Origin: an uncultured archaeon
Lineage (GTDB): Archaea; Asgardarchaeota; Thorarchaeia; Thorarchaeales; Thorarchaeaceae
Reading direction: 5' to 3'
NCBI GenBank assembly: GCA_964558645.1
Contig: CAZLEV010000010.1
Location: 32,001 to 96,000, forward strand
DNA: 64,000 bases
Part shown: one piece after another, positions 1-64,000 of the stretch
Numbering within the stretch: the first letter of the stretch is position 1
How the letters are laid out: every line of letters begins with the position of its first letter
Made by a program: the position numbers and the translations under genes
The notes under the pieces: model-generated
Told to the model about the DNA's origin: nothing
Database searches by the model: none
The model's input: the letters and a program-made list of their open reading frames with translations, nothing else

Positions 1-210
1 AAATTCATCTATACCGGGGTTTGTGAGACCAACAGCATTGAGAAGACCACCACGTGATGCAGTTATCACTGGCCCTGGGTGTCCTTCTCTTGGTTCAATT
101 CCTACGGATTTGGTGACCACCACATCTGCACCGGCGCGATGAACACGCTTCATAATCGATGCTGTCACACCTAGAACACCCGATGCCAGCCAATAGCCTT
201 GTATCTTCAA
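1..210 (-). CDS. pyrD: Dihydroorotate dehydrogenase, N-terminal part (runs off the window)
   Basis: Manual translation gives LKIQGYWLASGVLGVTASIMKRVHRAGADVVVTKSVGIEPREGHPGPVITASRGGLLNAVGLTNPGIDEF, with family-1 DHOD motifs ASG, TKS and NAVGLxNPG. TTG start at 210 follows AGGTG. Confidence 0.85.
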   Translation of the reverse strand, partial: MKIQGYWLASGVLGVTASIMKRVHRAGADVVVTKSVGIEPREGHPGPVITASRGGLLNAVGLTNPGIDEF

Positions 211-336
211 GTATACACCTGCTTGCGTAGAGCAACACGAATGTAATAAGCGAAACGGGACTGTCCAAGTTCGGAAGGACGGACAGTCAAACTTATCCGC
301 ATAGTTCGTGTTCTACCTTGATGGAGTGAGCGAAGA

Positions 337-1563
337 TTGGCCACATATCTCGCAAATACTGTATTCGGGCTGTTCCTTATAGACGAAGAGAGTAAAATCC
401 TGGACAGTACTCTATTCTATCCAGATTCGGGGAGGGCTGCCGAGTTCCTGCATGATAACGAGGGTGAAGAGATGCCTGGTGACCTATCATCTATTCTACA
501 GAAGGCTTCTCTTTCTGCTATTGTTGTTGAAAGCCCTGAACTGGGCAGGATCATCCGATCTAATACTGACATAGAAGTTTCAGTCAATCCGACATCGGAT
601 CCGATTAGTTGGTTCAGAACAAGCATTCACGACTCTGCTCTTCTAGAGAAAGAACAGGTCGAATCCCCGTCGGCACTCAGAGAATTCAAGCGGGAAGTCG
701 CCATGAACATAGCTCGACTCCGAATCATTGCGGCCACCTCGGAAAGGGATTTGGCCATCAAGAACACCGTTGATGCTATCGACGAAGTTGACAAATCAAT
801 CAACCTATTGGCCATGCGTCTCAGTGATTGGTACTCGACCTATGACCCTCTACTCCCCACGATTGTTGATGAGTACGAGGTATTTGCCCGAATAGTGCTC
901 GAGATGAGCGAAGGTACACTTGATAAAGACTCGCTCAGCAAATATGGTGTAGATCGATCGAAACTCCATGGAATGGATGATTCTGTTCTTCAGAGTCTTC
1001 GAACGACTATGCCTGCTGATGATGCTGAGGCAATCAAAGCAGTCGCAGAAACTATCGCTTCTCTGATGTCTACACGGTCTGAGCTCGAGAAACATGTGAC
1101 TAATCTGATGTCAGAGATTGCCCCAAATATCTCTGCACTTGCTGGCCCTTTGATTGGCGCTCGGCTGATTAGTCTTGCGGGTTCATTGGAAACGCTTGCG
1201 CATAAACCCTCTAGTACTGTACAAGTCTATGGTGCAGAAAAGGCTCTGTTTCGAAGTCTGAGAACAGGAACTGACCCGCCGAAGCATGGCATTATCTTTC
1301 AAGCCCCCTCTGTCAACACTGCTCCGTACTGGCAGAGAGGCAAGATTGCCCGGGCATTAGCGGGTAAGCTGGCAATAGCTGCCAAAGTCGATGCGTATTC
1401 TGACAGGAATATTGGGGAGAGTCTAAGAGAGGAATTCGAAAATCGTTTGGAGGAGATTAGGCGTCAGAATCCTGACCCACCGCAGGAATCACCCAAGACA
1501 AAACAAAAAGGCTCGCCAAGGAGAGGACCAAGAAATACATCACACAAGAGAGGGGGGCGTTAG
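337..1563 (+). CDS. nop5: Box C/D RNP core protein Nop5 (Nop56/58)
   Basis: Nop domain motifs GARLISLAGSL, QVYGAEKALF, PPKHGIIF and RGKIARALAGK; basic tail; adjacent to fibrillarin. Confidence 0.96.
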   Translation: MATYLANTVFGLFLIDEESKILDSTLFYPDSGRAAEFLHDNEGEEMPGDLSSILQKASLSAIVVESPELGRIIRSNTDIEVSVNPTSDPISWFRTSIHDSALLEKEQVESPSALREFKREVAMNIARLRIIAATSERDLAIKNTVDAIDEVDKSINLLAMRLSDWYSTYDPLLPTIVDEYEVFARIVLEMSEGTLDKDSLSKYGVDRSKLHGMDDSVLQSLRTTMPADDAEAIKAVAETIASLMSTRSELEKHVTNLMSEIAPNISALAGPLIGARLISLAGSLETLAHKPSSTVQVYGAEKALFRSLRTGTDPPKHGIIFQAPSVNTAPYWQRGKIARALAGKLAIAAKVDAYSDRNIGESLREEFENRLEEIRRQNPDPPQESPKTKQKGSPRRGPRNTSHKRGGR

Positions 1564-1564
1564 A

Positions 1565-2260
1565 ATGAAGGTAACCAAGCACAAGTTTCCCGGCGTCTAT
1601 ATGATTGAGGAGAGAGGCAAGACATCACTGGCTACACGTTCCTTGACCGGTGACGGCAGCGTCTATGGGGAGAAGGTCTTGGATATAGATGGCGTAGAAT
1701 ATCGCTTATGGCCTTCTAGAAGGTCCAAGCTGTCTGCAGCTATTCGAAATGATCTCAGAGAGATGCCTATACAACGAGGGTCCAAGGTTCTATACCTTGG
1801 AGCAGCTTCCGGGACGACGGTGAGTCATGTTTCTGATATAATAGGAGAACAGGGCACTATCTATGCAGTTGAGTTCTCTCCAAAGGTGGCTCGCAACTTG
1901 CTAAGTCTTTCCCAGTCGCGTTCCAACATCGTACCTCTTGTCAATGATGCTAGACACCCAATACAATACTCTCCCTTTATCACCGAACCAATCGATATTG
2001 TCTATCAAGACATAGCCCAGCCTAATCAGGCAACTATCTTTATAGACAACATCCGGCAGTTTTGCAGCTTTGGTGCTTGGGGGATGATTGCAATCAAAGC
2101 AAGAAGTATCGACTCATCAGTTCCCATAAATCGAGCCTTTAACAAAGAGATGTCCGAGATTGTGGCATCTGGACTTGGCTTGGTCGAGAAAGTGAATCTT
2201 GAGCCGTTCGAGAAAGACCATCTTTTCGCATTGGTGCGTGTCACAGAAACAGCTGTTTGA
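1565..2260 (+). CDS. flpA: Fibrillarin-like rRNA/tRNA 2'-O-methyltransferase
   Basis: Motifs RSKLSAAI, VLYLGAASGTTVSHVSD, YAVEFS, DIAQPNQA and IKARSID. Confidence 0.97.
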   Translation: MKVTKHKFPGVYMIEERGKTSLATRSLTGDGSVYGEKVLDIDGVEYRLWPSRRSKLSAAIRNDLREMPIQRGSKVLYLGAASGTTVSHVSDIIGEQGTIYAVEFSPKVARNLLSLSQSRSNIVPLVNDARHPIQYSPFITEPIDIVYQDIAQPNQATIFIDNIRQFCSFGAWGMIAIKARSIDSSVPINRAFNKEMSEIVASGLGLVEKVNLEPFEKDHLFALVRVTETAV

Positions 2261-2402
2261 GATAGCTCCCTGAAACCATGCTTGATACTGGTGAATGTTA
2301 ATCTATCGTGATCGTTAGCATCGGGAAGACGAATGGGAGATCTTTTCACAATCAGCAATCCTGAAAAGGATTATATCCTAAGTTTACACGGGACGTGAAA
2401 GG

Positions 2403-3362
2403 ATGACAAAGGCTAGACAGAATCTGATTGAGGAGGTTATCTCTCAGTTAGAGACCACCGGGTTTAGTCTGTCATCCAAGTGTGATATGAGACCTAGTTG
2501 TTTTGATTTAGTAGCAAGGAGAAACGATAGACTCATTCTGATTAAAATCCTCTCCAATATCGATGCACTCACAAGAGAAGACGCTATTGCACTCCAGCTT
2601 GTGGCACAGTTTTTCAATGCTACTCCCCTGATAGTTGGCCTAAGAAATCGAAGGGGGGATTTGGAGGACGGAGTTGTCTACAAGCGATATGGGGTATCTA
2701 CGATTGCACCACCTAGCCTCGGATCCGTCATTCGGAAGAATGACCTCCCGCGTGAGTTTATACAACGGGGGGGTCGTTTTGTGGCTATTGACGGGGCAAT
2801 GCTGAAGGAGGTTCGGCTATCTCGGCGTTTCACCAAGAAAGAGCTTGCTGACTGTGTGCAGGTTTCTGCTCGTGCTATTCTTGCATACGAGAAGGACGAG
2901 ATGGATGTCAGTACTGAGGTTGCAGAACGTCTGGAGGAAGTACTCGAAACTAATCTAGTCATCCCCGTAGATGTGCTGTCGAAACCTCAAGTCCAGAAAC
3001 CACTTACGCAACAACGAAACCCTGACACCATCTCGAGTCTGGAAATCAGGGTCAATGAATTCTTTGAGCGTCTTGGCATGAATGTCTTGTGGACAGACCG
3101 TGCTCCATTCCAAGTCGCTGCAAAGGAGGACGGCCCTCCGCTGATGTCGGGGGTCGGGTCACTCAAATCATGGGCACTGAATAAACGGATGGAAATCATA
3201 AAGAGCGTATCTAACGTTTCGGAAGCGAATGCAGTAATAATAGTGGAAGAAGGCGAAGCAGACGAGAATGTTTCTGATTTAGCTGTTATACGTCAGCTAG
3301 AGCTAGACGAAATCGAGAAACCGAACGAGCTGAAGAGAATAATATCGGAGCGTTCCACTTAG
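2403..3362 (+). CDS. Archaeal HTH-type transcriptional regulator (COG1395-like)
   Basis: N-terminal SCFDLVARR and KILSNID, central Cro/XRE-type HTH (TKKELADCVQVSARAILAYEK), C-terminal RAPF. Confidence 0.8.
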   Translation: MTKARQNLIEEVISQLETTGFSLSSKCDMRPSCFDLVARRNDRLILIKILSNIDALTREDAIALQLVAQFFNATPLIVGLRNRRGDLEDGVVYKRYGVSTIAPPSLGSVIRKNDLPREFIQRGGRFVAIDGAMLKEVRLSRRFTKKELADCVQVSARAILAYEKDEMDVSTEVAERLEEVLETNLVIPVDVLSKPQVQKPLTQQRNPDTISSLEIRVNEFFERLGMNVLWTDRAPFQVAAKEDGPPLMSGVGSLKSWALNKRMEIIKSVSNVSEANAVIIVEEGEADENVSDLAVIRQLELDEIEKPNELKRIISERST

Positions 3363-3364
3363 AA

Positions 3365-4042
3365 TCAAATCTCGTCAAGTTTCAATTGCCTACCACCGAA
3401 CTCCTCCATAATTACTCTAACTGACTCCCAACTCTGCCTCACAAATGGGGGAATCTTTCTCGTCCTTGCACACTCTCGTACAAAACAGATAGACTTTGGA
3501 TCTCCTGGGTATCCAGAACCAATGTCGCCAAAATCGGTCTGTAGGCGCTCAATGGATCTATCACGAATCACCTTTGCAATGATTGAAGCAGCTGCTACTA
3601 CTTTGTACCTTTCATCTGCCTTATGCTCAGAAACGACCTTGCACTGCCCAGGTCTGAGATCCGATAATCGGAATACAGTTTCGCCGAAGCGCCGAGGATT
3701 CACGTCCGCTGCATCTATGTAAACCACGTCAGGCTCCAACTCTCTTAAGATAGACCCAAATGCTGCTGCCTCTATAAGATTAAGTGAAACCCCTCTCTTT
3801 CTCTTTCTATCTATCTCTAATGCAGGAATGCTTCGGATGGCAACACCTCGCGCTATCTCTTGTATCTCGTCATAAAGCTCAAACCTCTGTCTAGGAGTCA
3901 CCATCTTCGAATCTCTGATATTGATACTGTCAAGTTGACGACACCCCTCTGGGTCAAAGACCACTCCGCAGACCACCATCGGGCCTAGCATTGGCCCTCG
4001 GCCAGCCTCATCCATACCTGCACTTCTGTGATAGTTAACCAT
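3365..4042 (-). CDS. rnhB: Ribonuclease HII
   Basis: GMDEAGRGPMLGPMV, DSK, YIDAAD, SEHKAD, AAASIIAKV, GSGYPGDP. Start moved to the ATG at 4042. Confidence 0.96.
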   Translation of the reverse strand: MVNYHRSAGMDEAGRGPMLGPMVVCGVVFDPEGCRQLDSINIRDSKMVTPRQRFELYDEIQEIARGVAIRSIPALEIDRKRKRGVSLNLIEAAAFGSILRELEPDVVYIDAADVNPRRFGETVFRLSDLRPGQCKVVSEHKADERYKVVAAASIIAKVIRDRSIERLQTDFGDIGSGYPGDPKSICFVRECARTRKIPPFVRQSWESVRVIMEEFGGRQLKLDEI

Positions 4043-4206
4043 GGTCCTACTCTTTCTTACACGCATTCTAGTGCTTATTACCATCACGCCTTGACGCTTC
4101 TTCACATCTCTCGATAGTATCTGATACCAACAAAGCCTCAATGCACAGAAACCTTCATATCATCCGCTGATCTGTTCGCATTTCAATGGTACCTGCTACC
4201 ATGCTC

Positions 4207-4372
4207 GGGGCGGTGGCCTAGTCAATCGCGTTGAGTTTCAACGTGGTCTGCAACGGTATGGCGACGGGCTCCAGATCTCGGCTCATTTAGAGCCAAGAAC
4301 TAATAGGGTCAATAGATGCTGTCGCCTGGCGAAACTCGTCGATCGTGGGTTCGAATCCCATCCGCCCCACCA
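4207..4372 (+). tRNA. trnW: tRNA-Trp(CCA) with two introns (D-loop ~4224-4253; canonical 37/38 ~4275-4333)
   Basis: Acceptor stem GGGGCGG/CCGCCCC followed by ACCA; anticodon arm ACGGG-CT-CCA-GA..CTCGT; T arm GTGGG-TTCGAAT-CCCAT; two hairpin-containing insertions. Confidence 0.92.
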
Positions 4373-4469
4373 GTTCTATCACTTGGCGCTGGTTTCCTGT
4401 ATGCAAATTTGCTCAAACGGAAAGTGCCTTTTATCCATAATCCATTAGATATACACTGGAGGCATAATC

Positions 4470-5312
4470 TTGACAAGTTGCGGCCGTACGTTGGCACTTA
4501 TTGGAATGTTTCTTATCCTTCCAATTACAGGCCTACCGATAGTTCGTGCTCAAGATGATGGGGCCCCTCCAGTTTCTGCTGTTTTCGAGATAGACTCGTT
4601 CAGCTACCGTGCCTCATTTCAGCTTGATGACGGCACAGAGGCCCTGCTGATTCGGGCTGTGTTCACGATATCTTATTTCTACCGGCATCACCATCCCACG
4701 GTGAGCCAGCACCATATGAGTGCATATCTGGGATTCTACTATGGGCGAACCATCCTTGGTCGAGCAGTATTGAGTGATATTCTGGTCGATAGCATTGCAT
4801 TCTACCCCTGGTGGCATGACAGTGCGGGCTACCTCACTGACTACTTTCCAGACAAACCGATGTTCACAATATCTGATTCCCTTAATGATGGATTGTTGGT
4901 CTACACGAGTTTTCTCATGGACGGTGATGCAATATCGAGAATCATTCCTGACTTTGGTGGCAGATTAGTGTTTAACCACCTGACATTCGTTTTGAGCGAT
5001 GACTCGAAGAAGAGTGTTTCCAATGGCACAATCGAGATATTTCTCGAGAAAAACTACAACGATCTCACTCCAGAAAGTGCCACGTTGAATAGCACAGAGA
5101 ATCTATCCTATGTTGCTGATTATCGAACCATTCAAGTGGCCACTACTGTAGGAACGCCTCTCCTGGCCGTATTCGATCGATTCCTAGCTTTTTCGTTCAT
5201 AGTTGGAGGAGTTGTCCTTCTTGTCTTAACAGTTCTGCACATCAGAGGTGTGATATGCCTTCCTTATGCGAGAATCAGACGTTCGATACTTGAGAAGACT
5301 AAACCTAGATAG
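4470..5312 (+). CDS. Hypothetical surface protein (signal peptide plus C-terminal TM helix)
   Basis: Hydrophobic N-terminus ending VRA-Q; C-terminal TM segment followed by basic residues. Confidence 0.65.
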   Translation: MTSCGRTLALIGMFLILPITGLPIVRAQDDGAPPVSAVFEIDSFSYRASFQLDDGTEALLIRAVFTISYFYRHHHPTVSQHHMSAYLGFYYGRTILGRAVLSDILVDSIAFYPWWHDSAGYLTDYFPDKPMFTISDSLNDGLLVYTSFLMDGDAISRIIPDFGGRLVFNHLTFVLSDDSKKSVSNGTIEIFLEKNYNDLTPESATLNSTENLSYVADYRTIQVATTVGTPLLAVFDRFLAFSFIVGGVVLLVLTVLHIRGVICLPYARIRRSILEKTKPR

Positions 5313-5340
5313 TTCCCTAAGAGTGACTACTTACACACGG

Positions 5341-5353
5341 CAAGCTTTAAAAC
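5341..5353 (+). promoter_or_regulatory. BRE/TATA promoter of the 5S rRNA gene
   Basis: CAAGCTTTAAAAC about 25 nt upstream of the 5S start. Confidence 0.6.
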
Positions 5354-5377
5354 CGCTGCAGCATTTTTTGTGTCTTG

Positions 5378-5496
5378 ATGGCGGCCATAGGCGTCGGTGA
5401 AATACCCGGTCTCTTACCGAACCCGGAAGTCAAGCCCGATGCCGTTGAAGGAACTGTGCGGTGCGCGAGCCCGTGACAAGCCTTCAAGCTGCCACA
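5378..5496 (+). rRNA. rrf: 5S rRNA (stand-alone)
   Basis: Terminal helix TGGCGGC/GCTGCCA; conserved GGCCATAG, ACCCGG..CCGAACCCGGAAGTCAAGCC and GCGAG loop. Confidence 0.93.
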
Positions 5497-5698
5497 TTCT
5501 TTCATTATCCACTTCATGCATTGTGATACGGGCTCCTAATCCACTTCAGATTTCTTCTTCCCGCCCTTAACCCCAATGGTTCAAGAGATATCCGAACCCA
5601 CATCGGAATCCATCTTTGTAGTCTACTAGGACGCACTTCTTTTTTTTGGCACTTTCATCTCCTAGATAGAAACGATTAAAGCGAAAACACCAGAGGTC

Positions 5699-6832
5699 GT
5701 GATGATACCTATGCAGTTCGGTGGAGAGCCCAACGAATTCAGTTGGATAATCAATCTTGCATTCTTTGCCTTCATCATGCTCTTCAGCCTCTATGGGCAG
5801 AAGATTCAGATGTGGCAATGGCTCAAACAGATTGAATCAGGTCTTCTAGAGCTAAAGCGGATGTTCTTGGAATCCAGACAGACCGCAATTGACACCTTCA
5901 AAGAATTCGGACGGCCCGAAGATGAAGTTGCTGGGGATCTCGACCGCTGGCTTGACTACTTCACCATCATGCCGGTCGATCTCGATCCAGCCGGGGTCAT
6001 TCAACGTCTGGATCATCTTCTGGATGAGAGAAGAGATCGTTTCGAGGAGTTTGTTGGTGATTTAGCTCCAGATGCTGATGGAAAGATGCGGCAGAATCTT
6101 GAGAACACCCTTGAGGTGACTCAGGTCATGAATCTAATCTTCCGTGTTGTTCGGCACTACTATATTCTCGGCAAGAAGTATGGGAGTCAAATAATGATCA
6201 TGCAAATACAGATGCAGCTTCCCGAGCTACTGCGTATTGCAGAGGCATACTTTCAGGCTATGGGGGCATTCTCGGTTGGAAAACCAATTGGCGACGGTAT
6301 AGGCCCACTGATTGTTACAAAGTTTGCGCGCCAGTACGGTGCAGCAAAGGAGAGTTATGTTGATAATCTTGCACGCGAAGTCGGTTACTATCCTGTCGAT
6401 GTCGAGGGGCGAACTCTCTTTGCGGTCAGAGCAACAGGACCCGGAGGCACTGTGGGGAAACCCGGCCTCGCCATCGAAAACCTTGTCAAACAGAACAACG
6501 GTGATATCTCTCGGATAATAACAATAGACGCAGCACTCAAACTCGAAGGTGAGGAACTCGGCCGGGTATCAGAGGGCACAGGGGCCGCAATAGGAGATCC
6601 AGGCCCTGAGAAGTATGCAATAGAAGAAGTAGCTAGGAAGAATGGCATTCCTCTTGAGGCTGTTGTTGTGAAGGAAGACGAGAAGGCTGCAGTGGGCATC
6701 ATGCAGAAGGAACTACTGAATGCCATTCCCGAGGCATTGGAACGCATCAAGACTGCGATAATAAAGCGAACTAAGAAAGGGGATCGGGTAATCCTAGCTG
6801 GGATAGGAAACACTATTGGGATAGGACTATGA
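5699..6832 (+). CDS. DUF1512 family protein
   Basis: N-terminal TM; PVDLDPAG, PIGDGIGPL, GPGGTVGKPG, TIDAALKLEGE and GIGNTIGIG motifs. Confidence 0.85.
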   Translation: MMIPMQFGGEPNEFSWIINLAFFAFIMLFSLYGQKIQMWQWLKQIESGLLELKRMFLESRQTAIDTFKEFGRPEDEVAGDLDRWLDYFTIMPVDLDPAGVIQRLDHLLDERRDRFEEFVGDLAPDADGKMRQNLENTLEVTQVMNLIFRVVRHYYILGKKYGSQIMIMQIQMQLPELLRIAEAYFQAMGAFSVGKPIGDGIGPLIVTKFARQYGAAKESYVDNLAREVGYYPVDVEGRTLFAVRATGPGGTVGKPGLAIENLVKQNNGDISRIITIDAALKLEGEELGRVSEGTGAAIGDPGPEKYAIEEVARKNGIPLEAVVVKEDEKAAVGIMQKELLNAIPEALERIKTAIIKRTKKGDRVILAGIGNTIGIGL

Positions 6833-6836
6833 GGTT

Positions 6837-7208
6837 TTGAAAATGGGCATTATATCTAGAGTAGTCGGACTAATTATCACCGGAGCAGGTGCTGTGATTC
6901 TCTTCTGGGGGATGAACAGTGATCCCTCGTATTCATTCATCTGGTTTCTAATAGGAATGGTCGTGATGTCAATTGGTTTCGGACTCATTAGCGGTGGAAA
7001 AGAACCTGAAGTTCCCGAGCCACCTCCACCTACAGTGACGGAGATTGTCTGTGACAATCCGGACTGCGATTTCAAGGAACTCCGTGATTTTGAAGACACC
7101 GACTATATCCTTAAGCCTGTTGACGCCGCCTGCCCCAAATGTGAGGGCTCAATGACCATCCAAGGCATCTACATAGTCAGAGAGAAAGAAGAAGAAATCA
7201 ACATCTAA
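6837..7208 (+). CDS. Small membrane protein with C-terminal Zn ribbon
   Basis: Two TM helices, a Pro-rich linker, then CDNPDC...CPKC. Confidence 0.75.
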   Translation: MKMGIISRVVGLIITGAGAVILFWGMNSDPSYSFIWFLIGMVVMSIGFGLISGGKEPEVPEPPPPTVTEIVCDNPDCDFKELRDFEDTDYILKPVDAACPKCEGSMTIQGIYIVREKEEEINI

Positions 7209-8104
7209 TCTAGCTTGGTTAATGGGATTGCTCCTTCTTCTGAAATGTAGACGGTATGTTCTGACTGACTTACAGGACGTTCCTTCTTTTCGACAAGAAC
7301 GGGGTATCCCTTGATAGCCCTCTTCTTCAGAAGAATCCGAAACTTGCTCATGATGTCAATCTTATCATCTGTCGCTCCCACCCATCTTGATGCGAAAGGG
7401 AAAGGACCATATCGTTTTCTTAGATGCTGGCGAAGTTTCTCAGCCACCTCATTGTCTACTGGTCTATCAGATGCTGTATTTGCGAAAATGTAGATGTTCT
7501 TGCTCTGGTCTATACTTCTTCCACTGGTAGCAAAGGGCTCTATTGCATAATATTCTCCTTGTTCGATTCTTGTTGAATCGCGATTCCTTATATTCGGAAT
7601 CTTCTTCCCAGCATGAAGATTGAATCGCTCCAGATTATGCCCCGTAAGCTCCCTCACAGGTCGTAGCCCATAGGCATCAATTACGCGCTCTATTACCTGC
7701 CCTACCATGCTGACCTTCATACCCACTTTAATGGCTTTTATTGCCTCTTGTAAAGCATCATCAGTTGCTGCTACCATTCCCTCAAGGGACCCGTCAATAT
7801 CTACTGTTCGCGCGGTATCTGCAATATATCCGTCAATGTGTGTCCCGAGATCGATCTTCACAAGACCGAATTCTGGAATGACTGTTCTATCACCCTTTGG
7901 GGCGGTATAGTGAGCAGCAATATGATCTATCGAAACGTTGCAGGGAAAGGCAGGCTTCGCGCCCAGTTTGATGATGCACCTTTCTGCCTCACTGCATATG
8001 GATATCACTTTCTTTCCTGGCTCAACCATTTCACAAGTTTCCTGCAATACTCTCGCAGCAATCCTTCCAGCCTTCACACTCAGTGGATTTGGCTTATCCT
8101 GCAT
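7205..8104 (-). CDS. map: Type II methionine aminopeptidase (copy 1)
   Basis: AFPCN, AAHYT, KIDLG..DG..D, GH, LHAG, AIEPF and EHTV. Confidence 0.93.
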   Translation of the reverse strand: MQDKPNPLSVKAGRIAARVLQETCEMVEPGKKVISICSEAERCIIKLGAKPAFPCNVSIDHIAAHYTAPKGDRTVIPEFGLVKIDLGTHIDGYIADTARTVDIDGSLEGMVAATDDALQEAIKAIKVGMKVSMVGQVIERVIDAYGLRPVRELTGHNLERFNLHAGKKIPNIRNRDSTRIEQGEYYAIEPFATSGRSIDQSKNIYIFANTASDRPVDNEVAEKLRQHLRKRYGPFPFASRWVGATDDKIDIMSKFRILLKKRAIKGYPVLVEKKERPVSQSEHTVYISEEGAIPLTKLD

Positions 8105-8166
8105 GAAGTCACCAGACTGGATTCTGCAATTCAGACTTCTTAAGAGGTTCCATCTTGGCCTATGCG

Positions 8167-9090
8167 CTATTTTCCCTGCTTTGTGGTAACAATGCTCCTG
8201 TCTTCTCCTATAAACACAGTATGTTCCCATTGAGCAACCATTCCCTCTTTCCCCTCAGTCAGGACCGGATACCCTCGAATCACTCCTGCCTGAAGCAACC
8301 TTCGGAATGATGTACGTATACCCTCATCCATCCTAATCCATCTTGACGCGAAAGGCAGGCTTCTGAATCGTTTTCTCAGAGTGTTGCAAAGCTGCCTGTC
8401 CGAACGATTGAGCTTACACTTTGTATTCGAAACATTGGAGAAGATATAGACCTCTTCTCCTACCTTTATTGAACCGATTCCATCAGTTGCAAATGGTTCA
8501 ATCGCGTATATCTCTCCCTTCTGCACTCTCTCAGGTCCGGTTGTTCTCACATTTGGTATACTCTTTCCAGCATGCAATACCCATGGTTCCATCTGATGAC
8601 CCGAGAGCTGGTACACAGGATTCAGGCCTTCTTTTCTTATAGCTGTCTCGATTGCTGCTCCGATAGTTCCCAATCTAGTTCCAGGTCTGACCAAATCGAT
8701 GGCAGCAGTCAATGCATTCTGTACTGCGCTGATAAAGTCCGCATAAGAACCATCCATATCTACCGTAAGTGCTGTGTCAGACAGATGACCATTCACGTGG
8801 GCTCCAAGGTCGATCTTTATGAGCCCCCTATCGGGCAAGACCCGCAAATCTCCTTCAGGGCTTGTATAATGGGCCGCCTCTTCATTAGTCGATATATTGC
8901 AGGGAAAGGCATGACCTGTTGCACCATACTCGATGGTCTTGCTTTCTGCCATCTGGCATAATCTGAGCACACTAACGCCTGGCTTAGCCTCTTTGGCTAT
9001 CTCAGATATCACCTTGGACGCAATCTTTCCTGCCTGTAGCAAATCCGGATGTGGACGTATGGTCATGGGTAGACTCGAATCCTCACTCAT
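8167..9090 (-). CDS. map: Type II methionine aminopeptidase (copy 2)
   Basis: Same full motif set (AFPCN, AAHYT, KIDLGAHVNGHLSD, GH, LHAG, AIEPF, EHTV). Confidence 0.93.
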   Translation of the reverse strand: MSEDSSLPMTIRPHPDLLQAGKIASKVISEIAKEAKPGVSVLRLCQMAESKTIEYGATGHAFPCNISTNEEAAHYTSPEGDLRVLPDRGLIKIDLGAHVNGHLSDTALTVDMDGSYADFISAVQNALTAAIDLVRPGTRLGTIGAAIETAIRKEGLNPVYQLSGHQMEPWVLHAGKSIPNVRTTGPERVQKGEIYAIEPFATDGIGSIKVGEEVYIFSNVSNTKCKLNRSDRQLCNTLRKRFRSLPFASRWIRMDEGIRTSFRRLLQAGVIRGYPVLTEGKEGMVAQWEHTVFIGEDRSIVTTKQGK

Positions 9091-9198
9091 ATTCCGACTT
9101 AAGTTGTTGCTCTTGACATTCTTGGTATAAATCACCTTACTAAATCGAAAAGTAAATGTTCTTTGCCAGTGTTCTCTCAGTCAAGGAGCTTGTTGATT

Positions 9199-9870
9199 AT
9201 GAAATTCACATATCTTGGTCATTCTTCTTTCAAAATAGAATCAGAAGGGAAGACGGTTTTCGTTGACCCTTGGCTTGATGGTCCAACCTCCCCCCTCAAG
9301 ACCGATGACATAGAAGATGCAGATGTTGTGCTTGTCACCCATGATCATGGTGATCATGGATTTGCTGAGGCTTTGAGAATCTGTAGGAAGACCGGTGCCT
9401 ACTTCGTTGCAATCAATGAACTTGGCATCAAGGCGAAGGAGGAGAATGGTTTGGAGAATGTTCATACGCTGAACATTGGCGGAAGTGTTGAAATAGAGGA
9501 CATCAAGATTACACTTGTTCAAGCATTCCATTCCTGTGGTACTGGTGCGCCAACCGGATTCGTTGTATCTTTTCGAGATGGCTCATTCTATCATGCAGGC
9601 GACACAGGTGTTTTCTCGAGCATGAGCCTCATTGGCGAACTCTACTCGCCAGATGTAGCTCTTCTACCCATTGGTTCGTACTACGTAATGGACGAGGAGC
9701 AGGCAGCACTTGCTGTCAGCCTTCTAAATCCCAAACATGTAATTCCTATGCACTACGATACTTTTCCAGCAATTAAGGCCGATCCCGAGAAGTTCAAATC
9801 CTTAGTATCGAGAAGAAATCCCTCGACGACTGTGACAGTTCTCAGACCCGGAGAGGATGTGCAGTTATAG
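9199..9870 (+). CDS. Metallo-beta-lactamase-fold hydrolase (UPF0173-like)
   Basis: YLGHS, THDHGDH, YHAGDT, LLPIG and IPMHYDTF. Confidence 0.9.
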   Translation: MKFTYLGHSSFKIESEGKTVFVDPWLDGPTSPLKTDDIEDADVVLVTHDHGDHGFAEALRICRKTGAYFVAINELGIKAKEENGLENVHTLNIGGSVEIEDIKITLVQAFHSCGTGAPTGFVVSFRDGSFYHAGDTGVFSSMSLIGELYSPDVALLPIGSYYVMDEEQAALAVSLLNPKHVIPMHYDTFPAIKADPEKFKSLVSRRNPSTTVTVLRPGEDVQL

Positions 9871-9879
9871 GACTCTGCA

Positions 9880-10430
9880 GAAGAAACAACAGTGTCGATG
9901 CCTGTGCCCCTACACACTAACTCTCGGCTTCATAGCTCCGGAAGGTCTTCCGCCTCCACCAAGCTGTCTCATGTTGGGTTCTTGTGGCATCGACGTGTCC
10001 GTCATTGTGCGAGACCAGGGTGACCCAAGGATCATCCGCAGACATCATCCGAGTCAACTGAGTCCGTTGTGGTTCGCGGTTATTGTCGTGACGGGTTGTG
10101 TTCGAAGCTGTCGCCCATCATTTGCGCAACACATCATCGTGGCAACTCAGTGCGCCCTCGAAGATGGGCTATTTGCTGAACATCACTATCTATGTCATTG
10201 TACCAATATTAGGGTTGCCAATTGGCGCCAAGTGGGCCCGAGCCCGGTTCCACTTCGTTGGTAACGACAACTTCAAATACTGAGGCTAGTTTCGAGGAAC
10301 TGTGAAGTCCTACCGTATCCATTCGGTCGGATTTCAAGACTTACCAAATCATAATCATTACATTGTCACGGGGCCTGAACTATGCGATCCGCAACTGGGT
10401 CGACAAGCGGCCGCCGAGCAGATCATGGGA
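9880..10430 (-). ncRNA. Candidate structured ncRNA or sRNA cluster
   Basis: No credible ORF. Several helices, some with G-U pairs only on the minus strand; recurring ATGATG motifs; U-rich 3' end. Confidence 0.4.
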
Positions 10431-10614
10431 TTATTATCACTCATAGGATCATCATATCATTATCTCTTGAATAAGAACAGGCATATGAAGAGTTGCCAAC
10501 ACCATCGGCACATTACTCCGGCGTGGTGGGGACATCTTAGTCCGTGAGATTCGGCAGGGCAGAAACATCGCCCCAATAGGCAAGGCACGTGGCAGTAATC
10601 CAAAGGAGACGTGC

Positions 10615-11880
10615 ATAGAAATAGGAACTGATTTCGATCAGAGCACTGCGAAATATGTCATCAGGGCCAGAATCGATATTGACGGGGTTGTTGACAAGCC
10701 TGATGTTGTTGGGGCCCTATTCGGTCAGACAGAGGGACTACTTGGCGAAGACCTCGATCTCAGAGAGCTTCAGAGAACGGGCAGGATTGGCAGAATTCAG
10801 ATAGTTGTTCGTTCGGAGGGTGGAAGTAGCAGGGGTGAGATTGTCGTCCCCGTTTCGCTTGACAAGACCGCTACAGCCATCCTTGCTGCTTCAATCGAAA
10901 CCGTAGACAGGGTTGGACCTTGTAAAGCCAGCGTCACCCTTGACAAGCTTGAGGACATCCGTGGTGCCAAGAGGCGCAGAGTCGTCAGTCGTGCGATTAG
11001 CATCCTCAAAGGATGGGAAGAAGACATCTCACCTGGGTCAGATGAGATCACGCAGGCTGTTACCAAGGCAAAGAAGAGAACAGTCGCTAAATACGGCCCA
11101 GACAAGCTACCAACGGGTCCCGACTTTGACGAGAATCAAGAGATGATTCTTGTAGAGGGAAGAGCAGATATCATCAATCTCATGAAGAATGGTGTAACAA
11201 ATACCATAGCTGTCGAGGGAACCCATGTACCAAAGAGCATTGCAGACCTCACGAAAAGGAATGATAGTACAGTCATTGCCTTCTTAGATGGTGATCGTGG
11301 TGGAGACCTAATTCTACGAGAGCTGATGCAAGTGGCAAGGATTGATTTCATTGCTCGAGCGCCCGAAGGAAAAGAAGTCGAGGATCTCACCCGTCGTGAA
11401 ACAACAAAGGCTCTTCAGTCTAAGATACCTGCTGATCAGGCTCTGTCGTTGGTGCAAAGAAAGGTATCCGCGGACAGGAAACAGAAGGAATCTCGCAAAC
11501 CACGTACCAAGGCACGGTCACCTAGGCGTGACGAACCTTCAAAGAGGCGGAAGCCCGTGAAGTCTGAGAGAAAACCTCCTGAAAAACCAATGGTCCAAGA
11601 GCCATATCTTGAGAAGATGCATGAACTCAAGGAGTCTTTCAGAGCAGCTCTCTTCAATGATTCAATGGAGGTTGTTGCTGAGTGTGGTGTGGCCGAACTG
11701 ACGAAAGCTCTCAAGACGCATGACGCTGTTGATGCCATAGTTCTTGATGGAGTCGTCACTCAAAGACTCATTGATGCTGTAAGCGGTCTAGGTACAAGAC
11801 TCCTCATTGCAGCTGCTGTTGCTGATATCGACAGACCTCCCTCGAGTCTGAAGATAATCACATTCGATGAAATAGAGTAG
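10615..11880 (+). CDS. dnaG: Archaeal DnaG (exosome-associated primase), non-canonical ATA start
   Basis: The reading frame continues upstream of 11143 as TAKYVIRARIDIDGVVDKPDVVGALFGQTEGLLGEDLDLRELQRTGRIGRI, then TOPRIM motifs VEGRAD and DGDRGG. No in-frame ATG/GTG/TTG lies between the stop at 10486 and 11143. Confidence 0.92.
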   Translation: MEIGTDFDQSTAKYVIRARIDIDGVVDKPDVVGALFGQTEGLLGEDLDLRELQRTGRIGRIQIVVRSEGGSSRGEIVVPVSLDKTATAILAASIETVDRVGPCKASVTLDKLEDIRGAKRRRVVSRAISILKGWEEDISPGSDEITQAVTKAKKRTVAKYGPDKLPTGPDFDENQEMILVEGRADIINLMKNGVTNTIAVEGTHVPKSIADLTKRNDSTVIAFLDGDRGGDLILRELMQVARIDFIARAPEGKEVEDLTRRETTKALQSKIPADQALSLVQRKVSADRKQKESRKPRTKARSPRRDEPSKRRKPVKSERKPPEKPMVQEPYLEKMHELKESFRAALFNDSMEVVAECGVAELTKALKTHDAVDAIVLDGVVTQRLIDAVSGLGTRLLIAAAVADIDRPPSSLKIITFDEIE

Positions 11881-12035
11881 CGGAGCATTCCTTTCTTAGC
11901 TCTCTTTCTAGAAGGTGTAGTAAAAGGGCAACAATCAGTATGGCACAATCCGAATTGTTTATTTGACAGGCCGATTGGCGAAATGAAGAGTCAATTGTAA
12001 CTACAATTGCTATTCCTTTGAAGAGATGAAACATA

Positions 12036-12482
12036 ATGGGCAATTCAACTTTCATAGCGCAACTTCGTAAGACAGCAACACCGAAGATTCATGGAGTTTC
12101 ATTGAGTGAATCGAATATGGTGGCAGTCTGTCCACCACCGATGGTCAAGGACCATCCAGGCGCAACCAGCCCCCATGGCCTCTTTTTGGCCTCAATTGGC
12201 GGATGTGTCAACTTGGTCTTTGAAATCGCTCTTGAAAAGGGCCATATCGAGCTACTGGATCTTGAGTCGGAGATTATTGGCGACTACGAAACAGAAGAAG
12301 ATACTGGCCGGAGTTACTTCACGGCAATCACAATCAAGACCAAAATCGTGGTTCCTGAGGGGTCAAACGAGAAGCGGATTCACAAACTCTTTGAAACTGC
12401 TAAGGAAAACTGCCCCATCGGTAACTGTCTGGTGGGTTCCTGTATCAAAATGATCACCGACCTTGAGATAGTGTACGAGTAG
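12036..12482 (+). CDS. OsmC/Ohr family protein
   Basis: SPHGLFLASIGGC ... ENCPIGN two-cysteine pattern. Confidence 0.85.
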   Translation: MGNSTFIAQLRKTATPKIHGVSLSESNMVAVCPPPMVKDHPGATSPHGLFLASIGGCVNLVFEIALEKGHIELLDLESEIIGDYETEEDTGRSYFTAITIKTKIVVPEGSNEKRIHKLFETAKENCPIGNCLVGSCIKMITDLEIVYE

Positions 12483-12611
12483 AACACCTCTATCGAGTGG
12501 CACCTGGGTAAGTACCATTCTATAATCTGTCTTTACACGACGGTTACGCAATTAGCGTATTACTCACAATTATCATCGAGCACATGGTCTTTTCTCATAC
12601 GAAGACCGTAG

Positions 12612-14063
12612 ATGAGGCCAGATACAGTGAGTGAGCTGCTAACCCGCATAGAGAACACATCAGAAGTAGCGGTCCCCTGTGATCCATTTGAAAGAATAAT
12701 CGGTCAAGATGCTGCTATTCGCCTTGTAAAGTCAGCAGTAGTTCAGAGACGTCATGTTCTCTTCTGTGGTGTTCCCGGTATTGGGAAGTCTATGCTCGCA
12801 AGGGCTGCATCTACTCTACTTCCCCCACCGAAGGAGTCTATATGGATTATTGCCAATCCAGCCAAACCGGAGAGACCTCAAGCTGAGGCCCGTCGATTTT
12901 CAGCTGTAACAGAACCCGCTTCTCCCCAGACCTCCAAAAGACACTACATCCGGCCTGATGCGCTTCCTTTTGAGGTTGCAGTCAAGATGGGCTACAGGTG
13001 TCCCCGCTGTCGTGCATTTTCTTCTCCTGAACACGATTTGTGTATGGACTGTGGAAACCCGAAACGGTCCAATTGGATGACCGAAGAGTCTTATCACGGT
13101 CTCTTCAGTGTCTTTGATGTAGTTCAAGAACGAGCAACCGATTCTGTCACACTTGTTGAGCGCACGGGCACGAGAACAGAAGAAGTCACATATCAGAGGG
13201 ATGGTCATGACTCTATTCTGGTGAGTCGACAAGATATGGCCTCGAACTCTCCACGAACCAAAGAATCAGTAGAAGAAACTGAGAACGTCCTCGTACCTCT
13301 AGAGTCAAGCCGCTTTGTTCAGGTGAGTGGTTCGAGCGTGGTTGAGATTCTTGGCGATGTCAGACATGATCCCTATGGTGGTGCCAAATCCTTGGGCACT
13401 CCTCCTCATCGCCGAGTCATTCCCGGAGCAATCCATGAAGCTCACGAAGGTATACTATACATTGATGAGCTAGCCTCACTAGGTGGCTATCAGAAGCATT
13501 TACTCACCGCGCTACAAGACAAGAAATACCCCATCAGTGGTCATAATCCTCAGAGCTCAGGGGCTGCTGTCCGTATTGATGACATTCCCTGCGATTTCAT
13601 CCTCTTTGCATCTTGCAATCCGGACGACCTCCCATCTCTTCTCCCTCCTCTAAGATCGAGAATCCGCGGCTATGGTTATGAGATTCTGCTGAATTCGTGG
13701 ATGAAGAAGAGTCCTGACGCCTTAGATGACATAGTGCGATTCATTGCCCAGTCGGTAGATGAGGATAAGCGTATTCCCCACTTCACAGGAGATGCAGTTC
13801 AGAGAATTCTTGATGTTGCAGAACAGATGGCTTGGCAATTCGACAGAAAACGTGATGCACTCACACTCAGGTTAAGGGAACTTGGTGGGGTCATTCGAGT
13901 TTCCGGTGACCTTGCTGTCCAGTCTCATCACGATTTAGTTCAAGAATATCACGTTAAAGAAGCTGAACAGATCTGTCAAGGAATTGGGCCTGAGGGCCAT
14001 CAGCTCTCTACTAGGAGTGCTTGCTCTTCTTCCAATGAAGATTACGGAAGCTATTTCTTCTGA
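12612..14063 (+). CDS. LonB-type AAA+ ATPase lacking the protease domain, with Zn-ribbon insert
   Basis: IIGQD, Walker A GVPGIGKS, GDVRHDPYGG, GAIHEAHEGILYIDE, LRSRIRGYG and LRLRELGG. The protein ends before any Lon_C domain. Confidence 0.88.
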   Translation: MRPDTVSELLTRIENTSEVAVPCDPFERIIGQDAAIRLVKSAVVQRRHVLFCGVPGIGKSMLARAASTLLPPPKESIWIIANPAKPERPQAEARRFSAVTEPASPQTSKRHYIRPDALPFEVAVKMGYRCPRCRAFSSPEHDLCMDCGNPKRSNWMTEESYHGLFSVFDVVQERATDSVTLVERTGTRTEEVTYQRDGHDSILVSRQDMASNSPRTKESVEETENVLVPLESSRFVQVSGSSVVEILGDVRHDPYGGAKSLGTPPHRRVIPGAIHEAHEGILYIDELASLGGYQKHLLTALQDKKYPISGHNPQSSGAAVRIDDIPCDFILFASCNPDDLPSLLPPLRSRIRGYGYEILLNSWMKKSPDALDDIVRFIAQSVDEDKRIPHFTGDAVQRILDVAEQMAWQFDRKRDALTLRLRELGGVIRVSGDLAVQSHHDLVQEYHVKEAEQICQGIGPEGHQLSTRSACSSSNEDYGSYFF

Positions 14064-14090
14064 CACCATTTTGTTATGACAGGTGTTCCG

Positions 14091-15179
14091 TTGAAGGTCC
14101 TGAAACGAGTGATGAAGGAAGGCAAGATCACTCTGCAGATTGAAACGTTAGACGACCTCTGGCATCTGTATAACATAGTTGACTCAGGCGACCGGGTTAT
14201 TTCGAGAACCAGTCGACGCATCAGGATGGGGGATGACAATGGACGCAAGCAGGAAAGCGTACGGAAACCGATGACGCTCGTGATTGATATTGAAGATGTA
14301 GCCTTCCACTCCTTCACAAACCGTGTTAGGCTGAAAGGCACTATTGTGGAGGGGCCCAGTGATCTGGTCAGTACAGGCTCTTATCATACGTTCAATATAG
14401 AAACAGGGGATAGACTGACCATCATAAAAGAGCACTGGCCCAATTTTCACCTAAAGAGGATAAAAGAAGCTCAAGAGTCGCGAACAAGTCCTATCGCTCT
14501 ATTGGTCACCATAGAGGACGAGAGCGCAGAGATCTTTCTTCTGGCTGACTACGGCATACGAGAGGCAGTCAGTATCAAGTCGAGTATATCTAGAAAGAGA
14601 GGCGACCAGAAATCATACGATGCAACTATGCGTGAGTTCTTCGGCGATGTTACTCTTGCTGTTCGTTCTCAATTGGAGCAGAACAATATTGGGGTATTGA
14701 TAATTGCTGGTCCTGGTTTTGTGAAGGATCATTTCCGGGATTACCTTCAATCTGCATCGATAAGCGAGATGCCGCAAGTGGTCGTAGAAAGTGCAAACAC
14801 AGTGGGTATGCCTGCTGCAAAGGAAATCCTCTATCGTGGTGTTGTGTCCAAGGTGGCGGAGGAAATCAAACTTGAGAAGGAAACACAACTCGTGGAGAAG
14901 GTCTTAGAGCATATTGCCAAGGGTGATGGGCTTGCTACATATGGCGATGAAGAGGTCGCCCGAGCAGTACAGTATGGAGCTGTAGACGAACTCCTCGTCA
15001 CAGACAGACGACTTCGCGGAAGTGACGAGCAACAGAGACGCAGGATTGACAAACTCATCCGTGGGACAGAGAAGACGAGGGGTGGAGTTAACATTATCTC
15101 TACTGAGCACCCAGCTGGCGATCAGCTCCAGAATCTGGGCGGTATTGCTGCCATATTACGCTTCAGAATCGGTCAGTAA
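14091..15179 (+). CDS. pelA: Pelota (Dom34) ribosome-rescue factor
   Basis: DDLWHLYN, GSYHTFNI, AGPGFVK, YGAVDELLV and LGGIAAILRF. Probable TTG start at 14091 (ATG at 14076 is the alternative). Confidence 0.95.
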   Translation: MKVLKRVMKEGKITLQIETLDDLWHLYNIVDSGDRVISRTSRRIRMGDDNGRKQESVRKPMTLVIDIEDVAFHSFTNRVRLKGTIVEGPSDLVSTGSYHTFNIETGDRLTIIKEHWPNFHLKRIKEAQESRTSPIALLVTIEDESAEIFLLADYGIREAVSIKSSISRKRGDQKSYDATMREFFGDVTLAVRSQLEQNNIGVLIIAGPGFVKDHFRDYLQSASISEMPQVVVESANTVGMPAAKEILYRGVVSKVAEEIKLEKETQLVEKVLEHIAKGDGLATYGDEEVARAVQYGAVDELLVTDRRLRGSDEQQRRRIDKLIRGTEKTRGGVNIISTEHPAGDQLQNLGGIAAILRFRIGQ

Positions 15180-16295
15180 TCAAAATGGGTCGAACTCAAC
15201 TTGGAATCGGTCCCAAGAAGGATATTCAGTCGCAATCCCCAGTTTCCAATGGGATGGAATCTGATGCTTTATGTCTCCAGCTATCTCTTCCAATACCCAA
15301 GGTGCAATCTCAATTCGCATCCTTTGCTCATCTACATGCAGCAGATTATCCGGAATCTCGTAGCGAGTCAAGAGCATATTTGCAACACGCTCTAGTTCCC
15401 TTCTGTCAACTAATTCCCTCTGTGGAAGAAGCACTCCCAATATAAGAAGAGGCTCATCATCGACATCCACTTCCAACTCCCTTTTAGTTCTCTCAAGCCG
15501 TCGCCTCAATCTATTACGCATCTGAACCGAGTCCTTGAAGCTGGCAGAGCAATAGTGTACTGTGAGGCTCGCGAGTTCTTCAGATGCCCAGTTAAGAATG
15601 CGATTTGCAAGAATCTTGCTGCCTGCAATTGAGGAGTTCTCCGTGCTTGTCAGTCGCATACCCAATGATGCCAACCGACTGAAATTGCTCTCGCTAGCTT
15701 CCAACTCATTCAAGTTGAGGAACTGGACACCATTTTCTTCTGCTCTAATTGCTGCCTCTTTCAATTGCCTCTCATGACCGGGAATGGCGGGCAGTTCAAG
15801 TCCTGTGGCTATCCCAAGTTCCACCGCGTCTTCGACGCCCTTCCAGTCATTGCCTTGTGGATGAAATCGTATCTCATCTAACCCCTTCTCTCTTAGGAGA
15901 ACAAGTGTTCCTCTGTCAATATCTGCCATAGAAGTATACAGATGGAGGTGAAAACTCGTTCCGTAATACTTCTTGAGACGCTCTATGTATCGGAGGGTTC
16001 TATCGGGTCTGCACAATGGATCGCCCCCACTCAGTCCAGCTCCCTTTGCTCCTATTGCCTCTGCCTCGCTCAGTACATCTGAGAATTCATCAACTGGCAT
16101 TTCGTCAGCAAATACCAAGTCCTTCCCCGCTTTCTCTCCTGACAGCGGGCAATAGAAACAGGCACTTTCGCAGAGTCCAGTGACGAAGAGCACCATCTTC
16201 TTTCCCTCGCCGCAGAATTGACAGCCGACGGGAAGATTTCCCACGACTAACGAACCTGCCTGTAGTTTTCTCACCTTACGTTTCACTTCTGGCAC
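15180..16295 (-). CDS. Radical SAM protein (COG2108-like)
   Basis: LPVGCQFC, TGLCESACFYCPLS (CxxxCxxC), DEIRFHP and FLNLNELE. Confidence 0.88.
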   Translation of the reverse strand: MPEVKRKVRKLQAGSLVVGNLPVGCQFCGEGKKMVLFVTGLCESACFYCPLSGEKAGKDLVFADEMPVDEFSDVLSEAEAIGAKGAGLSGGDPLCRPDRTLRYIERLKKYYGTSFHLHLYTSMADIDRGTLVLLREKGLDEIRFHPQGNDWKGVEDAVELGIATGLELPAIPGHERQLKEAAIRAEENGVQFLNLNELEASESNFSRLASLGMRLTSTENSSIAGSKILANRILNWASEELASLTVHYCSASFKDSVQMRNRLRRRLERTKRELEVDVDDEPLLILGVLLPQRELVDRRELERVANMLLTRYEIPDNLLHVDEQRMRIEIAPWVLEEIAGDIKHQIPSHWKLGIATEYPSWDRFQVEFDPF

Positions 16296-16299
16296 ACAC

Positions 16300-16998
16300 T
16301 CATGTTCTTCTGTCAACAGTCCTTCTAAGAGCGGGATTTCGATCAATGAGATACTTACTCTCTGCTTCAAAGGTAGAATCCTCTGGTACCGGGTGTGTCA
16401 GATATACGCCGGTTCTTCCAACCGACTCTCTTCTTGTGAGAACTCGAACCCGTTCTCTGGCAATCTCTACACTCACATTCAACTTCCGTGCAACACTGGC
16501 CTCATGTCCAATAACCCCGCTTTCGATATGCCCTTCATCCGTGGGCTTAATCAATACGAGTCTCTTGTCAACTCCCGGAACTCGGGACTGAGTCTCGATC
16601 TGTTCAATATTGACGGTCCCTCCCCATCTATAGAATTCTCTCTCTCTTGACATCATCTTAAACATAGGAAATGAAATGGTTGTACGAGAATCAAGATACA
16701 GGTGCCCTTTCAATATAGATGACGGTGTGGCCTGAACCAGTTCTCTGCGCACACCCCTCCCCACTGATAATTCAATGCGGTAACTTGCAACCCGATAGGG
16801 GATGACTATATCTATATCCGATTTCTTGGTGATGTCGCCTCGCGCTAGTGAACCGTAGACGAGGCATCTTATGCCTCCCTCTATTAGCTTGAACATGCTC
16901 TCTTCTGCAGCACTGCGGAGTTCTCGGAAGACCTGCCAGTGCTGATCATCATAGAGAACTTCTCGCGTTCCATGCAATATCTCTGGCTTCCTTGCCAT
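16300..16998 (-). CDS. Predicted nucleotidyltransferase (COG2413-like)
   Basis: VYGSLARGDITKKSDID, QATP, RVPGVDKRL and GRTGVYL. Confidence 0.85.
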   Translation of the reverse strand: MARKPEILHGTREVLYDDQHWQVFRELRSAAEESMFKLIEGGIRCLVYGSLARGDITKKSDIDIVIPYRVASYRIELSVGRGVRRELVQATPSSILKGHLYLDSRTTISFPMFKMMSREREFYRWGGTVNIEQIETQSRVPGVDKRLVLIKPTDEGHIESGVIGHEASVARKLNVSVEIARERVRVLTRRESVGRTGVYLTHPVPEDSTFEAESKYLIDRNPALRRTVDRRT

Positions 16999-17001
16999 CA
17001 G

Positions 17002-17949
17002 TCAAGTCCTACCTCCAAGTTCTTGAAGCATGGTGCAGACCTTGCAGAGTTTTCCGGTAGTTGGTTCTCCACACCTCTGGCATGTTCCAGCTCTGCCTTT
17101 ACTCTGAGCCTCACAAAAGGCGTCAGATATCGCCTCGCCTGAGTGTAACACTGCAAGAAGAGTGCCCGGCCGTCTGTGTTCCATCTCATTCAGGAAGTCC
17201 CGTATGTCGTTCCGATATGCTTCAGAAGCATAAGGGCATGGGACATCATGATAGGGCAAATTCAAGAAATGGGTGTAAGCAACTATATCCCTCTCTGACA
17301 ACTGAATCAGAGGCTTGATCCTAGGTACAAAGCCCTCCATAGTTCTCTCTCTTGGTCGATTCATTCTGGCCATCCTCTTCGTATCACCTCTGAGGATGTT
17401 CATGACTATGGTCTGTGCCTCATCATCTAGAATATGTCCAGTTGCCAAGACATCCCCTTCCAGCTCCTTGGCGGCTTGATTTAGAGCTCTTCTCCTGAAG
17501 ACCCCGCAATAGGAACAGGCACCAAGAGAATCGGGTGGCCGGTTCTTGATCATCTCATCAAGTGACATTCCAAAATAGTGTGAGAAAGTACGCACTATCA
17601 AATCATGTCCCAGCGAATCTGCCAGCTTCACTGCTGCTTCACGTGCTCGGTCCCTATACCCTTTGATCCCTTCATCTATGATTAGAGGAATCACTTCTGA
17701 CTTCGGAAAGCAACTCTCTATTCGTGTAAGAATGTCTAAGAGGACCGCGCTGTCCTTCCCACCCGAAACTGCAACGATTATGCGGTCATCCTCTTTGAGC
17801 AAGGCCTGCCCGTTGATAGTTCGCCTTACCCTATCCTGTGTTGTTTTCACGAGGCAGGAAACGCACAGTCTCTCATTCGTATACCGTCTCAGATAGACTG
17901 CTGATTCTCCACATTTCGAGCACTCTATGCTCATGTCCAATACGTCCAA
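17002..17949 (-). CDS. ttuA: tRNA 2-thiolation protein TtuA/Ncs6 (TIGR00269 family)
   Basis: PP-loop SGGKDS, CSYCGVFRRR, ATGH and N- and C-terminal Zn fingers. Confidence 0.9.
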   Translation of the reverse strand: MDVLDMSIECSKCGESAVYLRRYTNERLCVSCLVKTTQDRVRRTINGQALLKEDDRIIVAVSGGKDSAVLLDILTRIESCFPKSEVIPLIIDEGIKGYRDRAREAAVKLADSLGHDLIVRTFSHYFGMSLDEMIKNRPPDSLGACSYCGVFRRRALNQAAKELEGDVLATGHILDDEAQTIVMNILRGDTKRMARMNRPRERTMEGFVPRIKPLIQLSERDIVAYTHFLNLPYHDVPCPYASEAYRNDIRDFLNEMEHRRPGTLLAVLHSGEAISDAFCEAQSKGRAGTCQRCGEPTTGKLCKVCTMLQELGGRT

Positions 17950-18171
17950 ACCACACTGTGACCAAAGCGCTGTTAAGGATACTCATGGCTCTTCTCTTCT
18001 TTTTAGCTCCCCAGTTCTGGTGTTTCCACTCGTGATATCATGAGCACCTTCTCTGACGGGTTGGAATGGGCGGCATGGATGATCGGACCGCATACAGTCT
18101 GCCTGAGAAGGCCCCTCAGGAAACTTATTGCGAGAGACAGATAGCTTCTCTAGTCGAGCCATGTACTCACT

Positions 18172-19341
18172 TCAGAATATGCCCTTACCGAACCAGAAGC
18201 TTAGGACGATGCTGAGGACGACTATTAGCAGCGAAGCAATCCGAAGAGGCCACATAACCAGTCTGATCTTCTTCTCATCATCGGTCAACAAGCTCAGGCC
18301 ATTTGATAGCAATCTCTCTCCGTCCAAGAAGGGTATGGGCAAGAGATTGAAAAGAGCAACCGAGAACTGAATTATGAACGACCAAGTCAGCACTTGCTGC
18401 ATGTGAAATGCAAAGAGTGGCCCGCCTGGTATCCATCCCCATCCTGGCTTAGGTTCCCAATAATCTGCCCCATATATCCCGATGTATCCAAGTGAGCTGT
18501 TCCCCTCGCTTTCGGCGAGTGTGATTGTTTCAGAGCCTTCTAGCGTGTGTACTATGAGTTGAGATCCCGCAGGTGCATCCATCATGAACTGGGATATGTC
18601 TACCCATCTCTCAATATCAGTATCATTCAACCCAATAATCACATCGCCTATTTCGAGTGCATCTGCTCCAGGTGAACCTGGTACCACATCGTACACATAC
18701 GCCCCATTCGGGGGATTAAATCCCAAAGACATCATGGCCGGAAAGTTTGCAATCATCAAGAGTACGATAAATGCCCATATCAGATTGGAGAACGAGCCTG
18801 CGGCCAGCAGGCGCATCCTGTCCTTCGAGGATGCTTCTTTCTCGAATACTTCTTCGTCAGGTTCCACAAAAGCTCCAAACAGGACAAAGAAGGCCATAAG
18901 ACCCGAACTCTTGATTGGAATGTTATCCCTAGATGATGCAAGACCGTGAGCGAACTCGTGCACAACTAGAGTGAACGCCAATGCTATCATCAGGTATACC
19001 AAGGGCAATCCGGTGATTGTAATCCCCGGGATTATTGGCACCACTCCACCTGCGGTCTGAGGTTGGATGAAGAACTTCACCAGATTGTCTGCAAACATAG
19101 CAAAACCGGCAATCATTCCTCCAAATGCAACGACCACTCCTAGGCTGAAGAACCATCTCGGGATTCTCTTACCAACCTTGGTCAGAAACGAATTGAGCCG
19201 TTCAGTCTTGAACATGATAAAGAAAGGCGTTCCTGCTTCTACACCCCTCTGGCTGAGTTTCTCCTGTCCTATAGCCTGTGCAATCACGTAGATGACGAGA
19301 TAGATTCCCGCCAGAATTCCGAGTAAATAGATCGGGTCCAT
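18172..19341 (-). CDS. Site-2 protease (M50) with PDZ domain
   Basis: HEFAH, GAFVEPDE, NLLPIPFLDG; PDZ motif GSPGADALEIGDVI. Confidence 0.93.
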   Translation of the reverse strand: MDPIYLLGILAGIYLVIYVIAQAIGQEKLSQRGVEAGTPFFIMFKTERLNSFLTKVGKRIPRWFFSLGVVVAFGGMIAGFAMFADNLVKFFIQPQTAGGVVPIIPGITITGLPLVYLMIALAFTLVVHEFAHGLASSRDNIPIKSSGLMAFFVLFGAFVEPDEEVFEKEASSKDRMRLLAAGSFSNLIWAFIVLLMIANFPAMMSLGFNPPNGAYVYDVVPGSPGADALEIGDVIIGLNDTDIERWVDISQFMMDAPAGSQLIVHTLEGSETITLAESEGNSSLGYIGIYGADYWEPKPGWGWIPGGPLFAFHMQQVLTWSFIIQFSVALFNLLPIPFLDGERLLSNGLSLLTDDEKKIRLVMWPLRIASLLIVVLSIVLSFWFGKGIF

Positions 19342-19541
19342 GCATATCCATCCAATAGCAACGGTCTTGAAGGTGGCAATTTCTGGACTTGTTATAATGA
19401 TTATGCCATGGGCGTGAATCCTGAGGATATTCATGTCACGATTAATTCAGCTCGACCGCAAGCCTCATAAAGTGAGTCGGAGTCGCTAGCTTCAGTGTCC
19501 TGCCAGTGGGGACCATAAATTTCAAGGAAGTTGAAGTACAG

Positions 19542-19925
19542 TTGCCATTCAAGCTTGTCCTATCAGATCCCGAAACAGGTACGGCAATCCAGTACGAGTT
19601 AGACGATGCCAAGACAAATGCATTACTCGGCAAGCAGGTTGGGGAAATTGTGGAAGGCGATGTGATAGGTCTTCCAGGATACAAGCTCAAGATTACCGGC
19701 GGTAGTGATACTTCTGGTTTTCCAATTCGCCCGGACGTTCATGGCAGCGGTAAGCGGAAAGTACTCATACGTGGACGGCCAGGTCTTAGGCCCACACGGA
19801 AGGGAATAGCACGACGGAGAACCGTCCGAGGCCGTGAAGTCACCTCCGATCTCTCTCAGATTAATGTTAGAATTGAAGAGAAAGGCGGTACCCCTCTTGA
19901 AGAACTTGTTATGAAGGCTGCATAG
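19542..19925 (+). CDS. rps6e: 30S ribosomal protein S6e
   Basis: FKLVLSDP, KITGGSDTSGFP and RRRTVRG; TTG start. Confidence 0.95.
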   Translation: MPFKLVLSDPETGTAIQYELDDAKTNALLGKQVGEIVEGDVIGLPGYKLKITGGSDTSGFPIRPDVHGSGKRKVLIRGRPGLRPTRKGIARRRTVRGREVTSDLSQINVRIEEKGGTPLEELVMKAA

Positions 19926-20038
19926 TTACTTCTAAAGAGCACGGCACTGGGATCTCTATAGGCCGACCATAGACTTCTTATGTAGTGTCTTGCACTCTCG
20001 CTCGCGACAAACAAGGGACAGTTGGAAGTGAAGACTAG

Positions 20039-21280
20039 GTGAGCCCCAAGTACGAAGGACAATCAGAAGTGAGTATTGGTGCACTGGGCCATGTAGACCA
20101 CGGAAAGACAACTCTCGTGGAATACCTGACTGGTGAATGGACCGACCGTCACTCAGACGAGGTCAAAAGAGGCATATCGATTCGTCTCGGATATGCAGCT
20201 ACGACTCTAATGAAGTGCACAAAGTGCCCAGAGCCACAGGCCTTTACAACATCTCATCTCTTGAAAGATGGGAAGTGTCCTCACTGCGGTGGTTCGGTAG
20301 AAACTCTGAGAGAGATCTCCTTCGTAGATAGTCCCGGCCACGAGTCACTAATGGCCACATGCCTCAGCGGTGCAAGTCTGATGGATGGTGCCATTCTTGT
20401 GATAGCTGCTAATGAACCCTGTCCCATGCCTCAGACATCGGAGCATCTTCAGGCTCTCCAAATCGTCGGTGTCGAGAAAACAATCATAGTGCAAAACAAG
20501 ATTGAACTCGTTTCGCGAGAAGCGGCCAAAAAGCATTACCAACAGATCAAGGATTTTGTGAAGGGGACAATGGCAGAACAAGCCCCCATCATACCGGTAT
20601 CTGCAGTATTCGGAGCAAATGTAGACCTTCTGATTCAGACAATTCAAGAGATCATACCCACCCCTGAACGAAAGTCCGACGCACCCCCTAAGATGTTCAT
20701 TGCTCGTTCCTTTGATATCAATCGCCCAGGTACAACTCCCCCGGACTTAAGGGGAGGTGTAGTAGGGGGCTCCATCGTCCAAGGTCGATTGAAGGTTGGT
20801 GACGAGATAGAGATAGCTCCGGGTTCGCGAATAGACAAAGACTATCATCCCATAAAGGCTAAGGTGAGAAGCTTGCTCTCTGGCAGTGGAAATCCCTTGG
20901 AGGAGGCATATCCGGGTGGGTTGATTGGTGTGGGGACTGGTCTTGATCCATCATCTACTCGCGCCGATCGTCTAGTCGGAAATGTTCTTGGCAAAGAGGG
21001 TCAGTTACCGGATTCCGTTGACAAAATTATGTTACTTCCAGAACTGATGGGCCGTGTTGTAGGCATGGAGTCACAGAAAGAAGTGGAGAATCTGCGACTC
21101 AACGAACCTCTAATGCTGGTTGTGGGTACAGCTGCCACTGTTGGAGTCATTACTCGACTGCATGGTGACAAGATTGAGCTCTCTCTAAAGCGACCGGTAT
21201 GCGTTGAAGAAGGACAACGTATTGCTATCGGCCGTCGTGTTGAAAACAAATGGCGACTGATAGGGCATGCAGTTGTCTGA
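20039..21280 (+). CDS. eif2g: Translation initiation factor 2 gamma subunit
   Basis: GHVDHGKT, RGISIRLGYA, Zn knuckle, DSPGHE, QNKIE and RSFDINRPG. Confidence 0.97.
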   Translation: MSPKYEGQSEVSIGALGHVDHGKTTLVEYLTGEWTDRHSDEVKRGISIRLGYAATTLMKCTKCPEPQAFTTSHLLKDGKCPHCGGSVETLREISFVDSPGHESLMATCLSGASLMDGAILVIAANEPCPMPQTSEHLQALQIVGVEKTIIVQNKIELVSREAAKKHYQQIKDFVKGTMAEQAPIIPVSAVFGANVDLLIQTIQEIIPTPERKSDAPPKMFIARSFDINRPGTTPPDLRGGVVGGSIVQGRLKVGDEIEIAPGSRIDKDYHPIKAKVRSLLSGSGNPLEEAYPGGLIGVGTGLDPSSTRADRLVGNVLGKEGQLPDSVDKIMLLPELMGRVVGMESQKEVENLRLNEPLMLVVGTAATVGVITRLHGDKIELSLKRPVCVEEGQRIAIGRRVENKWRLIGHAVV

Positions 21281-21298
21281 AACGGTAGTGCATCTGGA

Positions 21299-21706
21299 TT
21301 GCCAATAGAGGTTGTTCTTGATACTAATTTCTTACTTGTACCCGTGCAGTTCGCGATTGACGTGTTCACCGAAGCAGAAGAAGTGTTAGAAAAACGGCCG
21401 CGATTTATCATCTTGGATTCTGTTGCAGAAGAAATCGATGCGCGTCTTGAGAGTCCAAGAAGCCACATTGAAACTAAGCAGTTCACTGTGGCAAAGAGCC
21501 TCATTGAGAGATGCGAGCTCGTTCAGGTTGGTGAGAACATACGCACCCTACCGGTCGACGTCCAGATTCTAGAGTATGCGGCGGAACAAATGGCTGTCAT
21601 TGCCACCAACGACCGAATCCTTCGCAAGAAGGCTAGAAAACGTGGTATTCCCGTCCTCATGGTAAGAGGGAAAAAACGTTTAACTCTGGAAGGCTCGATA
21701 ATTTGA
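21299..21706 (+). CDS. PIN-domain protein (Fcf1/Utp24-like)
   Basis: VVLDTNFL and IATND motifs; conserved position between eif2g and rpoE1. Confidence 0.9.
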   Translation: MPIEVVLDTNFLLVPVQFAIDVFTEAEEVLEKRPRFIILDSVAEEIDARLESPRSHIETKQFTVAKSLIERCELVQVGENIRTLPVDVQILEYAAEQMAVIATNDRILRKKARKRGIPVLMVRGKKRLTLEGSII

Positions 21707-21856
21707 GACGATGTCACAATCTTTTTATGTTCACTGAAGTGAATCACCGCTGAGCCGTCGGGTAAAGACCATCGGACAAAACCGAGGTCTTATTGTTCTA
21801 GTAATTATCCTGTCAGGCAAACAGAATCTGCTCAAAGGAAGCAGGAGGTCCAACCA

Positions 21857-22456
21857 ATCTACTCAATCGTCACAGTAAGGGATATTGTAAGAATACCCCC
21901 ATCACAATTTGGCCAGCCTCTCAAGGAGGCTGCAATGATACACCTCAGAAAGAATCACGAAAATGTCCTAGACAGAGACATAGGCCTGATGATTGCGGTG
22001 ACCGATATTGATGAGATTGGTCAGGGACGCCTCATGCCAGGCGATGGTGCAACATATCATAGTGTCACGTATCAAGTATTGGTATTCAAACCGTCGCGAG
22101 GCGAGCTAGTAGAGGGAAATGTTGTAGAGATCATGGACTTTGGTGCCTTTATTCGGATGGGTCCACTGGATGGTCTCTGTCATGTGAGTCAAATATGTGA
22201 TGATTTCATTACACAGGATCCAAAGGGGAACGCACTCCTCGGAAAAGAGACGGGGCGCACCCTGCGGCAGGATGATTTGGTTCGTGCCAGAATAACTTCG
22301 ATCAGTTTCGAGTCAGGAAACAGATCCGGCAAACTAGGTCTTACCATGCGGCAGCCTTTCCTTGGAAAGATTGGCCCTGACGCCTCTTGGGTGGAAGATG
22401 ATGTCAAAGCCGCTCGTGGCGAAGCTGAGGACGAGAAGAAGAAAAAGAAGAAATAA
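21857..22456 (+). CDS. rpoE1: RNA polymerase subunit Rpo7 (RpoE'), ATC start codon
   Basis: In-frame (I)YSIVTVRDIVRIPPSQFG matches the conserved MY..V.D.VRIPP..FG N-terminus. GGAGG lies 8 nt before the ATC. S1 domain FGAFIRMGPLDGLCHVSQ. Confidence 0.95.
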   Translation: MYSIVTVRDIVRIPPSQFGQPLKEAAMIHLRKNHENVLDRDIGLMIAVTDIDEIGQGRLMPGDGATYHSVTYQVLVFKPSRGELVEGNVVEIMDFGAFIRMGPLDGLCHVSQICDDFITQDPKGNALLGKETGRTLRQDDLVRARITSISFESGNRSGKLGLTMRQPFLGKIGPDASWVEDDVKAARGEAEDEKKKKKK

Positions 22457-22471
22457 TGTGGAGGAAGAAAG

Positions 22472-22684
22472 TTGGCACGTCTGAAAGCCTGTCGTCAATG
22501 TCACTATTTGACAAGCGAGAACATCTGCCCTAACTGCAAGAGCACAAATCTCTCGACATCCTATACTGGGATAGTCGTCATTCTACCTCCACGCGATCCC
22601 GACGAAGACCCAAGAGACTCGTCGTACATTGCAGATCGTCTTGGCGTTGACAAACCCGGCAAATACGCTCTAAAGGTACGTTGA
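22472..22684 (+). CDS. spt4: Transcription elongation factor Spt4 (RpoE'')
   Basis: KACRQC...CPNC and PGKYALKVR. Confidence 0.95.
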   Translation: MARLKACRQCHYLTSENICPNCKSTNLSTSYTGIVVILPPRDPDEDPRDSSYIADRLGVDKPGKYALKVR

Positions 22685-22769
22685 ACAGCATGTTTGCTAT
22701 GAAAGCTTTATTAGCCAACCAAAGGTCGGTTCGCTGACTAGACCGTCAAGTCAACTTCAGATATATAGA

Positions 22770-23072
22770 GTGATGTCAATGGAGTTAGAAATCATCCAGG
22801 AAAAGGAGAACAGGCCTCTCGGACGAAGGGAATTGAGCTTCAGAATCGAGCATGTTGATGGCACTACTCCTAGTAGGCGCGACGTTCGTTCCAAGCTTAT
22901 GGCGAAGTATGATGCAGATGCCTCATCTGTCATTGTCAATAGAATGGAAACTCGTTTTGGGATTGGCATCACGGAGGGTACGGCAAGAATCTATTCCGAC
23001 ATCGATCAGATGAAGCGCGTCGAAAGAGATTACATGTTGAAACGGAATGAAGACAAAAAGAAGGAGGCCTAA
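22770..23072 (+). CDS. rps24e: 30S ribosomal protein S24e
   Basis: ENRPLGRREL, TPSR and TRFGIGITEGTARIY. Confidence 0.95.
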   Translation: MMSMELEIIQEKENRPLGRRELSFRIEHVDGTTPSRRDVRSKLMAKYDADASSVIVNRMETRFGIGITEGTARIYSDIDQMKRVERDYMLKRNEDKKKEA

Positions 23073-23075
23073 GAG

Positions 23076-23243
23076 ATGGCTGAAACTCACAAAAAGTACA
23101 AGGTTGACAAGAACGGCAATGTGTCTATTGACAAGAGACAATGCCCTCGATGTGAGAAGGGCACCTATATGGCCGAGCATTTCGATAGGTTCGCCTGCGG
23201 TCGTTGTGGCTATACAGAGTTCAAACGCAAGGACAAGAGCTAA
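23076..23243 (+). CDS. rps27ae: 30S ribosomal protein S27ae (below the ORF-track cutoff)
   Basis: [55 protein letters not shown]; conserved position after S24e. Confidence 0.95.
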
Positions 23244-23282
23244 TTCTGATATTGACAATCGTTCTAGGTCAACAGCGAAGTG

Positions 23283-23540
23283 CTACTCCGCCACTATGGC
23301 CATCACCCATCTAACAAAGAATAACACTCCAACCACTAGCGTGAGCATTATATCTATCAGGAAGATGCCTGATATGACCACATCGACCATCGCAGATACA
23401 ATGAGCGCCAAAGGAAACGTGACGATATAAGGCAGCGTGGCAATAGTCAAAGATATTTCTTCGCTCGAAATCATTGCATTGACCAAGGTGACTATCCATA
23501 TCGAATAGATTGCCACAAGTATACCCACTTCCAATATCAT
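23283..23540 (-). CDS. Small integral membrane protein
   Basis: 85 aa with three hydrophobic segments. Confidence 0.65.
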   Translation of the reverse strand: MILEVGILVAIYSIWIVTLVNAMISSEEISLTIATLPYIVTFPLALIVSAMVDVVISGIFLIDIMLTLVVGVLFFVRWVMAIVAE

Positions 23541-23756
23541 CAGTTATCATTCCCCGTCTTGAAATTCTGACCTATTATCAAACATTGTGCAGTACTCAAG
23601 GCTTTTGTTCTCATCTCACAGAGCCATACAGGCTCATCATGCTCCTAGTTTTCAGCACCAGTTCGCAATGCTTAAAACCCTGTCAGATTCATCCTAGTCT
23701 ACACAGCCAACAGAACTGTCTGATGGGGTCTGATACTGGATACCATCTACCAGACT

Positions 23757-23869
23757 AGCGGGTTGGGGAAGCCTGGCCTATCCCGCGGGGCTCATAAACG
23801 CGGAAACGCGTCGAGTTCCGTGATGGGGACACCCCGAGATCGGTCGTTCAAATCGACCACCCGCTACCA
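23757..23869 (+). tRNA. trnM: Initiator tRNA-Met(CAT) with ~34-nt intron (~23797-23830)
   Basis: A1-U72 acceptor stem AGCGGGT/ACCCGCT plus ACCA; G-C rich anticodon stem CGGGG/CCCCG; intron stem CGCGGAA/TTCCGTG. Confidence 0.93.
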
Positions 23870-24273
23870 TTTCTTCTGCTTTTCCAGATGCTTTTCATTA
23901 GATGAATCTTCAAGACATACGTCCCCTTTGATGAACCAAAGGGGAACGTGCCGACATCCTGCTAGTGTCTATGCGGCATGACCTCTCTTCAAAGACACAG
24001 TGGTGTACCACAGCTCGCGGCCGACTCTCATCGTGAATCTGACATATCATTGATTGGAAGCAAGACACTCTGACTACAGGGCGATATTCCTCCACGTTGA
24101 ACACGGAAAAACTCCATGAGGTCTGTCATGTTGACCTCGTTTCCATATACTTGAACAAGATACAGCGGTCTATGATCTCTTTCAAGGGTGCGGGTTGATT
24201 GATGTTCAACTCCATTTCTTACTCTGGATAGCTATCTATAGCTGTGATATCGGAGTAGTGATTTTGAAACCGT

Positions 24274-24693
24274 TCAGCTGATTGCATAAACGCCACTCAG
24301 AAGCATGTAGTTACTCCAGAGCAGCTGGTCCCAGTCGACTTCCTCCGACTCGAAATCCGATAGTCCTCGACATCGACCAATCCATCTCCAGCAGGGCATA
24401 CCGCTCACCAATTCAAGCTGATACAGATTGGCCTTGATGGAGCTGTATCTTACTTCTAGTAGAGTACCTTCTGCGAGTTCACTGAAGTCTGCCACTTCTA
24501 GTACTATCTTGCCATTCTCTTCCGCCCCCGCCTTTGATAGATAATACCTCGACTCCCTTCCTGTGTCTGGCTCTAGAACGACTATTGCTACGTGAGGCCT
24601 TGCAATTGGGTCCCAGTACCTCGGAATACTTGGTCTGCGAACTAAGATACAGTTCTTGATAGACTCCATACCTGCTGTGACCTCTACTTGCAT
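24274..24693 (-). CDS. Hypothetical protein
   Basis: Globular-looking ORF; likely start MQVEV at 24693. Confidence 0.5.
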   Translation of the reverse strand: MQVEVTAGMESIKNCILVRRPSIPRYWDPIARPHVAIVVLEPDTGRESRYYLSKAGAEENGKIVLEVADFSELAEGTLLEVRYSSIKANLYQLELVSGMPCWRWIGRCRGLSDFESEEVDWDQLLWSNYMLLSGVYAIS

Positions 24694-24902
24694 ATTCAAC
24701 CTCTCAGAGATGAGCTGCCAAAGTACCCATATAAGGTGGAGTTGTACTACCGTGATACGCAGAACTGCATCTAGACGCCTTCTAGTGGCCCTTCTTGAGG
24801 GCAGTCTTGGAAATCCTTGAGTTGGTCCCCTCACTTCCAAGAATAGGGACAAGACTACCCCCCACACATCTTAACAAACGGACAAACATATTATCTGGGT
24901 TG

Positions 24903-25211
24903 CTACTCTTCTTCCGGAGGCAACCCAATCACCAAAGGTCGGCCTTCATATATTGCCTGAATAACCTTCTTCCTCGCACTTGCAAGCATTCTCCAGATGG
25001 TGCCTCGTGACACACCCATTGAATATCCTGCCTGCTCTTGATACAATCCTTCTAGGTCAACTAGTCTTAGTGCTTCGGCCTCAGCAAGATTGAGATGGAT
25101 CGGCTCCTTGTTGTCATCGGGTCTTGGAACCATTCTCTCTATAGATGGTTTCTTGTCAATCGTTGGCTGGATTGGGAACCTCCCTCTTGCGCCTCTTCTT
25201 CTTCTATGCAT
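24903..25211 (-). CDS. DUF134 family HTH protein
   Basis: EAEALRLVDLEGLYQEQAGYSMGVSRGTIWRMLASARKKV. Confidence 0.9.
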   Translation of the reverse strand: MHRRRRGARGRFPIQPTIDKKPSIERMVPRPDDNKEPIHLNLAEAEALRLVDLEGLYQEQAGYSMGVSRGTIWRMLASARKKVIQAIYEGRPLVIGLPPEEE

Positions 25212-25346
25212 TACTAATCACCAGTTCCTAAGATGTGACCATTTAAGACATTATCTCTTCAGGTTACAATCAGTAACCTTTATATTCGTAGTTATGCACA
25301 CTTTAACTAGTTGTGCATTTGCACAGAATAAAGGGTGAATGAAAAA

Positions 25347-25679
25347 ATGTATGTATATGGCAGAGGTGGCGGTTGGGGCCGTGGACGCAGTAGCGGCCGA
25401 GGAGCTGGTCGTGGCCCATGGCCAGGTAATGGCCCTTTTAGTCATCTTCCTCCTTGGGAACGGCCTGGTTGGCTCTATGGTCCCGGGTCTTGCTGGGCAA
25501 TGGGATACTGGGGTGGCGTTTCGCCGACTGCAGCCACGCCCCCAACGGGAACAATTCCTGGGCCAGAGAATGTAGAAGCTCTCAGGCAGCAGAAAGAATT
25601 CTTAGAGAATCAGATCAAGTCACTACAGGATTCTATAGAGCGGATATCAAAACGTCTGGACGACATAAGTGAGCAATAG
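25347..25679 (+). CDS. DUF5320-like Gly/Arg-rich protein with C-terminal coiled coil
   Basis: GRG repeats, GPWPGNGPFSHLPPWERPGW and a coiled-coil tail. Confidence 0.75.
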   Translation: MYVYGRGGGWGRGRSSGRGAGRGPWPGNGPFSHLPPWERPGWLYGPGSCWAMGYWGGVSPTAATPPTGTIPGPENVEALRQQKEFLENQIKSLQDSIERISKRLDDISEQ

Positions 25680-25710
25680 GATGATAGAGTGGCTGCAGAC
25701 CACTCTATCC

Positions 25711-26577
25711 CTACCTCTCTATTCTACTCATTATCTCTCTATGGATGTTTTTTAAAACGCGGGTTATTCTGTGGTCTGGTGCGTGTTCTGGCATTGTCTG
25801 CATTGCGATCATTGACTGTGTCATGATAGAATCGAACGGTATTCTCCCAATCACATCTACACCATTCTGTCTGCAGAAGCGTTCCATTCTCTCAGTGTTC
25901 TCCATGTTAATGTCATACTTGTTCACTATCAGAAGACTCGGAATATCGAATCTTTGGAGAAGCTCAACAACACGCTTCATATCATGGATGCCAGACAATG
26001 TGGGTTCTGTGACAATAACGCCGAGTCCTATACCCGTTACTGTTGCAATAACAGGGCATCCAATTCCTGGCGAGCCGTCAATAAGAACGAAGTCACTTCC
26101 ATTGTTCTCTGCAAGTCGTACGCCCAGATTCCGGACCTCTGTAACGAGTTTACCAGAGTTACCTTCACCAGCCAGTAGTCTAGCATGAGCCATTGGTCCA
26201 AACCGGGTATCTGACTCGTATAGATAGCCTGAAACTCTGTCCTTCATCGTTATTGCATTCTCGGGGCATATGAGTTCACAGACACCACACCCCTCACAGG
26301 CAATCGGGTCTATTTCAGGAGGATTTGCTGCATCAAATCTGCATTTCTCACTACATAGTCCGCACTGAGTACATAGATCAGGGTTAATCTGAGCAATCTT
26401 TGAGCTACAGAACTCACTCTTTCGTTTCACGTCTGGCTCAAGAAGTATGTGCAGATCAGGAGCATCCACATCACAGTCAGCCATCACTGCCCTCTTCGAG
26501 AGGGCAATCAGCGCCGCGACAACAGTAGTTTTTCCAGTGCCCCCTTTCCCGCTTATGACTGCTATCTCATTGACCAT
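25711..26577 (-). CDS. MinD/ParA-type P-loop ATPase with 4Fe-4S ferredoxin insert (COG1149)
   Basis: SGKGGTGKT, DCDVDAPD, two CxxCxxC motifs and DGSPGIGCP. Confidence 0.92.
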   Translation of the reverse strand: MVNEIAVISGKGGTGKTTVVAALIALSKRAVMADCDVDAPDLHILLEPDVKRKSEFCSSKIAQINPDLCTQCGLCSEKCRFDAANPPEIDPIACEGCGVCELICPENAITMKDRVSGYLYESDTRFGPMAHARLLAGEGNSGKLVTEVRNLGVRLAENNGSDFVLIDGSPGIGCPVIATVTGIGLGVIVTEPTLSGIHDMKRVVELLQRFDIPSLLIVNKYDINMENTERMERFCRQNGVDVIGRIPFDSIMTQSMIAMQTMPEHAPDHRITRVLKNIHREIMSRIER

Positions 26578-27409
26578 TGTTGACCGCCTCCTCTATCCGT
26601 TCATAGACAATCCTGAACTTCTCCTTCCATTCTGGCATCTCTTCGATGAAGGGTATGCCCGCGGAGTACAACTCGGCAATCCTCCTATCGAACGGAATCT
26701 CCACCAGAATCGGGATGTTTCGTTCTTCACAGAAGTGTCTAGCCGAATAATCGCCAATTCCTGCCCTGTTCATTATGACGCCGTGGGGAATACCTAGCTC
26801 CCTGACCACATCTGCTGCCATCTCCAGATCATGAAGACCAAAGGGGGTGGGTTCTGTAACCAGAATGAGATAGTCGGATTCCTGCATGGTCTCTATGACG
26901 GGGCATGCAGTACCTGGAGGCGCATCGACGATATTGATCTCATCGCGGTGCATTCGACTCTTGACGGCCTTTATCACAGAGGTCGCAATTGGCTCGCCAA
27001 CATTCAGCTCGCCAAAAACCAGTGAGAGGCCCTCTGATTCCCCAATGAAGACATTACCGACGGTTCTGTTCCTCTCCTCTATGGCTCCTTCAGGGCATAC
27101 AATAGCGCAACCTCCACAGGAATGACACATCTCGGGGTACACGAGAACTCTATCCTTCCCTACAAATAGCGCATTGAACTGGCAAAATGCTGCACACTTG
27201 CCGCAGAGGGTGCATTTCTTATCATTGACATCAGGAGTGGGCATCTCCACCGGTTGAGGTTCCAATTCTCCAAGCTTGAGAAGTGTGTGTGCATTAGGTT
27301 CTTCTACATCACAATCGAATAATCTGGCTCCTTCTAATGATAGAGCCAGGTTTACTGCAACAGTAGTCTTTCCAGTGCCCCCTTTTCCTGAAGCCACTGT
27401 GATAATCAC
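26567..27409 (-). CDS. MinD/ParA-type P-loop ATPase with 4Fe-4S ferredoxin insert (COG1149)
   Basis: ASGKGGTGKT, DCDVEEPN, two CxxCxxC motifs, DAPPGTACP and TEPTPFG. Confidence 0.92.
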   Translation of the reverse strand: MIITVASGKGGTGKTTVAVNLALSLEGARLFDCDVEEPNAHTLLKLGELEPQPVEMPTPDVNDKKCTLCGKCAAFCQFNALFVGKDRVLVYPEMCHSCGGCAIVCPEGAIEERNRTVGNVFIGESEGLSLVFGELNVGEPIATSVIKAVKSRMHRDEINIVDAPPGTACPVIETMQESDYLILVTEPTPFGLHDLEMAADVVRELGIPHGVIMNRAGIGDYSARHFCEERNIPILVEIPFDRRIAELYSAGIPFIEEMPEWKEKFRIVYERIEEAVNNGQ

Positions 27410-27434
27410 GCCAAGTATCTCCCTACAGATTTGC

Positions 27435-27803
27435 TCATCGATGATGCGCATCACTGCATCCATCGGTGAGTTCTTGCAGATCCTGCTGCACGAAGCTCTG
27501 CATGACCTTTTCTACATCTGAGCTATCAGCTCGTAGGACTGCTATATTCTGGCTCTGAAAACTGCGAAGACCACGAGGTCCCATTCCTTTCACGATGATG
27601 ACATTGGGGCTGTAACGCATGATGTTATCATGTGCATGCCCCCTTCCACCAGCGTGCTCTCCCTGATTCGGATTCACTTCCTTGCCAGCAATATTGCCAT
27701 CACTATCAAAGTCAAATACCGCAAAGAAAGGGGCTCTTCCGAAATGGTCGGCCACAATCTTTCCTGCTTGGTCTTCTGTAGGAACTACGATTCTCTTCTT
27801 CAT
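27435..27803 (-). CDS. NifB/NifX family cofactor-binding protein
   Basis: HFGRAPFF and GMGPRG. Confidence 0.88.
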   Translation of the reverse strand: MKKRIVVPTEDQAGKIVADHFGRAPFFAVFDFDSDGNIAGKEVNPNQGEHAGGRGHAHDNIMRYSPNVIIVKGMGPRGLRSFQSQNIAVLRADSSDVEKVMQSFVQQDLQELTDGCSDAHHR

Positions 27804-27804
27804 T

Positions 27805-28221
27805 TTACATATTCCTCCTTCCTCTTCCTTGACCACGGCCTCCGCCCATTCCTCGTCCCATACCCATTCCACGGTGTGCAGGACCGGGTGGCGCATTCTG
27901 CTGCAGTTGGTCTTGTTTCATCATCTGTATCGCTTCACGAACAGTGCCCACGGCGCCGGTCATGATTTTGATACCTGAGCTCTGAAGAGCTGGATACGCA
28001 TTTGGCCCCACACTGCCTGTGATGACGGCTTCCACACCTGTGGATGCCACCATCTGAGCTGCGCGTATTCCTGCTCCACCAGAGGCCATTGCAGCGTCAT
28101 TCTCAATCGCGTTAGACTGCATTGTGTCGGTGTCGACTATTATGAAATACGCACACCGCCCAAATCTCGGATCTACTGGTGAGTCCAAATCTGACCCACT
28201 TGAAGTCACACATACTTTCAT
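27805..28221 (-). CDS. NifB/NifX family cofactor-binding protein
   Basis: VDPRFGRCAYF, GGAGIRAAQ, GSVGPNA and a GMGRG tail. Confidence 0.9.
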   Translation of the reverse strand: MKVCVTSSGSDLDSPVDPRFGRCAYFIIVDTDTMQSNAIENDAAMASGGAGIRAAQMVASTGVEAVITGSVGPNAYPALQSSGIKIMTGAVGTVREAIQMMKQDQLQQNAPPGPAHRGMGMGRGMGGGRGQGRGRRNM

Positions 28222-28363
28222 CTGTTCACTTCCATTGTATTACGAATTATGATTCGTATCTTGATTCATAAAAAGTCATCGGCTCAGGCATCAATCATAA
28301 GCAATAGGTGAGCTTTATTTCATGTTGCTCCCTTTGCATTTCCTATCTGGAGTGAAGAAAGAG

Positions 28364-29581
28364 ATGGGATTCAGTGTTGGCGTTGTCGGGAAGCCCTCAT
28401 GTGGGAAGACTTCCTTCACGAACGCGGCCTGCATGACTGATTTCAAAGTCGGTAGCTATCCATTTACCACAATAGATGCCAATGTCGGAGTCACCCATGT
28501 GAGAGCCAAGTGTGCCTGTCTGGACTTTGATGTGAACGACAACCCGCAGAACTCGATATGCATCGAGGGAATACGGTTAATCCCGGTCAAACTGATAGAT
28601 GTTGCCGGTCTTGTACCCGGGGCACATGAAGGTAGGGGCATGGGCAACAAGTTCTTGGATGATCTCCGACAAGCGGATGTTCTTATCCACATTGTTGATT
28701 CCAGTGGCACTCTGGATGCGGAGGGACAGGAGGTTGCCCCAGGAACCTACGACCCTGCTGAAGATGTCCGTTGGCTTGAACAGGAACTGACCGAGTGGAT
28801 TCTTGGCATAATATCCAAGGACTGGCGTAGGATAAGCGGAAGAGTCCGCGCAGAGGGAGCTAAGCTCGACGAATTGCTTCTTGAAAAACTCTCTGGACTC
28901 AAAGTGCAACGCAGTCATATACTCAAGGCGATTCGAAACTCAGAACTGAAAGCAGAGTCCGCAGACAAGTGGGAGGATGATGACCTTCGTCGCTTTTCCT
29001 CGAGTATTCAACAGATGGCAAAGCCAATTATAATCGCTGCAAACAAGATTGATCGACCTACTGCTGAAACCAACTATGAAAGGATGAAGGAGGAGTTTTC
29101 TGATCGATTAGTTATTCCGGTCAGTGCTCTTGCGGAGAAAGCTCTCAAAGATATGGATCGGAAAGGAATCATCTCCTATGTTCCAGGTAGTGATGATTTT
29201 GAGATTCTAGATCCAGACTCTCTAAGCAATGGGGAGGCCGCTCAGCTTCAACGACTCAAAGATGAACTCTTGTCGAAGTTTGGTGGCACCGGCGTACAGG
29301 CGATTCTCAATGAGGCAGTGTTTGAACACCTTGATATGATTACAGTGTATCCAGTTCATGACATTAATACCCTGAGTGACAGCGAAGGCAATGTACTTCC
29401 CGATGTATTCCTGGTGCCCAGAGGGACTACTGCGAAGGAATTTGCAGGATATATCCACTCAGACCTCATGGAGTCGTTTCTTCACGCTATCGATGCTCGG
29501 ACAAAGATGAGGATATCAGAGAAGCACGTTCTCCAAGATAGGGATGTCATCAAGATTGTGAGCACAAAGGGGAGTAAGTGA
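28364..29581 (+). CDS. ychF: YchF/Obg-family GTPase (archaeal)
   Basis: GKPSCGKTS, YPFTTIDAN, DVAGLVPGAHEGRGMGNKFLDD, ANKID and a TGS domain. Confidence 0.93.
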   Translation: MGFSVGVVGKPSCGKTSFTNAACMTDFKVGSYPFTTIDANVGVTHVRAKCACLDFDVNDNPQNSICIEGIRLIPVKLIDVAGLVPGAHEGRGMGNKFLDDLRQADVLIHIVDSSGTLDAEGQEVAPGTYDPAEDVRWLEQELTEWILGIISKDWRRISGRVRAEGAKLDELLLEKLSGLKVQRSHILKAIRNSELKAESADKWEDDDLRRFSSSIQQMAKPIIIAANKIDRPTAETNYERMKEEFSDRLVIPVSALAEKALKDMDRKGIISYVPGSDDFEILDPDSLSNGEAAQLQRLKDELLSKFGGTGVQAILNEAVFEHLDMITVYPVHDINTLSDSEGNVLPDVFLVPRGTTAKEFAGYIHSDLMESFLHAIDARTKMRISEKHVLQDRDVIKIVSTKGSK

Positions 29582-29613
29582 GACCATTGAAGCGGTCCCT
29601 GACTCTTTGCCTG

Positions 29614-30153
29614 TTATTGGGCAAGTCTCTCTCCTAGTGTCCAATACTCTCCAGCGAGAGGAAGATACGTGAATAGGTTTGCTTTTCCAGGGTCGAGTCT
29701 GCCGCTGTTGTCCAGAATGGATTCGTCTATGTGGACTGCCAGAATCTCTGCAATGAACAGGTCGTGGGCCCCTAGATTCACAATCTTCTCTGTCTTGCAT
29801 TCGATGTTGATTGGACATTCCTCTATCATCGGGCTTGTTACCTTGGACGAAGATGCGGGTGTTAGATTACACTCCTCGAATTTGTTATGGTCTCTTCCAG
29901 ACTTACTTCCACAGAAGATTGTTGTTTCCATCAGTTCCACTGAGGGTATATTAACAACAAAATCTCCGGCTCTCTTCACTAGACCATGACTGAAACGATT
30001 TGGTCTTATACCCACAACCAAAGTGGGTGGATTGCTGCACACATTTGCTGCCCAGGATAAGGTGATGATGTTCGGCCGCTTGTCATCTGCCACGCTAAGT
30101 AACACAGCAGGACAGGGGACCAGCGCAGTGGATGGTTTCTTCTCTATCTTCAT
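29614..30153 (-). CDS. Flavin reductase (flavoredoxin-like) family protein
   Basis: PCPAVLL, FVVNIP, CGSKSGRD, ECPINIEC and GAHDLFIAEI. Confidence 0.9.
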   Translation of the reverse strand: MKIEKKPSTALVPCPAVLLSVADDKRPNIITLSWAANVCSNPPTLVVGIRPNRFSHGLVKRAGDFVVNIPSVELMETTIFCGSKSGRDHNKFEECNLTPASSSKVTSPMIEECPINIECKTEKIVNLGAHDLFIAEILAVHIDESILDNSGRLDPGKANLFTYLPLAGEYWTLGERLAQ

Positions 30154-30254
30154 AGTATTGGTCTAGGTGACGCAGTCTTATTTCTTTGTCGAGGACGCCA
30201 AGTTTAAGATAGGGCTCTGAGGGCATAGAGCATACCATACTAAGAGGTTTACAC

Positions 30255-31166
30255 ATGGTGCGAGTACTCATTGCTGATCCAATCGCCGCTTCTGCCCAGA
30301 AGCGAATCGAAGATGCAGGATTCGAAGTCGTTGTCCGAGACAAAAACACGGAAGCTCCTATCTCTGAGCAGATACTAGGATTTGACTGTGTCATTGTACG
30401 TAGCGCAACTAAAATCACGAAGGAAGTTCTGGAAGCCGCCGATGATCTGAAGTTAATTGTGCGCGCAGGGGTAGGCCTAGATAACATTGATCTTGAAGCC
30501 GCCGAAGAGGTAGGAGTCAAGGTGATGAACACACCTGAGGCTCCAACTGTTTCCGTGGCAGAGATGGTCTTCGCCTTGATGTTCGCCTTGGCAAGGAACG
30601 TGACCCAGGCAGACTCATCGATGAAAGAGGAGAAATGGAACAAGAAGATACTTAGAGGCACTGAGCTATGGCAGAAGACACTTGGCATAATCGGATTCGG
30701 CAGAATCGGTCAAGAAGTAGCGAAAAGAGCAAAAGCTCTCGATATGAAGGTTCTTGCTTATGATGTCATTGACATCACCGATGCATGCAAGTCGTGCGGC
30801 GCCCAAGCCTCTACACTTGATGGCATTATCACAGAGTCTGATTACATCTCACTTCACGTACCACTGCTACCTCAGACCAAGGGCATGATTGGCGCTGCTG
30901 AGTTTGAGAAGATGAAAGACACAGCATTCCTTGTCAATACTGCTCGTGGAGGAGTAGTCGATGAAGAGGCACTTCTCTCCGCCCTTGACAAAGGTAAGAT
31001 TGCTGGAGCAGGACTTGATGTATTCGAGAACGAGCCGCCGACGGATTGGAGCTTAGTGAAGCATCCAAAGGTTGTCGCAACACCCCATCTGGCTTCCTCA
31101 ACACTTGAAGCACAGGTCAGGGTCGGTGAACTGACTGCTGAAAAGGTCATCAATGAACTGAAATAG
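30255..31166 (+). CDS. D-2-hydroxyacid dehydrogenase (SerA-like, no ACT domain)
   Basis: RAGVGLDNID, GFGRIG, LHVPL, NTARGGVVDE and TPHLAS. Confidence 0.92.
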   Translation: MVRVLIADPIAASAQKRIEDAGFEVVVRDKNTEAPISEQILGFDCVIVRSATKITKEVLEAADDLKLIVRAGVGLDNIDLEAAEEVGVKVMNTPEAPTVSVAEMVFALMFALARNVTQADSSMKEEKWNKKILRGTELWQKTLGIIGFGRIGQEVAKRAKALDMKVLAYDVIDITDACKSCGAQASTLDGIITESDYISLHVPLLPQTKGMIGAAEFEKMKDTAFLVNTARGGVVDEEALLSALDKGKIAGAGLDVFENEPPTDWSLVKHPKVVATPHLASSTLEAQVRVGELTAEKVINELK

Positions 31167-31304
31167 ACTGAGAGAAGGATACAGAGAAGTAGCTCAAGGT
31201 CAGTTTTGGTGTTCCTTTCGGGACAGAAACTGACCACACTTCTCAACCACTCTAACTGGATTCTCCAAATCGCTACAATTTTAAGTGGACTATCTAGCGA
31301 TTAG

Positions 31305-31433
31305 AGTGGCCTCGTTTTGAGGCTTCCTATTCCTTTGTGTTGGCGGATCCGTCCGCACGGGATGTGGCCCAAATGCTGGGCTGAACCACAAACAAAGTGA
31401 ATATTATTGCTACAAAGGAAGGAGATACCGAAT
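31305..31433 (+). promoter_or_regulatory. Structured 5' leader of rpl15e
   Basis: TATA-like TTTTAAG at 31279. Helices GCCTC/GAGGC, and CTTTGT/ACAAAG enclosing GCGGA/TCCGC and GGCCCA/TGGGCT. Confidence 0.5.
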
Positions 31434-32012
31434 TTGGCATACAAATACATCCAGAAAACCTGGATTGATCAACAGAAAGAACGTTCTGAGCTTGTAAGGA
31501 ATCGTCTCATCGTCTGGCGAAAACAGGGTAGTATTGTAAGACTGGATAAACCGACAAGGATTGCGCGCGCACGGACGCTGGGGTACAAGGCAAAGCAGGG
31601 CTATGTGATCGTCAGGGTCAAGATAGGAAGAGGCCCTAGAGAGAAACCCCGGCCGCGGATGGGTCGAAAGCCTAGAAGCTTGGGTGTTAACAAGTACACA
31701 CCTCAAAAATCCAGGCAGTGGATAGCCGAGGAACGTGTTGCGAAGAAGTATCCGAACTTGCGAGTCTTGAACTCTTATTGGATTGGCTCAGATCACAAAC
31801 TGGCGTTCTATGAAATTATTCTGGTTGATCCCAATCATCCCAACATCTACAATGATTCTGAGATTAACTGGATCTGTGCTCCGTCACAGAAGGGCCGAGT
31901 GCATCGGGGTCTTACATCTGCAGGGAAGCGAAGCAGAGGTCTCCGTAAGAAAGGTCGAGGCGCGGAGAAACTTCGTCCCTCTCTTGGGTCAAAGGGCAAC
32001 CTAGGCAAGTAG
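31434..32012 (+). CDS. rpl15e: 50S ribosomal protein L15e
   Basis: AYKYI, PTRIARARTLGYKAKQG, AEERV, LNSYW and RGLTSAG; TTG start. Confidence 0.97.
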   Translation: MAYKYIQKTWIDQQKERSELVRNRLIVWRKQGSIVRLDKPTRIARARTLGYKAKQGYVIVRVKIGRGPREKPRPRMGRKPRSLGVNKYTPQKSRQWIAEERVAKKYPNLRVLNSYWIGSDHKLAFYEIILVDPNHPNIYNDSEINWICAPSQKGRVHRGLTSAGKRSRGLRKKGRGAEKLRPSLGSKGNLGK

Positions 32013-32036
32013 GCCTAAGATCTGGCTGGAACCAAG

Positions 32037-32510
32037 ATGCCTTTCATAAGAAGGGTTGAGGCCCGTGCATATGCCTATACAACCGAAGTGCCAGAGCGAG
32101 TAGAATCCGCGCTTCTTGAACTATTCCCCGAGGACGTCTATGAGAAGCTCGAGCTAGAAGTTGAGGAAACTGAGAGCCATCTGGGTCTAACCATTGTTGT
32201 CTTCGAGGTGGCGCTGGAAAATAAGAAGGCATGCAATAGAACTCTGGAGTATATCTTGGCTCGACTGTCGGAAGGTGATCGCTACTATGTCAGGAGCACC
32301 CTAGAACGTAGAATCGACGATCGCTGCAGGGTGTATTTCCGTTTTGATAAGCAGGCCGCCTATTTAGAGGAGATCAAGCTGACCCAAGGGCCAGACCTTA
32401 TCAACTTCCAGTTTCATCTCATTGAGTACCCTCGTTGCGAACACGAGGACGTCATAGTGTTCTTGACACAGAAGCTTGACGCAATGGAGGCTCTAGAAGG
32501 TGCTGATTGA
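32037..32510 (+). CDS. RNA-binding domain protein (COG1325-like)
   Basis: TTEVPERVESAL and YFRFDKQAAY; conserved L15e-RNase P context. Confidence 0.8.
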   Translation: MPFIRRVEARAYAYTTEVPERVESALLELFPEDVYEKLELEVEETESHLGLTIVVFEVALENKKACNRTLEYILARLSEGDRYYVRSTLERRIDDRCRVYFRFDKQAAYLEEIKLTQGPDLINFQFHLIEYPRCEHEDVIVFLTQKLDAMEALEGAD

Positions 32511-33183
32511 TGTCAACATAAAGGCTGATACAAGCGAGTTGTTGGATGAGATGCTGCGTATTGCACATGCCTTAGGTTTTGATGCAGTTGCGATTTCCAC
32601 CAATCTTAAAGTGAGCGCCGAGGAGACTCCGAGCATTCCCATTCTATCCCGAACGGATATCACCAGCAGAACCCTACAAGGCATAAAGACCCAAGCGGGG
32701 CAGCATAGAAAACATTCTCTGATAGTTGCACTCCCTCTCAGAGGCGTCCTTACGGCAAACTGGGCGGCTGAAGACTCCAGAGTCGATCTATTAACACTCC
32801 AAGTAGATAATACACAATCAAGGCTACGAAGGACAACGGCCAGGCTCGCTGCAGAGAATCAAACCACTCTCGAGATTTGCATTGACCCCCTTCTCCACAG
32901 CGATGGTCTGCAAAGATCTAGAATCATCAAGACCTGTCGAGAGGCTGTATCTGTTGCACTGGATGCCGGGATGTCCATTTTGCTGTCCAGTGGCGCGTCC
33001 CATCCTCTCTCCCTCCGATCACCTAAGGCCCTACAATTCATCGGTACGGTCTTGGGGATGCGATTAGAAGAGGCTGGGAGGGCAGCTCTTGAGATGCCTG
33101 GGGAGATAGTTTCTCGCAATCGCCACAAGATGTCAGCGGGATATATCGCTCCTGGACTCGAGATTGTAAAGGAGGGCAAATAG
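32500..33183 (+). CDS. rnp3: RNase P protein Rpp30
   Basis: RVDLL, ARLAAENQTTLEI and SSGASHPLSLRSP; gene context. Confidence 0.88.
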   Translation: MLIDVNIKADTSELLDEMLRIAHALGFDAVAISTNLKVSAEETPSIPILSRTDITSRTLQGIKTQAGQHRKHSLIVALPLRGVLTANWAAEDSRVDLLTLQVDNTQSRLRRTTARLAAENQTTLEICIDPLLHSDGLQRSRIIKTCREAVSVALDAGMSILLSSGASHPLSLRSPKALQFIGTVLGMRLEEAGRAALEMPGEIVSRNRHKMSAGYIAPGLEIVKEGK

Positions 33184-33185
33184 AG

Positions 33186-33491
33186 GTGAAGATGGAGAAG
33201 AAACGCCATCTCCTGTTCAAGCTACACGGATCAGGACCACAAGTGACGGAACGACAACTCGTTTCTGCCATCAGGAGTAGCCTGCACACACTATACGGAG
33301 AAGTGTGTGTTGCCACATCAAAGCTCTACCTTGATGAATACAATCCGGAGAACGGAAAAGGTATCTTGCAGTGCAATCTGGAAAGCCTCAACCAAGTGGT
33401 TGCTGCAGCATGTATGTTGAACAGGATTGGTAAGACCGATGTTTCATTCCAACCCATGAAGCTTTCAGGTTCATTGCGCAGCTTGAAGTAG
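33186..33491 (+). CDS. rnp2: RNase P protein Pop5
   Basis: KKRHLLF, LYGE, GILQC and SGSLRSL. Confidence 0.85.
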   Translation: MKMEKKRHLLFKLHGSGPQVTERQLVSAIRSSLHTLYGEVCVATSKLYLDEYNPENGKGILQCNLESLNQVVAAACMLNRIGKTDVSFQPMKLSGSLRSLK

Positions 33492-33496
33492 AGGCA

Positions 33497-33916
33497 CTAC
33501 TCGATCCTAGTCTTGATTTGACATGCTGTATTATCCCCTGCTAGAACGAAAGAACCATACTTCCATGTTCCCCTTCTCTTAGATGCAATAATCCAAACGA
33601 CAGGATTGAGGCGCATGTTTTCCAAGTCCGTGTTGGAAGGGTAAACCGAAGCTGGGTGGCTATGAAATATCCCAACCAGCTCTTCTCCTCTCTCTTCTGC
33701 CTCAACAAGCAGTCTGTATTGTTCTTCAGGTTCTACTTTAAAGGTGGCCACGCTAGCAGCCGAGTTTTCCATCAATGCAACGCGCTCAGTAATACTTCTC
33801 TGGTTAGATATATGTCCGAACAGAAGTGCTACTCCCTCCATTGGATGCCAGAACTCTGCATGATCCAACATAGCATCAAGCATGTTCTGCGTCAAGATAA
33901 TCTCTTCTAGTTCCAT
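33497..33916 (-). CDS. JAB/MPN (M67) metalloprotease
   Basis: PMEGVALLFG and the JAMM motif FHSHP..PS.TD. Confidence 0.9.
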   Translation of the reverse strand: MELEEIILTQNMLDAMLDHAEFWHPMEGVALLFGHISNQRSITERVALMENSAASVATFKVEPEEQYRLLVEAEERGEELVGIFHSHPASVYPSNTDLENMRLNPVVWIIASKRRGTWKYGSFVLAGDNTACQIKTRIE

Positions 33917-33928
33917 TCAAATTCCCGG

Positions 33929-34366
33929 CTACAGGGGCGACTTGATAGTTTCTAGAACAATACAAGTTTCAACTTCACCAACGCCAGGAGCTTTGCCCAG
34001 CCGTTTCTCCAAGAAACTCCTCAGCTCGTTAAGGTCATTCACTGTGACTTTTAACATGAGCCCACAAGCTCCGTCCAAGAAGTACGCCTCGTCCACCTCG
34101 TCATAGCCCTTTATCTCCTCAGCTATGATGGTAGCCTGTTTCATCATGGTCTTCACCCTGATGATAGCTCGAATGCGTGGTCCAATCTTCATCGGATCGA
34201 GTACTACCGTGAATCTCTTGATTATACCTTGGTTCACAAGCCGTCGTACACGTCTCCGTATTGTCACTTCTGTTCGCTCTACCTCCTCAGCAATCTCTGA
34301 GTAAGATCTTCGTCCGTCTTGCTGTAGCATTCTTATGATTTTCTTATCTATCTCGTCAAGCTTCAT
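33929..34366 (-). CDS. Lrp/AsnC family regulator
   Basis: LDEIDKKIIRMLQQDGRRSYSEIA HTH followed by a RAM domain. Confidence 0.93.
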   Translation of the reverse strand: MKLDEIDKKIIRMLQQDGRRSYSEIAEEVERTEVTIRRRVRRLVNQGIIKRFTVVLDPMKIGPRIRAIIRVKTMMKQATIIAEEIKGYDEVDEAYFLDGACGLMLKVTVNDLNELRSFLEKRLGKAPGVGEVETCIVLETIKSPL

Positions 34367-34522
34367 AGGAATCGTCTCTTAGTGTTTCTCCAAGGTATAC
34401 TGTCCCGTAGTCGCTGTGCATCGTGATAGTATTCTCACATATACCTTTTGAAAAGTGAACGAGGTCGAAAGTTTCTTGAGCTCAATCAATCAAAAATGAC
34501 CAATCCAAAAGGACAAGTCCCT

Positions 34523-35386
34523 CTAGAGTACCCTAATCTCTTCCGAGAGAATCCTTTCTTCCTTCCCAGACATGATGGCATAGAGCTCGATATGGTCTGT
34601 CATCTGGGGTGCACTTCGTATCTTCTTCTCCAAGAGCTCTTGAATCTGAAAGATTCCAGATGCATTCATCATCTCCACCTCAATTCGTACCGTCTTGTTC
34701 TCTCCCTTCTTGATGCTCACTTTTCGGATTGCCATAGCAGATGCTGAATGTATGTTTACACTTCCCGCTTCGAAGGGAATCCGAGCACGACCAGCAGTCA
34801 TATCTAATGCATCAGCGATTCCCACGATTCCTGCCTCGATGGTATGAGGAACAATGACCTTGTCATGAGAATACATAGCATGAAGCACGTGTCCTCGGAT
34901 GTGTATCTGCTTGTGGGTATCACTTGGGTATACCTTTTGCAGTATTCTATCGATGACTGGTTTTGCCAAAAATACGGAGAACTGGTCATGATTCTCTCTA
35001 TGGACGCTCATGCCAATGTCATGCAGGTATCCTGCAAGCAACACTATCAGTTGTGCATCGTCGAAGGTGCCGGTTCCTTCCTGAACTATGGTTGGTTGTA
35101 CTCCCTTGCTCAGTTTGTCAAGAAGTTCAATCCCGTTCTTTGTGACAATCAGTGAATGCGTATGACCATGATCGGAAAAACCCATCCTGTCAATTGCCAT
35201 TCGGTTCGTATCTTCTAGTATGGTCTGCACTTCTGCGTCATTCTCTAAGGCATCAAATGCTGTCACACATAGTTCGTTTGACTGGAACAATCTCCGTACT
35301 CTGTCTTTCAGTGTCAGTCTGTGATGTTTCTTGTTTTTAGTCAATTGAGTATTCCCCCTCAACATGGAATATATTATCTTATTCAT
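34523..35386 (-). CDS. HD-domain phosphohydrolase (COG3294-like)
   Basis: DHGHTHS, LHDIGMSVHR, ADALDM..GRARIPF and IHSASA. Confidence 0.88.
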   Translation of the reverse strand: MNKIIYSMLRGNTQLTKNKKHHRLTLKDRVRRLFQSNELCVTAFDALENDAEVQTILEDTNRMAIDRMGFSDHGHTHSLIVTKNGIELLDKLSKGVQPTIVQEGTGTFDDAQLIVLLAGYLHDIGMSVHRENHDQFSVFLAKPVIDRILQKVYPSDTHKQIHIRGHVLHAMYSHDKVIVPHTIEAGIVGIADALDMTAGRARIPFEAGSVNIHSASAMAIRKVSIKKGENKTVRIEVEMMNASGIFQIQELLEKKIRSAPQMTDHIELYAIMSGKEERILSEEIRVL

Positions 35387-35435
35387 ACAAGAATCACGTA
35401 CATAAAGGGATAGCCGTTTGGATAGTGGCAGATTC

Positions 35436-35903
35436 CTACATCAACCTAACCAGGAGTTCTCTGGCAAAAGCGCGAGATGCCTCAATGTCCTCCTCGTTTG
35501 GTCTTCCCTTGTTGATACCTCCCACCAACCTAAACGGCATGTTATTCTGATAGCCTTTGCATCCGAATTCACCCACAATCTCAAATCCCCTCTCTTCCAA
35601 CTTCTCTGATAGTGGCTGTCTGCCTAATCGTGCCCAATGGAGATGGTCAAGCCCATGTGTGAAGAAAAGGAAGGCTTTCCCTTTCTCCATGAACGGAATC
35701 CCCTCCACGAATTCTCCCAGACTACGATGAAGCTTGCCGAAGTACACTCCCGAGCCAAATCCGATAAGATCATACTCTTTCAGTCGATTATGAGAAACTT
35801 GCTCCGGAGTTACTATCTCGGCTTGGAGTACATCTCCTATGGCCGAAGCAATCTTCCTAGTATTTCCATGGTGTATAGACCTGTAAATAATCAGTGAATT
35901 CAT
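35436..35903 (-). CDS. Flavodoxin family protein
   Basis: YRSIHHGNTRKIA, IGFGSGVY and GRPNEED. Confidence 0.88.
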   Translation of the reverse strand: MNSLIIYRSIHHGNTRKIASAIGDVLQAEIVTPEQVSHNRLKEYDLIGFGSGVYFGKLHRSLGEFVEGIPFMEKGKAFLFFTHGLDHLHWARLGRQPLSEKLEERGFEIVGEFGCKGYQNNMPFRLVGGINKGRPNEEDIEASRAFARELLVRLM

Positions 35904-36064
35904 TGAACTTCCTTCTCGCTATGCAATCAGTGACAGGATATAGTCGTGCCACGAAAGAATCATCACTAATCGCACTATCCACCACCAGTTTAAAGTGCCT
36001 TGTTCCTTCCATCACAGCATCTCCAAAGCTTGAGAAATGTCAAGGCATGAGAGATGGGTCCACT

Positions 36065-37438
36065 ATGCAGGCAACAGACAACGACTTGGTGCGGGATGTC
36101 ACTTCCTTTTATTCGGAGAACTCCTCTCTTTTCGATGAAATAGGTTACCATTTCAAGGCACCGCAGACTTACCTCTATGAATACAGACTCAGGCATCCTG
36201 AAACAGAAGTAATCTTTCCAGACAAACAGAAGGCTCTCAATTTCATACCTAACAAGGACCGACGTATCCATCGCTGGACCAAGTATATAGAGGGATTCTC
36301 CGATGAGTTTGTGTTTGAGAGCTTTGATCGCTTCTCTCTCGATGTTGGTGATATAGTGCTCGATCCATTTGCTGGCTCGGGCACAGTGAATGTCTGTGCG
36401 AAAATGTGTGGTCTTGAATCTGTAGGAGTAGAGATTAACCCCACCATTTGTCGAATACTCAAGGCCAAGACCAACTGGGACACAAGTCCTGCATCCATTC
36501 TCGATGCATACGAGGGTTTCTCTTTTGATGAACCGGCTACCATTGAAGCACCTCAATTCCTGAGAACCAAGAAACAGTTCAATCCTGGCATCTTGGAGAA
36601 CATTCTCCGAATCAAGGAACAGATACTCCTAGTGCAAGACACCTCGATACGACAATACCTGGATGTCGCTTTTCTCGGTATATTGCTACCATCGAGTAAC
36701 CTCAAACGTTCTCCATCAATCGGCTACGACTGGAAAAAGTCGGAGGCCCTCGAAGACGATCTCCCCATAAAACTCTTCGAGAACTCGATTCATCAAATTG
36801 TAGTCGACCTTGACTATGTACGCAGCAACTATGATATTCATATTCCCTGTCACATCTACACTGCCGACTCCAAAGAACTGGACCTCTCCAATGACTATGT
36901 CTTCGATGCAGTTGTGACCTCTCCACCGTATCTCAACTCGTTTGACTATGCGGGCAACTACAAGCTCGAGATCGGATGGCTTGATGACGCATCATCGACG
37001 AAGGACCTGAGACATCTTCGTGACAGGATGATACTCTGTGACAATGTTTCTCGGCGCATGATCCGCGACTACAATCAGAAACCAAGACTCTTTGACCACG
37101 AATGGTTGGACTCCATCATGTCGGCCGTGAAACCCCGAATGGCCGAACGGGTGGGAATCAGGCGGACAGACTATCCGACTCTACTGCGCAAGTACTTCGA
37201 AGATATATTCCTCGTTCTTCAGAAAGTCTTTGCTGCAATGCGGGAGGACGGCAGGGTGGCATGGGTTGTTGGGGACTCGTTAATCCTAGACGTCTATATT
37301 CCAACGGATCTTCTCACTCTGGAGATTGCACAGATAGTTGGCTTTACGCCAATGGGAATGGAGGTTGGGCGAGTCAGACGCTCCGGAATCAGAAGGAGTT
37401 TCAAACTAAGGGAGACCGTATTGTATTTCAAGAAATAA
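36065..37438 (+). CDS. Orphan DNA methyltransferase (N4-C/N6-A)
   Basis: IHRWTKYIEGFS, VLDPFAGSGT (motif I) before VTSPPYLN (motif IV), and LRETVL. Confidence 0.88.
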   Translation: MQATDNDLVRDVTSFYSENSSLFDEIGYHFKAPQTYLYEYRLRHPETEVIFPDKQKALNFIPNKDRRIHRWTKYIEGFSDEFVFESFDRFSLDVGDIVLDPFAGSGTVNVCAKMCGLESVGVEINPTICRILKAKTNWDTSPASILDAYEGFSFDEPATIEAPQFLRTKKQFNPGILENILRIKEQILLVQDTSIRQYLDVAFLGILLPSSNLKRSPSIGYDWKKSEALEDDLPIKLFENSIHQIVVDLDYVRSNYDIHIPCHIYTADSKELDLSNDYVFDAVVTSPPYLNSFDYAGNYKLEIGWLDDASSTKDLRHLRDRMILCDNVSRRMIRDYNQKPRLFDHEWLDSIMSAVKPRMAERVGIRRTDYPTLLRKYFEDIFLVLQKVFAAMREDGRVAWVVGDSLILDVYIPTDLLTLEIAQIVGFTPMGMEVGRVRRSGIRRSFKLRETVLYFKK

Positions 37439-37452
37439 TTGGAAGTTGTGCT

Positions 37453-37620
37453 ATGCCAGTCTGGAAAGAAGCAGATCGTGATGACGACGGATTCCCCCAC
37501 ACTGATGCAGGGAAGATGACCCTCAAAGAGCGTACAGAGTACCTCCTTGACGAGATTATGGCTCTACACAATCGCATTGCCTCAATCGAGAATACTCTTG
37601 AACGACTGATCTCGGAATGA
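37453..37620 (+). CDS. Small coiled-coil protein (55 aa)
   Basis: MPVWKEADRDDDGFPHTDAGKMTLKERTEYLLDEIMALHNRIASIENTLERLISE, 14 nt after the MTase stop. Confidence 0.55.
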   Translation: MPVWKEADRDDDGFPHTDAGKMTLKERTEYLLDEIMALHNRIASIENTLERLISE

Positions 37621-37633
37621 GGCCGTTTCCGGT

Positions 37634-38521
37634 CTACACTGTGGCTGGCTGGGGTAAAGATTTCTCTGTGCCAATCTTGGGAGCCTCTCGAGTTCGTGAG
37701 TCGTAGATGAAGTATGCCCCGAGAACTCCAAGGAACGAAACATATCCAACTATCTCCAATGCCGACGGGTTCCCGTTGTACCCGAACAGCGCCTTGGCAA
37801 GACCACCGATGAGTCCATTATCATGCAACAGGGGATACGAACCATCCGATAAGAGCGGTGGGTTGATGTTCCACACTTCCACGGGTCCCACTAGAAGATA
37901 TCCTGCCTCCTGTAGTTCATGAATGCCATAAGCAACCATACCCGCAGCAAACAGGATCAGGAAGAATGAGGTCCATTTGAAGAAGGTCGTCATGCTTATT
38001 CTTAGTGATCCTCTGTAGATTCCAAAGCCAATCACGACGGCAAGAGCGAGGCCAAGCACCACTCCTAGATAGGTCTGGAGCGGGTCCTGTACTGCAAGGG
38101 CAACCGTGAAGAGGGCTAGTTCCACGCCTTCTCTCAGAATCAGTGCAAAGCTCAGCGAGGCTAGTCCTAGCGCACCGCCTATCACAATCTTCTCATCCAT
38201 TGAGTGACGAATCTCTGATGCAAGTTTATGCCCCACGGAACGCATCCAGACAATCATCGTAGTCAACAAGAGTGCAGCGACAATGACCATCACTCCCTCG
38301 AAAAGCGCAAGAATCTCTCCCTCCAATACGCCGTAGACACCAGCCAAGACAGCTGCAACACCAATGCTGGCCAGCATTGCCAATACGCTGCCATAGATCA
38401 CGTACTTCTTCAGGGACTCCTGCTGTGTCTTGATGAGATAGGAGAGCATGATTGATATTATCAGCGCTGCTTCAATCCCTTCTCTCAGGGAGATGATTAT
38501 CGGTCCCACAAACATCTGCAT
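37634..38521 (-). CDS. FTR1-family iron permease
   Basis: Two REGxE motifs (LREGIEA, LREGVEL) and ALFGY. Confidence 0.93.
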   Translation of the reverse strand: MQMFVGPIIISLREGIEAALIISIMLSYLIKTQQESLKKYVIYGSVLAMLASIGVAAVLAGVYGVLEGEILALFEGVMVIVAALLLTTMIVWMRSVGHKLASEIRHSMDEKIVIGGALGLASLSFALILREGVELALFTVALAVQDPLQTYLGVVLGLALAVVIGFGIYRGSLRISMTTFFKWTSFFLILFAAGMVAYGIHELQEAGYLLVGPVEVWNINPPLLSDGSYPLLHDNGLIGGLAKALFGYNGNPSALEIVGYVSFLGVLGAYFIYDSRTREAPKIGTEKSLPQPATV

Positions 38522-38602
38522 CACCGTAGACGGATAAACTATAGTTAATATCATTGTGCATATATGCAATACCCCGTTCCTTCATTGGAGGCGTCCGCAG
38601 CG

Positions 38603-39310
38603 ATGAACAAGGACGAGCTTCTTGGGTTGGCCAATACCGAACTGGCACGGGCCGCAAATATGGAAAAGACTGATGCTCATGAAATCGACTGGGCGAAGAC
38701 CAAGATTAGAACCCCTGAAGTCAGAACGGCAACAAGTGCCCTTCTAAAGCGGCTCCGTTCACAGGGTATTCAGGATATCGACGAGATCTTCCGGCTCTGT
38801 GAGTTTCTTCTCTCCACAGGAACCTGGCCACACCGCACCATGGCGTTTCAGTGGAGCTTCAGTTTCAAGAAGCAATTTGAATCGAGGCATTTCCCCATAT
38901 TGGAGCACTGGGTCAATGACTATGTCACTGGTTGGGGAAGTTGTGACGATCTGTGTACCCACTCACTGGGATTCTTCCTCCTCACCTTTCCCGAATTCAT
39001 GCCGGCTGTCGTTGTGTGGACGAAGTCACCTCAGACCTATGTTCGCAGGGCCTCAGCTGTCGTTCTCATCTATGGACTCCGAAGAGGTAAGTTCTTAGAA
39101 CATGTGTTCCAAATCGCGGACCCTCTTCTGCACGATTCAGAAGATCATGTTCTCAAGGGCTATGGTTGGATGCTCAAGGAGGCCACCCAGCACTTCCCGA
39201 ACGAGGTCTTCCAGTACGTGATGGCACACAAGGATGAGATGCCACGGGTCTCCCTCCGCTATGCCATCGAGAAACTACCTCCGGAGATGAAGAAGAAGGC
39301 TATGGCTTGA
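38603..39310 (+). CDS. DNA alkylation repair protein (AlkD-like)
   Basis: WGSCDDL, VRRAS, KGYGWMLKE and LRYAIEKLP. Confidence 0.88.
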   Translation: MNKDELLGLANTELARAANMEKTDAHEIDWAKTKIRTPEVRTATSALLKRLRSQGIQDIDEIFRLCEFLLSTGTWPHRTMAFQWSFSFKKQFESRHFPILEHWVNDYVTGWGSCDDLCTHSLGFFLLTFPEFMPAVVVWTKSPQTYVRRASAVVLIYGLRRGKFLEHVFQIADPLLHDSEDHVLKGYGWMLKEATQHFPNEVFQYVMAHKDEMPRVSLRYAIEKLPPEMKKKAMA

Positions 39311-39334
39311 TCTCGACTGCTACCCAAGTCTAGA

Positions 39335-39472
39335 ATGAAAACACCCCTTCAAGAAACACCCCTTGCACAAACGACACTCACCATTCGAGTCTTGCATTGG
39401 CAAGCGGCAAAACATCTCTATGACCGACTGGGCTTCGAGGTCCGCGCCTATGCCATGAAAAAGCGACTATAG
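39335..39472 (+). pseudogene. C-terminal remnant of a GNAT acetyltransferase
   Basis: ...LTIRVLHWQAAKHLYDRLGFEVRAYAMKKRL* carries the GNAT A..LY..LGF motif only. It is preceded by the short direct repeat AAACACCCCTT x2. Confidence 0.55.
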
Positions 39473-39575
39473 TCTCTGCAGCCATATCCGGTTCGGCCGG
39501 ACCTTCTGACTCTCCATGTGGAACCAGTTGGCCTCGGCTGCGAACTCGCTCTCTTGAGATGGAGCAGTTCGTCCT

Positions 39576-40916
39576 CTACCCATCCTCTCCTTTATCACCG
39601 ACCCCTCTCAGAACACCGGAGAGGATTCCAGCGATGACCAGTAGGAAACCTCCAAGGAGCGTAAAATCAACAAGTGACAATCCTTGGGTCAAGAGCCATC
39701 CCCCTGCACCTGATCCCAAGGCAAAGCCGATGATGCCCAACGTCTGAAGCACCGAGACAATCTCGTCGGAACCGGAGGCATGCAGATGTTCGTGTTCATG
39801 ACTAGAAATTACGAAGGGGAACCCAGCGGTGCGCCCTAAGAAATGGTGCCTATGTGAATGACTGATTGTCTGGTTGGATGCTAGCTCCATAGCAGCGTCA
39901 TTTCTTGCGGGCTCCAAGAAACCCTCTGAGAGCCCCGCACCTGCCAACAGTGATGTGAGAACCAAGAAGGAGGCGGCATATGGATAGGCAATCACGATGA
40001 GCCCCTTGGCGACAAGACTCAACACCAGAGGGGCTCTATTACCCGTTCTGTCAACGAGTCTTCCAGTGTAGAGCTGAGAAACCCCCCAAATAGCATCCCC
40101 AATCAGGTATCCCAGTCCAATCTGTCCTATGGGTACGCCATTATTGTTAATCAGAACTGAGAGTCCGGGTGTATAGATACCATGCGAGAAATCATACAGA
40201 ACATAGACAATCACGAGCACAGCTAGTCCCTTTGACTTCACTGAGCGCAACAGCAATCTGATATGACTATGACCATGGTTTCCCTCACGATCCCTCTGGG
40301 AATAGATATCGATTCCACTGATAGATGGTATCAGCACCATCATGCACAGCACAAACCCCACCGATGTCAAGACCCCGAGGAACATGATGGCCTCTGCCTG
40401 GGTCAGCGAGAGAAGCGTTTCAATCTGTCCGATGATTGCTCCTGCGGAGCCTTGGCCTAGGGCAGAGCCCAGGAACACAGCTGCCAGAAGAGTGCCTACG
40501 GATTCACCACGGGACTCTTCAAACCCTGATGAGACCCGAATGATGATGATGGTCAATAGCCCTGTTGCAGCGCCCTCTGCAATCCTTGAGAGAAGAAGGG
40601 GTTCCATTGTGGATGAGAAGCCTGTGGCAAGAATGAAGACTGCCAATAAGGCGCCGCTCACTCCCAGGCCCACCCGGTGCCTCGAGAATATCCTGGCCAG
40701 CACAATCAAGCCCAGTACTTGTCCGAGGGAAGACAACGAGCTTCCCCAGGCTATGATTGTTTCCGTTCCTCCGAGATTGAGTATCTGAAACGGAAAGAGG
40801 AACCTCAGAAGGCCTGCCACAAACCCGAAAGAGAAGATCAGGATGAATGCCCTGCGGATGATCGGTTCTCTCAGAACTAGCCAATCGCTCTCATTGACAG
40901 TGCCGTCCATCTTCAA
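39576..40916 (-). CDS. MFS transporter with His-rich loops
   Basis: About 12 TM helices, GRLVDRTGNR motif A; loops NHGHSH and SHSHRHH..HEHEHLH. Confidence 0.85.
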   Translation of the reverse strand: MKMDGTVNESDWLVLREPIIRRAFILIFSFGFVAGLLRFLFPFQILNLGGTETIIAWGSSLSSLGQVLGLIVLARIFSRHRVGLGVSGALLAVFILATGFSSTMEPLLLSRIAEGAATGLLTIIIIRVSSGFEESRGESVGTLLAAVFLGSALGQGSAGAIIGQIETLLSLTQAEAIMFLGVLTSVGFVLCMMVLIPSISGIDIYSQRDREGNHGHSHIRLLLRSVKSKGLAVLVIVYVLYDFSHGIYTPGLSVLINNNGVPIGQIGLGYLIGDAIWGVSQLYTGRLVDRTGNRAPLVLSLVAKGLIVIAYPYAASFLVLTSLLAGAGLSEGFLEPARNDAAMELASNQTISHSHRHHFLGRTAGFPFVISSHEHEHLHASGSDEIVSVLQTLGIIGFALGSGAGGWLLTQGLSLVDFTLLGGFLLVIAGILSGVLRGVGDKGEDG

Positions 40917-41055
40917 TTCCGCCCAGAATGTAGATGCCCCTCTCCCTTAGTTCCCTGATAATCCATTCCATAGGGCGGTCACTAGCGGGTGTTGTAGTCA
41001 TGCGGCTCGTCATGTCGTATTGCAACTTCATCGTTCCAGCGAGGTCGGCTGCTGC
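40900..41055 (-). pseudogene. Degenerate mvhD fragment
   Basis: 41015-41055 is 39/41 identical to mvhD 42736-42776 and reads AADLAGTMKLQYDMTSR before decaying. Confidence 0.7.
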
Positions 41056-41292
41056 CTGTCGCAACCTATCGAGAGTTTCGGAAGGTTATAGGCTTCGTTC
41101 AGCGGAGAGAGGCCAGTGGACTCTATTTCGTTCCCAGAGATAGCAAGAGCCTCTGAAAGATGCGTTCTAACAACCCAACAAAAGCATGAACAAATCCATC
41201 ATCCAAACCAGTGATTGATCTTGCAGAGAGGCTACGAGAATGTCACGAGGAACGTTTCTCAGAGAGTTAAATAGGTGCGATGAATTAGCCCG

Positions 41293-42204
41293 ATGTTGTT
41301 GAATCGGATGAAATCAAAGACAACTCTCACAGTCACATACCCCATTGTATCTGCACTCCTGAAAGCTGACGAGTTCTTAGGCTCCAAGTCTCAGGGATTC
41401 TCGCATGTCAACGAGATGCAGAAGAGGTTCTTGGAGGAGTTCTATCAGGTGAGTAGAAGTGACCTCTCACGATTCTCTCATGATGAGATTGAGAGCATTG
41501 CCTCCGCGAAGAGTGATGACATAAACAGATGGCTTGAGAAGCGGGGATTCAGCATCAAGCTCGACCCCTTCGATGAGGATGGATTTGGCGTGGCGAGCAT
41601 GCTAAGCATTCGTGGGGACTGGGCAAAGAAGGGAACCAGGTATTCAGTGAAGACCGAGGACGGAGAATACTTCCCCGGGGTGATGATGACCAACTACGGT
41701 CTTGGATATTACCGTGTACCGGAATCCAACCATATGATCATTGAAATCGAAACACGGAACGGGGACCGGGTATACCTCATGATGGTCGAGCCAGGACCCA
41801 CAGACCTGGACCTTGTCGAGCAGGTGGAAACCATCCAGAGCAAGATGAAGCCGGTTGAATCAGAATACAGTGGTGTGGTGTTTCCAAAGGTAGATCTCGA
41901 TATGAGAGGTGAAATTCACTGGATTCTCCATCTGCGGCTTCAGGTACAGGGTGAGCCCCTTCCGTACTATCAGATTGTCCAAGCGCTACAACAGACGAAA
42001 CTGAAGATGAATGAGATTGGATTCCATGTCAAGAGTGCCGTGGCTATGGGGGAAATACTCTCCGCCCCGCCGAAGAAGAAGGAACCCTATATGATTAACA
42101 GACCGTTCCTGATGTGGATCAAGAGACCCCAGTTTGCTAAACCCCTCTTTGTGGGATATCTCGACAAGGATGTTTGGAAGGATCCAGAGGATCTGGAAAT
42201 GTAG
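41293..42204 (+). CDS. Serpin-like protein (short, divergent)
   Basis: DINRWLE, GDW, FPKV, KMNEIG hinge and the serpin C-terminal signature INRPFLMWI..PLFVG. Confidence 0.75.
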   Translation: MLLNRMKSKTTLTVTYPIVSALLKADEFLGSKSQGFSHVNEMQKRFLEEFYQVSRSDLSRFSHDEIESIASAKSDDINRWLEKRGFSIKLDPFDEDGFGVASMLSIRGDWAKKGTRYSVKTEDGEYFPGVMMTNYGLGYYRVPESNHMIIEIETRNGDRVYLMMVEPGPTDLDLVEQVETIQSKMKPVESEYSGVVFPKVDLDMRGEIHWILHLRLQVQGEPLPYYQIVQALQQTKLKMNEIGFHVKSAVAMGEILSAPPKKKEPYMINRPFLMWIKRPQFAKPLFVGYLDKDVWKDPEDLEM

Positions 42205-42320
42205 CGTTTTCTGATTCAGCCGGGGCAAATACACGCTTTCCAGTAATTCCGAGTATTCGGCTGGAGTGCAACTCAGTCAGATCCAGTATTACTTCCTAGC
42301 CTCAGCCCTTTCTCTCCTGA

Positions 42321-42419
42321 AACGAGCCAGACGCAATAACAGACCTGCTGATTCCTGTCTTGGCTGCGGTTTTGTTCTCCATCGCCCTCACCATCATGTG
42401 GAAGAGACGAAGGTCCTGA
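42321..42419 (+). pseudogene. Orphan C-terminal membrane-anchor remnant
   Basis: NEPDAITDLLIPVLAAVLFSIALTIMWKRRRS* (TM plus basic tail), directly after an in-frame stop. Confidence 0.45.
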
Positions 42420-42830
42420 CTACAATCTGATTGGATTCGGCCCGATCTTACGTATCTCCTCGGCGAACTTGTTGACCTCGGCTGCAAACTTGTCACCCTC
42501 GGCAGCGCTGACAAACACCATCTTCACCCGGTCCTCGTTCAGGCCCAGCTGTCCCACGAGCTTTCTCGCAAACCGCACCCGCCGTTCCGCCCCTAGGTTT
42601 CCTGTCTTGTAGGCACAGTCCCCGGGATGGCAGCCCACCACCAAGACGCCGTCCGCTCCCTCCTGCAGCGCCTTCAGGATGAAGTTGATGTCAAGGCGCG
42701 CGGTACATGGCATCCGGATGATCCTCGAGGTCACATCGTATTGCAACTTCATCGTTCCCGCTAGGTCGGCTGCTGCGTACATACACTGCATACAGCCAAA
42801 CGCGACGATTCGCATATCTTTCGGGGGCAT
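42420..42830 (-). CDS. mvhD: Hydrogenase iron-sulfur subunit MvhD
   Basis: RIVAFGCMQCMYAAADLAG, RMPCTAR, GADGVLVVGCHPGDC and VSAAEGDKF. Confidence 0.95.
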   Translation of the reverse strand: MPPKDMRIVAFGCMQCMYAAADLAGTMKLQYDVTSRIIRMPCTARLDINFILKALQEGADGVLVVGCHPGDCAYKTGNLGAERRVRFARKLVGQLGLNEDRVKMVFVSAAEGDKFAAEVNKFAEEIRKIGPNPIRL

Positions 42831-43029
42831 AGGACATCAGGCACCTGCTATCTGTCTTGAAGAGTTGTTCCATTTGCGTGGCATATAACCTTTCAGATAC
42901 TACGAGCTAAGTCTGTGTAGCCGTCATATCAGGCCCCCTCCTTGGAGAAGCAAGGCTAAGCCTCAGAATCCCTAATGGTCTTTCCGCAGCTATGGGTCTA
43001 CTCACACGACTGATTTCGGATGCATGCAC

Positions 43030-43420
43030 CGACCTGTGTCTAGTCGCCAGAGAGTGAGTGAACTCCCTCGATGACCTTCAACTCCCGTGTTCCACCCCTC
43101 TCATGACTGCCGTCACCGGCGAGAGTCAGGACCTCTCCCGACCCCTGTACACGAGCATTGTCCAGCGTGTGGCTGGAAGTGGCTTCACTCCGCTGCAACC
43201 TGATGCCATGGCTGTCAGCTGCCTTGCGGGCGTCCATGGCGGCAGTCGGCTGTTCCACGGTTCTTTCCACGGCGGGGTCGGCAGCGCTCACAGAGTCCAC
43301 AAGGGAGCTCTGCTCATAGCACTCAGCCGCGGACGATCCCGTCGGGCCTGACAGACCCTGAGACCGTTCGGACTTCACGTCAGAGGGACGCACCCTCCTT
43401 CGAGCCTTCAAGCCTGCCTG
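43030..43420 (-). ncRNA. Putative omega-RNA (reRNA) scaffold and guide overlapping the tnpB 3' end
   Basis: Helices 43060-68/43302-10, 43105-12/43240-47 and 43138-45/43274-81 plus local hairpins. The scaffold ends GGGAGTTCAC. Confidence 0.65.
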
Positions 43421-44815
43421 CTCCCGTTTGCGAGGGAACAACCAGCGCTCTAGTCCGTTCTCATCTCTCAATGAAGGGATGAGCCTGATCAATCGGCGCG
43501 CGATGTTGATGGCGCCGTTCTTGTCCGCATTGCATCGATAGCCACAGGTGTGACAGATGAACAGGGACTGCTTGGGTCTCACACCTTTGTGGCCGCATCG
43601 ATGGCAGATGATGGAGGTCCACGACTCCGGGACAGCAACGAGATGCGAGTCCTTGCCGGACACTCTCCAGCCTGCCTGGGCCAGGGAGTGCCTCAGGGCA
43701 AGGGTCACCCGTGAGAAGGACCAGCGGGCCACCATCTTCCGGAAGGACTTGGGACGCCTGCTGTTTCTGTTTGCAGACCTCCGGATGTGGGTCAGTCTGC
43801 CTATGGCAACATAGAGGTTGTACTTCTTGGAGAGCTCGAGGATGTGATCGGTGAGCTCTCGCACAAGCACCCGGTCATGGTCACGGCTGATGTTGACACG
43901 GCGACGGCTCAGTTCTCTGAGTCTTTGCATGACCTCATCATAGTCACGGCCAGCATTCCTTCTCAAATTCATCTCGTGCTGCAGGGAGTCCACCATCTCA
44001 TCATAGCGCTCGATCTGCTTCACCTTCTCGGGCTGGGTGAAGTAGCGGATATACCTCACCCGTTCCCGTGTCAAGACAGCAGAGCAGACAGCCTTATCGA
44101 TACCAAGGTCTATCCCGAGGACAGCCGGGGGCTTCCCGGATATATCCACAGGTGGGAGCCCCAGTCGTACCGAGAAGATGATCCACCATCTCTTCTGTGA
44201 GTCCTTGAGAATCCTGAGGGATGTGACCTCTCCCTCATCCAGCCTGTTCAGATGATAGGAGGAGGGGTTCAACGGAATCATGAGCCGGTCATGGACCCAG
44301 CTGTTTGTCCGTGCAGAGTCCAAGGAGTCAAGGAGGTCGAGCCAGTATTTGGTTTCCTGCTCAGGAGTGTAGACCAGCTTGAACCTACGATTGAACACGT
44401 ACCTGGGAAGCTTCCGTTCTCGATACCCCCGGGACTTCATCGGCATCTCCCCCTCAAGGGCAAGATAGCTGTTCCACATGGCCACCGCAACCTGCCGGCA
44501 CTCCTGTAGCTCGTTCAATGAGATGTTCGGGAAGCGCTCCTTGAAGTCATGGGGAACCGTCAACCTTCGCTTCGAGGGATCTTTGAACCGCTCAGCCGTC
44601 AGGGTCAGCTTCTCTAGCCTCCCCCCATTGATCCGTTTCTTCTTCTTGCCAAACAGCAGGTCCTTCTCGTGGTGGGCGATGACTCCAAGAAACGCCCGTA
44701 TTACCCGGGTGTCTCTCCCCGTCATCCGTGAGAGGCGCTCTCGCTGTCTATCAGTCATGGCGTCCCACTTCACCGGGACCTTCACACTGATGACAACCCG
44801 CTCGGAGTTCGGCAC
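43040..44815 (-). CDS. tnpB: TnpB-family RNA-guided endonuclease with rearranged RuvC-II
   Basis: RuvC-I GIDLG; RuvC-II position VAIGRL (no Glu); alternative Glu in VPESWTS; Zn finger CHRC..CHTC; RuvC-III NADKNGAINIARR. Confidence 0.92.
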   Translation of the reverse strand: MPNSERVVISVKVPVKWDAMTDRQRERLSRMTGRDTRVIRAFLGVIAHHEKDLLFGKKKKRINGGRLEKLTLTAERFKDPSKRRLTVPHDFKERFPNISLNELQECRQVAVAMWNSYLALEGEMPMKSRGYRERKLPRYVFNRRFKLVYTPEQETKYWLDLLDSLDSARTNSWVHDRLMIPLNPSSYHLNRLDEGEVTSLRILKDSQKRWWIIFSVRLGLPPVDISGKPPAVLGIDLGIDKAVCSAVLTRERVRYIRYFTQPEKVKQIERYDEMVDSLQHEMNLRRNAGRDYDEVMQRLRELSRRRVNISRDHDRVLVRELTDHILELSKKYNLYVAIGRLTHIRRSANRNSRRPKSFRKMVARWSFSRVTLALRHSLAQAGWRVSGKDSHLVAVPESWTSIICHRCGHKGVRPKQSLFICHTCGYRCNADKNGAINIARRLIRLIPSLRDENGLERWLFPRKREQAGLKARRRVRPSDVKSERSQGLSGPTGSSAAECYEQSSLVDSVSAADPAVERTVEQPTAAMDARKAADSHGIRLQRSEATSSHTLDNARVQGSGEVLTLAGDGSHERGGTRELKVIEGVHSLSGD

Positions 44816-44877
44816 ATCATTTCACCCAATCTAATAAAGTCCCGACCTGTTTTGGGTCAGGGGGAGTTCACTCACTC
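43052..44877 (-). mobile_element. Non-autonomous tnpB element bounded by 16-bp inverted repeats
   Basis: GAGTGAGTGAACTCCC (43052-67) and its exact reverse complement (44862-77); no transposase gene. Confidence 0.6.
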
Positions 44878-45000
44878 CTTTCTTGCGGAGCGTGGATGAT
44901 AATCTCCACTTTTTCTCCCGAACAATATCTAATAAAGTCATGAAGCCTATTTATGAAATCGCTTCTACTAGGTGATTATGGCTCTTAGAAGCGATTTCAT
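44829..45000. repeat. 13-bp direct repeat and 15-bp perfect inverted repeat upstream of tnpB
   Basis: ATCTAATAAAGTC at 44829-41 and 44927-39; ATGAAATCGCTTCTA (44953-67) / TAGAAGCGATTTCAT (44986-45000). Confidence 0.85.
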
Positions 45001-45116
45001 TTGAGAAATACTTGCTCCTTTATAAGGCACCTCGCTGTGTTCCATTTTACCATCTCACACTTTGCGGTTGATTCATTATCTCCCGCTCCTACTCTCCTCA
45101 TTCATCAGGAGAGTTC

Positions 45117-45635
45117 ATGATGAAGAGAGAAGTGGAACCGAGCCGCGGAATGCTAGCCATCCCGGGCTTTCCTGTGGTCCTAGTCACAGTGGACAGGAAC
45201 ATCATGACAGCAGCCGCCTTCAGCTTCTACTCCTTCAAGCCGCCGAGTGTCATGGTGGGTATCATACCACAGCAGCTGACCTTCGAGTTGATCTCACAAC
45301 GAGGGGAGTTCGGCATCAACCTCCCCCGGGCGGACCAGGTGGAGGCTGTGGACATCTGTGGGAGTATCTCGGGGCGGAAGGCTGACAAGTATGAACGGAC
45401 CGGGCTGACGACCATGAAGGGGAGCAAAATCGACAGCTACCTGATAGCAGAGTGTCCCGTGAACTTAGAGTGCAGGGTGGTCCACGAGGTGGACTTCGAG
45501 GGCACGCATCACTGGTTCATCGGAGAGATCCTGACTGCCCATGTGGACGATGAGTATGCCCGTGATGACGCTCTCATGTTCTGGGCCCGTGAGCTGCGGG
45601 GTGTGGGAGAAATCATTGTTCGTAAAGAGGACTGA
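45117..45635 (+). CDS. Flavin reductase family protein
   Basis: FPVVLV, EFGINLP, CGSISGR, ECPVNLEC and GTHHWFIGEI. Confidence 0.88.
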   Translation: MMKREVEPSRGMLAIPGFPVVLVTVDRNIMTAAAFSFYSFKPPSVMVGIIPQQLTFELISQRGEFGINLPRADQVEAVDICGSISGRKADKYERTGLTTMKGSKIDSYLIAECPVNLECRVVHEVDFEGTHHWFIGEILTAHVDDEYARDDALMFWARELRGVGEIIVRKED

Positions 45636-45683
45636 CAGACGGCACGCCCGCTTCTCTCTCTTCCTGTGGGAGATGTTCTGTAT

Positions 45684-45941
45684 TCAATATGGCTCGTCCT
45701 CATCTCCGAGGTATTCTGATCCCATGGCAACCACGATACCTGCAACCACCATCCCGAGGAGCATAGAGGGAAGCAGGGCGTCCCAGAATGCTGGCCAGTA
45801 TTCTCCGCCGAAGCTCTCGCTGATGGCAGCAAAGACGCCGGCGAAGGCCGCACCAAAGAAGATTGAGGTGATGACGAAGCATCCACCTACGATTTTTGCT
45901 CCTGTGTTCAACCTAACCACCCCTCCACGGTTTGCTGTCAT
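45684..45941 (-). CDS. Small membrane protein
   Basis: Two TM helices and an acidic tail. Confidence 0.55.
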   Translation of the reverse strand: MTANRGGVVRLNTGAKIVGGCFVITSIFFGAAFAGVFAAISESFGGEYWPAFWDALLPSMLLGMVVAGIVVAMGSEYLGDEDEPY

Positions 45942-46056
45942 CGTATTTCTATCTTTCAGTGGTCAGGCTGTATCTCGGACGCAAAAAGTCACAGAGATAG
46001 ATGGCAGTTCATCCTCTCTGAGGCATCATACGCCGAGAAAGAGAGGCGAATCTACA

Positions 46057-46974
46057 ATGCAGGAGACCGACCATCTTTCCTACTATGCAGCACAGAGCTG
46101 GGTCACAGACCCGGGCGAGTCCGTTGATCTCTTTGAGGGGCTTTCCAGAGAGATCGAGCTGCTCCGACGGGTGTGCCAGAACATCTTCGTGCACAAGTGG
46201 ATTCTGAAGTACAACGGCAAGCGGGCCTATGGTGTGGGCTTATCCGACTTCGAGGCTGCTGGAAGGACCCCAGCAGATGAGTACAATCAGGTCAAGGTGA
46301 GCGAGCCCTTGCAGTCTCTGCGAGATATGGATGATACCCCTCTCACATCACCGCGTCCACCCCTGTCCCGAGTGATCGGGAACTGCAGGCACTATGCGGT
46401 CATGCTGACCTCGATACTCCGACATCAGGGAGTTCCCGCCCGTGCCAGAAGCGGGTGTGCAGGTTATCTGGAGCCCCGCGATCCCGAGTTCTTCGTTGAC
46501 CACTACGTCACAGAGTACTGGCATGAAGACGAGGGGCGATGGATTCTTGTGGACGCCCAGCTCGATGAGGGTCAGATGGAAGCCTTCGGTATCGAGTTCG
46601 ACCCGTGCGATGTCCCGCGAGATGAGTTCGTGCTGGCAGGAGAGATATGGAGGATGTATCGCGCTGGTGAGGTGAATCCAGACAAATATGGCATCGAGGG
46701 AATAGTGGGACCCGACTACATCAAGTTCAAGGTAGTCAATGATGTCGCATTCCTCAACAAGGAGGAGGTGCTGCCGTGGGACGGATGGGGGCTGGGTGAG
46801 AAGCCCCTGAATCAACTCGATGAACACGAACTCGACCTCCTCGACACACTAGCCTCACTGTCCATCATGCCATCAGGTGAGGAGTTCAGGGAGATACGTA
46901 GGATCTACCAACAAGATGACCGGGTCAGGAAGCCAGCGGGCTATGAGAGCGTGAGATGGGAGATGACGAGATAG
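46057..46974 (+). CDS. Transglutaminase-like domain protein
   Basis: GNCRHYA (Cys), DHYVTEYW (His) and WILVDAQ (Asp). Confidence 0.88.
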   Translation: MQETDHLSYYAAQSWVTDPGESVDLFEGLSREIELLRRVCQNIFVHKWILKYNGKRAYGVGLSDFEAAGRTPADEYNQVKVSEPLQSLRDMDDTPLTSPRPPLSRVIGNCRHYAVMLTSILRHQGVPARARSGCAGYLEPRDPEFFVDHYVTEYWHEDEGRWILVDAQLDEGQMEAFGIEFDPCDVPRDEFVLAGEIWRMYRAGEVNPDKYGIEGIVGPDYIKFKVVNDVAFLNKEEVLPWDGWGLGEKPLNQLDEHELDLLDTLASLSIMPSGEEFREIRRIYQQDDRVRKPAGYESVRWEMTR

Positions 46975-47051
46975 GTATCGTTTCGTGGTCTATAGCAATA
47001 TTGAACACTCGTATTCCCGATATTCTAATAACCTTCAGAGCATAATGTAGG

Positions 47052-48755
47052 GTGAGGAGAAGTTCGCTGCGAATCAAAAGGCCCAAAATCACCTGCGGTC
47101 GTGTGTGCATTCTTGTTCTAATACTCCTAGTTCTAACACCGTTCATCATCAGGTGGTGGCCCCGTGGGCCGCACTGGGATGGAGTCATCAGAAACCAGCC
47201 ATCCCTTCTCTGGAAGGTAAATAACACGCTTTCGAGAGCCGTGGGTGACGACGTAGCTGTCGGAAACCTAGATGCCGATCCAGCAGTCGAGATTGTTAGT
47301 ACTGAGTTTGAGCCGAATGAGAGAACGGGCACATTATCGCGGGTTGTTGTCAGGCGCGGTGATACAGGAGTGGTCAAGTGGTATCACGAATTCATACACC
47401 CAGGGATTTCACGCATTGCACTTGGCGACATAGATCAGGATGGGATGCAAGAGATAGTATGTGCCGTTCAGGAAGAGGGCATCTTTGCCCTCGATGGGGA
47501 CGGCGAAATTCTCTGGAGTCATATCGACACGTCGATTCAGACGAGGTTCGATGTTGGGCCAGCGATTGCTAATGTGTTGGGAGATACGGAATCTGAGGTT
47601 GTTGCTCCCTCAGCTGAGGGGAGGTTACTCCTACTCAACAGCAGCACCGGTGAACTCCTCTGGGATGCTGACCTAGAGGACACCATTGAAAGCCCAATGG
47701 GGGTGGGAGATATCGATGGGAAGGAGGGTCGTGAGATTGTCGTGAGCTGTGGAGATCACCGCACCTATGCATTCAGTCCGGGCAATGATACTCCGCTCTG
47801 GGTACGAAGCTGGGCAGAGCCCGTCGAGATGTCAGCGCCCATCATCGCTGACCTAAATGGTGATGCAGACGCTGAGGTACTTATTGCCAACGAAATTGAA
47901 GTGGCCGTTCTTGATGGTGCAGACGGGCATAGCATCTGGAGACATGCTAAAAGCCATCGGGGCATCTATTTCCAGCTCCCTGCAATAGGTGACCTTGATG
48001 GAGATGGTCACTTGGAGGTAGTCTTCTCCCAGGACCGAGATGTCATCTCTGCTCTCCGCGGACATGATGGATCAACACTCTGGACTTTTGATAGCGGAGG
48101 AGCTGAATGGTCTAAACCTAGCATCGGCGACTTTGATGGTGATGGAAGAGATGAGATCCTTGTATTCGATACCGACGATTCTCTCTTGGCACTCAACGGA
48201 GAAGACGCATCCGTTGAATGGTCGTATCGAATCAGGGATGAGTTTGTTGTCGCTCAATTCACTCCCGCGATCAGCGATGTCAACAACGATGAAAGGTTGG
48301 ACATTGTGGTTCCGTGTTCGGGTTCAATCGAGCTCTATGCCCTTGAGCCCCAGGAATCAGGGCAGTACATCTACTGGAATGCTCGAGGAGGAACGGCCAA
48401 CTACACATACACCTACTCCCTTGCAGATGTTGATAGTGACTTCGACGGACTGTCAGATTCCTTTGAGCAGTCGATAGGGACAGATATCTCGTTTCCTGAC
48501 TCGGATGGTGATTCCATGCCTGATGCTTGGGAACACTTCAATGGATTTGACCCATCTGATCCTGCGGTATCCTGGGAGCAATTCCTTACCTACAACTCTT
48601 CTCTGATTGTCCTGGCTATAATCGGTGTTTCGACGGTGACAATAGGGCTAATCATTATCAGAAGCAGGATATGCACTCTGAGGAAGAGAGGCCCCAACGA
48701 AGGTTCATCAAGCTCGGAGAATCAGTCACAGATGGTCAGCGATGGTGCATCTTAG
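47052..48755 (+). CDS. FG-GAP/VCBS-repeat beta-propeller membrane protein with Ca-binding DxDxDG repeats
   Basis: About 7 repeats of GD(I/L)DGDGxxE(I/V), DSDFDGLSD/DSDGDSMPD motifs, and N- and C-terminal TM helices. Confidence 0.85.
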   Translation: MRRSSLRIKRPKITCGRVCILVLILLVLTPFIIRWWPRGPHWDGVIRNQPSLLWKVNNTLSRAVGDDVAVGNLDADPAVEIVSTEFEPNERTGTLSRVVVRRGDTGVVKWYHEFIHPGISRIALGDIDQDGMQEIVCAVQEEGIFALDGDGEILWSHIDTSIQTRFDVGPAIANVLGDTESEVVAPSAEGRLLLLNSSTGELLWDADLEDTIESPMGVGDIDGKEGREIVVSCGDHRTYAFSPGNDTPLWVRSWAEPVEMSAPIIADLNGDADAEVLIANEIEVAVLDGADGHSIWRHAKSHRGIYFQLPAIGDLDGDGHLEVVFSQDRDVISALRGHDGSTLWTFDSGGAEWSKPSIGDFDGDGRDEILVFDTDDSLLALNGEDASVEWSYRIRDEFVVAQFTPAISDVNNDERLDIVVPCSGSIELYALEPQESGQYIYWNARGGTANYTYTYSLADVDSDFDGLSDSFEQSIGTDISFPDSDGDSMPDAWEHFNGFDPSDPAVSWEQFLTYNSSLIVLAIIGVSTVTIGLIIIRSRICTLRKRGPNEGSSSSENQSQMVSDGAS

Positions 48756-49404
48756 CTAGATTCTCATACTCCTCGGCCATTCTCATACACTCGCCTGCCT
48801 CTTTCTCCGTTCCCAGACTCCTGTATACACTGGCCAGAATGCGATAGGCGACGCGTAGTCCGGCGTAGTTATCGATGGCCCCAAGTGTACTGATTGCATC
48901 CTCGGTGACGCGCTTAGCCTGCCCGTAGAGGGCCTTTCCAAGGAGAATATTGGCTCTTACGATGAGGGTCCATCCCACAACCTGCTGCATATCACGACTG
49001 TCCTCCATGCCCTCGGCGAGGTCGAACACCCGTCCAAGATGACACTCAGCTTCAGGGAGTTGTCCACTGTTGAGAAGGTGTATCCCCATGGATAGTGTTG
49101 AACGAGCAGTCTGAACCTCATCACCGGACCTCTCAGCCAGACGAAGGGATTCCTTCAACAGTTCTTCGTCACTCTTCTCGTCCAATCTGGTCCGGGCATC
49201 GTTGATGCGCATGAGGCAGTAGGCCATCACCCTGTCACGCTCTCGTTGCACATCCGCAGAAAGGTCTGCGAGGGTCTGGAGTATTCTCTGTGCCTCTTCA
49301 TATGACTCCAGTTCCGCACCATGGTCTTCATTCTCTAGTGCCTGCCAGACCGCCTTCTCTATCAATACTTCTGCCTGTTTGATGGTCTTGACAGGGTCGT
49401 TCAT
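48736..49404 (-). CDS. TPR-like helical repeat protein
   Basis: TPR-type helices such as LLKESLRLAERSGD and LASVYRSLG. Confidence 0.7.
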   Translation of the reverse strand: MNDPVKTIKQAEVLIEKAVWQALENEDHGAELESYEEAQRILQTLADLSADVQRERDRVMAYCLMRINDARTRLDEKSDEELLKESLRLAERSGDEVQTARSTLSMGIHLLNSGQLPEAECHLGRVFDLAEGMEDSRDMQQVVGWTLIVRANILLGKALYGQAKRVTEDAISTLGAIDNYAGLRVAYRILASVYRSLGTEKEAGECMRMAEEYENLAKMHHR

Positions 49405-49583
49405 CGTTCAGACAGTATACCGACAGCAGTCAGTGGCTCTTTAATGGTTCGATGAGCCTCGATACCACGGTCATCCTGATCCAACCCCATCCGATAATTG
49501 CATGGTGACGTATCAAGATTATTGCGTATAGTGACACACAAGCATTTCGGTCTGCGCTGGTAGATGGCTCCTGTGACCGTATT

Positions 49584-52304
49584 TCACTGAAGTTTCCATC
49601 TCTCAGGGTGATACTTCTCTGATGCCTTCCACAGCTGTCCGATGACTAGGGGGATGATGCTCATCAAGAATATCAGTCCCCAACCGACCAGTCCCGGGTC
49701 GACCAGACTGAGGAGGCCTGAGAAACCTGGAATATAGGCCGGGAATATCAATAAGGGAATACTAATTGCGAGTGCCACCCAGACATAGGGGTTTGTCGTA
49801 ACATCGTTCTTGACCAATCCGGAGCCAGAGATACGCATATTGAACACATGCCATAGTTGCGCAAAGGCCAGAGTCAGAAACACGATAGTCCCTGTTATGG
49901 CTGCACTCAAGCCCAAGATGCGGGCTGAGATATCAAAGGAGGATGCCACTGCTATCGTGATGATAGTTCCGTACCCTCCGATGGCAAACCAGTGTCTTTG
50001 GGTGACAATGGGTTCGTCTGCTGGTCGTGGTTCACGATCCATGACTGAGACATCTCCCTCTCCCACGCCGAGGGCGAAGGCCGGAAACACATCGGTGACA
50101 AGGTTCAGAAACAGTATCTGAAGGGGGCGGATTGGAAGAGGAACAGGGAGTAAGGAGAAGAGGGCAATCGCCAGAATCTCACTCATGTTACAAGAGAGCA
50201 GATAGATGACGAACTTTCTGATGTTGTTGAAAATCACACGACCCTCCTGTACAGCGTAGACAATTGTGGAGAACCGATCATCCCGAAGGATGATATCGGC
50301 CGTTTCCTGTGCCACCTGGGTTCCTCTCTTACCCATAGCAACACCTATGTCTGCCTTTTTGAGAGCAGGTGCATCATTCACACCATCGCCAGTCATGGCA
50401 ACTATCCTGTTCTGTTTCTGGTGAAGTTCAATGAGGTCCAGCTTCTGTTTCGGCGAAACCCTTGCTGTGACGGTGGCCTCAAGGGCCTTCTCGCGCTCCT
50501 CCTCAGACATCTTCTCAGGGTTCTCAAGCTCCTCTCCGGTTATGACGCGAAAGCCATCCTTCTTGACAAGTCCAACCTCTCCTGCGATCTTCTCAGCTGT
50601 CACAGGATGATCGCCGGTGACCATCACGACCTTGATGCCGGCATTCTTACAGGCGAGGATTGCATCCTCTACATCTTCACGGGCTGGGTCCAAGAGTCCT
50701 GCAAGACCAACAAATGTAAGATCCGAATAGGCCTCTGCCTCTTCGTCTTCAACCAGCTTCTGAGCAAATCCTATGACGCGGAGCCCGTCTGTAGCGAGCT
50801 CGTGATTCCGTGCCATCCATGATTCTCGTGCCTGTTCATCTAGGTCCACCGCGCCATCGCGAGCCAGGGTTCGAGACGAAGACTCCAAGACGGCCTCGGG
50901 GGCGCCCTTGACGGATATCCTGATTCCCTCTCTATCACGATTGTAGCTAGCCATCATGTTGACTTCGGGATCAAAGGCTTCCCTCTTGATCTGGGGTGAC
51001 TCTTCGAAGAGTGCATCGGCTTTGATGCCGGCCTTTCTTCCAGCCACCAGAATGGCAATCTCAAGGGGGTCTCCAACAGACTGGTCATCTTCCTCGATGT
51101 CCTCAATTTCGGTGGATGCTCGGTTGGCAAATATGCCAATCTCAAGAAGTGTGCGGATGAGTGTGTCTTCTCTCGGATCCGCGGGCTCTTCATTTACAAG
51201 GAACTCTCCCTCCAGATCCATTCCCGTACCTGTGATTTCCACTCTTTCATTGTGGAGCGCAAGCTCGGTCACAGTCATCTTCGCCTCGGTGAGAGTGCCT
51301 GTCTTGTCAGTGCAAATCACACTGGTTGCCCCCAGGGTTTCAACCGCGGAGAGGCGTTTCACTATGGCGTTGCGCCGAGCCATCCTCCACATTCCCCGTG
51401 CGAGACCAAGAGTCGCAACCAGGGGCAGTCCCTCAGGAACAGCTGCCACAGCAAGAGCGACACCGGTTTCAATCATCAGGAGGAGGTCTTTTCCACCGAT
51501 GATTCCAAAGATGGTCACCACCGTTCCCAGCAGGAGAGTCACCCATACAAGTTTCCGCCCCAAGTCGTTGAGACGTCGCTCCAGAGGCGTGACCTCTTCT
51601 TCAGCCCGTTGTACCAGAGAGGATATTGTTCCTATCTCCGTTTCCATCCCGGTTCGCACAACGATTCCAGTTCCTGACCCCCGTGTCACAGCCGTACCCT
51701 TGAAGAGCATACAGGTACGTTCCGAAACAGGTGCATCTTCATCAACTGGTTCAGGGTTCTTTCCCACAGGAACTGACTCTCCTGTCAGCGCCGCCTCGTT
51801 CACCTGAAGTCTAGAGGCCTGAACCAGACGTATATCCGCCGTGAGGACATCTCCCCCGTCGATGAGTACCACATCCCCGGGAACAATATCCTCTCCGTCT
51901 ACCTCCTTGATGTTTCTCTCCCGACGAACGTTGGTACTCACTCCTCCAAGTTCTTGGAGGGACTCCATAGATCTCACAGCACGTAACTCCGTTGCAAAAC
52001 CGATTGTTGCATTGATGAAAATGACTGCGCCAATCGCCAGAGCCTCGACCGGATCACCAAAGATGAATGCCAAAACTGATGCTAGGATGAGAATCCCGAC
52101 CATCAGGCTCTTGAATTGCTCCACCAAGATGTCCCATATGCTCCTCTTAGACACCTCACGCAACCGATTCTTGCCATACTCCTTCAGGCGCCGCTCAGCG
52201 TCCTTGTCACTGAGGCCTTGTTTCGGGTCTACGTCTAGTGCATCTAGCACCTCATCAACGGTCTTGCTCCACGGACTCTCGATAGGAACCTTGTCTGCGG
52301 CCAT
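49584..52304 (-). CDS. P-type cation-transporting ATPase (type II, Ca2+-like)
   Basis: TGES, PEGL, DKTGT, KGAPE, TGD, GDGVNDAP and NLVTD. Confidence 0.96.
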   Translation of the reverse strand: MAADKVPIESPWSKTVDEVLDALDVDPKQGLSDKDAERRLKEYGKNRLREVSKRSIWDILVEQFKSLMVGILILASVLAFIFGDPVEALAIGAVIFINATIGFATELRAVRSMESLQELGGVSTNVRRERNIKEVDGEDIVPGDVVLIDGGDVLTADIRLVQASRLQVNEAALTGESVPVGKNPEPVDEDAPVSERTCMLFKGTAVTRGSGTGIVVRTGMETEIGTISSLVQRAEEEVTPLERRLNDLGRKLVWVTLLLGTVVTIFGIIGGKDLLLMIETGVALAVAAVPEGLPLVATLGLARGMWRMARRNAIVKRLSAVETLGATSVICTDKTGTLTEAKMTVTELALHNERVEITGTGMDLEGEFLVNEEPADPREDTLIRTLLEIGIFANRASTEIEDIEEDDQSVGDPLEIAILVAGRKAGIKADALFEESPQIKREAFDPEVNMMASYNRDREGIRISVKGAPEAVLESSSRTLARDGAVDLDEQARESWMARNHELATDGLRVIGFAQKLVEDEEAEAYSDLTFVGLAGLLDPAREDVEDAILACKNAGIKVVMVTGDHPVTAEKIAGEVGLVKKDGFRVITGEELENPEKMSEEEREKALEATVTARVSPKQKLDLIELHQKQNRIVAMTGDGVNDAPALKKADIGVAMGKRGTQVAQETADIILRDDRFSTIVYAVQEGRVIFNNIRKFVIYLLSCNMSEILAIALFSLLPVPLPIRPLQILFLNLVTDVFPAFALGVGEGDVSVMDREPRPADEPIVTQRHWFAIGGYGTIITIAVASSFDISARILGLSAAITGTIVFLTLAFAQLWHVFNMRISGSGLVKNDVTTNPYVWVALAISIPLLIFPAYIPGFSGLLSLVDPGLVGWGLIFLMSIIPLVIGQLWKASEKYHPERWKLQ

Positions 52305-52565
52305 TATGGAATGCCTACCCGTTTCGAGGTTCAGATTGAATAAGAGTCTGTTCAAATGCCCTCGTCTTCCGTGGTCTTGCACAGACTACCTTTGGCTGAC
52401 GATTAGGTAGCCAATCATCCGCTTAGTTCTGAGTCATTTGGCTTTCTACTTCGTACTAGGTTTCGACGGAAACTTAGTTTTTTCGTCCCAAAAACACCTC
52501 GTACCAATCAATCTGAATTATTCCCTCACTATCTAGCTGATTGTTTAAACATACCGTGCTATATC

Positions 52566-52577
52566 AAAAAGATTAAG
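52566..52577 (+). promoter_or_regulatory. BRE/TATA promoter for the ncRNA at 52601
   Basis: AAAAAGATTAAG about 24 nt upstream of the terminal helix. Confidence 0.6.
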
Positions 52578-52600
52578 TGTATACTTTCCATACTCATATT

Positions 52601-52834
52601 TGCCGCTTGAGGAGTACGCTAACGACAGGCGTGCTGAGTCGGTTCGTGTTGAGTAAGACCGACAACACGGTCAAAAATCGGTCAAACGACGAACACAGCA
52701 CGAACGGCTGACCGACGGAAAGCAGCATCCAGTAAGAGTCTGCCAGATCGATGGGCAGACAATCGCGTTTCAAAGATGCTGTAGAACGAGCGAGAAAATG
52801 TCGGTAGCCTGTCGAGGCTTAGACTCAAGCGGCA
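52601..52834 (+). ncRNA. Unassigned highly structured ncRNA (~234 nt)
   Basis: 11-bp terminal helix, at least 6 internal helices, two potential pseudoknots, upstream promoter and a downstream TTTTCTGTTTT tract. Confidence 0.8.
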
Positions 52835-52875
52835 TTTTCTGTTTTGGCTTACTAATCCAATTCCATAGCGGGCTA

Positions 52876-53652
52876 TTAGAGCTCAAACGAACGAGGCGCA
52901 AGACCGAGATACTCTCTGATGTTGTAGATGTGTTCACGTTCATGCTCAAGGAATCGACGTAGGACTTTGTATAGTGACCATCTCTCACTGGGATAGATTG
53001 TATAGTCTATCCGAGTGAATTCGCCCTCCTTCTTTTCGGGCAGCAATCGTTTCAGGGTCCTGATGCAGGCTGTTCTGACCCCTCCCAGTCTTTCAAGTAT
53101 CGGCAGCTCATCCGCTTCTGACATCTCCATTCCCAAGTTCATCTGGTATAGCTGGTCTGCCTCCTCACCCAATCGAGAGAGATAGAACTCCTCGGCATTA
53201 CATACATGAGCAAGTATGTCCAATATGCTCCTTTGCTTCCCTTCAGGAGTTCTGGACAAGGTCTTTCTATCAAGGTCTACTACAGTATTCACAAGGTCTT
53301 CCCTGTTATGACCCATATAGCGTTCCAGAATCTCAAAGCACTTCTCGTCAACAGTCTGTCTGTCAAACTCAAAGAATGCCACTTCCCCGCCTGATTCTCC
53401 CAGTTCAGACACTCCCTCCACTTCTTCTACGACTCGAATAAGAGAGTTTGACAACGGGGGAACTGGCTCCTTGTGTCTTCTCAGCCATCTGAGATGGTAT
53501 TCGAGTTCTTCTTGAAGGTCTTGCAGGAGTACCTCTCTTTTCTGAGCTCGGGCATGGGTTCCGGGAAACTCGGTCAACCTGCCGTACCACAGGCCTGTAT
53601 TCCCGTGCTCTATCGCGGCTTCAATATCTCTCGTCGGCATCGTGAACACCAT
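52876..53652 (-). CDS. HicB-like / DinB fusion protein
   Basis: N-terminal HicB-like pattern (EFPGTHARAQKRE..L.EEL..HL.WL); DinB His motifs ILAHV and LEHEREH. Confidence 0.7.
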   Translation of the reverse strand: MVFTMPTRDIEAAIEHGNTGLWYGRLTEFPGTHARAQKREVLLQDLQEELEYHLRWLRRHKEPVPPLSNSLIRVVEEVEGVSELGESGGEVAFFEFDRQTVDEKCFEILERYMGHNREDLVNTVVDLDRKTLSRTPEGKQRSILDILAHVCNAEEFYLSRLGEEADQLYQMNLGMEMSEADELPILERLGGVRTACIRTLKRLLPEKKEGEFTRIDYTIYPSERWSLYKVLRRFLEHEREHIYNIREYLGLAPRSFEL

Positions 53653-53767
53653 ACGCGATTCTGCTCAATGTCAGACATGCTACTCCCTTAAAGAGGGATT
53701 GGAACTCCCTCTCTTCCCTTGACAGAGTAACCGGGCTATGTCTGTCTTTGTATCCTGTCTTCTACTG

Positions 53768-54412
53768 TCATCCCAGATGAGACACGAATAGACCGTTAAG
53801 CGTGGCCACCAACCCATCAAGGACACTACCGGGTTCCAGCAGATTACCATTGAGGAGATTGCGGTCCGGCGTACCTGCGCCACACATGACAACTATGTGT
53901 CCTACGGAGCTTTGCAGGGATAGAAGAGATATCCAGGTTCCATCTTCGTACACAATATCCAGTGCAAAGCCCATCTGGAGATCAAGATTCTGTATCACGT
54001 CTTCAGACGCATAGGTCTGATCCAGTCCATCATATAATGCTGTGTTAATGGTGTTGACCTCAGCCGAAGAGGCCGTGAACGTTTCAGTAGACTGTGTTAC
54101 TTCGTAGGGCCCTTCAGAATCATCGAGCAGCAGCACCTCCACCCACCATGCACCTGATTCTATAGGAGTGAAAGTGGCTTCCATGAGTTCGGAATAGACG
54201 ATATCCGAGCTGTTTCCACAGATATGCATGTACGCAACGTTCGACTGCTGTTCTTCGATGTATTCACTCAAGTCTGTACCTGCCAATCCACGAACGCCAG
54301 TTCCAGTACCCTTACTCTCGGTTCGCCAAGATAGATACAGCGTGAGTAAGGCGCCCGACAGCACTAAGGCTATCAATATCGCCACAGGCTTTCTACTATC
54401 CATCGCTACCAT
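53768..54412 (-). CDS. Hypothetical membrane-anchored extracellular protein
   Basis: N-terminal TM followed by an acidic globular domain. Confidence 0.65.
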   Translation of the reverse strand: MVAMDSRKPVAILIALVLSGALLTLYLSWRTESKGTGTGVRGLAGTDLSEYIEEQQSNVAYMHICGNSSDIVYSELMEATFTPIESGAWWVEVLLLDDSEGPYEVTQSTETFTASSAEVNTINTALYDGLDQTYASEDVIQNLDLQMGFALDIVYEDGTWISLLSLQSSVGHIVVMCGAGTPDRNLLNGNLLEPGSVLDGLVATLNGLFVSHLG

Positions 54413-54571
54413 TCCCTACAATGTACTGCGTTTCTCATATGAACTCTAGTGACTCAAATCTTTCTATCTCAGCCACAGTCTGTTTGATACTTCTTCTGGA
54501 TTTATGGCGGCTTTCCTATTCCTGGGGCCCATCAAGAATCGACATATGCGCTGATGGCCTTCGTGAGCAGT

Positions 54572-55774
54572 CTAGTCCAAGAGACGTTTCTGTCCTTCAA
54601 TCTTTCTGATATCTGTGATGTCTTGGGTCACTTCCAGACAACCCAGATACTTACCATTCACATCTCGCACTGCGAGATATCTGATGTAGATCATTCTTCC
54701 AGCGATTTCAATCCAGAATACAGCCGAATCTCGTGAACCCTCTCTGAACTCCTCAAGGATTTGATTGACCATATGAACGCTCTTCTGGGGATGGCACAGC
54801 TGTACTTCGCGACCAAGAACGGCCCTAGATCTGACGAATATCCGCTCTTCTGAACCGCTGAAGTATCGCACCTTATCATCTGCATCAACGAATGTTATGT
54901 CGATTGGCAAGGTATTGAGTATTGTTTCAAGTGTTGATACGGGCAGAGTGCCTGTCTCAAAGTTGACAATCCCCGACGATACTGTGGGGCTGAGTTCTCC
55001 TGGAGTCTTCTCTCTTACTACACCTCGCCTGCCGGGAGTGAAGCAGCAATATCCTACCTCGTCGAATTCCTCCATAATGACTTGCCATTCATCGTCAGTG
55101 ATCACATTCAGAGCTGTTGGAAAGAGAATGTTGTTCTCTTTGTAGAAGTGACTTGAGAGGGTTTCATGGAGCCGCTGCGCATTCTCTGCAATCCCAACTG
55201 AGTTTTCCGTTATACAGCTGTCCGACTCATCAACAAGCGCATAGATCTCCTTCTCTATGGCCCTGATGCTATCATGTTCCATCCACATGATTGCCGGAGG
55301 TTCCTTTACACCATGCTTTTCGAGATACGGAAACAGCACATTCTCCTCTCGAAGATAATGCTTATCCGAGTCCCTGAAATGGTCGACGAGATGGCGCATT
55401 CGAGCGAATCTCCCCTCTGAAACCTCGTGTGGACTCTCAGCAATGCTTTGAGCTAACCGAGTCAACTCATCGGCCGAGTCCAGCAGTATTTGATGCTCTT
55501 GCTTTAGCGTGTGTATTGGATGACCCGTTTCTTCTTCAGAGGTCTGTGTTTCTAGGGACTCGCGGAACACTGCAAGATGGACGTCACATAGTTTTCGAAC
55601 TTTCTCGCGGGGTAACCCCTCACGGATTAGTTCTTCTTCGGCTTTGGAGATGTCTTCAGCTGAGGTAGCGTCAAGAACCTCTGAAAAATCTCTCTTGAGA
55701 CTCTCTGGATCCTCTCCTCTGTGAAGCCGCTCTATTATCTCTTTCAAGACTATCTTACTGTCTTTCATCATCAT
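54572..55774 (-). CDS. DUF438-hemerythrin-PAS protein
   Basis: LCDVH, GHPIHTLKQEH, HYLREENVLFP, MWMEHD, KENNILFP, LPIDITFVD and CHPQKS. Confidence 0.92.
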   Translation of the reverse strand: MMMKDSKIVLKEIIERLHRGEDPESLKRDFSEVLDATSAEDISKAEEELIREGLPREKVRKLCDVHLAVFRESLETQTSEEETGHPIHTLKQEHQILLDSADELTRLAQSIAESPHEVSEGRFARMRHLVDHFRDSDKHYLREENVLFPYLEKHGVKEPPAIMWMEHDSIRAIEKEIYALVDESDSCITENSVGIAENAQRLHETLSSHFYKENNILFPTALNVITDDEWQVIMEEFDEVGYCCFTPGRRGVVREKTPGELSPTVSSGIVNFETGTLPVSTLETILNTLPIDITFVDADDKVRYFSGSEERIFVRSRAVLGREVQLCHPQKSVHMVNQILEEFREGSRDSAVFWIEIAGRMIYIRYLAVRDVNGKYLGCLEVTQDITDIRKIEGQKRLLD

Positions 55775-55850
55775 TCAAGCACATTGAGGTTATCTACTAT
55801 AATAAGTATAATAGTTACCATCAAGATAGTATGGATATGAGGTTCTTTTG

Positions 55851-56225
55851 CTACTTGCTTACAAGCTCCTCATCGTCTGCTCGCCATGAAGGATAGACAA
55901 CGCAAAGAAAAGCGAGATTCTGTTCTCCAGTGTTCTCGATATACTGGGTTGCACCTGGCGGCACATAGACAGCATCTAGGGGGCCCACTTCAACAGACTC
56001 CCTATCCACATGCATGACGCCTTCTCCTTGTAGGATACAGTAGACCTCTGAGGACGTCTTCAGTACATGAGGTGCCGAGCTCTCTCCCTTTTTCACCATC
56101 GCGTGTGCAATGCTATATTCAAGATGAAGCTCCTTCTCCTCATGTCTTGGATTCAATATCTCGCGAAGAATCGTATCATCGATGGCAACGATCTCCTCGC
56201 ATTCATCAAAATGCTTGACAAACAA
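55851..56225 (-). CDS. Cupin domain protein
   Basis: YSIAHA, PHVLKTSSEVY and VYVPPG; probable TTG start after GAGGT. Confidence 0.85.
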   Translation of the reverse strand: MFVKHFDECEEIVAIDDTILREILNPRHEEKELHLEYSIAHAMVKKGESSAPHVLKTSSEVYCILQGEGVMHVDRESVEVGPLDAVYVPPGATQYIENTGEQNLAFLCVVYPSWRADDEELVSK

Positions 56226-56289
56226 GTCTCTACCTCTTGTGTATATCCACTCTGCAATATTATTGCCTTTCCATATCTTTGTTCCCATG

Positions 56290-57216
56290 CTAAGATCTCG
56301 TGACGAGATACACAAATGCCATGATACTGGCGACTATTCCCACAGAGTATCCTAAGTCAAAGTACAGAGTCATTGTGGGTACTTCAAGATGGAAATACAT
56401 CAAGGTACGAAAGACGATGATTGCGACGGTGATGAGAACAAGCAGTACACGTTCTGAGTCTCTCAGATGTGCTTCGTGGAGTGAGAGCGTCCGCAACCAG
56501 AGTACAAATGCAACAAGGGCAAGAGGTGGGAGGGGAATGAGTACGAAACAAAGCGGGAGCAGCAAGAGCCCGCTTAGCTGACTTCTCCAGATAGCCAGCG
56601 TTTCTCCGTATTTCTCAAATTCTCTCGCCTCAATCTTGCCGTATTCCCCCCAGACACGTCTCTGATAGGTCTTCCATATGGAAAACTTGGCATTGCTTAG
56701 TAACGCCTTCTTCATCTCAAGAGAACTCTTTTGATATTCGGGCACATAGGCGTTCCTGATGGCCGGTACAACATACACCAACAGCATAAGCGACCAGATT
56801 CCATACAACGCAATCAGGTCTTCCAAGGGACTAAGATCCGCATCGAGATACAGAATCCCGTAGATTCTGTAGATGGCGTATCCTGCAATTGCAACACCTA
56901 TAATCGCAACAAGTCCTTTCAGAACAGCTGCTCTTCTTTCGTTGCCTCTTACAAATTCCGATGTTAAGTTGAAGATAAGGGTAGAAACCGATGCATACGT
57001 GAGCATGATGCCTATCCCGCTCAACAAACGCATGGTGATTCCTGAAATCATGAAGGGAATAGTAAGGATGTCAAGCTGGAAGAAAGTGAGCAGGTCTGGA
57101 CCCTGAGTGACGAGAATGACAACAAAGACGACTAGACCGAGGATAAATGGCAGTAGATAACTGACAAGCGGTCGTCTGGCCACCTTTTTCCCAAATAGCA
57201 CGATTATGCCACTCAT
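56290..57216 (-). CDS. Hypothetical multi-pass membrane protein
   Basis: About 8 hydrophobic segments. Confidence 0.7.
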   Translation of the reverse strand: MSGIIVLFGKKVARRPLVSYLLPFILGLVVFVVILVTQGPDLLTFFQLDILTIPFMISGITMRLLSGIGIMLTYASVSTLIFNLTSEFVRGNERRAAVLKGLVAIIGVAIAGYAIYRIYGILYLDADLSPLEDLIALYGIWSLMLLVYVVPAIRNAYVPEYQKSSLEMKKALLSNAKFSIWKTYQRRVWGEYGKIEAREFEKYGETLAIWRSQLSGLLLLPLCFVLIPLPPLALVAFVLWLRTLSLHEAHLRDSERVLLVLITVAIIVFRTLMYFHLEVPTMTLYFDLGYSVGIVASIMAFVYLVTRS

Positions 57217-57304
57217 CTATACCACAGACACAGAAGGCCCACATGCCTTATGACTATGCCGTTGGCGATTCGTCTGGACACATCCGTCTTGTGTTTCAGG
57301 CAGT

Positions 57305-58315
57305 CTACTCAGAAGTCCTTGTCTTCCGTTTCCACATCCAATATGTAGGTATCAAAAGCCCCAATATTGCGAGATTGAGTATTGTGAAGCTAAGCACGCC
57401 TACCTGTACAATACTTCCCCAACCAGTTGCAGCTGCAAGTAGTCGATTCACTTGGGTGCCTACTCTACTCAGTATAACCACAAGGATCAGGCTGATCGAT
57501 TTGAGCGGGCCAGGGGACGCATTTTCCACCTTCGCCACAGTGGTTGAGAGTCCGTATATAAGCAGGATGAACTGAATTGCCATATCAAGAAGGGTGAACT
57601 GGGGGTCTGAAACGCTTACGAGCCTGAAGGTGTAGTAGAGTCCCAACCCGAAGAGAACTAGTGTCATCAACGTGGTCTGTTTCGGTCCCTTATTCTTCTC
57701 TCTCAGATAGACAGTCAGAATCGGAAGAATGACAATTCCTAACGGAAACATCAGCAAGACAATCTGTTGTTCGAAAAGAAGGACATCAAGACCAACATAC
57801 ATGTACAGATAGCCAAAGATCATCACATCTATGACAAGGAAGATGACAAACAAGAGCCACTGCAGCCCCTTCTTTCCATCAAGAGCTTCAGACACTTTGC
57901 TTCCCAGGTTCCACCCCACTAGTACGGTGAAATATGCAGTAATGACCGCGTCCAAGAAGGTGAGCCCTGCTCCTACAACTGGTCCAATAATGGCTGATGC
58001 CCCTCCCAATATCATGAAGACCAGCACCATGATGACGCATAGAATCACTTGATTTCTCAGCTGGTTCTCTCCCTCGAAGAAGACGGTACGCCCGCTCTCT
58101 GTCAGGGATGATCCTATCAGAACGATGACGAAGTACTGGAAAGACACCACGACAGATATCCCAAGTCCTTGGACTGGGTCTGTGATGTCAGGAGTCAGTG
58201 ATCCCTGTAGTACAATCCATGATGCAATTATCGCTGTTGCTGCCATAGACAGAACGAAACTAAGATTATACCAGGTCTTTGTGATCAGAATCTTGAGGCC
58301 TTCTGTGAAACGCAT
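57305..58315 (-). CDS. Hypothetical multi-pass membrane protein
   Basis: About 10 hydrophobic segments. Confidence 0.7.
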   Translation of the reverse strand: MRFTEGLKILITKTWYNLSFVLSMAATAIIASWIVLQGSLTPDITDPVQGLGISVVVSFQYFVIVLIGSSLTESGRTVFFEGENQLRNQVILCVIMVLVFMILGGASAIIGPVVGAGLTFLDAVITAYFTVLVGWNLGSKVSEALDGKKGLQWLLFVIFLVIDVMIFGYLYMYVGLDVLLFEQQIVLLMFPLGIVILPILTVYLREKNKGPKQTTLMTLVLFGLGLYYTFRLVSVSDPQFTLLDMAIQFILLIYGLSTTVAKVENASPGPLKSISLILVVILSRVGTQVNRLLAAATGWGSIVQVGVLSFTILNLAILGLLIPTYWMWKRKTRTSE

Positions 58316-58437
58316 CTGCTTCTTCTCCGGAGTGGCAATAGGTCTGCTCTTCGTGCATCCCCGATATAATCTTACTCGGCCTGTATCCCCGGCAGATACC
58401 CTATCTTATATAACGATGAACTATAATTAAGTGAAGC

Positions 58438-59241
58438 ATGGCTTACACGAAGATACCGCGCATTGGATTAGGAACTTGGCAAAACACTGACCCCAAGGAG
58501 TGCCCGAGGACAGTTGCCAAGGCCCTGGAGATGGGTTATCGCATGGTAGACACCGCTCAGTTCTACAGAAACGAAGAGCTAGTGGGAAAGGGTATCAAGA
58601 TGGCGGATGTTCCCCGCGAGGAGATTCATCTTGCAACGAAACTTTGGCATAGCGACCTAGCCTCTGATGATGTTCGAGACAGCACACAGGCCAGCTTAGA
58701 CCGTCTAGGTGTTGACTTCGTTGATCTCATCTATGTCCACTGGCCTGCAGTGTCGTATGATGCATCTGATACACTCCCTGCTCTTGCCGACCTCGTTGAT
58801 GAGGGGCTAACCCAAGGTGTTGCTGTAAGCAATTTCACACCAGAATTGATGGAAGAGGCTCGGAGAGAGTGCCCCAGACCAATTGTAGCAGACCAAGTTG
58901 AGATGCACCCACTCCTCAGACAAGAGGAACTACATGACTATCTCGTGAAGCACGATGTATGGCTCGTTGCCTACTCTCCTTTAGCCCGAGGACAAGTAAT
59001 GGACCTTCCGGAACTGACAGAGATAGCAGACAAACACGACATCACTGAGGCGCAAGTCAGTCTCGCATGGCTTCTAAGCAAGGAGATGGTCACACCCATC
59101 CCCAAAGCAACCAGTGAGAGTCACCTGCGTCAGAACATAGAGGCACTAGACGTCTCTCTAGATCCCGAGGACATCGAGATAATCGACTCATTAGGCCATT
59201 CCGATCGCATGATTGACCCCGCTTTTGCTCCTGACTGGTAG
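58438..59241 (+). CDS. Aldo/keto reductase
   Basis: GLGTW, DTAQFY, ATKLW, VHWP, VSNF, AYSPL and IPKA. Confidence 0.95.
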   Translation: MAYTKIPRIGLGTWQNTDPKECPRTVAKALEMGYRMVDTAQFYRNEELVGKGIKMADVPREEIHLATKLWHSDLASDDVRDSTQASLDRLGVDFVDLIYVHWPAVSYDASDTLPALADLVDEGLTQGVAVSNFTPELMEEARRECPRPIVADQVEMHPLLRQEELHDYLVKHDVWLVAYSPLARGQVMDLPELTEIADKHDITEAQVSLAWLLSKEMVTPIPKATSESHLRQNIEALDVSLDPEDIEIIDSLGHSDRMIDPAFAPDW

Positions 59242-59253
59242 CCGAAAGTCTAC

Positions 59254-60453
59254 CTAGAAGTCTGGCGGTTCCATGTTGACCCACTTTGGCGTGCTTTCCA
59301 TAGCTGGATCATATCCATCGAGGACATGGCGTGCGAGAATCAGTCGCTGAATCTCGCTCGTGCCTTCGTAGATCTGGTAGAGCTTTGCATCTCTAAAGAA
59401 CTTCTCGAGAGGGTACTGATCAATATATCCGTATCCTCCGTGGATTTGAAGAGTCTCACTTGCAATCCACATTGCGGCATCCGTGGCAAAGGCCTTTGCT
59501 ACACTGGCAGGGACTGTTGAATCTCCCGACGTATCTGCCTCCCACGCAGCTCTGAGGTAGAGCAGTCGTGACGCCTCTATCTTCATATACATCTCTGCGA
59601 GTTTGAACTGGATTGCCTCAAACTCTCGTAGCTTCTTGGTGAAGGCCTCTCGTTTGTTCACATATTCTCTGGCGTATTCCATGGCGGCTCGTGCCAGACC
59701 TGTGGCGAAGGCACCAATTGCAGGCCTCGTCATAGCGAAAGTTGACATAGCAATCAGGAAGCCCATCCCTTCTCCGCCCAGGATGTTCTCTTCAGGGACT
59801 TCGACATCTCTCAGAACGACAGACGAAGTTGAAGACGCTCTATGCCCCATCTTCTCAACAGGCCGGCCTGTCCTCAGACCCGAACTGTCTGCTTCAACAA
59901 TGAACGCACACAGTGCCTTGTGTCTCTGACTGGGATCTAAGCTCGCAAACACCGTAAAGTAGTCAGCATAGGGTGCATTCGTAATCCAGAACTTGCTTCC
60001 ATTCAGGACATAGTGGTCGCCCTTTTTCTCTGCTCGTGTCTTGATACCGGCGACATCGCTCCCCATTCCCGGCTCTGAGCAAGCAAAAGATATGAATCTC
60101 AAATCCTCCGTCAAAGGTCGCAGGTACTTCTCCTTCTGTTCCTCATTTCCAGCCACAAGAATCGGTTCTGCACCAAGGCTGTTTACATAGATGCTCGTGG
60201 TCATTCCTGCACATCCAGCAGCCATCTCCTCTACAACAATGCACTGTTCCAATGCCCCGAGTCCCGGGCCACCATAGTCCTCAGGTATTCCAAGATTCAT
60301 AAGTCCCTCATCCCAACACTTCTGTATGATAGGCCGTGGGAACTCACCAGTCTTGTCGTAGTAATGTGCGTAGGGAAGCATGTACTCTTGGGCAAACTGC
60401 CGTGCACGATTTCTTAGCTCGATCTGTTCATCGGTTAGGGAAAAATCAATCAT
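59254..60453 (-). CDS. Acyl-CoA dehydrogenase
   Basis: SEPGMGSD, LNGSKFWITNA, EKMG, QIHGGYG and IYEGTSEIQ. Confidence 0.96.
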   Translation of the reverse strand: MIDFSLTDEQIELRNRARQFAQEYMLPYAHYYDKTGEFPRPIIQKCWDEGLMNLGIPEDYGGPGLGALEQCIVVEEMAAGCAGMTTSIYVNSLGAEPILVAGNEEQKEKYLRPLTEDLRFISFACSEPGMGSDVAGIKTRAEKKGDHYVLNGSKFWITNAPYADYFTVFASLDPSQRHKALCAFIVEADSSGLRTGRPVEKMGHRASSTSSVVLRDVEVPEENILGGEGMGFLIAMSTFAMTRPAIGAFATGLARAAMEYAREYVNKREAFTKKLREFEAIQFKLAEMYMKIEASRLLYLRAAWEADTSGDSTVPASVAKAFATDAAMWIASETLQIHGGYGYIDQYPLEKFFRDAKLYQIYEGTSEIQRLILARHVLDGYDPAMESTPKWVNMEPPDF

Positions 60454-60564
60454 CTTCTCGTCCTCTTGCATGGTAGGATGTGGTATCCAACTCGTACCAT
60501 GCTATATGTCCGTTTTGACCCAGCAGTGTACACGACACTGTACACTCTATCGACATCTGGTCTG

Positions 60565-62835
60565 CTAAATGATGCCCGCCTTGATTTGCTTAACAACCTC
60601 GGGCAGGTTCCACTTCAGTTCAAGTTCCAACGCACCATCTTCGGGCCCAGGACATCTACGTACACATGTTCGACAGGCGACACAGAGCCAGAGGTCAACC
60701 TCCACGGTGCCAAATCCCGGTTTGTCTTCATCCAGTACAATCTTCTGTGTAGGCTTATCCTTGGCCAGTCCACGGATTGTACGGTAGAATATCCCTCGGT
60801 TGACCGGGAAACTATCGATTGCCTCATCAGAGAAATCGAAGAAGGCAGGGGCATCTATGACCGGTTTGAGCGTGATTGCGTCCTCGGGGCAGGCAATCTC
60901 GCATGATTTGCAGCCAAGACACTTTGATTGCTCCCATCTTACCGTTCCAAATCCTAGAAGAGGCGCGTACCCCATCTGTGACCTATATTCCTCCAAGACG
61001 GAAGGAACATCCACATCCAGCAGATCTTCGATAGTGACCTTGGGTCGGGTACTCGGTATCTTGGCACGTGTTCGATATGTCATAACGACTGCGGACTTCA
61101 CCTTGTCCTCGACGGTATCAAGAAGACACTCCGCAATTACCGTTCCACCAATGTCTATCTTCTCCATCTTATCCCGTGCCTTGGAAAAGGTCTCAAGCGA
61201 ATTAGCAAGATTTCCAATATCTTCAGGCTTCAAGTCTTCGAGGATGGATTCAATCTCATTCTTTGCAGTGACCAATAGCTTTGCTTGTTCACATGCCGTT
61301 CGCACCACAATCTCTGCCTTTGTGGGCGTCCTTGGGACATCATAGAGAACATATCCGTGTTCCTCCCCGGCAAGGGTGAGGAGTTCGTCACGCTTCATCC
61401 TGAGAAGATGCTGAAAGACTCTATCTTGAGGAATACTGGTTCTCTCGGCTAACTCTTTGGCACTCATGGCACCAAGTTCACGTATCAAGATGAGGATCGT
61501 CCCTCTCTCAAGCTCATTACTGAGATAGCTGTCCATGATTTGTTTGTATCTCTCCGGGTCCAGCTTCTCCCCGTAGACATTGGTACTCTCTACGAGATTG
61601 GGCCCCTTCTCTAAGGCAATCTTCAATCGAAATCGAGCAAATGCTTCAAGACCTGCAGAAACCAGCAGTCTAAGCTCTTCAGCCTCAGTGTCATCAGTTC
61701 TCGTTAGAATACCCTGTGTAGCACTGTCAGCAATTCCTCTTGTCTTGCTAAGCAATTCTGCAAGATCTGTTTCATCGTACTGCCCAAGCTTCTGCAGTCT
61801 TTCGAGTCCCAGTTCAAATTCTTCAAGAGAAGAAACGACCAGTTCCTTATTCTTCCCCTCCAATGAGCGTGAGATACCACGTAACTGCTGAACGACTCTC
61901 TTCAACACCATGGTGCCTTCTGGAATGGTTTCGAAGACTCTAGCAAAGACAGGTGCATTATCATCAAGGCCCACCATCTCCACGTCACCTCGCTGAATCA
62001 TGCTCACAATGCTTCTCTGAATGATATCTGGCTCTACGCCAACTAACTCCGCGAGTTCGGGCACAGTCTTTGAACCCATGTGGGTCAGTATGAAATATAT
62101 GACTCCTCGATACAGCTCAACCATGACATTCTGTTGAAGAAGATAGTCAAACCTCTCCTCGTCTATTCTTTCCTCTCGTTTCGCTCTCTTCACCTGTGCT
62201 GCAGTCCTGAGGAAGTTTCCATATCGCGTCTTAGTACCAAGTTTCTGTAGTCGGGCCAGAGTTTCATCAGGCTCCTCTTTCACAAGGTCTCTGGCATCTT
62301 GGATTCCCTGCCGTAACTCTTTCAAATCCTGTTCTGCAGTCTTTGCATCTTCATCCGCACTCTCCTCATACCCCCTGATTACTTCGGTTATGCGATTGGC
62401 TAGTTCGGGCAAAGGCGCGAGAATATCCCTCAGTTCAACTTCTTCTGCTTCATCTTCCTTCCTTGGCTTCTTAGTAAGCAAGTCAAGTCTAATTCTCAGA
62501 AGGTTCAAGAGGCCCTTCAGAGAGTCAATATTTCCCTTTTCGACTGCCTCTTCGAGATCATCAATTGCCCCCTCCAGAAGCCCTCTGTCGGAAACGTTTT
62601 CGAGGAGGCTTGCCTTTTCAACGGCTGTTAGGAACTCACCGAAGTACTTCTCTGGAAAAGCAAGTATCTCCTCTGTTAGGGGACCTATCTGTTCCTTTAA
62701 CAGTTCGAGTTCTTCATTGACTCGGCTTAGAGGTATAGCTGACTCTTCTTTTAGACCTCCAAGGATCATAATCATATCCATCATTCGTCTTCGCTTGGGT
62801 GCCATATCACGCTCTGCTGCAATCGGTTCAGTCAT
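60565..62835 (-). CDS. Helical/coiled-coil protein with two winged-HTH-like modules and a C-terminal 2x[4Fe-4S] domain
   Basis: KTVPELAELVGV..IQRSIVSMIQRG and MSAKELAERTSI..VFQHLLRMKR; CLGCKSCEIACP and CVACRTCVRRCP. Confidence 0.8.
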   Translation of the reverse strand: MTEPIAAERDMAPKRRRMMDMIMILGGLKEESAIPLSRVNEELELLKEQIGPLTEEILAFPEKYFGEFLTAVEKASLLENVSDRGLLEGAIDDLEEAVEKGNIDSLKGLLNLLRIRLDLLTKKPRKEDEAEEVELRDILAPLPELANRITEVIRGYEESADEDAKTAEQDLKELRQGIQDARDLVKEEPDETLARLQKLGTKTRYGNFLRTAAQVKRAKREERIDEERFDYLLQQNVMVELYRGVIYFILTHMGSKTVPELAELVGVEPDIIQRSIVSMIQRGDVEMVGLDDNAPVFARVFETIPEGTMVLKRVVQQLRGISRSLEGKNKELVVSSLEEFELGLERLQKLGQYDETDLAELLSKTRGIADSATQGILTRTDDTEAEELRLLVSAGLEAFARFRLKIALEKGPNLVESTNVYGEKLDPERYKQIMDSYLSNELERGTILILIRELGAMSAKELAERTSIPQDRVFQHLLRMKRDELLTLAGEEHGYVLYDVPRTPTKAEIVVRTACEQAKLLVTAKNEIESILEDLKPEDIGNLANSLETFSKARDKMEKIDIGGTVIAECLLDTVEDKVKSAVVMTYRTRAKIPSTRPKVTIEDLLDVDVPSVLEEYRSQMGYAPLLGFGTVRWEQSKCLGCKSCEIACPEDAITLKPVIDAPAFFDFSDEAIDSFPVNRGIFYRTIRGLAKDKPTQKIVLDEDKPGFGTVEVDLWLCVACRTCVRRCPGPEDGALELELKWNLPEVVKQIKAGII

Positions 62836-64000
62836 TTGCTCGCCTCCATCCATTTGCCAGCAGTCCCTTCATGCACCGGAGTCGGCCCAAGCTCTTTTGC
62901 TCGTCTTACCATTTCATCTATGGCTTCTGTGAAACGCTCAGGTTCAGCACTGTACATTCTGAACATATCAACTCGTTCGCCTTTCCAGCCAATTGCATTC
63001 AGGATATCGCGGGCGACATCAATCTGGGCCTGAGCAATTTCATTTCCTGTCCCTCCCATGTGGCATCGGTCAGTTTCGCAAGATGCAATCATCACTGTGC
63101 TTGCTCCGTGTTCGAATCCCTTGAGTATATCGATGATGCTCACTCTTCCTGCACATGGAACGGGAACAAATCGCGTACTTGCTGGATACTTCATTTTTCG
63201 CGTCCCAACAATATCTATGGTTGACACTGCACACTCTTCACAATGGAAACAAAGTGTGATTGGATTGTCTGCTCCGGCTCCCTCTAGAGAGGCCTCAATC
63301 TGAGCCCAGAGCTGCTCATTGGTCAGGAAGTTGAGTTGGGTTGCTGCTGAGGGACAAAGGCTCTGGCAGACACCACAGGCATGGCAGTTGAGTGTGTCAA
63401 TGGCCGCCTTGAACTCCAACTTCTCATCTTCGTCCTCTGGGTTCTCGGTCTCCTCAATCATCAAAGGCACGCCACGAGGGCACTGTTGCGCACACAATGA
63501 ACATCCCACACAGTCTTCTACATTCAGAACCGCGCCCCGAGCTAGCTTCGTGATTCTTCCCCCTTGAAGTTCATTGTGAATCACGAGGGCACCTGCTTGC
63601 GCATCTGTCACTGCTTCGAAGACAAACTGAGGTCTGGTGACTCCACCCACAGCAACAACTCCTCTTCTTCGCGTTTCTAACCTCCGCAGCTTACCATACA
63701 GCTCCTTGACATGACCATCTTCTTCGATATCAAAGCCAAGGGTTTCTGAGAGTTCGTTCAGGCCTTCAGAGGGAAGTACGGCGGATGAGAGCACAAGAAG
63801 GTCAGGTGTAAGCTCTAGATACTTGTTGAGAAGAGAGTCGTATACCTTGACATGGGTCTGCGTATCTTCTTCCCAGACCATGCTGACTCTCCCTCTGATA
63901 TAGTCCACCCCCTTTTCTCGAGACTCTTTGTAGATCATCTCATTCTCAAAGGGAACCCGGATATCCATATAGACAACTCTGACTCGTACCTCGGAGTCCC
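62832..64000 (-). CDS. hdrA: HdrA-like C-terminal region fused to an MvhD domain (5' part outside the window)
   Basis: YMDIR, YIRGRVS, two CxxCxxCxxxCP motifs, then MvhD-like CEEC, VPCAGRV, SCETDRCH and SAEP..F. Confidence 0.85.
   Translation of the reverse strand, partial: DSEVRVRVVYMDIRVPFENEMIYKESREKGVDYIRGRVSMVWEEDTQTHVKVYDSLLNKYLELTPDLLVLSSAVLPSEGLNELSETLGFDIEEDGHVKELYGKLRRLETRRRGVVAVGGVTRPQFVFEAVTDAQAGALVIHNELQGGRITKLARGAVLNVEDCVGCSLCAQQCPRGVPLMIEETENPEDEDEKLEFKAAIDTLNCHACGVCQSLCPSAATQLNFLTNEQLWAQIEASLEGAGADNPITLCFHCEECAVSTIDIVGTRKMKYPASTRFVPVPCAGRVSIIDILKGFEHGASTVMIASCETDRCHMGGTGNEIAQAQIDVARDILNAIGWKGERVDMFRMYSAEPERFTEAIDEMVRRAKELGPTPVHEGTAGKWMEASK

Follow-up and report, generated by a model that had tools for sequence, protein, structure and literature searches.

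The window examined here is a stretch of 64,000 nucleotides from the genome of an uncultured archaeon. Within it, a tnpB gene lies between the two arms of a perfect 16-nt inverted repeat that are 100% complementary and 1794 nt apart, and GGTCA/TGACC is found a little further inside both arms. No transposase gene adjoins tnpB. What, then, are these arms for? A sequence-only reading of the locus offered three answers: the arms could be terminal inverted repeats of an element mobilized in trans, the upstream arm could be a TCAC TAM plus seed site permitting RNA-guided autoregulation, or it could serve as an anti-guide that pairs with the 3′ end of the same transcript. Comparison with homologous loci leads us to a different reading, which we consider likely, in which a tracrRNA:crRNA-like split gives both autorepression and allele-discriminating targeting by TnpB. 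The RNA of this TnpB is probably split and dual-guide. The features on which this reading draws are collected in Table 1.

Table 1. Features of the tnpB locus and its surroundings, in window coordinates
Feature	Position	Strand	Basis or remark
Degraded 3′ part of mvhD, starting near codon 19 and lying downstream of cargo genes	40921-41055	-	homology
mvhD (FlpD, PF02662), docking gene of the window TnpB clade	42420-42830	-	profile, synteny
Own mvhD site of guide 2	42782-42800	+	TACAC instead of a CAT-ending TAM
Guide 2	43013-43028	-	antisense to codons 10-15 in foreign mvhD alleles
True scaffold 3′ end, ACAGGTCGG	43029-43037	-	homolog comparison
omega-RNA scaffold (5′ limit approximate)	43029-43480	-	nucleotide-level conservation, 82-locus alignment
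tnpB ORF, 591 aa	43040-44815	-	homology, profile, fold
Downstream repeat arm, anti-repeat-like strand with GTTCACTCA	43052-43067	-	tip of terminal hairpin
Predicted pseudoknot strand, CCGACC	43276-43281	-	covariation with leader handle
RuvC-III D431 codon	43523-43525	-	invariant in 14 homologs
Alternative E397 codon	43625-43627	-	invariant in 14 homologs
G339 codon, in place of canonical RuvC-II Glu	43799-43801	-	invariant in 14 homologs
RuvC-I D236 codon	44108-44110	-	invariant in 14 homologs
Guide 1	44829-44841	-	13 nt; the promoter target 98 nt upstream has an identical sequence
Leader handle ending in ACAGGTCGG	44842-44861	-	last 6 nt complement scaffold pseudoknot strand
Upstream repeat arm, repeat-like strand of leader RNA	44862-44877	-	predicted pairing with scaffold terminal arm
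Promoter target of guide 1, 13 nt	44927-44939	-	contains TATA-like TTTATTA
TAM-like CTTCAT, directly 5′ of promoter target	44940-44945	-	motif in 61 loci
Remnant of divergent intergenic/promoter region of lost aCas1 partner	44946-45027	.	paralog homology

The Inverted Repeat Lies Inside a Conserved Element

Perfect 16-nt inverted repeats occur in 9 of 1762 overlapping 4-kb windows of this genome, and a chance origin is therefore not negligible. We take the repeat to be a real feature because complementarity of its core, GAGTGAAC/GTTCACTC, and with it the upstream inverted copy, is retained at almost every one of 70 homologous loci. At most of these loci the perfectly complementary run measures 8-9 nt, and the window locus alone reaches 16 nt, the longest in the family.

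The description of tnpB as bracketed by the repeat proved wrong. Homology between loci runs past both arms, continuing ~150 bp further upstream, to 45027, and ~40 bp further downstream, to about 43011-43016, and these limits do not coincide with the arms. A search for further genomic copies of the 16-mer revealed no dispersed ends, and the flanks of the arms differ and show no target-site duplication. As judged from this comparison, the inverted repeat is real, conserved and internal to the element, and does not mark its ends.

These observations bear directly on the proposal that a non-autonomous DNA transposon, mobilized in trans, has the arms as its terminal inverted repeats. A perfect 16-bp repeat around a transposase-less gene, a multi-copy family (up to 15 matches per genome) and the frequent repeat flanking of aCas1-TnpB loci reported in PMC10691335 would all be in keeping with such an element. 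However, the conserved sequence outside both arms includes the promoter and a guide, excision at the arms would lose the promoter and cut the RNA scaffold, and full elements have a 2.8-kb partner gene outside the upstream arm. Moreover, just 8-9 nt of the arms are conserved, no target-site duplication accompanies them, and a sense-strand G-U bias (described below) fits RNA pairing. We regard this proposal as very improbable, and for these arms it is largely refuted.

Known classes of mobile element were considered as well. Assignment to TIR (DDE-type) transposons or MITEs was rejected on the position of the repeats away from the element boundaries and the lack of a target-site duplication. An IS200/IS605 or IS1341 element was rejected because no Y1 TnpA (PF01797) was found in cis or in trans in this genome, which is 93% complete. 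The layout of such elements, with a flank guide and a TAM at the left end, also differs from the one seen here, where element homology continues past the TAM. Unlike an IS200/IS605 flank guide, the guide is inverted relative to mvhD here and tandem in relatives.

TnpB Has a Rearranged RuvC Site

The protein core spans approximately aa 1-452, and the remainder, which varies in length among homologs, overlaps the RNA scaffold. Profile searches yield a PF07282 match (E 2.5e-12) and a C4 zinc finger; the guided_TnpB profile scores 91.9 bits, below its cut-off of 100. The predicted fold matches Cas12f/TnpB (Foldseek, E 1.8e-15) and has the WED-REC-RuvC arrangement with C4 zinc finger of a TnpB. A conserved RNA scaffold at the 3′ end of the gene, followed by a guide, is likewise as in TnpB systems.

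Glycine stands at the canonical RuvC-II position (G339), and the alternative glutamate E397 follows at a spacing of 58 aa, compared with ~45 aa in PMC10530073. By its residues the window TnpB is thus a rearranged-RuvC protein (D236/E397/D431) of the RIIr/TnpB2 type, an arrangement described in PMC10530073 and PMC10691335. TnpB proteins with this arrangement can cut DNA, as TvTnpB and Fanzors are active (PMC10530073). The idea of a nuclease-dead TnpB was dropped once E397 was found, and a TldR, a nuclease-dead TnpB repressor, was rejected since RuvC is not inactivated and D236, E397 and D431 are invariant. The intact residues, together with the self-avoidance of guides described below, suggest TAM-dependent, RNA-guided DNA cleavage by this TnpB.

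Close relatives are labelled Thorarchaeota. The family is present in 55 of 87 genomes of the class, with the copy numbers given above, and at 34-39% identity it extends to a single further family within the phylum. Distant homologs labelled Heimdallarchaeota (L015-L018 and L023; 36-38%) also have the rearranged RuvC site, lack the RNA motifs of the window locus and have other conserved flanks. Two tnpB fragments in G000, at the end of contig C10 (132345-132622; aa 7-105) and at the start of C28 (3-1490; aa 89-590), resemble one gene split at a contig break, which suggests that C10 may join C28.

Leader and Scaffold Are Complementary and Co-vary

In the 82-locus alignment, the tail of the tnpB ORF is conserved as nucleotide sequence. 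The stem of the terminal hairpin, tipped by GTTCACTCA, shows G-U and compensatory changes. The leader presents the complement of the terminal hairpin arm directly before a handle and guide of its own, without a scaffold. Predicted leader:tail duplexes extend ~20 bp, lengthened by the GGTCA/TGACC pair that had been noted inside the arms. Their mean energy is −23.7 kcal/mol for own pairs versus −19.2 kcal/mol for cross pairs, an advantage that is also seen inside each clade taken separately (P about 0.002 or less, a value overstated by the relatedness of the loci), and the duplex is stronger on the sense strand in 48 loci versus 21. At the window locus alone, leader-tail binding is predicted at −9.9 kcal/mol versus −5.0 ± 3.1 kcal/mol for shuffled sequences, with the leader arm partly sequestered in its own predicted stem. 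The repeat core is nearly invariant, such that most of it yields no covariation signal.

A second contact is predicted between the last six bases of the leader handle and the CCGACC strand in the scaffold, 1.55 kb away. One position of this pairing co-varies (T-A in 27 loci, C-G in 15 and A-T in 4), and the Watson-Crick fraction is 0.73 for own versus 0.38 for cross combinations. In TnpB and Cas12 RNAs alike, the conserved core includes a pseudoknot beside the guide, and tracrRNA-crRNA pairs have been proposed to derive from an omega-RNA that was split (PMC10097598).

That the RNA arms are complementary and co-vary is thus evident from the alignments. Leader and scaffold RNAs would have to be produced and processed, and the arm duplex would have to form, for this complementarity to act. 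Pairing of the leader with the 3′ end, as the sequence-only reading envisaged, therefore stands as predicted RNA pairing. The anti-guide role it assigned to the leader does not; the leader looks rather like a repeat-like handle carrying its own guide.

The Leader Guide Matches the tnpB Promoter

On the sense strand, ACAGGTCGG occurs at 44842-44850 as well as at the scaffold 3′ end, and each copy is followed by a guide. From position 1 after TAM and handle, guide 1 equals promoter sequence over at least 10 nt in 61 of the 96 loci with enough flank for this comparison. Across these 61 loci the motif before the promoter target reads T-T-[A/C]-A-T. They carry 51 distinct 12-mers as guide 1, and guide and target agree at 12/12 positions in 85% of own-locus and 0.6% of cross-locus comparisons. 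In some of the 35 loci that fail the comparison, rearrangement or the strict motif is to blame. Guide 1 and its putative promoter target therefore co-vary, and the same alignments define the guide boundaries and a TAM-like motif.

The earlier notion of autoregulation finds support, with a different boundary, TAM and target. The earlier proposal was that the guide starts after TCAC and that its TCACTC seed targets the upstream arm; in its favor, TCAC and then TCACTC are indeed present on the + strand at 44862-44877. We find this scarcely credible. Across the family these bases either do not vary or form a stem, with GTTCACTCA almost unchanged and the 3′ strand of the hairpin coming next, and long target matches are found only after ACAGGTCRG. 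Instead, guides start after ACAGGTCGG, and the putative target is the TATA region, with TTCAT as its TAM-like motif.

An alternative that we consider quite unlikely treats the 13-nt direct repeat as a second tnpB TATA promoter, duplicated and kept alike by gene conversion, with the inverted arm as an inert or mRNA-folding remnant. The identity of the two copies begins exactly after the TAM and after the handle common to mvhD and 16S guides, and spans non-TATA positions; the leader handle co-varies with the distant scaffold; and a GGTGA ribosome-binding-like motif lies between the downstream copy and the start codon. These points speak against a duplicated promoter. In its favor, the downstream copy has a TATA-like composition and lies ~25 nt ahead of the start codon, where a TATA box would normally be found. 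The T-rich motif before the target could also partly reflect promoter constraint.

By analogy with Cas9 tracr-L, in which a short guide mediates autorepression with 11 bp (10.1101/2023.03.03.530964), the most likely role of guide 1 is to keep the shared promoter region repressed, presumably by binding without cutting. ISDra2 TnpB cuts with ~12 bp of pairing (PMC10097598), and thus the 13-nt promoter match could be cleaved unless the threshold of this TnpB is longer.

Guide 2 Avoids the Resident mvhD Allele

Guide 2, TGCATGCATCCGAA, follows the downstream ACAGGTCGG and is antisense to the F-G-C-M-Q codons of mvhD, which read TTT-GGC-TGT-ATG-CAG in the resident allele. Among relatives it differs almost only at the wobble positions of F-G-C. 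None of 32 guides from 27 loci matches its own allele over 13 nt; at the window locus, the own site mismatches guide 2 at positions 6, 9 and 12. Mismatch rates against the own allele at positions 9 and 12 are 0.94 and 0.91, compared with ~0.6 expected from cross-locus pairs. The observed mismatch mean is reached by 0 of 20,000 permutations, in which P values are overstated by the relatedness of the loci. Guide 2 sequences thus spare the resident mvhD allele.

Foreign alleles behave differently. For 27 of the 32 guides, a perfect foreign mvhD allele is preceded by CAT, and the window guide matches the allele of locus L083 over 14 nt behind TACAT. A second TnpB clade at mvhD has a guide shifted by 4 nt, again after TACAT, which supports a TNCAT TAM common to the promoter site. 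A search of the own genome for a perfect TAM plus guide-2 target found none, as self-avoidance would dictate. On these comparisons, guide 2 most likely acts against naive mvhD alleles, and might do so through cleavage and homing.

The tnpB clade of the window lies just upstream of mvhD wherever the contig shows it, with one exception. This is a truncated tnpB 3′ fragment in a sister genome of the same genus (L125:5751-6500), 93% identical to the window tnpB and inverted relative to mvhD. Many mvhD loci have scaffold ends and guides without tnpB. Such orphan scaffold ends or bare handle-plus-guide units lie upstream of mvhD at L056, L060, L062, L081, L083, L084, L094, L096, L098, L102 and L116, and those guide units still mismatch the resident allele. 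Between mvhD and its usual upstream neighbors (about 55.8-61.9 kb in the window) lies variable cargo. A serpin-like cargo gene (41293-42204, +; PF00079 at cut-off), 93% identical in the sister genome, separates mvhD from its 3′ remnant.

Related Guides Match 16S rRNA Genes

A sister clade located near 16S rRNA genes carries 1-3 tandem guides that correspond to four conserved 16S sites. The matches are 12-17 nt long, each follows RAT, and the targets are uninterrupted 16S sites. The 16S gene of the window genome has ~30-nt hairpin insertions within or beside guide sites. By manual reading, 10 of 12 guide/own-16S pairs are protected by an insertion or a mismatch, and the other two match their own allele over 12 nt.

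One 16S gene (L054; G000:C10:124412-126780) has four short hairpin insertions near its 3′ end that coincide with paralog guide sites, and an apparently coding insertion of ~740 bp near the 908 region. The guides at L183 and L223 resemble 16S alleles that carry introns in other genomes, a hint that introns and guides may be engaged in an arms race. At one guide site, the TAM-proximal edge is where many tandem 16S 3′ remnants of ~100 bp begin (L237-L256; G061:C14, G053:C30, G036:C206 and G007:C54), which marks a hotspot of integration. Of 106 loci, 25 or about a quarter lie near tRNA genes, and several of their guides are presumably tRNA-like.

A Cas1-Fold Partner Accompanies Most Homologs

At least 60 of 106 homologous loci carry a large, divergently oriented partner gene beyond the upstream arm. 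Pfam and Atlas searches gave the partner no name, and Foldseek returned weak Cas1 matches alone (E 0.03) before VIA-align resolved its N-terminal part as a Cas1 fold (Z 12.9, rmsd 3.7, 179 aligned). In the predicted fold of the first 560 residues, the Cas1 helical domain and then a Cas4/RecB-like nuclease follow. This fold fits the aCas1 partner described in PMC10691335. The partner at L229:909-6074 (−), from which the folded 560 residues were taken, is a 1721-aa ORF.

No aCas1 gene is present at the window locus, and six are found elsewhere in the same genome. The region upstream of the promoter target shares 74% identity with the sequence between aCas1 and tnpB in a paralog, and the place of the partner is now taken by a flavin reductase gene (45117-45635). 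As read from this homology, the window TnpB is a solo member of the aCas1-linked Asgard family that has lost its Cas1-fold partner. Within the divergent promoter region, 44953-45000 holds a perfect 15-bp inverted repeat with an 18-nt spacer, a possible operator or hairpin. Another tnpB-like family, on contigs C27, C14 and C6 of G000, also has an aCas1 partner adjoining its copies. Its promoter sequence is apparently repeated in the 5′ region; in one example, TTGAT followed by ACACTTAAAA recurs after GATGGC. An Rfam search of the locus found no relevant family, and a scan for sigma-70 promoters and terminators was uninformative, the host being an archaeon.

With the same RNA architecture, guide 2 could instead direct the Cas1-fold partner to integrate cargo at its target in a CAST-like manner, in which case a solo copy such as this one would rely on the six aCas1 genes at other places in the genome. 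The frequency of the partner, with its Cas1 fold and Cas4/RecB-like nuclease, and the clustering of loci at mvhD, 16S and tRNA genes speak for this possibility. So do the remnant junctions: mvhD 3′ remnants start at codon 14, 5 nt from the TAM, and 16S 3′ remnants start 0-8 nt from it, nearer than known TnpB cuts, which for ISDra2 fall 15-21 nt from the TAM (PMC10097598). Conversely, mvhD 5′ stubs end variably, at codons 10-12, no clean empty/filled site pair was found among the mvhD loci and the sister genome, and site choice could be intrinsic to aCas1. The TnpB nuclease triad is also intact, whereas CAST effectors are inactive as nucleases. On balance we consider guided integration by the partner somewhat unlikely.

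A Model for Split-Guide Function

In the split-guide reading that we favor, one promoter (the TATA region at 44927-44939) would drive both tnpB and its leader RNA. In the 3′ tail of the ORF, the long scaffold would close with the GTTCACTCA-tipped hairpin and ACAGGTCGG, and guide 2 would come after these. The repeat arms would pair in trans or across the same mRNA, with the leader invading the terminal hairpin, replacing its 3′ strand and swapping guide 1 for guide 2. The leader would thereby load guide 1 much as a crRNA is loaded on a tracrRNA. TnpB with guide 1 might then bind its own TATA box through 11-14 bp beside the TAM and repress itself, while TnpB with guide 2 might recognize naive mvhD alleles and not the resident one. 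Such recognition could maintain or spread the island docked at mvhD.

A broader formulation, which we offer tentatively, is that of an array-less split system in Thorarchaeota, in which one TnpB scaffold with interchangeable guides drives islands into naive alleles together with the giant Cas1-Cas4-like partner. A self-repressing leader guide would be combined with guides specific for particular alleles of mvhD, 16S rRNA and tRNA genes, and the drive would proceed by guided integration or homing. The rRNA introns and synonymous recoding would then represent the resistance side of an arms race.

Comparison with Known Systems

The locus resembles Cas1H-Asgard-1/-2 (Altae-Tran et al. 2023, PMC10691335), compared here by its published description, in its Asgard host, in GTTCACTCA downstream of tnpB and in the Cas1-fold partner of most homologous loci. 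It differs in that the adjacent aCas1 gene is missing at the window locus. The tentative guide in that text is the variable region upstream of GTTCACTCA, which here behaves as a stem, with guides after ACAGGTCRG; a leader guide, a TAM and targets are absent from the passages of that paper used for this comparison. ISDra2 TnpB (PMC10097598) shares the TnpB/Cas12f fold, the scaffold overlapping the gene end, the pseudoknot next to the guide and a TAM ending in AT. In contrast to ISDra2, there is no Y1 TnpA here, the leader holds a second guide, RuvC-II is rearranged, and guides are built in (inverted to the neighbor gene, or 2-3 in tandem) rather than taken from host flank.

The Cas9 tracr-L and promoter-targeting CRISPR mini-arrays (10.1101/2023.03.03.530964) likewise use a short guide to the effector's own promoter, with autorepression, predicted in our case. 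The window system differs in being a transposon-type TnpB without a CRISPR array, and that study makes no mention of TnpB. TranC systems (Jin et al. 2025, as cited in PMC13639567) also have a TnpB-derived RNA split into tracrRNA-like and crRNA-like portions; here there is no canonical CRISPR array, the cis guide is kept and the trans guide would be regulatory. A comparison of the proteins gave a weak fold match. A repeat:anti-repeat duplex between separate RNAs is predicted here and co-varies. Classification as a type V CRISPR-Cas or TranC array of identical repeats was nonetheless rejected, as there is one downstream guide here and relatives have 2-3 units with degenerate handles.

Free-standing homing endonucleases and CAST homing guides recognize a conserved housekeeping site. 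As with these, the resident allele would be immune here, through wobble changes or an intron; the difference is that recognition would rest on an RNA guide on an apparently active TnpB. Neither a leader guide nor intron or allele homing is described for TnpB in the literature searched, which lay mostly outside subscription journals.

Implications

For the uncharacterized aCas1-linked Asgard TnpBs, these results provide guide boundaries, a TAM and natural targets, all of them testable, and they move the guide from where the sole published analysis tentatively put it. If the split-guide reading is correct, the locus would represent a natural tracrRNA:crRNA-like split on a transposon nuclease without a CRISPR array. 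Such a split is a predicted step toward type V CRISPR, and here it would apparently have been selected for autoregulation. If aCas1 is a guided integrase, it would form part of a new two-protein targeted integration system. Guides that spare the resident allele and are directed against conserved genes point to RNA-guided allele drive, and they may offer a selective reason for the short introns at guide-site positions of 16S rRNA genes.

What the first reader, a model, noticed from the sequence alone, without database searches (positions are those of the whole stretch)
52601..52834. Self-contained ~234-nt ncRNA gene with two pseudoknotted modules and no recognisable family
Seen: the terminal helix TGCCGCTTGAG (52601-11)/CTCAAGCGGCA (52824-34) encloses CGACAGGC/GCCTGTCG, GTGCTG/CAGCAC, CGTGTTG/CAACACG, ACCGAC/GTCGGT, GCAGCATC/GATGCTGT and GTCTGCC/GGCAGAC. 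Loop GACCGA (52657-62) can pair with TCGGTC (52678-83) across an A-rich linker, and CGTTT (52766-70) with GAACG (52784-88), giving two pseudoknots. AGTAAGA occurs twice (52652, 52731), each just after a helix 5' strand, which suggests a duplicated module. A BRE/TATA sits ~24 nt upstream, a U-tract follows, and G-U pairs favour the + strand. I see no RNase P, SRP, tRNA or box C/D hallmarks. Inference: an independently transcribed, tertiary-structured RNA (ribozyme, RNP scaffold or ligand binder) of a possibly undescribed class.
Basis: partly seen in the sequence, partly recalled or inferred. Interest (0 to 1): 0.85.

Follow-up and report, generated by a model that had tools for sequence, protein, structure and literature searches.

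The report
Probably circular archaeal RNA beside nuclease
This is a real, undescribed non-coding RNA gene of Asgard and related archaea: its ends form the signal that the tRNA-splicing enzyme cuts, so it probably ends up as a closed circle, and it travels with an uncharacterised nuclease-like protein that it most likely binds.

Summary
The RNA gene is real. The genome is a Thorarchaeota MAG. There is no Rfam match; RNase P and SRP RNAs lie elsewhere. Homologs occur in 48 of 86 family genomes with strong covariation (91% of cells paired). The duplicated arm is real: relatives carry one to four arms, or an unrelated rod.

What the main class of homologs shares is a closing helix plus a canonical bulge-helix-bulge (GAGU-ACG-CU / AG-GCUU-AGA; 44 of 73 homologs, 0.8% in shuffles). 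This is the EndA splicing signal. It predicts a 205-nt circle (52618-52822) capped by a conserved C(UUAG)G hairpin.

The RNA usually sits beside an unannotated ~240-aa PD-(D/E)XK-fold gene: 25 of 27 protein-positive family genomes have it, and 41 of 110 protein loci. Here that gene is unlinked (contig C7).

Transcription, splicing and binding are inferred, not shown, and folding energies favour a slipped, uncut register. This scan noted the rod form before (e1-3300435). Cultivated Bathyarchaeum tardum has the system, so it is testable.

The parts
52566..52578 (+). BRE/TATA-like archaeal promoter (CAAAAAG-ATTAAG)
   Evidence: sequence; same spacing across 82 homologs; function inferred
52601..52611 (+). 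P1 5' strand (outer helix h; predicted 5' exon)
   Evidence: 99% of cells paired, 6 of 10 pairs with compensatory changes
52612..52620 (+). BHB 5' side: central-helix strand GAGU 52612-15, 3-nt bulge ACG 52616-18 (predicted cut 52617^52618), h' strand CU 52619-20
   Evidence: canonical geometry in 44 of 73 homologs vs 0.8% shuffled; unanchored scan
52623..52627 (+). P2 5' strand CGACA, pairs with 52810-14
   Evidence: 97% paired, all 5 pairs with compensatory changes
52637..52714 (+). Arm 1: stem 52645-51/52696-702, single-A versus 8-nt GAYWAAGA-type bulge (52688-95), 2-bp stem, stem 52657-62/52678-83, loop CGGUC 52668-72 pairing with GACCG 52710-14 (pseudoknot 1)
   Evidence: the same arm alone in Bathyarchaeia one-arm RNAs, 93.5% paired
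52722..52805 (+). Arm 2: stem 52722-29/52775-82, bulge 52767-74, stem 52738-44/52754-60, loop UCGAU 52748-52 pairing with GUCGG 52800-04 (pseudoknot 2)
52810..52823 (+). P2 3' strand UGUCG 52810-14; BHB 3' side: h' AG 52815-16, central helix GCUU 52817-20, bulge AGA 52821-23 (predicted cut 52822^52823)
   Evidence: GCUU in all 36 family-type hits of a scan not anchored on sequence
52618..52822 (+). Predicted mature product: 205-nt circle whose junction folds as a C(UUAG)G hairpin on P2
   Evidence: inference from BHB geometry; folding of the junction; not observed
52824..52834 (+). P1 3' strand (predicted 3' exon)
52835..52845 (+). U-rich terminator-like tract
   Evidence: sequence; pyrimidine tract conserved across homologs

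Best explanation
A stand-alone RNA gene that works as the RNA subunit of a ribonucleoprotein with an uncharacterised archaeal PD-(D/E)XK-fold protein (in this genome G000:C7:124183-124926). (1) Shown by comparison: own promoter and terminator, a closing helix P1, a bulge-helix-bulge, then a variable cargo (here two pseudoknotted arms). (2) Inferred: the splicing endonuclease EndA cuts both bulges and RtcB ligates, giving a 205-nt circle and a 29-nt hairpin by-product. (3) Inferred: ligation creates a constant C(UUAG)G hairpin, which is the handle the protein binds. (4) Most speculative: the exonuclease-proof circle tethers the nuclease and holds it in check, in the way a Y RNA tethers Ro60 or an RNA antitoxin holds its toxin, while the cargo supplies rigidity, valency or a second binding surface. 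My odds: real conserved ncRNA 0.98; BHB-spliced to a circle 0.7; bound by this protein 0.75; all steps together about 0.45.
For: BHB: canonical 3-4-3 geometry with each bulge 3' of its helix strand in 44 of 73 homologs, against 24 of 2920 shuffles. It is kept in Thorarchaeota, another Asgard family, Bathyarchaeia and a distant Thermoproteota locus while everything inside it changes. A scan not anchored on sequence over the protein loci gave 48 hits of 3-4-3 geometry, 36 of them with GCUU; 23 of the other 24 geometries gave 8-24 hits. The exon-side helix strand varies (GAGU, GAGC, AAGU, AAGC, GGGC) only in ways that keep pairing, while the circle-side strand is nearly fixed. Two EndA-domain genes and RtcB are in this genome. 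All archaeal EndA forms recognise a 4-bp helix flanked by two 3-nt bulges, and the excised part is circularised (PMC7714728); BHB presence tracks rRNA circularisation in uncultivated archaea (PMC12918454). Protein link: the same ORF lies beside the RNA in 24 loci with changing outer neighbours; 25 of 27 protein-positive family genomes have the RNA and 36 of 38 RNA-negative genomes lack the protein; 41 of 110 protein loci have the RNA in the fetched flank, shuffled control 1 row; unlinked copies were confirmed in four more protein-positive genomes. The model is confident (pLDDT 90.5), has the PD-(D/E)XK fold (Z 8.9 to MmcB-like 3dnx, 8.7 to XisH) and invariant E70, D81, E117, E119. Natural experiment: in genus g6 members whose genomes lack the protein, the BHB is kept but the G that closes the junction hairpin is lost in 8 of 9. 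The hairpin is predicted for 72 of 74 members with that G and for none of 8 without it.
Against: ViennaRNA gives the BHB central helix a probability near 0 in most precursors, this one included; the consensus fold takes a slipped register instead (GCU 52618-20 with GGC 52816-18). Central-helix changes are one-sided only, with no two-sided compensation. The 3-4-4 geometry scores almost as often (45 hits, probably the same RNAs in another register). 29 of 73 homologs, mostly Thorarchaeota paralogs, have a relaxed or no BHB, and 23 of 48 RNA-positive genomes show no protein. The g6 loss is one clade, so it counts as one event. One distant member beside a protein homolog lacks the junction G (L249). 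No RNA was found near the Sulfolobales homologs. In this genome the RNA and the protein gene are unlinked.
Confidence: 0.45

Rival explanations
1. A linear RNP RNA that is never spliced. The conserved end is an asymmetric internal loop in the slipped register (GCU/GGC paired, RAGYAN opposite UUAGA), resembling a loop-E/S-turn such as 16S helix 27, and is simply the protein's binding site. The BHB geometry is incidental or is masked by the protein.
For: Folding energies disfavour the BHB helix and the consensus fold picks the slipped register; the slipped-register G is kept where the protein is present; the sequence is more constant than a shape-reading enzyme needs.
Against: The position that would be the invariant U of a bulged-G motif (own knowledge) is C in 44 of 83 members and always a pyrimidine, as pairing with the G of GCUU requires (that scan selects for pairing, the unselected set agrees). 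Members that lost the protein keep the BHB and lose the slipped register.
Confidence: 0.25
2. A type III-like toxin-antitoxin or anti-virus module: the nuclease is toxic, the RNA (one to four tandem pseudoknots) is its antitoxin, and loss of the RNA during infection releases it.
For: Nuclease-fold gene plus adjacent RNA with tandem pseudoknot repeats; patchy distribution; the protein is almost never seen without the RNA in the family; the CdiA-CT toxin 4g6v is among the weak fold hits.
Against: No PADLOC match; single copy in about half of Bathyarchaeia; conserved synteny in Sulfolobales; none in viral contigs; often unlinked or divergently transcribed; a circle would be a poor labile antitoxin; ToxN-type toxins are not PD-(D/E)XK proteins (own knowledge).
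Confidence: 0.13
3. The neighbouring protein, not EndA, matures or cuts this RNA at the conserved loop, and the product acts on something else; or the pair is a domesticated remnant of a mobile RNA element.
For: Sequence-level conservation of the loop; intact catalytic carboxylates; the pair moves between genomic sites; three copies in one genome.
Against: The geometry is exactly EndA's; there is one copy here, and no terminal repeats or reverse transcriptase were seen; the BHB persists in members without the protein.
Confidence: 0.08
4. A ribozyme or metabolite-binding RNA that acts alone, with the arms as the active part.
For: The arms have conserved unpaired nucleotides (GAYWAAGA bulge, GAAAC loop) and a pseudoknot; type-B paralogs keep the arms after losing the BHB and the protein link.
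Against: The arms are replaced by unrelated rods in many members; no Rfam ribozyme or riboswitch match; no constant downstream gene.
Confidence: 0.07

Closest known systems
BHB-spliced circular RNAs of archaea (Thermoproteus permuted SRP RNA, PMC4731332; tRNA-Trp intron C/D guide; circular pre-rRNA and 23S rRNA, PMC7714728, PMC12918454)
   Same: A 4-bp helix with two 3-nt bulges inside a longer closing stem, predicted EndA/RtcB processing, and the excised circle as the product that matters.
   Different: Those are known RNAs (SRP, sRNA, rRNA) made circular. Here the flanks are only a ~29-nt throw-away hairpin, the BHB sequence is nearly fixed, the cargo is new and variable, and a dedicated protein gene is linked.
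Type III toxin-antitoxin RNAs (ToxI, CptI, TenpI; PMC3401426, PMC5086642)
   Same: A nuclease gene beside an RNA with tandem pseudoknot units in variable number.
   Different: The protein has the PD-(D/E)XK fold, not a ToxN-like one; the units are ~85-95 nt and enclosed by a terminal helix; own promoter, often divergent or unlinked; rod-shaped members have no repeats.
Y RNA / YrlA with Ro60 (Rsr)
   Same: A constant protein-binding end made from the paired termini plus an exchangeable module; the gene usually lies beside its protein.
   Different: No Ro60/TROVE gene among the recurrent neighbours examined, no Rfam Y/Yrl match, no bulged-C stem; BHB and pseudoknot arms instead.
RNase P / MRP RNA
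   Same: Superficial likeness of GAGGAGUAC and GGCUUA to CR-I and CR-V; similar size.
   Different: The genome's RNase P RNA is elsewhere; no P2/P3/P4 topology; no Rfam score.
Rod-shaped Bathyarchaeia RNA beside a nuclease-like gene
   Same: By its description the same system: I found rod-type RNAs beside this protein independently.
   Different: The excerpt shown describes the rod form only; it does not mention the BHB, the pseudoknot-arm forms or the Asgard members.

Membership tests
EndA substrate (canonical hBHBh') | 4-bp central helix flanked by two 3-nt bulges on opposite strands, each 3' of its helix strand, with outer helices | tested here: met
   GAGU/GCUU, bulges ACG and AGA, h 11 bp, h' 2 bp; 44 of 73 homologs vs 0.8% shuffled; definition from PMC7714728, bulge polarity from own knowledge
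EndA substrate (canonical hBHBh') | The BHB register is the one actually adopted | tested here: inconclusive
   Comparative pattern favours it; the energy model favours a slipped register
EndA substrate (canonical hBHBh') | EndA and a ligase encoded in the genome | tested here: met
   PF01974 twice, PF01139 once
EndA substrate (canonical hBHBh') | Cleavage and circular product observed | not testable with these tools
Any Rfam 15 family | Covariance-model score | tested here: not met
   No match over the element at E<=10; none for nine Bathyarchaeia homolog loci
RNase P RNA / SRP RNA | Model match; the genome's own copy | tested here: not met
   Both found on other contigs above the gathering score
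Type III toxin-antitoxin | Tandem pseudoknot repeats next to a nuclease gene | tested here: inconclusive
   One to four arms in some members, none in rod members; unlinked in this genome
Type III toxin-antitoxin | Toxin of the ToxN/CptN/TenpN families | tested here: not met
   No Pfam, PADLOC or NCBIfam match; best fold matches are PD-(D/E)XK proteins
Type III toxin-antitoxin | Toxicity neutralised by the RNA | not testable with these tools
   Needs an experiment
Y RNA / YrlA | Ro60-binding bulged stem and an adjacent Ro60/TROVE gene | tested here: not met
   P1 is fully paired; the recurrent neighbour is the PD-(D/E)XK-fold gene; TROVE was not searched genome-wide
MITE / dispersed repeat | Many copies with target-site duplications | tested here: not met
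   One copy in this genome, one to three in relatives
PD-(D/E)XK nuclease superfamily (partner protein) | Core fold with E...D...(D/E)x(K/E) carboxylates | tested here: met
   VIA Z 8.9, rmsd 2.3 A over 105 residues; invariant E70, D81, E117, E119; E-x-E as in BamHI (own knowledge)
PD-(D/E)XK nuclease superfamily (partner protein) | Nuclease activity and substrate | not testable with these tools
   A shared fold shows no function

The most novel reading that the evidence does not exclude
An old ribonucleoprotein of Asgard and TACK archaea, whose RNA gene exists only to be spliced into a circle: splicing by the tRNA machinery creates the protein-binding hairpin and so acts as an assembly switch for a nuclease, while the rest of the circle is a freely exchangeable, duplicable module (one to four pseudoknot arms, or a rod).
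Probability: 0.4. Interest if true: 0.92.

Novelty: categorically new. Interest (0 to 1): 0.82.

Why it matters
Few conserved ncRNA classes are known in archaea beyond rRNA, tRNA, RNase P, SRP and guide RNAs. This one spans Thorarchaeota, another Asgard family, Bathyarchaeia and at least one other Thermoproteota lineage, and it is tied to a protein found in about half of the Bathyarchaeia genomes searched that has no Pfam or NCBIfam family. If the splicing prediction holds, it would be a dedicated circular RNA gene with a protein partner and a new natural substrate class for the tRNA-splicing pathway. It also shows an RNA tertiary module being duplicated and swapped in evolution. It can be tested now: the predicted junction is an exact sequence to look for in existing sediment metatranscriptomes, and a cultivated organism (Bathyarchaeum tardum) carries the protein and three one-arm RNA genes.

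Tried and rejected
Rfam scans of the element and of nine homolog loci: nothing. RNase P/MRP, loop-E (16S h27) and H/ACA-pocket readings of the conserved core were considered. RNase P is excluded; a guide pocket is unlikely because the two strands pair with each other; the loop-E reading is kept as rival 1. MITE: single copy. Viral element: neither the protein nor the RNA was found in viral contigs. The circle-junction pattern gave no hit in JGI metagenome contigs; these are mostly DNA assemblies, so this is no evidence either way. A genome-wide unanchored BHB scan timed out; an anchored one gave this locus plus one other hit, not examined and probably chance. A loose pattern in Metallosphaera and one across Bathyarchaeia were too noisy for a co-occurrence count; only individual hits were verified. 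One search used a mistyped structure and is void; one search replaces it. RNA and protein distances correlate in 19 linked pairs (rho 0.63), but shared ancestry explains that, and the RNA here is not closest to the RNAs of its protein's nearest relatives, so I do not claim co-evolution. Sequence search of PDB for the protein found nothing. Eight paper searches and a check of the Evo-PIN preprint found no description of the family; that library lacks most subscription papers.

Full report
Observation. The quoted strings are all present at the stated places, and 52595-52845 folds much better than its shuffles (z = -5.7). The element lies between a divergent P-type ATPase gene (49584-52382, named from its sequence) and a convergent DinB-like gene (52876-53652). 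Rfam has no match. The genome's RNase P and SRP RNAs are on other contigs and the element is single-copy. Named records holding homologs are Thorarchaeota MAGs.

Homologs and true structure. A DNA search found 13 relatives. A covariance model found the RNA in 48 of 86 genomes of the family, often as two paralogs, and in three genomes of one other Asgard family. It was not found in 38 family genomes, many of them near-complete. On 63 sequences (mean identity about 58%) my structure has 90.9% of cells paired and 51 of 60 pairs with two-sided changes, against 27-39% paired when slid. The RNA is: P1; an internal loop; P2; then two arms in tandem. Each arm is a long stem with a single A opposite a GAYWAAGA-type bulge, capped by a loop that pairs with the strand just 3' of the arm (52668-72/52710-14 and 52748-52/52800-04). 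Promoter spacing and the pyrimidine tail are conserved.

A partner gene. Clustering the flanking ORFs showed one ~240-aa protein beside the RNA in 24 loci, mostly just upstream on the same strand, while outer neighbours change. It has no Pfam, PADLOC or NCBIfam family. The AlphaFold model is confident and its best structural matches are PD-(D/E)XK proteins (Z 8.9 and 8.7). E70, D81, E117 and E119 are invariant. In the family, 25 of 27 genomes with the protein have the RNA and 36 of 38 without the RNA lack the protein (kin are not independent). In this genome the gene is intact but unlinked, at C7:124183. Homologs occur as a single copy in 98 of 201 Bathyarchaeia genomes and reach Sulfolobales and Desulfurococcales. 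None was found in viral contigs.

The cargo is exchangeable. Bathyarchaeia have one-arm (~125-140 nt), two-arm and three-arm versions with the same ends, and a metagenome locus has four arms (L170). The one-arm form keeps the pseudoknot (93.5% paired). Of 110 loci fetched by the protein alone, 41 have such an RNA in the flank, many with an unrelated ~130-nt irregular rod in place of arms; a shuffled control gave one row. Unlinked copies were confirmed in four further protein-positive genomes. One of these has a chromosome of 2,152,572 bp, the exact size published for Bathyarchaeum tardum M17C (PMC10477458), and holds three one-arm genes.

The constant part is a bulge-helix-bulge. Read in register, the loop next to P1 is GAG | GAGU | ACG | CU on the 5' side and AG | GCUU | AGA | CUC on the 3' side: a 4-bp helix with a 3-nt bulge 3' of each strand. 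This is the EndA substrate (PMC7714728). It is canonical in 44 of 73 homologs, against 0.8% when the loop strands are shuffled. The failures are mostly Thorarchaeota paralogs that do not lie beside the protein gene. A scan with no sequence anchor over the protein loci returned 48 hits of this geometry, 36 of them with GCUU. The strand that would be discarded varies within pairing rules; the strand that would stay in the circle hardly varies (one search was anchored on that strand, searches were not). EndA and RtcB are encoded. Cutting after the second base of each bulge (own knowledge of EndA) gives a 205-nt circle, 52618-52822, and a 29-nt hairpin. The junction folds as C(UUAG)G in 72 of 74 members with G at the third bulge position and in none of 8 without it. 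That G is lost in 8 of 9 members from genus g6 whose genomes lack the protein, while the BHB stays; this is one clade and so one event.

Caveats. The energy model puts the BHB helix near zero probability in most precursors, and the consensus fold uses a slipped register that forms the same three pairs as the junction hairpin. The loop could therefore be an unspliced protein-binding site, or a switch between the two. The central helix shows one-sided changes only. No expression data could be obtained, and the empty junction search says nothing.

Mechanism and verdict. Most likely (0.45 for the whole chain): the gene is transcribed alone and spliced by EndA/RtcB to a stable circle, and the circle binds the nuclease-fold protein through the junction hairpin, tethering or restraining it. 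Rivals: unspliced linear RNP (0.25), type III-like antitoxin (0.13), substrate of the protein or mobile remnant (0.08), stand-alone ribozyme or sensor (0.07). It works like BHB-circularised RNAs in its maturation and like Y RNA or type III antitoxins in its logic, but it fails the membership tests of the latter two and matches no Rfam family. I found no paper on it. The gene family and its link to the protein are established by comparison; circularisation, binding and function remain predictions. Interest 0.82.

Noticed in passing
L075-L103, L105, L107 (e.g. L086:16-237, L096:1965-2184): A second class of Thorarchaeota paralogs keeps both arms and P1 but has a relaxed (4-nt bulge) or lost BHB, does not lie beside the nuclease gene, and sits near cupin / acyl-CoA dehydrogenase-like / HD-domain genes. 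It may have a separate function.
   Followed up: partly
L095:1993-2220 and 3603-3829 (G013): Two tandem copies 1.6 kb apart in a 98%-complete genome that shows no partner protein; both have a shifted, non-canonical BHB.
   Followed up: no
L170:1179-1563; L122:1410-1737: Four-arm (2x2 duplication, 356-nt predicted circle) and three-arm versions; arms 1 and 2 of L122 are nearly identical, which points to a recent duplication.
   Followed up: partly
   Followed up: partly
L247, L248, L251 (Sulfolobales): Distant homologs of the partner protein sit in conserved synteny (FAD oxidoreductase, PurT-like ATP-grasp gene) with no RNA found nearby.
   Followed up: partly
G000:C10 about 125262-125300 (outside the window): The 16S rRNA sequence departs from the usual text right after helix 27 (GAAACT followed by CCTCTAGG), which may be an rRNA intron.
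   Followed up: no
window 52455-52486: A 10-bp hairpin followed by a T run in the intergenic region upstream of the promoter; chance level for this scan is 0.5 per region.
   Followed up: no
window 51617-51895: A 16-bp perfect inverted repeat spaced about 250 nt apart inside the P-type ATPase ORF.
   Followed up: no
window 23757-23869: Intron-containing tRNA-Met; ARAGORN calls an intron in about half of this genome's tRNAs, so EndA is likely in regular use.
   Followed up: partly
G027:C101, G035:C149 and C105: The only two family genomes with protein hits but no RNA hit have partial matches only (C-terminal parts), possibly decayed or cut-off genes.
   Followed up: no
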